Below, piece after piece: positions 1-34,175 of a DNA stretch of 34,175 nucleotides (within the stretch, counting starts at the first letter, position 1; the number at the start of each line of letters is the position of its first letter). Source of the stretch: an uncultured Rhodobacterales bacterium (lineage in GTDB: Bacteria > Pseudomonadota > Alphaproteobacteria > Rhodobacterales > Rhodobacteraceae). The notes under the pieces are model-generated. The model did no database searches. It was not told where the DNA came from and saw nothing but the letters and a program-made list of their open reading frames with translations. Where the stretch lies: positions 1 to 34,175 of the forward strand of contig CAZCOX010000007.1 in NCBI GenBank assembly GCA_964500115.1. Reading direction: 5' to 3'. Position numbers and translations under genes: made by a program.

Positions 1-1097
1 AAGTAGCGGCCCAGCATGGCGATCTCGTCATCGCCCTCTTCTTCAAGGACTTTTACATCCAGATCCCCTGCCCCGACGCGTTGTGCCGCACCCGTCAGGC
101 GGCCAACAGGTCGGCTGAGACGTTCGGCGAACCACAGCCCCAGCCACACGGCGGCAAGGATCAACAGGAACGCAAAGCCAAGATAGAGCAGCGCGAAGTC
201 AAACAGCACGCGACCCCGGTCGTTTTCCTGCTGCTGGTAGAACCGCGCGGTTTCTTGCGTGTCGTCCAGCAGGTTGAGGATCTGACCATCGACCTCTCGC
301 GTCACATACAGGTATCGGTCCGGGAACGCGCGCAAAGGTGTTAACGCGCGAAGTTCATTGTTGTCCCAGTCCTGCACCAGGGCGACGCCCGTTTCGTTCG
401 CCAGTGCAAAGATGTCCGGCGTCGGGCGCTCGTAGTCGAACAAGTAAGACCGCTCCCCACGCGCGCGGATTTCACCGGCACCATCAATGACATAAGCCTC
501 GCGCAAACCGCGCTGGATTTGTGCTTGGCCCTGACTCAGCGCCTGTCGCAATTCGCCGTCATCCATGATGAAGGTAGCCCGACGGTTGGCATCCAGAAAG
601 GCTGCGAGCGCGCGTGCGTCTTGTGTCAGGCCTTCGCGATGTTCTTCCTCGTAGGCCTCTGCCGCCGACAAAGACGCGCCGACAACATTGCGGACGCGTT
701 CAGAGAACCAAGTCTCAAGTCCGATATTGATGGTCAGAACGGCGAAAACAGCCACGGTGATCGTCGGTAAAAGCGCCATGAGCGCAAATGCGCCGGTCAG
801 GCGCAGGTGCAGGCGTGATCCGGCGGATTTTGCGCGGCGTGCGGCCACCATTTTGGCGACTCGGCTGAGCACGAGCGCAGCCAGCAGCAAAACGTAAATG
901 AGGTCGGCCAATAGGACGAGGCGCAGGTTCAGTTGCGCCCCAGCGCCGCTGTCGAGCGGGCCGAGCACCAGCACCGTTGCAATCGCCAAAACGGGGCCCA
1001 GAAGCACCAGGCCAAGGGTCATCGCGTTCTGAAAGCGCCGTTGGCGGCGCATTCGGACAAGTCTTGTCCACGTAAAGGAGCGTGCCCAGGTGGCCAC
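1..1097 (-). CDS. ntrY: Sensor histidine kinase NtrY, 5' part; runs off the left edge of the window
   Basis: Translated manually because it is absent from the ORF track: GTG at 1097 gives VATWARSFTWTRLVRMRRQRRFQNAMTLGLV..., followed by TM segments, RLHLRLTGAFALMALLPT and a HAMP-like region (GDLDVKVLEEEGDDEIAMLGR). Lies directly downstream of ntrC. Start codon approximate. Confidence 0.88.
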   Translation of the reverse strand, partial: MATWARSFTWTRLVRMRRQRRFQNAMTLGLVLLGPVLAIATVLVLGPLDSGAGAQLNLRLVLLADLIYVLLLAALVLSRVAKMVAARRAKSAGSRLHLRLTGAFALMALLPTITVAVFAVLTINIGLETWFSERVRNVVGASLSAAEAYEEEHREGLTQDARALAAFLDANRRATFIMDDGELRQALSQGQAQIQRGLREAYVIDGAGEIRARGERSYLFDYERPTPDIFALANETGVALVQDWDNNELRALTPLRAFPDRYLYVTREVDGQILNLLDDTQETARFYQQQENDRGRVLFDFALLYLGFAFLLILAAVWLGLWFAERLSRPVGRLTGAAQRVGAGDLDVKVLEEEGDDEIAMLGRY

Positions 1098-1196
1098 AGC
1101 CAACCCCCGCCTAGATGTGTCGCGCAGCCCGACTACCGCCATATCTTGTGGCCCAGACGCGCTGCGTCACCATCCGGGCACGATTATGTGGCAGTT

Positions 1197-2567
1197 TTAC
1201 ATCAATTTGCGGCGGCGTGTCACCTGAATATCCAGATCTGTGATCTTCTTTCTGAGCGTATTTCTGTTAATTCCCAGCAAATCAGCACATTTTGCCTGAT
1301 TTCCGCCGGTTGCCTCTAGGGCAATCTCGATCAGCGGTGCCTCAATCTCGCGCAAGATTCGCGGGTAGAGGCCCGGCGGTGGGAGCATTGTTCCATGCAG
1401 GTCGAAGTATCTGCGCAGGTGCCGAGCCACCGACGCGCTAAGCTTTTCGCTGTCGCCACCCCGCAAGACCGGGCCGGTTTCTGGCTGGTTGCCGAGCACG
1501 TTTTCCACTTCGGCGCGGCTGATCTCATCGGCGCGCGACGTCAGGCTCAAGCGGCGGACAACGTTTTCGAGCTGCCGCACATTGCCGGGCCAGCTGTAGG
1601 CACGGAACAGATCGGCGGCATCTTCGGACAGCCACCGTTTCGCCCCGCCATCCCGTTCGGTGCGCGTCAGGAAATGTTCGCTGAGCAGCGCGATGTCGTC
1701 CACGCGTTCGCGCAGCGATGGCACAGCAATGGTTGCACCGCTGATCCGGTAGTAGAGATCCTCGCGGACGCCGCTGTTGGAAATGCCCTGCCCCGGATCG
1801 GTTTGGCTGGTGGCGACAAAGCGCGGCACGTGTTCGCCGGGGCCGTCCATCATCCGCACGATGCGCGCCTGCACCTCGTCCGGGATGTCAGCCAGTTCGT
1901 CGATCAAGAGCGTGCCGCCCCGGACCCGCGCCAGAATACGTGCGGGGCCTTCGATATCGGCCAGATCGCTACCGGTGACCGTGACAAAGGGTAAAGAGCG
2001 GCGATCCGAGAAGTCGTGCAGCGCGCGGGCAATGAGGGATTTGCCTGTGCCGGACTCGCCGCAAACCAGAACCGGCAGATCGGTGTTCATCACGCGCGCA
2101 ACCAGACGGTACAGCGCCTGCATGGCGGGTGTTTTGCCAATCAGTGGCAGATCGTCGGGCGCATCGTCCGGCGTCATGTCCGTTGTGGGCCGCGGCGCGC
2201 GCATGCGGGAGTCGAGCGCCTTTGCCGTGCGCTTCATCAGATCCGGCAGGTCGAACGGTTTCGGCAAGTAGTCGTAAGCCTCGGCCTCGGCCGCCTGAAT
2301 GGCCGTCATGATGGTGTTTTGGGCAGAGATCACGATGACCGGGAGTTCAGGGCGGTCCTGCGAGATTTTCGGCAGCATCTCTAAACCGTTGCCATCCGGC
2401 ATGACGACGTCAGAGATCACCACGTCACCTTTGCCTTCCGCCACCCAGCGCATGAGCGTGGTCAGGGACGAGGTGGCGTGCACCTTACAGCCCGCGCGGG
2501 TCAAGGCCTGGGTCAATACCGTTCTGATCGTGCGATCGTCATCAGCAACAAGGACCGTTCCGTCCAT
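1197..2567 (-). CDS. ntrC: Nitrogen regulation response regulator NtrC (REC-AAA+-Fis HTH)
   Basis: [11 protein letters not shown] receiver with DVVMP phosphoacceptor, Walker [27 protein letters not shown]-terminal [21 protein letters not shown]. The ATG at 2567 overlaps the ntrB stop (TGATG). Confidence 0.95.
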
Positions 2568-3673
2568 CAGCGTGACTCCTTTTGTTTGCGTGGGGCTTGG
2601 GGGAGAGAAATGCGAAAGCGGGTTTTGCCGGGCACAGAATCCACGGCGATCCATCCGTCATGGTCAGAGATGATTTTGCTGACGAGCGCGAGGCCAAGGC
2701 CGGTGCCGTTTTCCTTGCCCGAAACGAAGGGATCAAAGATGTCGCCCTTGATTTCGGGTGGCAGCCCGGGGCCGTCATCGATCACTTCGACCTGGAGCGG
2801 CAGTGACTGGCCGGAGCCGTCAGCGCGGCGAAGGCTGTAGCTGTGTTCGTAATAGGTGTGCAGGCGGATTTTGCCACCTGTTTTGGGGTCAGCCGCTTCG
2901 GAGGCGTTTTTGACGAGGTTCATAAAGACCTGGAGCAATTGATCGCCATCCCCGACAGCCATGGGTAGCGACGGATCATAATCCTCGATGATCTTCATAT
3001 GCGCGCCGAAACCCAGCAATGCCGAACGACGGACGCGGTCGAGCACGTCATGCAGGTTGACGGGCACGCGCTCGGGTTCGGACAGGTTGCCGAATTGTTC
3101 GACCTGCCCCAGCAGCTTCACGATACGGCGGGTTTCGGCAACGATGAGGTCTGTGAGTTCCAGATCGCCGTTGGTCAGGTTCATACTGAGCAACTGCGCG
3201 GCGCCGGTGATGCCTGCGAGTGGGTTCTTGATCTCGTGCGCCAGCATTTCGGCCATGCCGATGGCGGATTTGGCGGCGGATTTAACCGATTGGCTTTGAT
3301 TGACGCGACCCGCCAGTTCGCGCGGGCTGATCAGGAAGATCATGCAACCTTCGTGGCCTTGCAAAGGTGCGATCTGAAGGTTGCAGACCAGCGGCGGTCG
3401 CGAGCCGGTTCCGATGTCGACGTCGTTGACAAAAAGCGGTGTGCCGTTAGCGCGCGCTCGGGCGAGGCTTTTTTCAAGCGGCGCGTCGACTGTCAGACGA
3501 TCCCAGATCGGCTGTCCGCGCAACCATTTGACCGAGTTGTTCATAAACCCTTCTGCGGCGGGGTTCATATCAAGGATGTTTTGGTCGGCATCGATGACAA
3601 TGGCCGGAGCCGGCAATGACGACCAGATCGCCCCCTCATCCACGTGTACAGGTTCGACGGGTTTCCGGGTCAT
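2567..3673 (-). CDS. ntrB: Nitrogen regulation sensor kinase NtrB (PAS-HisKA-HATPase)
   Basis: H-box [13 protein letters not shown]-box NLVKNA, DDGPG, GTGLGL; lies between dusB and ntrC. Confidence 0.95.
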
Positions 3674-4653
3674 GCTGCCTGCCGCGCGTCTGACATCAGG
3701 GCATCGGGCAGGTTTGCGATCACCGACGCGGGGTCTTTGGTGGTGAGGATTGTCTTGCGTAATGCGGTCGGCGTTGCGGCCTCGTCCATGTACCAGCCAA
3801 GATGTTTGCGCGCGACGCGGTTGCCGAGGTCGGAGCCATAGAAAGACAGAATCGCCTCATAGTGTGCGGACACCATGTCAACGAAAGCGTAGCCGGTCGG
3901 AATATCGGGGCGCTTCGTGCCAAACACATCTGCCGCGATTTCCGCCAAAGCCCACGGGCGGCCCTGCGCGCCGCGCCCGACCATGATGCCGTCTGCTCCG
4001 CTGTCTTTGAGCGCCTGGCGGGCGGTTGCGGTGTCAACGATATCGCCGTTGGCGATGACCGGAATCGAAACGGCGTCCTTAATTGGGCGAATGGCCGACC
4101 AGTTGGCGCGGCCTTTGTAGAATTGGCAGCGCGTCCGTCCGTGGATGACGATCATTGATACGCCGATGCCTTCGGCGCGGACGGCCAGATCAGCTGCATT
4201 AAGCGACGCGTCGTCCCAACCGAGGCGGGTTTTAAGAGTGACCGGTACGTCTACCGCACCCACCACGGCCTCAATCAGAGTGCAGGCATGATCCAGATCG
4301 CGCAGCAAAGCCGAGCCGGAATACCCGCCCACCACCTTTTTCGCCGGACACCCCATGTTAATGTCAATGACGCGGGCACCCATGGCTTCGACCATGCGGG
4401 CCGCTTCGGCCATCGCGTCGGCAGACCGTCCTGCCAATTGCACGGACGTGTTTTCAATGGAGGCCCCGAGTTCGGCTTTTTCGCGAGTGCCCGGCCGTTT
4501 GGTAAGAAACTCGCCGCTTGCGATCATTTCGGATACGACGCGGCCTGCGCCAAACCTGGATACCAGATTGCGAAACGGCAGATCTGTGATGCCCGCCAAA
4601 GGTGCCAAAAGCACTGGCGGTGACATCGGAAAATCAGCGCGGATCGAAGCCAA
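3670..4653 (-). CDS. dusB: tRNA-dihydrouridine synthase DusB (NifR3)
   Basis: LAPLAGITD, DINMGCPAKKV, IHGRTR, ANGDI and MVGRG motifs; classic nifR3-ntrB-ntrC order. Start uncertain: TTG 4653 after AAGGA is preferred, ATG 4680 or 4626 are possible. Confidence 0.92.
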   Translation of the reverse strand: MASIRADFPMSPPVLLAPLAGITDLPFRNLVSRFGAGRVVSEMIASGEFLTKRPGTREKAELGASIENTSVQLAGRSADAMAEAARMVEAMGARVIDINMGCPAKKVVGGYSGSALLRDLDHACTLIEAVVGAVDVPVTLKTRLGWDDASLNAADLAVRAEGIGVSMIVIHGRTRCQFYKGRANWSAIRPIKDAVSIPVIANGDIVDTATARQALKDSGADGIMVGRGAQGRPWALAEIAADVFGTKRPDIPTGYAFVDMVSAHYEAILSFYGSDLGNRVARKHLGWYMDEAATPTALRKTILTTKDPASVIANLPDALMSDARQAA

Positions 4654-4747
4654 TGGTGAAATCCTTGGTTCTAATGCCATTGAGCTACGCCGTGGCAGGC
4701 CGTCGTTCAATGGTAGACGCCTCAAAAACAGACCAACTTGACCGAAG

Positions 4748-4764
4748 TGCCTATTTTTTAATCA
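4748..4764. promoter_or_regulatory. Putative NtrC-binding site upstream of dusB-ntrBC
   Basis: TGCCTATTTTTTAATCA, a 17-bp TGC-(AT-rich)-NCA resembling the NtrC box, in the dusB/ispF divergent intergenic region. Imperfect match. Confidence 0.35.
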
Positions 4765-4828
4765 ACCCCACCGGGGTGATTGCGCAGCGCCCTGACAGCG
4801 CATAGACCCAACGCGACGACAGCCGGAG

Positions 4829-5314
4829 ATGGTGATGAAAATTCGATTGGGCAATGGCTATGACGTTCACCGCTTTGGACCGGGCGATCATGTCATTCTG
4901 TGCGGTGTGAAAATCCCTCATGATCAGACCCTTATGGGTCATTCCGATGCGGATGTCGCGATGCATGCCGTCACAGACGCGATTTACGGCGCCTTGGCAC
5001 AAGGGGATATCGGACGTCATTTTCCGCCGTCCGATCCACAATGGAAGGGCGCGGCGAGCGACATTTTTTTGAGCCACGCTGCACAACTTATGCGCACCAT
5101 GGGGTTTGAAATTTCAAACGTAGACTGCACGATTGTGTGCGAATATCCCAAAATTGGGCCTCATGCAGACGCGATGCAGCGCAAGATGGCTGACATCATG
5201 GCGATTGATGTGGCCAACATCTCGGTCAAGGCCACGACATCGGAAAGACTTGGCTTCACGGGTCGTGGTGAAGGGATTGCCGCGATTGCCACAGCGGCTT
5301 TGATCGCGACATGA
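4829..5314 (+). CDS. ispF: 2-C-methyl-D-erythritol 2,4-cyclodiphosphate synthase, stand-alone (no IspD domain)
   Basis: [50 protein letters not shown]. Confidence 0.95.
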
Positions 5315-5802
5315 TGAGGTTGATCGCGACCTTCTTTGGTGTCGGCCTGTTGCGCCCGGCCCCGGGCACTTGGGGGTCCCTGGCGGCGTTGCCTGTGGCT
5401 TATGGCATTCTGAGCTTCGGCGGGTTCTGGCTTTTGCTAAACTTTACGATCTTTGCTTTCATCTCGGGCTACATGGCGACACAGGCAGTGACGAAAGGCC
5501 AAGAGGACCACGACCCGTCCTACGTTGTCATTGACGAGGTTGTCGGTCAGTGGATCGCATTGTTTCCAGTCGCTTACGGCGCGATGGCGATGGGCGCGGA
5601 GCTGTCGAAACTTTGGCCGGGTTGGATCGCGGCGTTCATTTTGTTCCGGCTGTTCGACATCTGGAAGCCCTGGCTTGTCGGAAAGGCAGACGCGCGAAAC
5701 GATGCGATGGGCGTGATGTTGGATGACGTGATTGCTGGTGTGTTTGCGGCGGTCGGCGTGATAGCCCTCGCGGCCCTCGCGCATCTGGTGATCTTGGCAT
5801 GA
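5311..5802 (+). CDS. pgpA: Phosphatidylglycerophosphatase A
   Basis: [40 protein letters not shown]; membrane protein; 4-bp overlap with ispF. Confidence 0.93.
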
Positions 5803-6299
5803 CAACGCTGGCGGAACAGCTTTTGGAATTGGCCGTAAAACTTGGTGCAACCGTGACGACAGCTGAAAGCTGCACGGGCGGGATGGTCGCCGCTGCGATA
5901 ACAGATGTTGCTGGATCGTCTGCAATCTTTGAACGCGGTTTCGTGACCTATTCGAACGTGGCAAAGCAGCAGATGCTTGGCGTCAGCGAAGCGAGTTTGG
6001 ACACCCATGGTGCCGTGTCCGAGGAAGTTGCCGCCGAAATGGCCCGCGGTGCGCGCGAGGCGGCTGGCGCATCAGTAGCGGTGTCCATCACCGGCATCGC
6101 GGGACCGGGCGGGTCAGAGTTCAAGCCGGAAGGTCGTGTGTGTTTTGGGATATACGACGGGGAAACTGTGATGACTGAGACCGTCGAGTTCGGCGCATTG
6201 GGCCGCGCTCAGGTCAGGATTGCGGCACGGGATCATGCACTGCGTGTGCTGATTGCCGCACTCTCTAAAAACGGGGGGCCGGGCCGGCCTGGCATTTGA
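5799..6299 (+). CDS. cinA: CinA/PncC family nicotinamide-nucleotide amidohydrolase
   Basis: AESCTGG, GSS, TYSN, HGAVSEEVAAEMA, SITGIAGPGG. Confidence 0.92.
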   Translation: MTTLAEQLLELAVKLGATVTTAESCTGGMVAAAITDVAGSSAIFERGFVTYSNVAKQQMLGVSEASLDTHGAVSEEVAAEMARGAREAAGASVAVSITGIAGPGGSEFKPEGRVCFGIYDGETVMTETVEFGALGRAQVRIAARDHALRVLIAALSKNGGPGRPGI

Positions 6300-7649
6300 T
6301 CAGAGCCAATCCTTTGGCTGCGCATGCGAACCCGCCCTTTTCGTTTTTTGCCCCGACGACATTTCGTTCATCAATCCCGACAACGGCTGTCCGGTTGAAA
6401 TATTGGTCCACACCCGTTCCGCGGCCACAGCGCCCAGCAGGGCGCGTGATTTTTCAATGACGCGAGATCGGCGGTCTTCCAATTGCATTGGCGTGTTCAA
6501 ATCGAACTGCGCCGAAGCTTCGGTTCCGTCCTGCAGAGTCACACGCACGCGCGCCCCGGTTTCCGAAACCGCGTCGTCTGCCGTGACATGGACCTTTGCC
6601 CGCAGCGCCTCTATTTTGGGGTCCGCACAGACCGCGTCGGAAAAGCTGTCGAGCTTTGCCGTCGAATAGCCCAGCAAGGCCATCGCCGTGACCATTGTGT
6701 AGCTGAACTTCGCGCCCAGTCCGGTGGTTGGGGCCACCTGATGGCACACAGTCATCCAGCGCGGATGCGAGGTGATATCAATGCGGGCGATGGTGTCCGG
6801 GGCGATCTCAGGCAAACATGCCAGCGCTTCGAGGGTTGCGTGCAGCCCGTGGCAGCAGGCGTGGAACTTGTGGCTGACGGTTTCGAACAGCCAATCGGTG
6901 CCGAGCGTATCAAACGCCGACAAATCGCCCGCGCCCGCGTGGGTGTCGCCAAATCCCGACGTGTCTTCGAGCGCGGTTGGATTGGATTGAAACCCGAGGC
7001 CGGTCAACGTCGCCGACTCCACCCCATTGGCGGCGGCCATCCCTGCGTTGAAGGGTTTGCCCATGGTTCCAAATTGCGCTTTGAGGCCCGAGGCACGGGT
7101 GGCGGTCAGTCCAAAGGCGTGCGCGGTTTGCGCAGCGTTCAGCCCCATCAATCGCGCGCACGCTGCCGTTGCGCCGAAAGCGCCCGCCGTCGCGGTTTGA
7201 TGAAAACCGGTTTGGTAGTGACTGCGGCCAAGCCAAAGACCAACGCGAATGGAGGTTTCCATTCCGATGAGCGCGGCTTCAAGAAAGTCTGTGAACGACG
7301 CGCCCTCGCGTTCGGCAACGGCAATGGCTGCTGGAAAGACTGCCACGCTGGGATGGCCGATATGGCCGAAATGCGTGTCGTCATAGTCGAGCGCATGACT
7401 GGCCGTGCCGTTTGCCAAAGCCGCCGCACGCGCGGGCAGTTTGGTGCAGTGGCCAAATAGGCTGGCCTGTGCCGCGCCACCCTCGGAAACAACCATGTCG
7501 CGGCAGATTTGTGCGACCGGTTCATCGCAGCCTGCGATTCCGACAGTGATCCAATCAAGGAGAGACAGCCGCGCGACCGCAAGTGCCGTTTGGGCGGAGG
7601 CCATATCCGCCTCGGTCACGAAATCGGCAAGGCGCGCTGTGACGCGCAT
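6300..7649 (-). CDS. MmgE/PrpD family protein
   Basis: NGTASHALDYDDTH, GHPS, GFHQT, FGTMGKP, KFHACCHGLH, AKFS. The ATG at 7649 overlaps the upstream stop (TAATG). Confidence 0.88.
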   Translation of the reverse strand: MRVTARLADFVTEADMASAQTALAVARLSLLDWITVGIAGCDEPVAQICRDMVVSEGGAAQASLFGHCTKLPARAAALANGTASHALDYDDTHFGHIGHPSVAVFPAAIAVAEREGASFTDFLEAALIGMETSIRVGLWLGRSHYQTGFHQTATAGAFGATAACARLMGLNAAQTAHAFGLTATRASGLKAQFGTMGKPFNAGMAAANGVESATLTGLGFQSNPTALEDTSGFGDTHAGAGDLSAFDTLGTDWLFETVSHKFHACCHGLHATLEALACLPEIAPDTIARIDITSHPRWMTVCHQVAPTTGLGAKFSYTMVTAMALLGYSTAKLDSFSDAVCADPKIEALRAKVHVTADDAVSETGARVRVTLQDGTEASAQFDLNTPMQLEDRRSRVIEKSRALLGAVAAERVWTNISTGQPLSGLMNEMSSGQKTKRAGSHAQPKDWL

Positions 7650-8098
7650 TATGATGTACCGTAAAGCTCTGCCGCGCGACGTTCGAACGCGCGGACGATG
7701 CGTTGCATGGCCTCGTAAAAGAACATGCCAGCAGCCCCTTGCAAGATGCGGTTCTTGAATTCGAAATCGACAAAGAAGGTGACCTCGACACCCTCCTCCA
7801 CGTCTTTGAACGCCCAATTCGAATGCATGTGCTTGAAGGGCCCGTCGAGGTATTCAGTGTCGATCTTGCGCGCCTCAGGCCAGAGCACAACGCGGCTGCC
7901 GAACCGTTCACGAAAAACTTTGAAGCTGATCACCAGATCGGCCAGCATCTCTTCATGGTCTCCGCGATCCTCGCGCGAACGGATGCGCGCTGCCGCCGTC
8001 CACGGCAGGAACTTTGGATAGTTCGCGACGTCCGCGACCAGGTCGTACATCTGTTCTGCACTGTAGGGCAGAATCCGCGTTTCGGAATGTGTTGGCAT
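7649..8098 (-). CDS. RatA/PasT/Coq10 START-domain protein
   Basis: [33 protein letters not shown] ... DGPFK ... AFERRA. Confidence 0.9.
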
Positions 8099-8169
8099 CT
8101 GCTCTTTGTTTTGACCGTGACAGTGGCGGGGGATGTCGTATTCTGCGCGCAAAAAATCAAGGGATTTCT

Positions 8170-8712
8170 ATGACCAAGCGTCCATATGTCATCGACGAAA
8201 TGATCTCGGCCAAGGCGATTGCCGCGCGCATCGAAGAATTGTGCGTCGCCATTCGCAAAGAGTTTCAGGATACGGACAAGCTGGTTGTTGTCGGGCTTCT
8301 GCGGGGCAGTTTCGTGTTTATCGCCGATCTGGTGCGGGAACTGGATCTGCCGGTGGAGGTCGATTTCCTTGAGGCCTCGTCTTACGGCGACGCAATGGAA
8401 TCGAGCCGCGAAGTGCGCATCCTGAAAGACCTGCGCGGCCAGATTGAGGGGCGTGATGTACTGGTGGTCGAGGATATCGTCGATACAGGCCACACGCTGA
8501 AACATGTGGTGGGGTTGCTTGAATCGCGCGAGCCGGGGCGGCTGAAAACCATTGCGCTGCTCGACAAGCCATCACGGCGCGAAACAGATGTGGCAGCAGA
8601 TTGGATCGGGTTTTCAATCCCGGATGAATTTGTCGTGGGTTACGGCATCGACTACGCGCAACGCAATCGTAACCTACCCTATATTGGCAAGGTGCGCTTC
8701 CCGGACGTATGA
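8170..8712 (+). CDS. hpt: Hypoxanthine phosphoribosyltransferase
   Basis: [21 protein letters not shown]-binding [37 protein letters not shown] at 8170. Confidence 0.95.
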
Positions 8713-8894
8713 ACTGGCTTCAGCTTCTCCGCATGGCGCGGTGGGTGCGAAACCCGCCAAGTGCCAAACGTGTGAAGTTTGGGTTTGCCGTTGTTGCGCT
8801 GTGCCTGACACTTTTTGCAATCGAACGCTGGATCGGGTGGCCGGATTGGATGTCTGTGGACGCAACCCGTGTTCCGAACCGGGTGGTTCGTTAA
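8709..8894 (+). CDS. Small membrane protein (61 aa), hypothetical
   Basis: ATGA overlap with the hpt stop; one hydrophobic segment ([15 protein letters not shown]); WVRNPPS and GWPDW pattern; fills the gap up to the LysR stop. Confidence 0.7.
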
Positions 8895-8898
8895 CCAG

Positions 8899-9759
8899 TT
8901 ATGCCCTTCCGGCCAGCGGATCCCTGAACGGTACAAAAAGCTTTTCAATCGAGTCTGCCACCAGACGCAGCTTTTCACTGCCAAAGAGGTCGCGGTGATA
9001 CGCAATCCAAATCGGCACTTCGAAGTCCGGCGCGCCGGATGGCACCCGTTGAAGATCAGGGTGCGCGTCACCCAGAAGGCATGGTAAGAACACCCTGCCC
9101 TGACCAAGCGCCGCCATATCCCGCAGCACCATGAAACTGTCGGCGCTTGCCAGAATCTGATCTGTGTTGATCTCTTTGGAGACCCATGTTGCGGGCAACG
9201 CGTTCGCAAGCGGCCCAGCGAGGCCAAGCCATTTGTCAGATGACGCAGACCGGGCATAGGCGTCGAACCTCATCGTTGCGATCTGGCGTCCAACAAGATC
9301 GTCCGGGATGTCGCGTGCCGGTTTGATCGCGACATCCGCGCGCAAGCGGGACAGATCAAGATGGGCGTTTGAGCTGAGGATCGACAGCTTGTCGGGCAGA
9401 ATTTTGCGCGCAAGTGCCGGGTAAATCGTTGGTAGAATCGTGTGACACAGGGTGTCGGTCGATGTGATCCGAATTGTGGAGGCGGCCTGCGCCGCGTCTC
9501 CGCGCATCAGGTTCTCGGCGGTTTTGACGCTTTGCGCGGCGCGTCGGGCGGCTTCGATCACTTGTACGCGATCTTGCCGCAGCCTGTAGCCAGACTTGCC
9601 ACGCTCAAACACAGGGCCACCGCATTCGTTCTCGAACGACGTCACGCGTCGCAAAACCGTTGCATGGTTAACGCCCAAGTTCTTTGCGGCTGCGCTGACA
9701 GACCCGGCTTCTGCGACCGCCAGAACGAAGCGCAGATCGTCCCAATTCAGCTTGTGCAT
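8899..9759 (-). CDS. LysR-family transcriptional regulator
   Basis: NWDDLRFVLAVAEAGSVSAAAKNLGVNHATVLRR wHTH; DLSRLRADVAI; divergent from the cytochrome genes. Confidence 0.92.
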   Translation of the reverse strand: MHKLNWDDLRFVLAVAEAGSVSAAAKNLGVNHATVLRRVTSFENECGGPVFERGKSGYRLRQDRVQVIEAARRAAQSVKTAENLMRGDAAQAASTIRITSTDTLCHTILPTIYPALARKILPDKLSILSSNAHLDLSRLRADVAIKPARDIPDDLVGRQIATMRFDAYARSASSDKWLGLAGPLANALPATWVSKEINTDQILASADSFMVLRDMAALGQGRVFLPCLLGDAHPDLQRVPSGAPDFEVPIWIAYHRDLFGSEKLRLVADSIEKLFVPFRDPLAGRA

Positions 9760-9858
9760 AATTTCGGACCCCGTCTGCGAAAACGAACAATTATTTTGCG
9801 CAACCTGCGGTGCATACTAGGTCAAGTCGTACATCATTATTCCGGGAGTTTGACGAAC

Positions 9859-10320
9859 ATGAAACCATTAAAGGCGGCAATTGCAGCCACGGCCATGATT
9901 TCTGGCACAGTTGTTTACGCGCAAGATGATTTTTCCGCGCAACTGAAAGCCCGCCAGGGGCAAATGCGCATCATGGCGATCAATCTTGGTATTCTTGGCG
10001 GCATGGCGCGCGGGAATATCGAATACAACGCGGACGCAGCTCAGGCTGCGGCGGACTCGCTTGCTGGCGTAGCGATGATCAACCAAGGCCCGCTCTGGCC
10101 CGAGGGCTCGGGAGAAGACGCCATCAACGGCACGATCGCCCTGCCCGCGATCTGGACCGACAATGCCGGCTTTATGGAGCGCTGGGCCGCTTTCCAGGAT
10201 GGCGCAGCGGCGCTGCAGGCGGGCGCGAGTGGCGGTCAGGCGGCGCTTGGACCGTTGATGGGTCAGATTGGTGGGGCGTGCCAAGCCTGCCACGAAAAGT
10301 TCCAGCGCGCGTCGAACTGA
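9859..10320 (+). CDS. Class II cytochrome c (cytochrome c'/c556)
   Basis: Signal peptide, ARQGQM, ALPAIW, C-terminal heme motif CQACHEKF; GGGAG RBS upstream of ATG 9859. Confidence 0.9.
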   Translation: MKPLKAAIAATAMISGTVVYAQDDFSAQLKARQGQMRIMAINLGILGGMARGNIEYNADAAQAAADSLAGVAMINQGPLWPEGSGEDAINGTIALPAIWTDNAGFMERWAAFQDGAAALQAGASGGQAALGPLMGQIGGACQACHEKFQRASN

Positions 10321-10326
10321 TCGGAC

Positions 10327-11208
10327 ATGCGACGCGTGATCCGGTGGGCCGTTTTTCTGATTGTGGTCGGCGTACCGACCGCATGGTTCATCACACGCGC
10401 GTCGCCACTGGACGCAGAAGGTCTTGCATCGCTAGACGGTGACGCGGCGCGGGGCGAGCAGGTGTTTGTCGCTGCTGGTTGCGCGTCCTGCCACTATGCG
10501 CCCGATGCCGAGGATGACGCAAAGCTGATCCTGGCGGGTGGGCAGCGTTTTGCATCTGATTTTGGCACGTTTGTTGCGCCGAATATTTCGCCTGACCCTA
10601 ATGCAGGGATCGGGTCCTGGTCACTGGCGGAGTTTGTATCGGCTGTCAAAGCCGGTGTTTCGCCGGACGGTCAGCATTACTATCCCGCTTTCCCTTACGC
10701 ATCGTATAACAAGATGACCGACGCGGATGTGGTAGACTTGTGGGCTTTCTGGCAATCGCTGCCCGCTGATGCGACACCCAGCCAGCCACATGAGTTAAGC
10801 TTTCCGTTCAACATCCGGCGCTCGGTTTGGGGATGGAAGTTTCTGTATCTGAATGACGATTGGGTTATGACGGACACCGCGACAGACGAGATCGAACGCG
10901 GGCGCTATCTGGTTGAAGCCTTGGCACATTGTGGCGAATGCCATACGTCGCGCACGGCCTTAGGGGGATTGGATCGGTCAAACTGGCTGGCCGGTGCGCC
11001 AAATCCGTCCGGTCGCGGCCGCATTCCAACCTTGGCGCCGGATGAGTTTACCTGGCCCGCCGAAGACATCGCCTATTATCTTGAAACAGGCTTCACGCCC
11101 GACTTTGACAGCGTCGGCGGGCACATGGCGGCGGTTGTAACGAATTTTTCGAAACTGCCCGCAAGTGATCGCGAGGCTGTGGCGGCGTATATCAAGGCGT
11201 TGCCCTGA
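10327..11208 (+). CDS. Membrane-anchored diheme cytochrome c
   Basis: N-terminal TM helix; two CxxCH motifs (CASCH, CGECH); APNISPD, YYPAFPY and RGRYLV motifs like gluconate/alcohol dehydrogenase cytochrome subunits. Confidence 0.9.
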   Translation: MRRVIRWAVFLIVVGVPTAWFITRASPLDAEGLASLDGDAARGEQVFVAAGCASCHYAPDAEDDAKLILAGGQRFASDFGTFVAPNISPDPNAGIGSWSLAEFVSAVKAGVSPDGQHYYPAFPYASYNKMTDADVVDLWAFWQSLPADATPSQPHELSFPFNIRRSVWGWKFLYLNDDWVMTDTATDEIERGRYLVEALAHCGECHTSRTALGGLDRSNWLAGAPNPSGRGRIPTLAPDEFTWPAEDIAYYLETGFTPDFDSVGGHMAAVVTNFSKLPASDREAVAAYIKALP

Positions 11209-11211
11209 GAC

Positions 11212-12165
11212 TTACGCCTTTGCCAGTTTCGCTTCACGGTTGGCGCGCAGGCGGGCGAAGTCGTCACCTGCGTGGTAGGACGACCGTGTGAGTGGCGTGG
11301 CAGAGACCATCAGGAACCCCTTGCCAAACGCCGCTTTCTCGTAGCTCGCGAATTCCTCAGGCGTCACAAAACGATCCACGGCGTGGTGCTTGGGGGTGGG
11401 CTGCAGATACTGGCCGATGGTCAGAAAATCGATATCGGCGGCGCGCATGTCTTCCATGACCTGAATAACCGCTTGCCGGTCTTCGCCAAGCCCCACCATG
11501 ATGCCGGATTTGGTAAAGATCGACGGATCAATCTCTTTCACCCGCTGCAAGAGGCGCAGCGAATGGAAATACCGCGCGCCGGGGCGCACTTCGGGGTAAA
11601 GGCCCGGGACGGTTTCCAGGTTGTGGTTAAACACATCCGGCTTGGCTGCGACCACGACTTCAAGCGCCGAGTCGTCACAGCGGATGAAGTCAGGTGTCAG
11701 AATTTCAATCGTGGTGTTCGGAGACCGATGACGAATGGCACGGATGGTTTGCGCAAAGTGTTCAGCACCGCCGTCCGCAATGTCATCGCGGTCGACTGAT
11801 GTGACCACAACATGGTTCAGGCCCAGCTTGTCGACCGCGTGTGCAACACGGCCGGGTTCAAACGGATCAAGGTCTTCGGGCGGTTTACCAGTGGCAATGT
11901 TGCAGAACGTGCAGGCGCGTGTGCAGACGTCGCCCATGATCATCATCGTGGCGTGGCCCTGGCTCCAGCATTCGCCGGCGTTGGGGCAGCCTGCCTCTTC
12001 ACATACAGTGACCAATCGGTTCTCGCGCATGATGCGGCGGGTTTCGTTGTACCCTTCGCCCGTAGGCGCCTTCACACGGATCCAGCTTGGCTTTTTCGGC
12101 TGGGCGTTGTCCGGTCTATGCGCTTTCTCAGGGTGGCGCTGTTCGGGTATCTTGATGTCACGCAA
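11212..12165 (-). CDS. lipA: Lipoyl synthase
   Basis: [12 protein letters not shown] auxiliary-cluster motif, CTRACTFC radical SAM motif, RSSYHA. Confidence 0.97.
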
Positions 12166-12311
12166 CGGTTTTTCCCCGCAAACTCAGGTTTCCTGTGCTC
12201 TACCATAATTATCAGCAGGAGGTAGTACCAGTGTTGCATAGCCGCATTGCGGTTATCAAATTCCCATCTGTAACGAGTACCTCCTGCACCCAACCCTTGC
12301 GCAGCCTATGG

Positions 12312-13340
12312 TCACCCAATCCAGGCGCTGTCCTCGGTCAGGATGGATTTGTAGAACTGGCACAGACGTTGAAGCGCGATGCGCAACACAACTTTTCCCG
12401 ACCGGGCCGACCATCCCATACGTTTTTCGGTCGCCTCTAGCCCCTCGCGTAGGCAACAGCAGCTGAGCACAACGTCACTTAGCCCCGGGCCAAGGTCTTT
12501 GATTGCGTCAAGCGTGCGATAGACCGCGGCGCTGTGGCGGACATCCATCGTTTTGGCAGCCGCGTAGTGGCGGTCAAGCGCCTCGGGCGTTTCCCATCCG
12601 ATCAGCTCGGCGTCTTCAAAGCCCGCCAATGTGAAATCTTCGAACAGTCGCTCGCCAGCCTCAACATGTTCGGATTTCAGAAACGGTTTGCCATCGACCC
12701 CACGGCGGCGCGCCAGGGTTGCCAGCGGGCTTTCAAATCCGGGGCCGTTGGAAACGGATCGATCTCTGGACCGTCTGTCTGGCACGTCGTCAGTGAATGC
12801 CGTTGTTTCTCCATCACCTTTCGCCGCCTCAACATCTTGAAGCGCCACGAGTTTTGGCAATTGCGACCGGCCTTCATTGGTGATGCCGTAGCGCAGAACG
12901 GACGTGCCGCCGCTTGCGGTCATCCAATTGCGCAAGACAAGCCCTGCCGCAAGCGCAACAGGCACGGTGCAAAGCACCTGTGCGTCGCCCTCATCGCGCG
13001 TTTGCACGATGGCCGGTTGCTGGGCGTCCGCACTGTAAAGCAGCATCGCGCCGGGTTTGCACAGCTGCCGCAGCGCGTCTGTCATGGATTGCAGCGGGGA
13101 CGTGTCTGAATTTGAGCGTCCTGCATCATCGCTGTTCAACGCGCGATCTACCAAAGGATCTTCGCGTTGGCCTTCCAGCTTTCGGATTTGGCGCAGAACG
13201 GTTGATGCATGTAGACCGACGTCGCGGGCAATTTCCCGGATTGGTTTGCCGCTAAGCGTGTGCGACAGATAGCGGTGTGCGGTTTCGGGCAAAAACTGCG
13301 TGATGTCTTGGTGCAGTTTCGTGCAGGTCAAGTCGGTCAT
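12312..13340 (-). CDS. gafA: GTA activation factor GafA homologue (N-terminal HTH, C-terminal DUF6456)
   Basis: N-terminal IREIARDVGLHASTVLRQIRKLE..REDPLVD; ESPLATLARRR..GKPFL..AGERL; C-terminal LGPGLSDVVLSCCCLREGLEATEKRMGWSARSGKVVLRIALQRL. Sits between lipA and guaA, the conserved synteny of R. capsulatus gafA (rcc01865). ATG 13340 chosen over TTG/GTG upstream. Confidence 0.85.
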   Translation of the reverse strand: MTDLTCTKLHQDITQFLPETAHRYLSHTLSGKPIREIARDVGLHASTVLRQIRKLEGQREDPLVDRALNSDDAGRSNSDTSPLQSMTDALRQLCKPGAMLLYSADAQQPAIVQTRDEGDAQVLCTVPVALAAGLVLRNWMTASGGTSVLRYGITNEGRSQLPKLVALQDVEAAKGDGETTAFTDDVPDRRSRDRSVSNGPGFESPLATLARRRGVDGKPFLKSEHVEAGERLFEDFTLAGFEDAELIGWETPEALDRHYAAAKTMDVRHSAAVYRTLDAIKDLGPGLSDVVLSCCCLREGLEATEKRMGWSARSGKVVLRIALQRLCQFYKSILTEDSAWIG

Positions 13341-13381
13341 CGGTTTCCCCAATCTTAGGTCTTTCAAATCTATCCCCAGGT

Positions 13382-13390
13382 TTATCCACA
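13382..13390 (+). promoter_or_regulatory. Perfect DnaA box (TTATCCACA) in the gafA upstream region
   Basis: Exact 9-mer consensus about 40 bp upstream of the gafA ATG. Function unverified. Confidence 0.4.
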
Positions 13391-13428
13391 GACAAAACAC
13401 AACCTAAGATTGCATTTATTTCTGATTT

Positions 13429-13500
13429 GTTAACTTTTGGCGATAATTTCTCTTTCTGTTTCCAATATGTAAACAATCATGAACACCACCGTACGGTTAA
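13429..13500. promoter_or_regulatory. Candidate CtrA half-sites and degenerate site in the gafA/gafB divergent promoter
   Basis: GTTAAC 13429-13434, GTAA-N7-TGAAC 13469-13484 and GGTTAA 13495-13500 in an AT-rich intergenic region. gafA is CtrA-controlled in R. capsulatus. No perfect TTAA-N7-TTAA is present. Confidence 0.4.
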
Positions 13501-13578
13501 GTTGACACTGCGCAACACCCGCAAAGGTTGTGTAACGTTTGCGAGACACTTTCTGCTGACTCGCAAATGGGGATATCT

Positions 13579-13881
13579 ATGCAAGACTTGCTTTCACAGC
13601 TGAACACACTGCGCCGTCCACGGCTTTTGATCCGGACTGCCAGGATCGCTGCAAGCGACTTTCGCCGCGAGGCACGGTTGCCACGGCTGCTTGGCTATGG
13701 CGCACCGCAAAAATCCGGCGCGATTTTGATGCGTCTGATGGCGATGGAGGGCGAGATTAACGACAAGCGCGTCTCGGGCGACGCCGGATACCGCGTTGTC
13801 GATCATGTTGAGGTGCTGACCGCCATCATGTCAGAGGCGGAATTGCTGCGTGCTCAGACCCGCGCCGTGCACGCAGTGTGA
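13579..13881 (+). CDS. DUF6477 family protein, rcc01866 (GafB)-like GTA-associated factor
   Basis: MQDLLSQLNTLRRPRLLIRTAR...Y....HVEVLTAIMSE; small gene divergent from gafA, as in R. capsulatus. Confidence 0.8.
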   Translation: MQDLLSQLNTLRRPRLLIRTARIAASDFRREARLPRLLGYGAPQKSGAILMRLMAMEGEINDKRVSGDAGYRVVDHVEVLTAIMSEAELLRAQTRAVHAV

Positions 13882-13884
13882 TAT

Positions 13885-15429
13885 CTACATAAAGCTGTCT
13901 GGCATTGAGGCCTTCTTTTCAGCCACATAGGCTTTCAGCGCCTCGGCAATAGCTGGGTCAAGCGCAGGTTGTTGGTAGGTCTCCAACATCCGCTTGACCC
14001 GCTCACCCGCCAGCGCCATCGTATCGCGCGCGCCCTCTTCGAACCATGTCTCGAAAGGTTTGAAGTCAAACACTTCGGACCGCCAGAACGCCGATTTGAA
14101 GTTGGCCTGCGTGTGGGCACAGCCCAGGAAGTGACCGCCCGGCCCGACCTCTTCCAATGCGTCCATCGCTTGGGCCTCAGCATCAACGGCCACACCTTGG
14201 GCCATCTTGTGGAGTGTGCCAAGCTGGTCGGCATCCATGACAAACTTCTCGAAAGACGAGACCAGTCCGCCTTCCAGCCAGCCGCAGGAGTGTAGCATGA
14301 AGTTGACACCCGACAGCAAACCCATGTTCAGGCTGTTGGCCGTCTCGTAAGCCGCTTGCGCGTCTGGGAGCTTGGAGCCGGTAAAACTACCCGCAGAGCG
14401 GAACGGCAGGCCAAGACGGCGGGCCAACTGCCCGGCCCCATAGGTGATCTGGCTGGCCTCTGGTGTGCCGAATGTGGGTGCCCCGGAGTTCATGTCGATG
14501 GACGTCACAAACGCCCCAAAGATCACAGGCGCGCCGGGGCGGATCAACTGGCTGTAGGCGATTCCGGCCAGGACTTCGGCCAGAACTTGGGTCAAGGTGC
14601 CCGCAACTGAAACAGGCGCCATTGCGCCGCCGACGATAAACGGGCTGACGATGCAGGCCTGGTTGTTCTTGGCGTAGACTTCCAGCGCGCCCATCATCAC
14701 GTCATCAAAGGTCAACGGCGAGTTGATGTTGATGAGCGATGTCATCACCGTATTCTCCTGAACGAAGTCTTTTCCGAACAGAATTTCGCACATCTCAACG
14801 CTGTCTTGGGCGCGGCTGGGTTCGGTGACGGACCCCATGAACGGTTTGTCGCTGAGCGTCATATGCGCCTTGAGCATGTCCAGATGGCGCTTGTTCACCG
14901 GCACATCCGTGGGCTCACACACCGTGCCGCCCGAATGGTGCAACCATTTGGACATGTAGCCCAGCTTCACGAATTTTTCGAAATCGGCCATGGTCGCGTA
15001 GCGGCGGCCACCCTCGGCGTCATGCACAAAGGGTGGGCCGTAAACCGGGGCCAGGACGAGGTTCCGCCCACCGATCTCGACCGAGCGCGCAGGGTTGCGG
15101 GCGTGCTGCGTAAAGGTCTTGGGTGCGGTGCGGCACAGTTTGCGCGCCAAGCCACGCGGGATACGCACGCGTTCGCCGTCGATCTCGGCACCCGCTTCGC
15201 GCCAGCGTTCAAGCGCCGCGGGATTGTTGACAAAATTCACGCCAATGTCGGCGAGCACGGTTTCTGCGTTGGTTTCGATGATCTCGATCGCCTCTTCATT
15301 GAGGATCTCGAAATTCGGGATATTGCGCTCGATGTACTTGGCGGTTTCGACCGACACAGCCGTGCGCTCTGCCCGGCGCGCCGCGCCACCGCCGCCACGG
15401 GACCGTCTGCGTGTTGCTGCTTCTGCCAT
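13885..15429 (-). CDS. Trimethylamine methyltransferase (MttB) family, non-pyrrolysine
   Basis: RRRSRGGGGAARRA N-terminus, APVYGPPFV, NINSPL, GAMAPVS, GAPTFGTPE, SKLPDAQA, GWLEGGL, VGPGGHFLG; no in-frame amber codon. Confidence 0.9.
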   Translation of the reverse strand: MAEAATRRRSRGGGGAARRAERTAVSVETAKYIERNIPNFEILNEEAIEIIETNAETVLADIGVNFVNNPAALERWREAGAEIDGERVRIPRGLARKLCRTAPKTFTQHARNPARSVEIGGRNLVLAPVYGPPFVHDAEGGRRYATMADFEKFVKLGYMSKWLHHSGGTVCEPTDVPVNKRHLDMLKAHMTLSDKPFMGSVTEPSRAQDSVEMCEILFGKDFVQENTVMTSLININSPLTFDDVMMGALEVYAKNNQACIVSPFIVGGAMAPVSVAGTLTQVLAEVLAGIAYSQLIRPGAPVIFGAFVTSIDMNSGAPTFGTPEASQITYGAGQLARRLGLPFRSAGSFTGSKLPDAQAAYETANSLNMGLLSGVNFMLHSCGWLEGGLVSSFEKFVMDADQLGTLHKMAQGVAVDAEAQAMDALEEVGPGGHFLGCAHTQANFKSAFWRSEVFDFKPFETWFEEGARDTMALAGERVKRMLETYQQPALDPAIAEALKAYVAEKKASMPDSFM

Positions 15430-15546
15430 GTTTCATCCCCCTCAAAGGACACCCGTTGCGGGCCGTTGCCCCGCTTCATACAGCCACGTTTCGCATCCCT
15501 TCGGGCCGATTGCGCCTTTTGAGACGGGATTGCGACATTGCCCGCG

Positions 15547-16350
15547 TCAAAAAACGCGGAAGCTGGCCACAAACGGCAGGTGATCCGAAACCGTATCCTT
15601 GAATTTCTCGCGTCCCATATCGAGCGTCCAGTGCATGGGAAACAATCGCAATGACCCGCGTACGTAGTCCCGCGAAAACGTGCGACTGACCGCAAAGCCG
15701 TCAAGCAGATTGGCGCGGCCTGCGTCGAGGATGTGGCTGAATCTATCTTGCAAATCCCAGCAACTCACAAAATCCATCAGGTCCTCGCCACCCAGATGGT
15801 GGAAATTCGACACGTCCTGCCCCGGGATCATGTTAAAATCGCCCATCAGCAGCAGCGTTCGCGTTTTGAATGGCGAGGTGTTGCGCAGGTCTGTCAGGTA
15901 GGTGCCAATCGCTTTGCATTGCGAATCCCTAAGGCTTTGATCCGGGCCATCCCGCCCCGATTTCAGGTGCACGCCGATAAGCACGGCTCGCAAGCGCCCG
16001 ATTTCGACATCAGCGCGTACCGCCATGCGGCCGTTCGCGTAGTCTCCCTGCGAGCCCGGCACAAACTGCACGTTCGATACGTCAACGCCATCCTTGTGCA
16101 GAAAACCGATGTTCAGAGAACTGTTGGGTTGCTGCAAAATCGCCGCCTGATAGGTCAGCCCATAATGCTGCAACTCGGCTGCCAGATCATGGATCAGCGA
16201 GAGCGGGTTGACCTCGACCAGCGTCACCAGTTCCGCATCGAGCAACGCCAGACCGAGCGCCTGTTGCCGCATCCGGTCGGCGGGCACCCCGCCAAACCCT
16301 GCAAGGTTCCAGACGGCGACGCGCGCCAACGAGTGTTTGAAGGTCACCAT
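15547..16350 (-). CDS. Endonuclease/exonuclease/phosphatase (DNase I-like) family protein
   Basis: VAVWNL, LVEV, GVHLKS, LLMGDFN, LLDGF and SDHLP catalytic motifs; no signal peptide. Confidence 0.85.
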   Translation of the reverse strand: MVTFKHSLARVAVWNLAGFGGVPADRMRQQALGLALLDAELVTLVEVNPLSLIHDLAAELQHYGLTYQAAILQQPNSSLNIGFLHKDGVDVSNVQFVPGSQGDYANGRMAVRADVEIGRLRAVLIGVHLKSGRDGPDQSLRDSQCKAIGTYLTDLRNTSPFKTRTLLLMGDFNMIPGQDVSNFHHLGGEDLMDFVSCWDLQDRFSHILDAGRANLLDGFAVSRTFSRDYVRGSLRLFPMHWTLDMGREKFKDTVSDHLPFVASFRVF

Positions 16351-16460
16351 AAGTCATCTCCCGATCAAGATTGCGTCTAGCCTATCTACGAATCGAGCTT
16401 GCAGACTGTGAATTCGCTGTGACGACTTGCGCTTGAAAGGGTGCCAAAGTAACTGGACGC

Positions 16461-18032
16461 ATGACGACGACATCCCATGACCGCCTCTTGATCATCGATT
16501 TCGGCAGCCAGGTGACGCAGCTGATTGCGCGCCGGTTGCGAGAGCTGTCGGTGTATTGCGAAATCCACCCATATCAGAACGTGACAGAGGCGTTTCTGAA
16601 AGAGTTTGCGCCGAAAGCGATCATCTTTTCCGGAGGCCCGGACAGCGTGATGCGCGACGGGTCTCCGCGCCCGCCGAAAGCAGCATACGAGATGGGCGTG
16701 CCGATCCTTGGCATTTGTTATGGCCAGCAGGTCATGATGCATGATCTGGGAGGCAAGGTTGAGGCCGGAGAACATGCCACAGCAGAGTTCGGACGTGCCT
16801 ATGTGACACCGTCAGACGCGCGCGATGCGTTGTTGCAGGGTTGGTTCATTGACGGTTCTGGCCGCGAACAGGTTTGGATGAGCCACGGCGATCATGTGTC
16901 CGAAATCGCACCGGGTTTCGAAGTTCTCGGCACATCGCCCGGCGCACCTTTTGCGATCACGGCAGACACAGCGCGTCACTTCTACGCGGTGCAGTTCCAC
17001 CCCGAAGTGCATCACACGCCAAACGGCAAAACGCTGTACGAAAACTTCGTCAAGCTGGCGGGCTTCGAAGGCGACTGGACGATGGGCGCCTATCGCGAGG
17101 AGGCCATTCGCAAGATCAAAGATCAGGTGGGCGACAAAAAGGTCATCTGCGCCCTGTCCGGCGGCGTCGATTCTTCTGTTGCCGCAGCATTGATCCACGA
17201 AGCGGTCGGCGATCAGCTGACCTGCGTGTTTGTCGACCATGGGTTGCTGCGCCTGAATGAGGCGGACGAAGTCGTTGGCATGTTCCGCGACCACATGAAC
17301 CTGCATGTGATCCACGCGCAGGAGCAGGATTTGTTTCTTGGCGAACTCGAAGGCCAATCCGACCCCGAAACCAAGCGCAAGATTATTGGCAAGCTTTTCA
17401 TCGACGTCTTCCAGAAGTACGCGAACGAGATCGATGGCGCGGAGTTTCTGGCGCAGGGCACACTTTACCCGGATGTGATCGAGTCGGTCAGCTTTAGCGG
17501 CGGACCGTCCGTCACAATCAAGTCGCACCACAACGTTGGCGGTTTGCCGGAAAAGATGGGGCTGAAACTGGTCGAGCCGTTGCGCGAACTGTTCAAAGAC
17601 GAGGTACGCGCCCTGGGTCGTGAACTTGGCCTGCCCGACAGCTTTATCGGGCGTCACCCCTTCCCCGGGCCCGGGTTGGCCATCCGCTGCCCCGGCGAGA
17701 TTACGCGCGAGAAACTTGAAATTTTGCGCAAGGCGGACGCGGTCTATATCGATCAGATCCGCAAGCACGGCCTTTACGATGAAATCTGGCAAGCCTTCGT
17801 GGCGATCCTGCCCGTGCGCACCGTTGGTGTGATGGGCGACGGGCGGACCTACGATTACGCCTGCGCGCTGCGCGCCGTCACAAGCGTAGACGGCATGACC
17901 GCGGACTATTATCCTTTCGACCACGATTTCCTTGGCGAGACCGCCACGCGGATCATCAATGAGGTCAAAGGTATCAATCGCGTCACGTACGACATCACAT
18001 CGAAACCTCCGGGGACGATCGAGTGGGAATAA
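16461..18032 (+). CDS. guaA: GMP synthase (glutamine-hydrolysing)
   Basis: [50 protein letters not shown]. Confidence 0.98.
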
Positions 18033-18637
18033 AAGCGTCGATCCTTGCGGCATTGCTGATCGCCGGCCCGGTTTGGGCCGAACCCACCTATCATCGCGTC
18101 ACCGGTGTTGCGGCGGACGACACACTTAACATCCGCAGCGCCCCGTCGGCGGAGGCCGAAGATATTGGCGATCTGGCGTTTGATGCGCGCGCTATCGAAG
18201 TGATCACGTGGGACGAGACGGGAGACTGGGCGCAAATCGCCCTGAATGAACGGGACGGCTGGGTGGCGGCGCGGTTTCTGGAAGATGACGACGTGCCGAT
18301 GTTCAGCGACAGCGGCATTCCAAAGGGCTTGGTCTGCGGCGGCACAGAGCCGTTCTGGGCTTTGGGCCTTTACGATGTGGACGCGCGTTTTTCGCATCCG
18401 GAGGATGGGGAGTTCGACATGACACTGTCCACGGTTCAGGTCGCAGAAGGTCGCATGGGGCATCCTGCCTTTTTCGATCTGGCAGCCCCTGGCGGCCAGG
18501 CCAGCGTCGTGATTCAGGCCGATATCTGCAGCGATGGGATGAGCGACCGCAGCTACGGTTGGGCCGCGTTTATCCGAATGGTCACACCAGGAACCGAGCG
18601 TTTCCTAAGCGGGTGCTGTCACCTACCGCGCGACTGA
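18023..18637 (+). CDS. Exported SH3-domain/COG3650-like protein
   Basis: Signal peptide; [17 protein letters not shown]...GWVAARFL (bacterial SH3); CGGTEPFW and [10 protein letters not shown] motifs. Confidence 0.82.
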
Positions 18638-18676
18638 TGTCGCCACCCTTTCCCGCTTACAAAGACCGTTACTGAT

Positions 18677-19540
18677 ATGAACATCTCTCCGACCGTGCGT
18701 GCCTGCATCTGGATGATTGGCGCCATTGTTTCGTTTACCGCCATGGCAATTGCAGGGCGGGCGGTGAGCTTTGAACTGGACACCTTTGAAATCATGCTGT
18801 TTCGCAGCCTGATCGGCATTGTCATTGTTGTCGTGGTTGCGTCACTTGCAGGCACCTTGCAAGAGGTGCGCGCGCAAAAACTAGGGCTGCATTTCATACG
18901 CAATGTCAGCCATTTTGCTGGACAAAACCTGTGGTTCTATTCGATTACGGTGATCCCGTTGGCACAGGTTTTCGCGCTGGAATTCACTTCGCCGGTTTGG
19001 GTGATGCTGCTGGCACCCTTGGTGTTGGGCGAAAAGCTGACCCGGTCGCAAGCGATCGCGGCGGTGATTGGATTTATTGGCATTCTGGTTGTCACGCGGC
19101 CCAGCCCGGAAACCTTTGAGTTCGGATTGCTGACAGCGGCACTGGCCGCAATCGGCTTTGCTGGCTCCGCAGTATTCACCCGCAAATTGACGCGTACTGA
19201 TACGATCACCTGCATCCTGTTCTACCTCACCGTGATGCAGGCCGGACTTGGCATGGCGTTTGCAGGCTTTGACGGCGATATCACCCTGCCCTCGGCCAGC
19301 AATTTGCCATGGATTGTGGTGATTGCGATTGCCGGGCTTGTCGCGCATTTCTGCCTGACCGTGGCTCTGTCGCTGGCGCCGGCGACGATTGTTATGCCCA
19401 TAGACTTCACCCGATTGCCGGTAATCGCGGTGGTTGGCGTGCTGCTTTATGCAGAGCCGTTGGACCCGTTTGTCTTGCTTGGTGCAGCGCTGATATTTGG
19501 TGCGAATTACTACAATATCTGGTCCAGCACGCGATCTTAA
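18677..19540 (+). CDS. DMT/EamA family transporter
   Basis: About 10 hydrophobic segments; FTSPVW, LGEKL, APAT..MPIDF.RLP. Confidence 0.9.
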   Translation: MNISPTVRACIWMIGAIVSFTAMAIAGRAVSFELDTFEIMLFRSLIGIVIVVVVASLAGTLQEVRAQKLGLHFIRNVSHFAGQNLWFYSITVIPLAQVFALEFTSPVWVMLLAPLVLGEKLTRSQAIAAVIGFIGILVVTRPSPETFEFGLLTAALAAIGFAGSAVFTRKLTRTDTITCILFYLTVMQAGLGMAFAGFDGDITLPSASNLPWIVVIAIAGLVAHFCLTVALSLAPATIVMPIDFTRLPVIAVVGVLLYAEPLDPFVLLGAALIFGANYYNIWSSTRS

Positions 19541-19661
19541 CAATTTTGTGACGCTGCGGCACAATGTCAAAGCTTACGCACGGTCAAAATTGACCCACAA
19601 ACCGCCTGTTTTGTACGCACATCCCGAAGAATACGCATAAAATTTCAGGGATGAGGGTCCG

Positions 19662-20987
19662 ATGACACGATTGATGACAAGCGCCGCCGCGCTTGCGATG
19701 GCGGCTGGTGCCGCGCAGGCCGGGGGGATCGAGCGGTCCAACCTGGATTTCGGAATGCTGTTTGCGACAGGCGATCAAGTTCAGATGAGCCTGTCACACG
19801 TATCGCCAACGATTTCGGGCACATACAGCGCTGATCTGACTGCGGCGGGCGGTGGTGAGGATGACACTGGCAACATGGCGGGCAGCTACACCAACTATAC
19901 GCTCGGGTACAAAAACGACTTCTCCGACAAGCTGACTTTTGGCCTTTACGCCAACAACCCGTACGGCGCCGCTGCGGAATACACCCAAGGCGTCTACAAC
20001 GGCCTGACTGCGGACTGGGACAGTGATCAGATCGCAGCCATCGGTAAGTACCGCGTCACCGACCGCATCTCGGTCTTTGCCGGCGCACGGTACGTCGAAA
20101 GCAACGCTGACATCGTTCTGCCGGATCTGCTCGTCCGCGCAGCCGTAGGTCGCAATGCGCAGGGTCTTGGCGCGCAAGCCCAGGCACTGGGTGCAGAAGC
20201 GGCCGCTTTGGGCGCACAGGCCCAGGCCGCTGGCGCGGCGGGAGATCTGGCGACGGCGCAGGAACTGGGCGCGCAGGCAACAGCGCTGGGTGCCGAAGCA
20301 CAGGCACTGGGTGCGCGCGCGCAGTTCCTCGGTGGTGCCGCTCAGGATTTCACCACATCGATGGAATACAACGCCTCAGGTGAACGCACAGGCGATTGGG
20401 GCGCCATCGTTGGTGTGGCTTACGAAATTCCTGACATCGCGCTGCGCGTGGCACTGTCCTGGCAGAGCGAGATTGAACACGCATTCGACACATCTGAGAC
20501 CATCGACGGTCTCGGCATCGACGCGTCTGGCGGCACCACAAAGGTGAAGATGCCCCAGATCGTCGCTCTTGATTTCCAAAGTGGCGTGGCACCTGGCACA
20601 TTGGTATTTGGTCAGGTCAAATGGACCGAATGGTCCAAGTGGGAAGTGCGCACACCGGAATACGAGGATGTCTCGGGCGGCATTGTCACAGGCTTTGACA
20701 ACGACCGCGTGACCTGGAAACTGGGTGTGGGCCGTCAGTTCTCGGAAGAACTGTCTGGCTTTGCGCAAGTCACCTATGAAGCACCAAACGGCGACGCCGT
20801 ATCGCGCCTTGCGCCTCGTGACGGCTTCCTGAGCTTTGGTGTCGGTGGTCAGTACAAGCAGGACAACATCACTGTCCGCGGTGGCCTGGAATACGCGTTC
20901 ATCGGTGAGGCCGAAGATGCGTCCGGTACCAAGTTTGAAGACAACTCTGCCATCGGTGCGGGTCTATCGCTGACAGTCAGCTTCTGA
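19662..20987 (+). CDS. FadL/OmpP1/TodX-family outer-membrane transporter
   Basis: Signal peptide ending AQA, then GGIERS; NPYGA; VAYEIPDIALRVAL; MPQ...LDFQSGVAPGTLVFG..W.EW; C-terminal Phe. Confidence 0.88.
   Translation: MTRLMTSAAALAMAAGAAQAGGIERSNLDFGMLFATGDQVQMSLSHVSPTISGTYSADLTAAGGGEDDTGNMAGSYTNYTLGYKNDFSDKLTFGLYANNPYGAAAEYTQGVYNGLTADWDSDQIAAIGKYRVTDRISVFAGARYVESNADIVLPDLLVRAAVGRNAQGLGAQAQALGAEAAALGAQAQAAGAAGDLATAQELGAQATALGAEAQALGARAQFLGGAAQDFTTSMEYNASGERTGDWGAIVGVAYEIPDIALRVALSWQSEIEHAFDTSETIDGLGIDASGGTTKVKMPQIVALDFQSGVAPGTLVFGQVKWTEWSKWEVRTPEYEDVSGGIVTGFDNDRVTWKLGVGRQFSEELSGFAQVTYEAPNGDAVSRLAPRDGFLSFGVGGQYKQDNITVRGGLEYAFIGEAEDASGTKFEDNSAIGAGLSLTVSF
20157..20339 (+). repeat. Degenerate 21-bp (heptad) coding repeat, 4+4 units, inside the FadL-like gene
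   Basis: AQGLGAQ AQALGAE AAALGAQ AQAAGAA - GDLAT - AQELGAQ ATALGAE AQALGAR AQFLGGA. Confidence 0.85.
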
Positions 20988-21011
20988 TCTTTTACCAAAC
21001 GGTAAAATCTG

Positions 21012-21046
21012 ACCCCGGCGCAGCGATGCGGCGGGGTTTTTCGTTT
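21012..21046 (+). terminator. Rho-independent terminator after the FadL-like gene
   Basis: ACCCCG-GCGCA-GCGA-TGCG-GCGGGGT hairpin followed by TTTTCGTTT. Confidence 0.8.
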
Positions 21047-21099
21047 CTTGCGCAAGTTTCGGGTCGCAGGCGCTTTGGCCATTTGGCTAGACGTCTGAC

Positions 21100-22008
21100 A
21101 TGACACAACAAAGCCTAAGCACACGCGCCTGGATCGAACTTACCCTGCTGGGTGTGATCTGGGGCGGTTCCTTTCTTGCCATCCGCACGGCCCTGGATGA
21201 GGTCGGGCCGCTAACATCGGTCCTGCACCGGACATTCTGGGCGATGCTGGTGCTGTGGGGCATCGTCGCCATGCGCCGCCTGTCCGTCCCACGCTCAGCC
21301 AGGACGTGGAAGGCGTTTCTGGTGATGGGCCTTTTGAACAACGTCATCCCGTTCAGCCTGATGGCGTGGGGGCAGCTTTATATCCCGACCGGGCTCACTT
21401 CGATCTTCAACGCGGCAACGGCGATTTTTGGCGTGGTCGTGGCCGCACTCGTCTTTGCCGACGAGCGTCTTACCCCGCGCAAGGCGTTGGGTGTGGGCAT
21501 CGGGTTCTTGGGCGTCTGCATGGCGATCGGGCTCGACGCTTTGGCGCAGTTTGACACCACATCACTGGCGCAAATCGCTGTCCTGACGGGAACGGTGTTT
21601 TACGCGCTGGCCAGTGCCTGGGCGCGCAAAATGCTGGGGGAAGTCGTACCAATGGTTGCGGCGGCGGGCATGCTGACCGGGTCAACGCTCCTGATGATCC
21701 CGTTCACCCTGATCGTTGAAGGCGTACCAAACTTGGCACTTGGCATTACGACATGGGCGGCCATCGGGTATTACGCGGTGATCGCAACCGCGCTGGCCTA
21801 TCTGCTCTACTACCGCGTGTTGGCCATGGCGGGCAGCGGAAACCTGATGCTCGTCACTCTGATCATTCCGCCGGTCGCGATCACCCTTGGCGCGTTGGTA
21901 CGGGACGAAGCGCTGCATACCGGCGAATACCTTGGCTTTGCCCTGCTCGCCATCGGTCTGACCGTGATCGACGGGCGCTTGTGGGCGCGCAAGACCACAA
22001 AGGTTTGA
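21100..22008 (+). CDS. DMT/EamA family transporter
   Basis: LGVIWGGSF, LNNVIPFSL, SIFNA, ADERL, TALAYLLYY; about 10 TM segments. Confidence 0.9.
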   Translation: MTQQSLSTRAWIELTLLGVIWGGSFLAIRTALDEVGPLTSVLHRTFWAMLVLWGIVAMRRLSVPRSARTWKAFLVMGLLNNVIPFSLMAWGQLYIPTGLTSIFNAATAIFGVVVAALVFADERLTPRKALGVGIGFLGVCMAIGLDALAQFDTTSLAQIAVLTGTVFYALASAWARKMLGEVVPMVAAAGMLTGSTLLMIPFTLIVEGVPNLALGITTWAAIGYYAVIATALAYLLYYRVLAMAGSGNLMLVTLIIPPVAITLGALVRDEALHTGEYLGFALLAIGLTVIDGRLWARKTTKV

Positions 22009-22064
22009 CGCTTTGGCACCACTTGGCTAATCCCGTGCGACAGGCAGGCAGGACAGGTGACGCA

Positions 22065-22931
22065 ATGATTTACAACTCGGCACAGGCATGGCGTGACGCG
22101 CCAAACAAGCGGATCGTCCTGTTTGCAATGTCCGGTCTGGGCAAAACCTATCTGTCGAACATGCTGCGCGGATCGGGGGGGTGGTTTCACTACTCCATCG
22201 ATTACCGCATCGGCACCCGCTACATGGGCGAATACATCGCCGACAACGCCAAGCGCGAGGCGATGAAAGTGCCGTTTCTGCGCGATCTTCTTATGTCGGA
22301 TTCGATCTATATCGGCTCTAACCTGACATTCGATAATCTGGCCCCTGTCGCCGCATATCTGGGCAAGCCCGGAGATACTGCACGCGGCGGTGTGCCAATC
22401 GACGACTACCGCAAGCGGCAGGAGCAGTTTCGCCGCGCGGAAATGGCTGCCCTGCTCGACACAGGGTATTTCATCGACCGGGCGCAAGATCTCTATGGCT
22501 ATCCGCACTTCGTCTGTGACACCGGTGGGTCGATCTGCGAATGGGTCGATCCCGATGACAAGGACGACCCGATCCTGACCGCGCTCAGCCAGCAGGCGCT
22601 GATGGTTTGGATCAAAGGCGACGCGGCCCATACCGAAGAACTTGTCCGCCGCTTTGACAAAGACCCGAAACCGATGGCCTATCAGCCGGAATTCCTGACG
22701 CAGGCATGGAATACGTATCTGAGCGAAAACAACGCACAAGAAAGTGATGTTGATCCAGATACCTTTATTCGCTGGACCTATGCGCAGGCGTTGGCCCATC
22801 GCCAGCCGCGGTATCAGGCGATGGCGGACAACTGGGGTGTAACTCTGGACGCGCACGACGTATCTGACGTGCGCAGCCCCGAAGACCTCACTGATCTGGT
22901 CGCTACCGCCATCGACACAAAGACACGTTAA
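22065..22931 (+). CDS. P-loop ATPase/kinase of unknown function
   Basis: N-terminal Walker A-like VLFAMSGLGKT, HYSIDYRIG, FVCDTGGSICE, HRQPRY. ATG 22065 follows a GGA/AGGTG RBS-like sequence. Confidence 0.85.
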   Translation: MIYNSAQAWRDAPNKRIVLFAMSGLGKTYLSNMLRGSGGWFHYSIDYRIGTRYMGEYIADNAKREAMKVPFLRDLLMSDSIYIGSNLTFDNLAPVAAYLGKPGDTARGGVPIDDYRKRQEQFRRAEMAALLDTGYFIDRAQDLYGYPHFVCDTGGSICEWVDPDDKDDPILTALSQQALMVWIKGDAAHTEELVRRFDKDPKPMAYQPEFLTQAWNTYLSENNAQESDVDPDTFIRWTYAQALAHRQPRYQAMADNWGVTLDAHDVSDVRSPEDLTDLVATAIDTKTR

Positions 22932-22934
22932 GCC

Positions 22935-23879
22935 ATGCCCATCAAACTGCCCAATAACCTGCCCGCCTATGACGTTTTGAAACGTGAAGGTGTGATGGTG
23001 ATCTCTGATGAGTTGGCCAGCCAGCAAGACATTCGCCCGTTGCGGATTGCATTGCTGAACCTGATGCCGAAGAAGATCCAGACAGAGAACCAGTTCGCAC
23101 GTCTGATCGGGGCCACGCCGTTGCAGATCGAGTTCAGCCTGATCCGCATGAGCGAGCATCAGACCAAGAACACAGCTGCAGAGCATATGGAAAGCTTTTA
23201 CCGGCCGTTCAGCGAGGTTCAAGCCAGCGGTGAAAAGTTTGATGGGCTGATCATCACAGGCGCGCCAATTGAACATTTACCATATGAAGAAGTGACTTAC
23301 TGGGAAGAGCTCACCCAAGTCATGAACTGGACACAGACCCATGTGCACTCCACCTTCGGCGTGTGCTGGGGTGGCATGGCGATGATCCATCACTTCCATG
23401 ATGTGCCCAAGATCGACCTGCCGGAAAAAGCATTTGGCTGTGTGCGGCACAAGAACCTTGCGCCCGCCTCGCCCTATCTGCGGGGCTTTTCAGATGATAT
23501 GGTCATGCCGGTCAGCCGCTGGACAGAAATCCGCCGCGAAGACATCACGGCGGCAGGTTTGCCAATCCTCATCGACAGTGATGAAACAGGCCCCTGCCTT
23601 GTCGAGGACCCGGATCATCGCGCGCTCTACGTGTTCAACCATTTCGAATACGACAGTGGCACGCTGAAGGGCGAATATGACCGGGATGTTGCAGCTGGCA
23701 CCCCTATCAACGTGCCGGCGAACTACTACCCTGACGACGACCCAAGCAAAGCCCCGCAGAACCGTTGGCGGTCTCACGCGCATCTGCTCTATGGAAACTG
23801 GGTGTCGGAGATCTATCTGACCACACCGTTCGATATGACGCTGATCGGCGCGGCCAAAACGGATTTGCGCGACAGCTAG
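22935..23879 (+). CDS. metA: Homoserine O-acyltransferase MetA, probably the acetyl-CoA type
   Basis: [14 protein letters not shown], catalytic [20 protein letters not shown] has Glu at the position that specifies acetyl-CoA (Gly in succinyl enzymes). Confidence 0.95.
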
Positions 23880-23889
23880 GAGGCGGTTT

Positions 23890-24882
23890 GTGGCGCTGAA
23901 ATCTTTGGGAGTCTTGCTAGGCTGCACGGCGGCACTGGCATTTGCAACGTCATGTACCGCGACCTATCGCACGACCAAAGCCGAGGAAACCTATCCGCCG
24001 GTTGGGCAGTTCGTTACCGTTTCGGGCGGCCAGGTGCATTACGTGCAGGAGGGCCAAGGTCCACATGTGGTTCTTCTGCACGGCGCGGGTGGCAACCTGC
24101 GGGACTTTACGCTCGACCTGATGGGCCGTCTGACTGACAGCTACACCGTCACGGCCTTTGATCGCCCCGGTCTTGGGTACACCGATGAGGTGCCGGGCTT
24201 GGATACCGGGCCATTGGCTACAGAAGGCTCTGGCCCCATCGAACAGGCCACAATGCTGCGCGAAGCCTCTGAAAAGCTTGGGATTTCCAACCCGATTGTG
24301 GTTGGCCACAGCTTTGGCGGGATCGTCGCCTATGGTTGGGCTGTCGCCGGGTTGGACGTGGACAGCCCGGCAAATGCCTCAGCCATCGTGTCACTGGCCG
24401 GCGTGACAATGCCATGGCCCGGCGATTTGGGGGCCTATTACACTATCAATGGCTCTGCCTTTGGCGGGTTGGTCGCCGTTCCACTGATTTCGGCGATTGC
24501 GACAGATGGTCAGATCGAAGCCAGCATCGAAGGCACCTTTGCGCCACAGCCCGCGCCAGAAGGTTATGCCGAACACATCGGCGCGCGCCTGTCGCTGCGG
24601 CCCGAGAACTTTCGCGCGAATGTCCGTCAAGTGAACACGTTACGCCCGAAAGTTGTTGCCATGTCGGAACGGTATCCGGAGCTGACCCTGCCCATCGAAA
24701 TCGTACATGGCACGGCAGATACGACGGTGCCGATCCACGTTCATGCCGAAGAAGTGATCAAGGTCGCGCCCACCGCGCGTCTGGACCGGCGGGACGGGAT
24801 CGGACACATGCCGCACCACGCGGAACCCGAGGTCACAGTCGCCGCAATTGACCGTGCGGCACGTCGTGCGGGTTTGCGTTAA
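23890..24882 (+). CDS. Alpha/beta-fold hydrolase
   Basis: LLHGAGG, FDRPGLG, nucleophile elbow GHSFGG, HGTADTTV, GHMPH; N-terminal signal/anchor. Confidence 0.9.
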   Translation: MALKSLGVLLGCTAALAFATSCTATYRTTKAEETYPPVGQFVTVSGGQVHYVQEGQGPHVVLLHGAGGNLRDFTLDLMGRLTDSYTVTAFDRPGLGYTDEVPGLDTGPLATEGSGPIEQATMLREASEKLGISNPIVVGHSFGGIVAYGWAVAGLDVDSPANASAIVSLAGVTMPWPGDLGAYYTINGSAFGGLVAVPLISAIATDGQIEASIEGTFAPQPAPEGYAEHIGARLSLRPENFRANVRQVNTLRPKVVAMSERYPELTLPIEIVHGTADTTVPIHVHAEEVIKVAPTARLDRRDGIGHMPHHAEPEVTVAAIDRAARRAGLR

Positions 24883-24892
24883 TCGGATTAAC
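24878..24892. promoter_or_regulatory. Perfect 7-1-7 palindrome upstream of ppk2 (candidate operator)
   Basis: GTTAATC-G-GATTAAC overlapping the hydrolase stop codon, 43 bp before the ppk2 ATG. Confidence 0.45.
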
Positions 24893-24935
24893 ATCCCATA
24901 TTCAGTTCAAGAGCAGATAACTGAAAGGGCCGATA

Positions 24936-25805
24936 ATGGACCTTCCCTTTGATGGTGCGATCAGCGCCTTTTTTGAAAACGACGCGCCGGAAGATGTGCG
25001 CAATGCGATCAAGCGTGGGGAAAAAGGCGATATCCTGAACCCCGATTACCCCTATTCCGACCGCATGCCGCGCAAGGCCTATGAAAAGGACCTGGCCGCA
25101 CTTCAGATTGAACTGGTCAAGATGAAAACCTGGGCGCGCGAAAGCGGCGCGCGGATTGCCATCGTGTTCGAAGGGCGCGATGCTGCTGGCAAGGGCGGTA
25201 CCATCAAGCGGTTTCGCGAAAACCTGAACCCACGCGGTGCGCGGGTTGTCGCGTTGTCAAAGCCCATTGAAACCGAGCAAAGCCAGTGGTATTTCCAACG
25301 CTATATCGACCACCTGCCTGCCGCCGGTGAAGTCGTGTTCTTTGACCGCAGTTGGTACAATCGCGGTGTCGTTGAACATGTGTTCGGGTTCTGCGAACCA
25401 TCGCAGCGCGAACATTTCTTTGCGCAGGTGCCCGATTTCGAAAAGATGCTGGTGGATGATGGTATCCACCTTTTCAAGATCTGGTTGAACGTCGGACGGG
25501 CCGAGCAGTTGCGCCGCTTTCTGGAGCGCGAGCGCGATCCGCTCAAGCAGTGGAAACTGAGTTGGATCGACGTCGAAGGTCTCAAGAAATGGGACGCCTA
25601 TTCAGAGGCCATTCAGGAAACTTTTGCCCGCTCGCACACCGATCACGCGCCGTGGACGGTTGTGCGGTCTGACGACAAACGCCGCGCGCGGATCAATGCG
25701 ATCCGGTCGATGCTGACCCGGCTGGATTACGACCGAAAAGATGCCAAGGCGCTTGGTACGGTTGATGGCAAGGTCTGTGGCGGGCCGGATATTTGGGATG
25801 CCTAA
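24936..25805 (+). CDS. ppk2: Polyphosphate kinase 2 (single domain)
   Basis: [46 protein letters not shown]. Confidence 0.95.
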
Positions 25806-26415
25806 ACGCGGCTACCACCACGGCAATCTGCGGCAGGCGCTGATCGATGCGGCACTTGAACTGATTACCGAAAAAGGCCCGACCGGCTTTACGCTGTCCG
25901 AGGCGGCCAAAAAGGCTGGCGTGACCCCGGCAGCGGTCTATCGCCATTTCGAAGGCCGCGAAGACCTGATTGCCGAGGCGGCGCGTCAGGGGTACGAGAT
26001 TTTTGCCGATGTCATGCAGTTCGCCTATGACAGCGGGCAGCCCTCGGCGCTGGCAGCGTTCGAGGCCACAGGACGCGCGTACCTCGCCTTTGCGCGCAAA
26101 TACCCCGGCCACTACATCGCGATGTTTGAAAGCGGCATTTCGGTGAACCGGACACCTGAACTCGCCGCCGTTGCCAAACGCGCCAGTGCAGTGCTTGAAC
26201 AGGCGGCCGAAGACCTGTCGCAACACATCCCACCCGAAAAGCGCCCGCCTGCGTCGATGTTCTCTGCCCATATCTGGGCCATGAGCCACGGCGTGGTCGA
26301 ATTGTTCGCTCGCAACTCCCCCGGTCGCGCCTCCCCCTTCCCGCCCGAAGAACTGCTGGAGTCCGCCATCGGTGTCTACCTGCGCGGGTTGGGTCTGATT
26401 GCGCCGGATGAGTAA
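25798..26415 (+). CDS. TetR/AcrR family regulator (WHG-type C-terminus)
   Basis: [45 protein letters not shown]; 8-bp overlap with ppk2. Confidence 0.92.
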
Positions 26416-26496
26416 CGCCATAACTGCGAACTTTAAAATTCTGTTCGTCACTCTTAGCACCCTAAGCAACGTGACAAACGCCATCAGACAGCCTAC

Positions 26497-27870
26497 ATGG
26501 CGCGCATGACAGAGACACTTCATATTGTTGGCGGCGGTATGGCCGGGTCCGAGGCGGCGTGGCAGGCGGCTACCGCCGGTGTGCCGGTGGTGATCCACGA
26601 GATGCGACCCAAAGTCGAAACCTTTGCGCACAAGACCGGCGATCTGGGCGAGATGGTCTGTTCCAACTCCTTCCGGTCGGACGATCATGAGCAGAACGCT
26701 GTGGGACTCTTGCACTGGGAAATGCAAAAAGCCGGTGGGTTGATCATCAGCACGGCCTATCAAAACCGCCTGCCCGCCGGTGGCGCTCTGGCGGTGGATC
26801 GGGATGCGTTTTCGCAAGCCGTGACCGCAAAGCTGAAAGCACATCCTCTGGTGTCTGTCAGCTATGAAGAAATCACGGACCTGCCCGATACGGGCCATTG
26901 GATCATGGCCACAGGGCCACTGACCTCCAACGCGTTGGGCGCGGCCATTCAGCGCGAAACCGGCACAGACCGCCTCGCTTTTTTTGACGCCATCGCGCCC
27001 ATCGTCTACGCAGACAGTATCGACATGTCACAGGCGTGGCTGCAATCGCGCTACGACAAAGGCGAGACCGAAGAAGAACGCCGCGCCTACATCAATTGTC
27101 CGATGACACGGGATGAGTACGAAGCGTTCATTGATGCGTTGCTGGCAGCCGACAAAACCGAATTCCACGAGGGTGAAACAGCAGGCTACTTTGACGGATG
27201 CCTGCCGATTGAAGTAATGGCGGAACGTGGCCGCGAAACCTTGCGCCATGGTCCCATGAAGCCCGTCGGGCTGACCAACCCGCACCAGCCGGATGTCAAA
27301 CCCTGGGCCGTCGTGCAATTGCGCCGCGACAACGCGCTCGGCACGCTTTATAACATCGTGGGTTTTCAGACCAAGATGAAGTACGGCGCGCAAGCGTCTG
27401 TTTTCAAAATGATCCCAGGCTTGCAGAACGCGAGCTTTGCGCGCCTTGGCGGCATTCACCGCAACACTTTTCTGAACAGCCCAACCTTACTGGATAATCA
27501 GATGCGTCTGCGGTCTAAACCGAATATCCGCTTTGCCGGGCAAGTGACCGGGGTTGAGGGCTATGTTGAATCCTCGGCAATGGGTCTGCTCGCCGGGCGC
27601 ATGGCGGCCGCCGACATTCTTGGCACCGCGATGCCGACGGTACCGCAAGACAGCGCGCATGGGGCTTTGATCCATCACATCTCAGGCGGGGCGGAGGCAA
27701 AGACGTTCCAACCGATGAACGTCAATTTCGGGCTTTTCCAGCCGGTAGACGGCCTGAAAGGCGGGCGGCGTGGGCGCAAGGACCGCTACAAAGCCTATAC
27801 CGACCGGGCCAAAGCGGCGTGGACAGGCTGGCTGGCCGCACAAAAACTGGACGCCACCGCCGCAGAATGA
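26497..27870 (+). CDS. trmFO: tRNA (uracil-54) methyltransferase TrmFO (Gid)
   Basis: [51 protein letters not shown]. Start may be 26506. Confidence 0.96.
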
Positions 27871-27883
27871 GTACGCTTCGGGT

Positions 27884-28498
27884 ATGAGCAAAACTTTCCT
27901 CGACAAAGTCTACGATGTAGAAGGCGTGGATGCCACGCGCGACCTCTATGATGCGTGGTCCCAAAGCTACGAAGATGAAGTGCGCGACAATGGCTACGCG
28001 CTACCCGGTCGCGCCGCTGAGGCGTTGGCGGCGGCTGTGGAAGACAAGACCGCACCGATCCTCGATTTTGGATGCGGGACCGGGTTGTCGGGCCTCGCGT
28101 TCAAGCTGCACGGGTTTACCCATATCGATGGCGTCGACCTGTCGGCTGACATGCTGGCGCAGGCTGAAGGCAAGAATGTCTATACCACACTGACACAAAT
28201 CAGCGCGGATGGTCCGAAAGAGATGGACCTGTCGCCCTACGCGGCGGTTGCTGCTGTAGGGGTTATAGGCGCAGGTGCTGCCCCGCTCGACACGTTGCAA
28301 GGGCTGTTCGATGCGATGCCAAGCGGTGCGGCATTGTGCTTTTCGTTCAACGATCACACTCTGGAAGACCCAAGTTTTGACGGCTACGTACAACAGCTTT
28401 TTGAGACAAACCGCGCACGGTTGCTCAGCCGCGAATACGGAGATCACCTGCCTGTTCTGGGCATTAACTCCGTCGTCTATGTCATTGACAAACTGTGA
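27884..28498 (+). CDS. Class I SAM-dependent methyltransferase
   Basis: YDAWSQSY, ILDFGCGTGLSG, GVDLSADML. ATG 27884. Confidence 0.9.
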   Translation: MSKTFLDKVYDVEGVDATRDLYDAWSQSYEDEVRDNGYALPGRAAEALAAAVEDKTAPILDFGCGTGLSGLAFKLHGFTHIDGVDLSADMLAQAEGKNVYTTLTQISADGPKEMDLSPYAAVAAVGVIGAGAAPLDTLQGLFDAMPSGAALCFSFNDHTLEDPSFDGYVQQLFETNRARLLSREYGDHLPVLGINSVVYVIDKL

Positions 28499-29349
28499 CA
28501 TTCACAACCCGTTTTGCGCCCAGTCCAACGGGCCAGTTGCACCTTGGTCATGCCTATTCGGCGCTTCTGGCGTTCGACATGGCGCAAGCGGCGGGCGGTC
28601 GGTTTCTGTTGCGGATCGAAGACACCGACACGGCACGTTGTCAGTCAGACTATGAGGCGCAGATTTACGATGACCTCGCATGGTTGGGCATCACTTGGGA
28701 AACCCCGGTGCTGCGCCAATCGGAAAATACCGCCGCCTATGACGAGGCTCTGGAACTACTCGCGAGCCTCAACCTTCTCTATCCATGCTCCTGCACCCGT
28801 GGTGACATCCGACGCGCCGCATCCGCCCCGCAGGAAGGCGCACGGCTGCTGGGTCCGGACGGCGTTGTTTATCCCGGAACGTGCCGTCACCGCAGTTGGG
28901 AGAGCCGAACTGATAGCGATGCGGTACGCCTCAACATGCGCAAGGCAGTCGAAACCGTAGGCACGCTACCGCAATATGCCGAAACCGGCGTTGTCGATGC
29001 GATCACGTTGACAGCGGATCAGCTGATCCAAGAGGTCGGCGATGTCGTGCTGGCCCGTCGCGACACACACACCGCAGCCTACCATCTGAGCGTCGTCGTT
29101 GATGACGCCGCGCAAGGCATCACCCACGTGATCCGCGGCGCAGACCTCGCGCCCGCGACACCCATCCACGTGCTCCTACAAGCCCTTCTTGGTCTGCCAA
29201 CGCCGATCTACCACCATCACAGGCTGATCCGGGATGATGACGGCAAACGGCTTGCCAAGCGCGACGATGCCCGGGCCATCGGGAACCACCGCAATGATGG
29301 CACAACACCCAACGAAATCAGAGCAATGGTCGGCCTTCCGCCATCCTGA
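28495..29349 (+). CDS. gluQ: Glutamyl-Q tRNA(Asp) synthetase
   Basis: RFAPSPTG.LHLGH, LRIED, CSCTR..YPGTC, AYHLSVVVDD, RLAKR; lacks an anticodon-binding domain. Confidence 0.93.
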   Translation: MTFTTRFAPSPTGQLHLGHAYSALLAFDMAQAAGGRFLLRIEDTDTARCQSDYEAQIYDDLAWLGITWETPVLRQSENTAAYDEALELLASLNLLYPCSCTRGDIRRAASAPQEGARLLGPDGVVYPGTCRHRSWESRTDSDAVRLNMRKAVETVGTLPQYAETGVVDAITLTADQLIQEVGDVVLARRDTHTAAYHLSVVVDDAAQGITHVIRGADLAPATPIHVLLQALLGLPTPIYHHHRLIRDDDGKRLAKRDDARAIGNHRNDGTTPNEIRAMVGLPPS

Positions 29350-29350
29350 T

Positions 29351-29407
29351 CTTCTCTGGTTCAAAAATACCTCGGGGGGCGCCGAAGGCGTGGGGGCAGC
29401 TTCCCCT
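29351..29407. repeat. REP-like intergenic palindromic element of the Rhodobacteraceae type
   Basis: CTTCTCTGGTTCAAAAATACCTCGGGGGG-CGCCGAAGGCG-TGGGGGCAGCTTCCCC between the convergent gluQ and hisI stops. Only one copy in this window; the repeat call rests on recalled resemblance. Confidence 0.55.
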
Positions 29408-29408
29408 C

Positions 29409-29771
29409 TCAACCCTCCATCGGCGTCATGATCTCCACCTCAGCACCATCCTGAACCTCTGTATAGAAACAGGACCGACGATTAGTGTGACAGGCCGGAC
29501 CGGTCTGATTGACCGTGACGAGCAGGCAATCCCGGTCACAATCGACGCGGAACGCTACCAGTTCCTGCACGTGACCGGAGGTTTCACCCTTGACCCAAAA
29601 CGCCTGCCGCGAGCGGGACCAATAGGTCACGCGACCGGTCTCCAAAGTGCGCACCACAGCGTCCGCGTTCATCCACGCCATCATCAGCACGTCACCGCTG
29701 GCATGATCCTGCGCAATTGCGGGGATAAGCCCCTGATCGTTGTAGACCAAAGTCGCAGGATCAAACGCCAT
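29409..29771 (-). CDS. hisI: Phosphoribosyl-AMP cyclohydrolase
   Basis: GLIPAIAQD, YWSRSRQ, KGETSG, DCDRD, ACHTNRRSCF. Confidence 0.96.
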   Translation of the reverse strand: MAFDPATLVYNDQGLIPAIAQDHASGDVLMMAWMNADAVVRTLETGRVTYWSRSRQAFWVKGETSGHVQELVAFRVDCDRDCLLVTVNQTGPACHTNRRSCFYTEVQDGAEVEIMTPMEG

Positions 29772-29839
29772 GGGGAAAAACCTTTTTGCATCCGTCGTTT
29801 GCTCCCCTATCTATGGGGGGCACAGCAAAAGGGAAAGCC

Positions 29840-30292
29840 ATGTCCGGCGAAACCGACCTCATCAAGCTCTACTCCGCCCGCATTCTGGAACTGGCGGCGG
29901 ATATCCCGAACCATGCGCGGCTCGATGCGCCTGCTATGAGTGTGAAAAAACGGTCGCCGCTGTGCGGATCGACAGTGACGGTCGATCTGAACATCGAAGA
30001 CGGCGTGGTGACGGCGTTTGGTCAGGATGTGAAAGCCTGTGCCCTGGGTCAGGCAGCGGCTTCGGTTGTTGGTGGTGCCATCATCGGCACGACACCAGAG
30101 CAGATTGTCGCTGCGCGGGACGAACTCAAGGCGATGCTTAAAGACGATGGCCCCGACCCGGAGGCCCCGTTTGACGGGTTGGCCGTCCTGCGCCCGGCGG
30201 CGGCGTACAAGAACCGGCACGCCTCGATTTTGCTCACGCTGGACGCGGCCTCGGAAGCGGTTACCAAGCTGCGCGAAACGCAGAGCGCCTGA
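29840..30292 (+). CDS. IscU/NifU N-terminal-like Fe-S scaffold protein
   Basis: LYSARIL, SPLCGS, VKACALGQA, NRHASILL. ATG 29840 follows AAGGGA. Confidence 0.88.
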   Translation: MSGETDLIKLYSARILELAADIPNHARLDAPAMSVKKRSPLCGSTVTVDLNIEDGVVTAFGQDVKACALGQAAASVVGGAIIGTTPEQIVAARDELKAMLKDDGPDPEAPFDGLAVLRPAAAYKNRHASILLTLDAASEAVTKLRETQSA

Positions 30293-30308
30293 ATTTTACC
30301 AGATGGTC

Positions 30309-30347
30309 AAAAAAAAACCGCCGCACTTTGGAAACCAAAGGCGGCGG
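30309..30347 (-). terminator. Strong Rho-independent terminator (minus strand)
   Basis: On the minus strand: CCGCCGC-CTTTGG-TTT-CCAAAG-T-GCGGCGG followed by T9. Confidence 0.88.
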
Positions 30348-30477
30348 GAAAGTCGCGCGTTCGTTGAGGGCCTAAAGCTTCGGAGGCAGGCAACCTCCGT
30401 TGGGACAGTGCATCAGTTGGGACAGGATGCGGGATAAGCTGTCAGGCGGAAAACACGCAGGCAGAAAAAGCAAACAC
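30309..30477 (-). ncRNA. Candidate 3'UTR-derived small RNA / structured trailer
   Basis: About 170 nt of non-coding sequence between the small-ORF stop and the terminator, with two hairpins and two copies of CUGUCCCAAC (plus-strand GTTGGGACAG at 30399-30408 and 30416-30425). Confidence 0.45.
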
Positions 30478-30606
30478 TCAGATCAGAACAGGCAGGTGCA
30501 ACGTCGCAACCAGCATCACCATGAGCGAGACCGCCCCAAGCGCGTCTTGCAGAAGCGCTGTTTCGGCTTTGCTCGTGTGAAGCATGGTTTTGATCCGCTG
30601 CATCAT
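30478..30606 (-). CDS. 42-aa small single-pass membrane protein, putatively SOS (LexA)-regulated
   Basis: GGAGGA RBS 6 nt before ATG 30606; MMQRIKTMLHTSKAETALLQDALGAVSLMVMLVATLHLPVLI, with a hydrophobic C-terminal 21 aa. Confidence 0.78.
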   Translation of the reverse strand: MMQRIKTMLHTSKAETALLQDALGAVSLMVMLVATLHLPVLI

Positions 30607-30620
30607 GTCTGATCCTCCGT

Positions 30621-30694
30621 GTTGCTTATTTGTTCTCATATGGCGGCAGTCATGTAAAGAACTTTTTAAGAACATTTGAGAACAAATGTAGATT
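30621..30694. promoter_or_regulatory. Alphaproteobacterial LexA (SOS) box cluster
   Basis: Perfect GAAC-TTTTTAA-GAAC at 30659-30673; one-mismatch GTTG-CTTATTT-GTTC at 30621-30635; third GAAC at 30680 (GAAC-N7-GATT). Consensus is GTTC-N7-GTTC / GAAC-N7-GAAC. Confidence 0.75.
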
Positions 30695-30703
30695 TTTGAG
30701 AGT

Positions 30704-34175
<3,472 letters not shown>

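Follow-up and report, generated by a model that had tools for sequence, protein, structure and literature searches.

Organization of the locus

Directly behind recG in the window (the whole 34,175-nt stretch of DNA from an uncultured Rhodobacterales bacterium that was analyzed here), the reverse strand carries a compact unit: a predicted promoter with LexA-type boxes, a short open reading frame (ORF) and a structured RNA tail. The features are as follows.

29840–30292, forward strand: SufU/NifU-like gene, convergent with the peptide unit (neighboring gene)
30309–30480, reverse strand: conserved structured 3′ RNA tail with a closing stem, a multiloop with hairpins and a terminator; candidate 3′UTR-derived sRNA
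30309–30348, reverse strand: GC hairpin and U-run, predicted intrinsic terminator (from the fold)
30402–30425, reverse strand: two CUGUCCC motifs, one in a hairpin loop (30419–30425) and one in a linker (30402–30408)
30457–30465, reverse strand: tail motif UCUGCCUGC, predicted to fold with its first six bases unpaired
30478–30606, reverse strand: ORF of a 42-aa single-helix membrane peptide (from translation, profile and predicted model)
30613–30618, reverse strand: Shine-Dalgarno sequence GGAGGA, 6 nt before the peptide ATG
30621–30635, reverse strand: proximal LexA-type box GAAC-N7-CAAC with one mismatch, overlapping the predicted extended −10 and start site
30653–30658, reverse strand: predicted −35 element TTTACA
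30659–30683, reverse strand: distal LexA-type operator, a perfect GTTC-N7-GTTC (30659–30673) abutting the −35, with an extra half-site (30680–30683)
30704–32797, reverse strand, as the peptide: recG, upstream neighbor (NCBIfam RecG)

The original prediction had described a 42-aa ORF with a GGAGGA ribosome-binding site, a hydrophobic C-terminus of 21 residues and a 97-nt upstream region, and all are present as claimed: 97 nt separate the recG stop from the peptide ATG, and Asp21 is followed by 21 residues without charge. Longer starts, giving 53 and 65 aa, were dropped because they overlap the operator and lack conservation.

A conserved single-helix membrane peptide

Members of the peptide family are 36–44 aa long (40 aa in 74 of 93 one-per-genus loci) and share a basic N-terminus, a D-x-x-G motif, a hydrophobic helix and an L-H-L-P motif. 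Residues D21, G24 and P39 are invariant among the 104 peptide sequences compared, but not in the deepest branches, and the helix after the aspartate is free of K, R, D and E in 92 of the 93 loci. The median hydropathy of 2.16 over 19 aa is that of a single membrane helix, and the predicted structure consists of a short N-terminal helix and a long helix spanning residues 13–41 (pLDDT 77). Because the N-terminus is basic, we infer an N-in topology.

Purifying selection on the ORF, which had been named as a check on the prediction, is evident in Marivita, the genus to which named homologues assign the window genome: dN/dS over the last 27 codons is 0.12 for 27 distinct sequences, and the shifted frames give 1.08 and 23. 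Judged by these comparisons, the 42-codon ORF is a real, coding and conserved gene.

LexA-type boxes and predicted promoter

In one-per-genus loci, the perfect distal box is kept in 90 of 93 and the proximal box in 93 of 93. A perfect box would fall within a given 97 nt by chance with P ~0.003, and the complete arrangement of both boxes is unique within the 3.54-Mb genome. One-mismatch boxes in the window are at chance level (25 observed versus 29.3 expected). The perfect box and the one-mismatch box had both been predicted and were found where expected. The additional GAAC half-site upstream also exists, but it lies 6 nt rather than 7 nt from the neighboring half-site. A second perfect GAAC-N7-GAAC in the window, at 16844–16858 on the reverse strand, is in a GC-rich context and probably arose by chance.

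As a positive control, 20 mostly AT-rich boxes were picked from the 118 perfect boxes in the genome. Eleven of the 20 precede lexA, recA, uvrA, uvrD, imuA, imuB, dnaE2, two repair-linked radical-SAM genes, pdeM and an MmcB-like gene. With the predicted operator conserved and the same box standing before recA, lexA, uvrA and imuAB/dnaE2, the proposed LexA-type control of a membrane peptide is supported. Two other boxes in this genome were recorded. One is a perfect box located 23 nt upstream of a gene for a c-di-GMP phosphodiesterase; this agrees with the prediction of a LexA site before pde2 in D. shibae. Another perfect GAAC-N7-GAAC lies 151 nt upstream of a 64-aa ORF that adjoins a dnaE2 C-terminal fragment and has no Pfam or NCBIfam match; this box may belong to the opposite-strand gene instead.

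The promoter elements run in the order TTTACA, 17 nt, TG-n-GAACAA, the last being the predicted extended −10. Several deep-branching members have TTGAC in place of TTTACA, and because of this we infer a sigma70-like promoter that LexA would cover on both sides. A sigma70 consensus scan of the locus called no promoter, which speaks for the view that LexA does not control this ORF through the boxes or that the ORF is untranslated. That view is extremely improbable: the boxes lie on either side of the −35 and over the −10, with a fixed spacing (38 nt from distal to proximal in 82 box pairs) despite variable leader length, the ORF has a codon-position pattern of 0.108/0.008/0.229, and the likely orthologue RSP_2624, considered below, gives a polysome signal (PMC3688512).

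Outside the window, sites resembling those of the cell-cycle regulator CtrA were also seen upstream of the peptide by comparison with its consensus. In 16 of 93 genera, the −35 shares bases with a TTTA-N7-TTAA whose TTAA keeps a constant offset, and in 9 of 93 the proximal box is followed by T(C/T)AA-N7-TTAA. Cell-cycle co-regulation of the unit is therefore possible.

Distribution in Rhodobacteraceae

A profile of the peptide was run on 300 Rhodobacteraceae genera and matched 257, nearly always with a single match per genome; synteny was read from 93 one-per-genus loci among these positives. The ORF is preceded directly by recG in 93 of 93 loci, so that its conservation behind recG, on which the prediction was to be judged, is now documented, and the SufU/NifU-like gene is convergent with the unit in 73 of 93. 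A second peptide match is present in a few genomes (e.g., JABXIA010000239.1). When 30 of the 43 profile-negative genera were rechecked, a recG match was found in 24; the proximal box is present at 19 of these 24 loci, 18 of which have a clear divergent peptide, and the unit is absent from the other five. At the nucleotide level, the intergenic DNA of the unit was matched in 27 of 27 same-genus (Marivita) genomes, 5 of 9 other genera of the family and 0 of 24 genomes outside it.

In 298 Alphaproteobacteria of other families, the profile search found no credible relative: the top match (E 5.5e-4) falls within a 641-aa frame, and not one of the 27 strongest weak matches is preceded by a box. A genome marked as unpublished counts in this tally and nowhere else, and none of the claims depends on it alone. 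Among clusters built at 50% identity, 612 match the profile. All annotations seen are hypothetical or uncharacterized except for three JGI labels, which are apparently spurious. Searches of Pfam, NCBIfam and Rfam gave nothing at or near a curated threshold for the unit, and ESM Atlas (best 0.88, hypothetical proteins) and Foldseek against PDB returned no family for the peptide. The ORF had not been recognized as a characterized gene at the outset, and these searches agree.

The comparative evidence points to a real, near-universal and uncharacterized SOS unit of Rhodobacteraceae. What was known before is that LexA control of the orthologue RSP_2624 was predicted in 2015 (PMC4344238). Subscription papers and most supplements aside, the literature yielded no functional study of the unit and, for Rhodobacteraceae (marine roseobacters, Rhodobacter, Paracoccus), no description of an SOS division inhibitor.

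The probable orthologue in Rhodobacter sphaeroides

The published 19-nt LexA site of RSP_2624 occurs in six public contigs, and in two of them it forms the proximal box of a peptide homologue flanked by recG and the SufU-like gene, which makes RSP_2624 very likely the orthologue of the window peptide. In the 2015 supplement, RSP_2624 is placed in a predicted LexA cluster with a correlation of 0.45, and its function is not given in the rows considered, which come from 11 of 23 files (PMC4344238). Under singlet oxygen, its polysomal mRNA rose by log2 +1.08 (p 0.005), as did that of lexA (+0.86), with a change in total RNA of at most +0.58 for RSP_2624 and recA unmoved; the peptide is absent from the SILAC table of that study (PMC3688512). 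In these rows, RSP_2624 is annotated only as hypothetical and as a predicted target of LexA, and no RNA tail is mentioned (PMC4344238, PMC3688512).

No listed R. sphaeroides sRNA falls between 976 and 1,290 kb, where locus-tag interpolation places the locus. Identity of the window locus with UdsC/RSP_7527 was rejected on a by-eye comparison, with mismatches in the probe, the start codons and the RpoHII promoter.

A conserved structured RNA downstream of the peptide

In most genera, the peptide stop is followed by 110–240 nt that close with a GC hairpin and a U-run; the window tail is ~170 nt long. A simple terminator scan did not list the hairpin and U-run at 30309–30348. Ninety tails were compared, two of which matched the terminator pattern alone, and three further loci have no tail. 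CUGUCCC occurs in 71 of the 90 tails (3.6% in shuffles) and CUGCCUG in 68 of 90 (3.3%), with C(C/U)GCCUG held by 72 of 88. The motifs are present two to four times per tail and are predicted to be exposed, with an unpaired probability of 0.76 for CUGUCCC and 0.71 for CUGCCUG versus 0.43. The genome holds a single such cluster of motifs.

The fold of the window tail has a z score of −4.8, and double changes are seen at 6 of 36 pairs among 26 Marivita tails. An RNA model built from these 26 tails recovers the element in 83 of 95 loci; covariation at 35 of 36 pairs was obtained on the model-fitted alignment and is thus biased toward the model. The tail has a conserved seed, predicted to be unpaired, in a structured 3′ region with a predicted terminator, as expected of a DinR-type 3′UTR-derived sRNA, and this structured 3′ RNA, absent from the original prediction, may be the main effector of the unit. 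A 163-nt metatranscriptome contig covers 30340–30499 and nothing else of 1.4 kb; at a depth of 2.9 and from one study, it could be DNA. The sequencing-run search for the locus gave a single run with a small share. In five tail-less genomes, no clear relocated tail was found with the RNA model (best E 0.011), a search that is weak because the model is Marivita-trained. Three CUGUCCC matches were found in the sRNA table of P. denitrificans, and neither of the two inspected resembles the tail.

A charged or polar face of the membrane helix is a feature of TisB and DinQ, the depolarizing type I toxins of which the original prediction had also been reminded. The unit is small, hydrophobic and SOS-boxed and has a long structured UTR, as do tisB and dinQ (PMC12648545), and a toxin of this kind could serve persistence. 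This reading is disfavored, and in our view very unlikely, because the helix after the aspartate is uncharged in nearly all loci and the tail does not fold onto the peptide ribosome-binding site: tail pairing with that site is 0.09 versus 0.31 for shuffled tails and is higher in only 3 of 39 loci (pairing with the coding part lies outside this prediction). In addition, the leader is ~20 nt long with a strong Shine-Dalgarno sequence, the unit is single-copy and syntenic throughout the family, and no antisense RNA gene was seen.

The peptide alone could also be a SidA-like divisome inhibitor, with a tail that merely stabilizes or terminates the mRNA. The peptide is kept more widely than the tail, it forms one hydrophobic helix in which D, G and P are conserved, and both SidA and YneA target FtsW. 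A mere stabilizer, however, would not require conserved unpaired motifs, and neither the family searches nor the 298 other Alphaproteobacteria revealed sequence homology between the peptide and SidA. We judge this explanation to be unlikely. A complex prediction for one cognate peptide–FtsW pair scored 0.12 against a mark of 0.32 and was weighed neither way.

Complementarity to the ftsZ leader

The tail seed CUGCCUG is complementary to the ftsZ ribosome-binding site CAGGCGGA. In the window genome, tail motif UCUGCCUGC is complementary to the ftsZ leader GCAGGCGGA with one G–U, and the octamer CAGGCGGA pairs over 8 bp with UCUGCCUG, again with one G–U pair. The octamer stands before ftsZ in 19 of 19 genera (division clusters of 20 genomes) and in the window genome, where it is found in just 4 of 3357 called leaders; it is present at ftsZ in 0 of 8 genomes of other families. 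No such shared leader motif was seen for murG, murC, murB, ftsQ, ftsA, ddl, lpxC and one more division-cluster gene, and AGGCAG in the leaders of ftsA (4/19) and ddl (2/15) is not kept across genera. An accessible cognate pairing score of at least 7.5 was reached by ftsZ in 14 of 19 cases, ftsW in 12 of 19 and murC in 0 of 14, and by four other leader sets in 9–23%.

The octamer does not disappear with the tail. Eight of nine peptide-bearing genomes without a recognizable tail keep CAGGCGGA at ftsZ, the tail-less labels resting on the recG locus and the weak model search. The exact octamer is present in 2 of 5 deep-branching tail-bearing genomes and in 1 of 5 genomes without the whole unit, one of which has an ftsZ start that was not located. 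Because the site is also a ribosome-binding site, its survival is expected either way; the co-loss data give no support to the idea that the tail maintains it.

Complementarity to ftsW, dnaA and other leaders

The ftsW leader, which was first examined as a control, carries AGGCAG in 22 of 29 genera and in 21 of 30 further genera (43/59). In the window genome, its AGGCAGA is complementary to the tail motif UCUGCCUGC. Cognate tail–ftsW pairs score 7.41 versus 7.11 for non-cognate pairs (p 0.033), and ACUGCCU is present in 7 of 16 tails from genomes with AGGCAGU ftsW leaders versus 1 of 14 from those with AGGCAGA; in both comparisons, related genomes are not independent. AGGCAG is kept at ftsW in all four checked peptide-bearing genomes without a tail. 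In most genera, ftsW has a leader of its own, with one to four GGCAG/GGCGG repeats behind a conserved hairpin, GACCC..GGGC. Hairpin and repeats together are likely a regulatory element, whichever partner binds.

AGGCAG is not confined to division genes. It is carried by 70 of 3357 leaders in the window genome, and most of these do not belong to division genes. The set includes ftsW, ftsA, a DivIC/FtsB gene, ddl and mreB, as well as genes for a D,D-carboxypeptidase, a lytic transglycosylase and a DNA methylase, which we take to be CcrM; 25 of the 70 genes, chosen by eye, were checked by Pfam. Genome-wide, seed complements are not enriched in leaders above permuted motifs.

The second seed, CUGUCCC, is complementary to GGGACA, which recurs at dnaA starts and in other genera is the most shared hexamer of dnaA leaders: it occurs within 35 nt in 9 of 27 versus 35 of 2914 window-genome genes, and from −60 to +30 in 16 of 27 versus 66 of 2914, with dnaA having been chosen post hoc among 24 leaders with a seed complement. 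By plain duplex ranking with three seeds in the window genome, dnaA does poorly, at rank 96–719 of 2914. The glycine that follows a conserved tryptophan in dnaA (codon 7) is encoded by GGA in 14 of 26 sequences versus ~15% among early glycine codons, which often yields a further GGGACA. Two other candidate targets, pgk and the GTA head-tail connector, have GGGACAG in the window genome and were rejected, as it is present in 1 of 28 and 2 of 23 cases elsewhere.

These results bear on whether division is the process acted upon. An SOS-induced unit could act outside division: the RNA would be an anti-Shine-Dalgarno sRNA with multiple targets or would sponge a protein, and the peptide would tune some other membrane protein. 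Motifs repeated two to four times per tail, as in sponge or multi-target RNAs, the predominance of non-division genes among the AGGCAG leaders, and the persistence of ftsZ and ftsW sites where the tail is absent all fit such a role. Set against it are the 14 orthologous leader sets, in which three of the four that share a motif strongly (ftsZ, ftsW and dnaA) match the tail's two motifs. We regard action outside division as a possibility, on the unlikely side.

Proposed function

The explanation that we favor, tentatively and at somewhat less than even confidence, is a dual-function SOS division checkpoint consisting of a DinR-like RNA and a SidA-like peptide. Comparison between genomes shows that the boxes and the RNA fold are conserved, that the ORF is coding and that the tail is complementary to the ftsZ and ftsW leaders; the function is predicted from these findings. 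DNA damage would, in all likelihood, lead to LexA cleavage and free a ~310-nt transcript. The tail may then act whole or after excision by RNase E, its CUGCCUG base-pairing to CAGGCGGA, the ftsZ ribosome-binding site, and to the AGGCAG of the ftsW leader and, to judge from complementarity, lowering their translation; CUGUCCC would perhaps pair with dnaA and block its translation. The peptide is expected to insert N-in and to bind a membrane protein, by analogy to SidA and YneA most likely of the late divisome.

In its fullest form, the dual-function checkpoint would be a single LexA-repressed transcript whose 3′ RNA halts translation of ftsZ/ftsW and dnaA and whose peptide, of a new family, blocks divisomes already assembled. 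With ftsZ and ftsW shut off by one repeated seed and dnaA by a second, division and replication initiation would halt together. We consider this complete version rather unlikely. Two cautions apply to the RNA part: C/U-rich loops readily match purine-rich leaders, the seeds here being 7–9 bp with a G–U pair, and the ftsZ site is itself a Shine-Dalgarno-like element.

If the dual-function reading is true, the unit would be the family's damage-induced brake on cell division, encoded behind recG, and a second, far more conserved checkpoint of the DinR type, joined to a new small-protein family. It has a named orthologue, RSP_2624, in a genetic model, and it yields a nucleotide-level prediction, seed CUGCCUG against ftsZ CAGGCGGA.

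Comparison with known systems

SidA of Caulobacter crescentus is 29 aa long. It is a LexA-controlled small transmembrane protein that acts on FtsW (PMC4211646), as YneA also does. The window peptide resembles it in being a small transmembrane protein under LexA-type control in an alphaproteobacterium, but differs in its length of ~40 aa and in its conserved RNA tail.

TisB/IstR-1 and DinQ/AgrB, the type I toxin systems of E. coli, likewise comprise SOS-induced small membrane peptides (PMC12648545), whereas the window unit has neither a charged helix face nor an RBS-sequestering fold, and no antitoxin RNA was seen. EcpR1 of Sinorhizobium meliloti is an alphaproteobacterial stress sRNA with C-rich loop seeds and cell-cycle mRNA targets (dnaA, gcrA), and its predicted ftsZ target failed in reporters; unlike the tail, it is not 3′UTR-derived and has another loop motif, and its description makes no mention of LexA (PMC4414408).

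The closest RNA precedent is DinR, a 157-nt sRNA from dinI's 3′ end in Klebsiella pneumoniae that blocks translation by pairing with the ftsZ ribosome-binding site (PMC10907235). Common to both are a short gene with a LexA box, 3′ RNAs of about equal size and pairing with the ftsZ ribosome-binding site, which is predicted here. The dinI protein, however, is a RecA modulator, whereas the window protein is a membrane helix, and the DinR seed is Klebsiella-specific (PMC10907235), whereas the tail seed in Rhodobacteraceae is family-wide and repeated. By analogy, the unit would thus work like DinR and SidA combined, yet as far as compared it belongs to neither.
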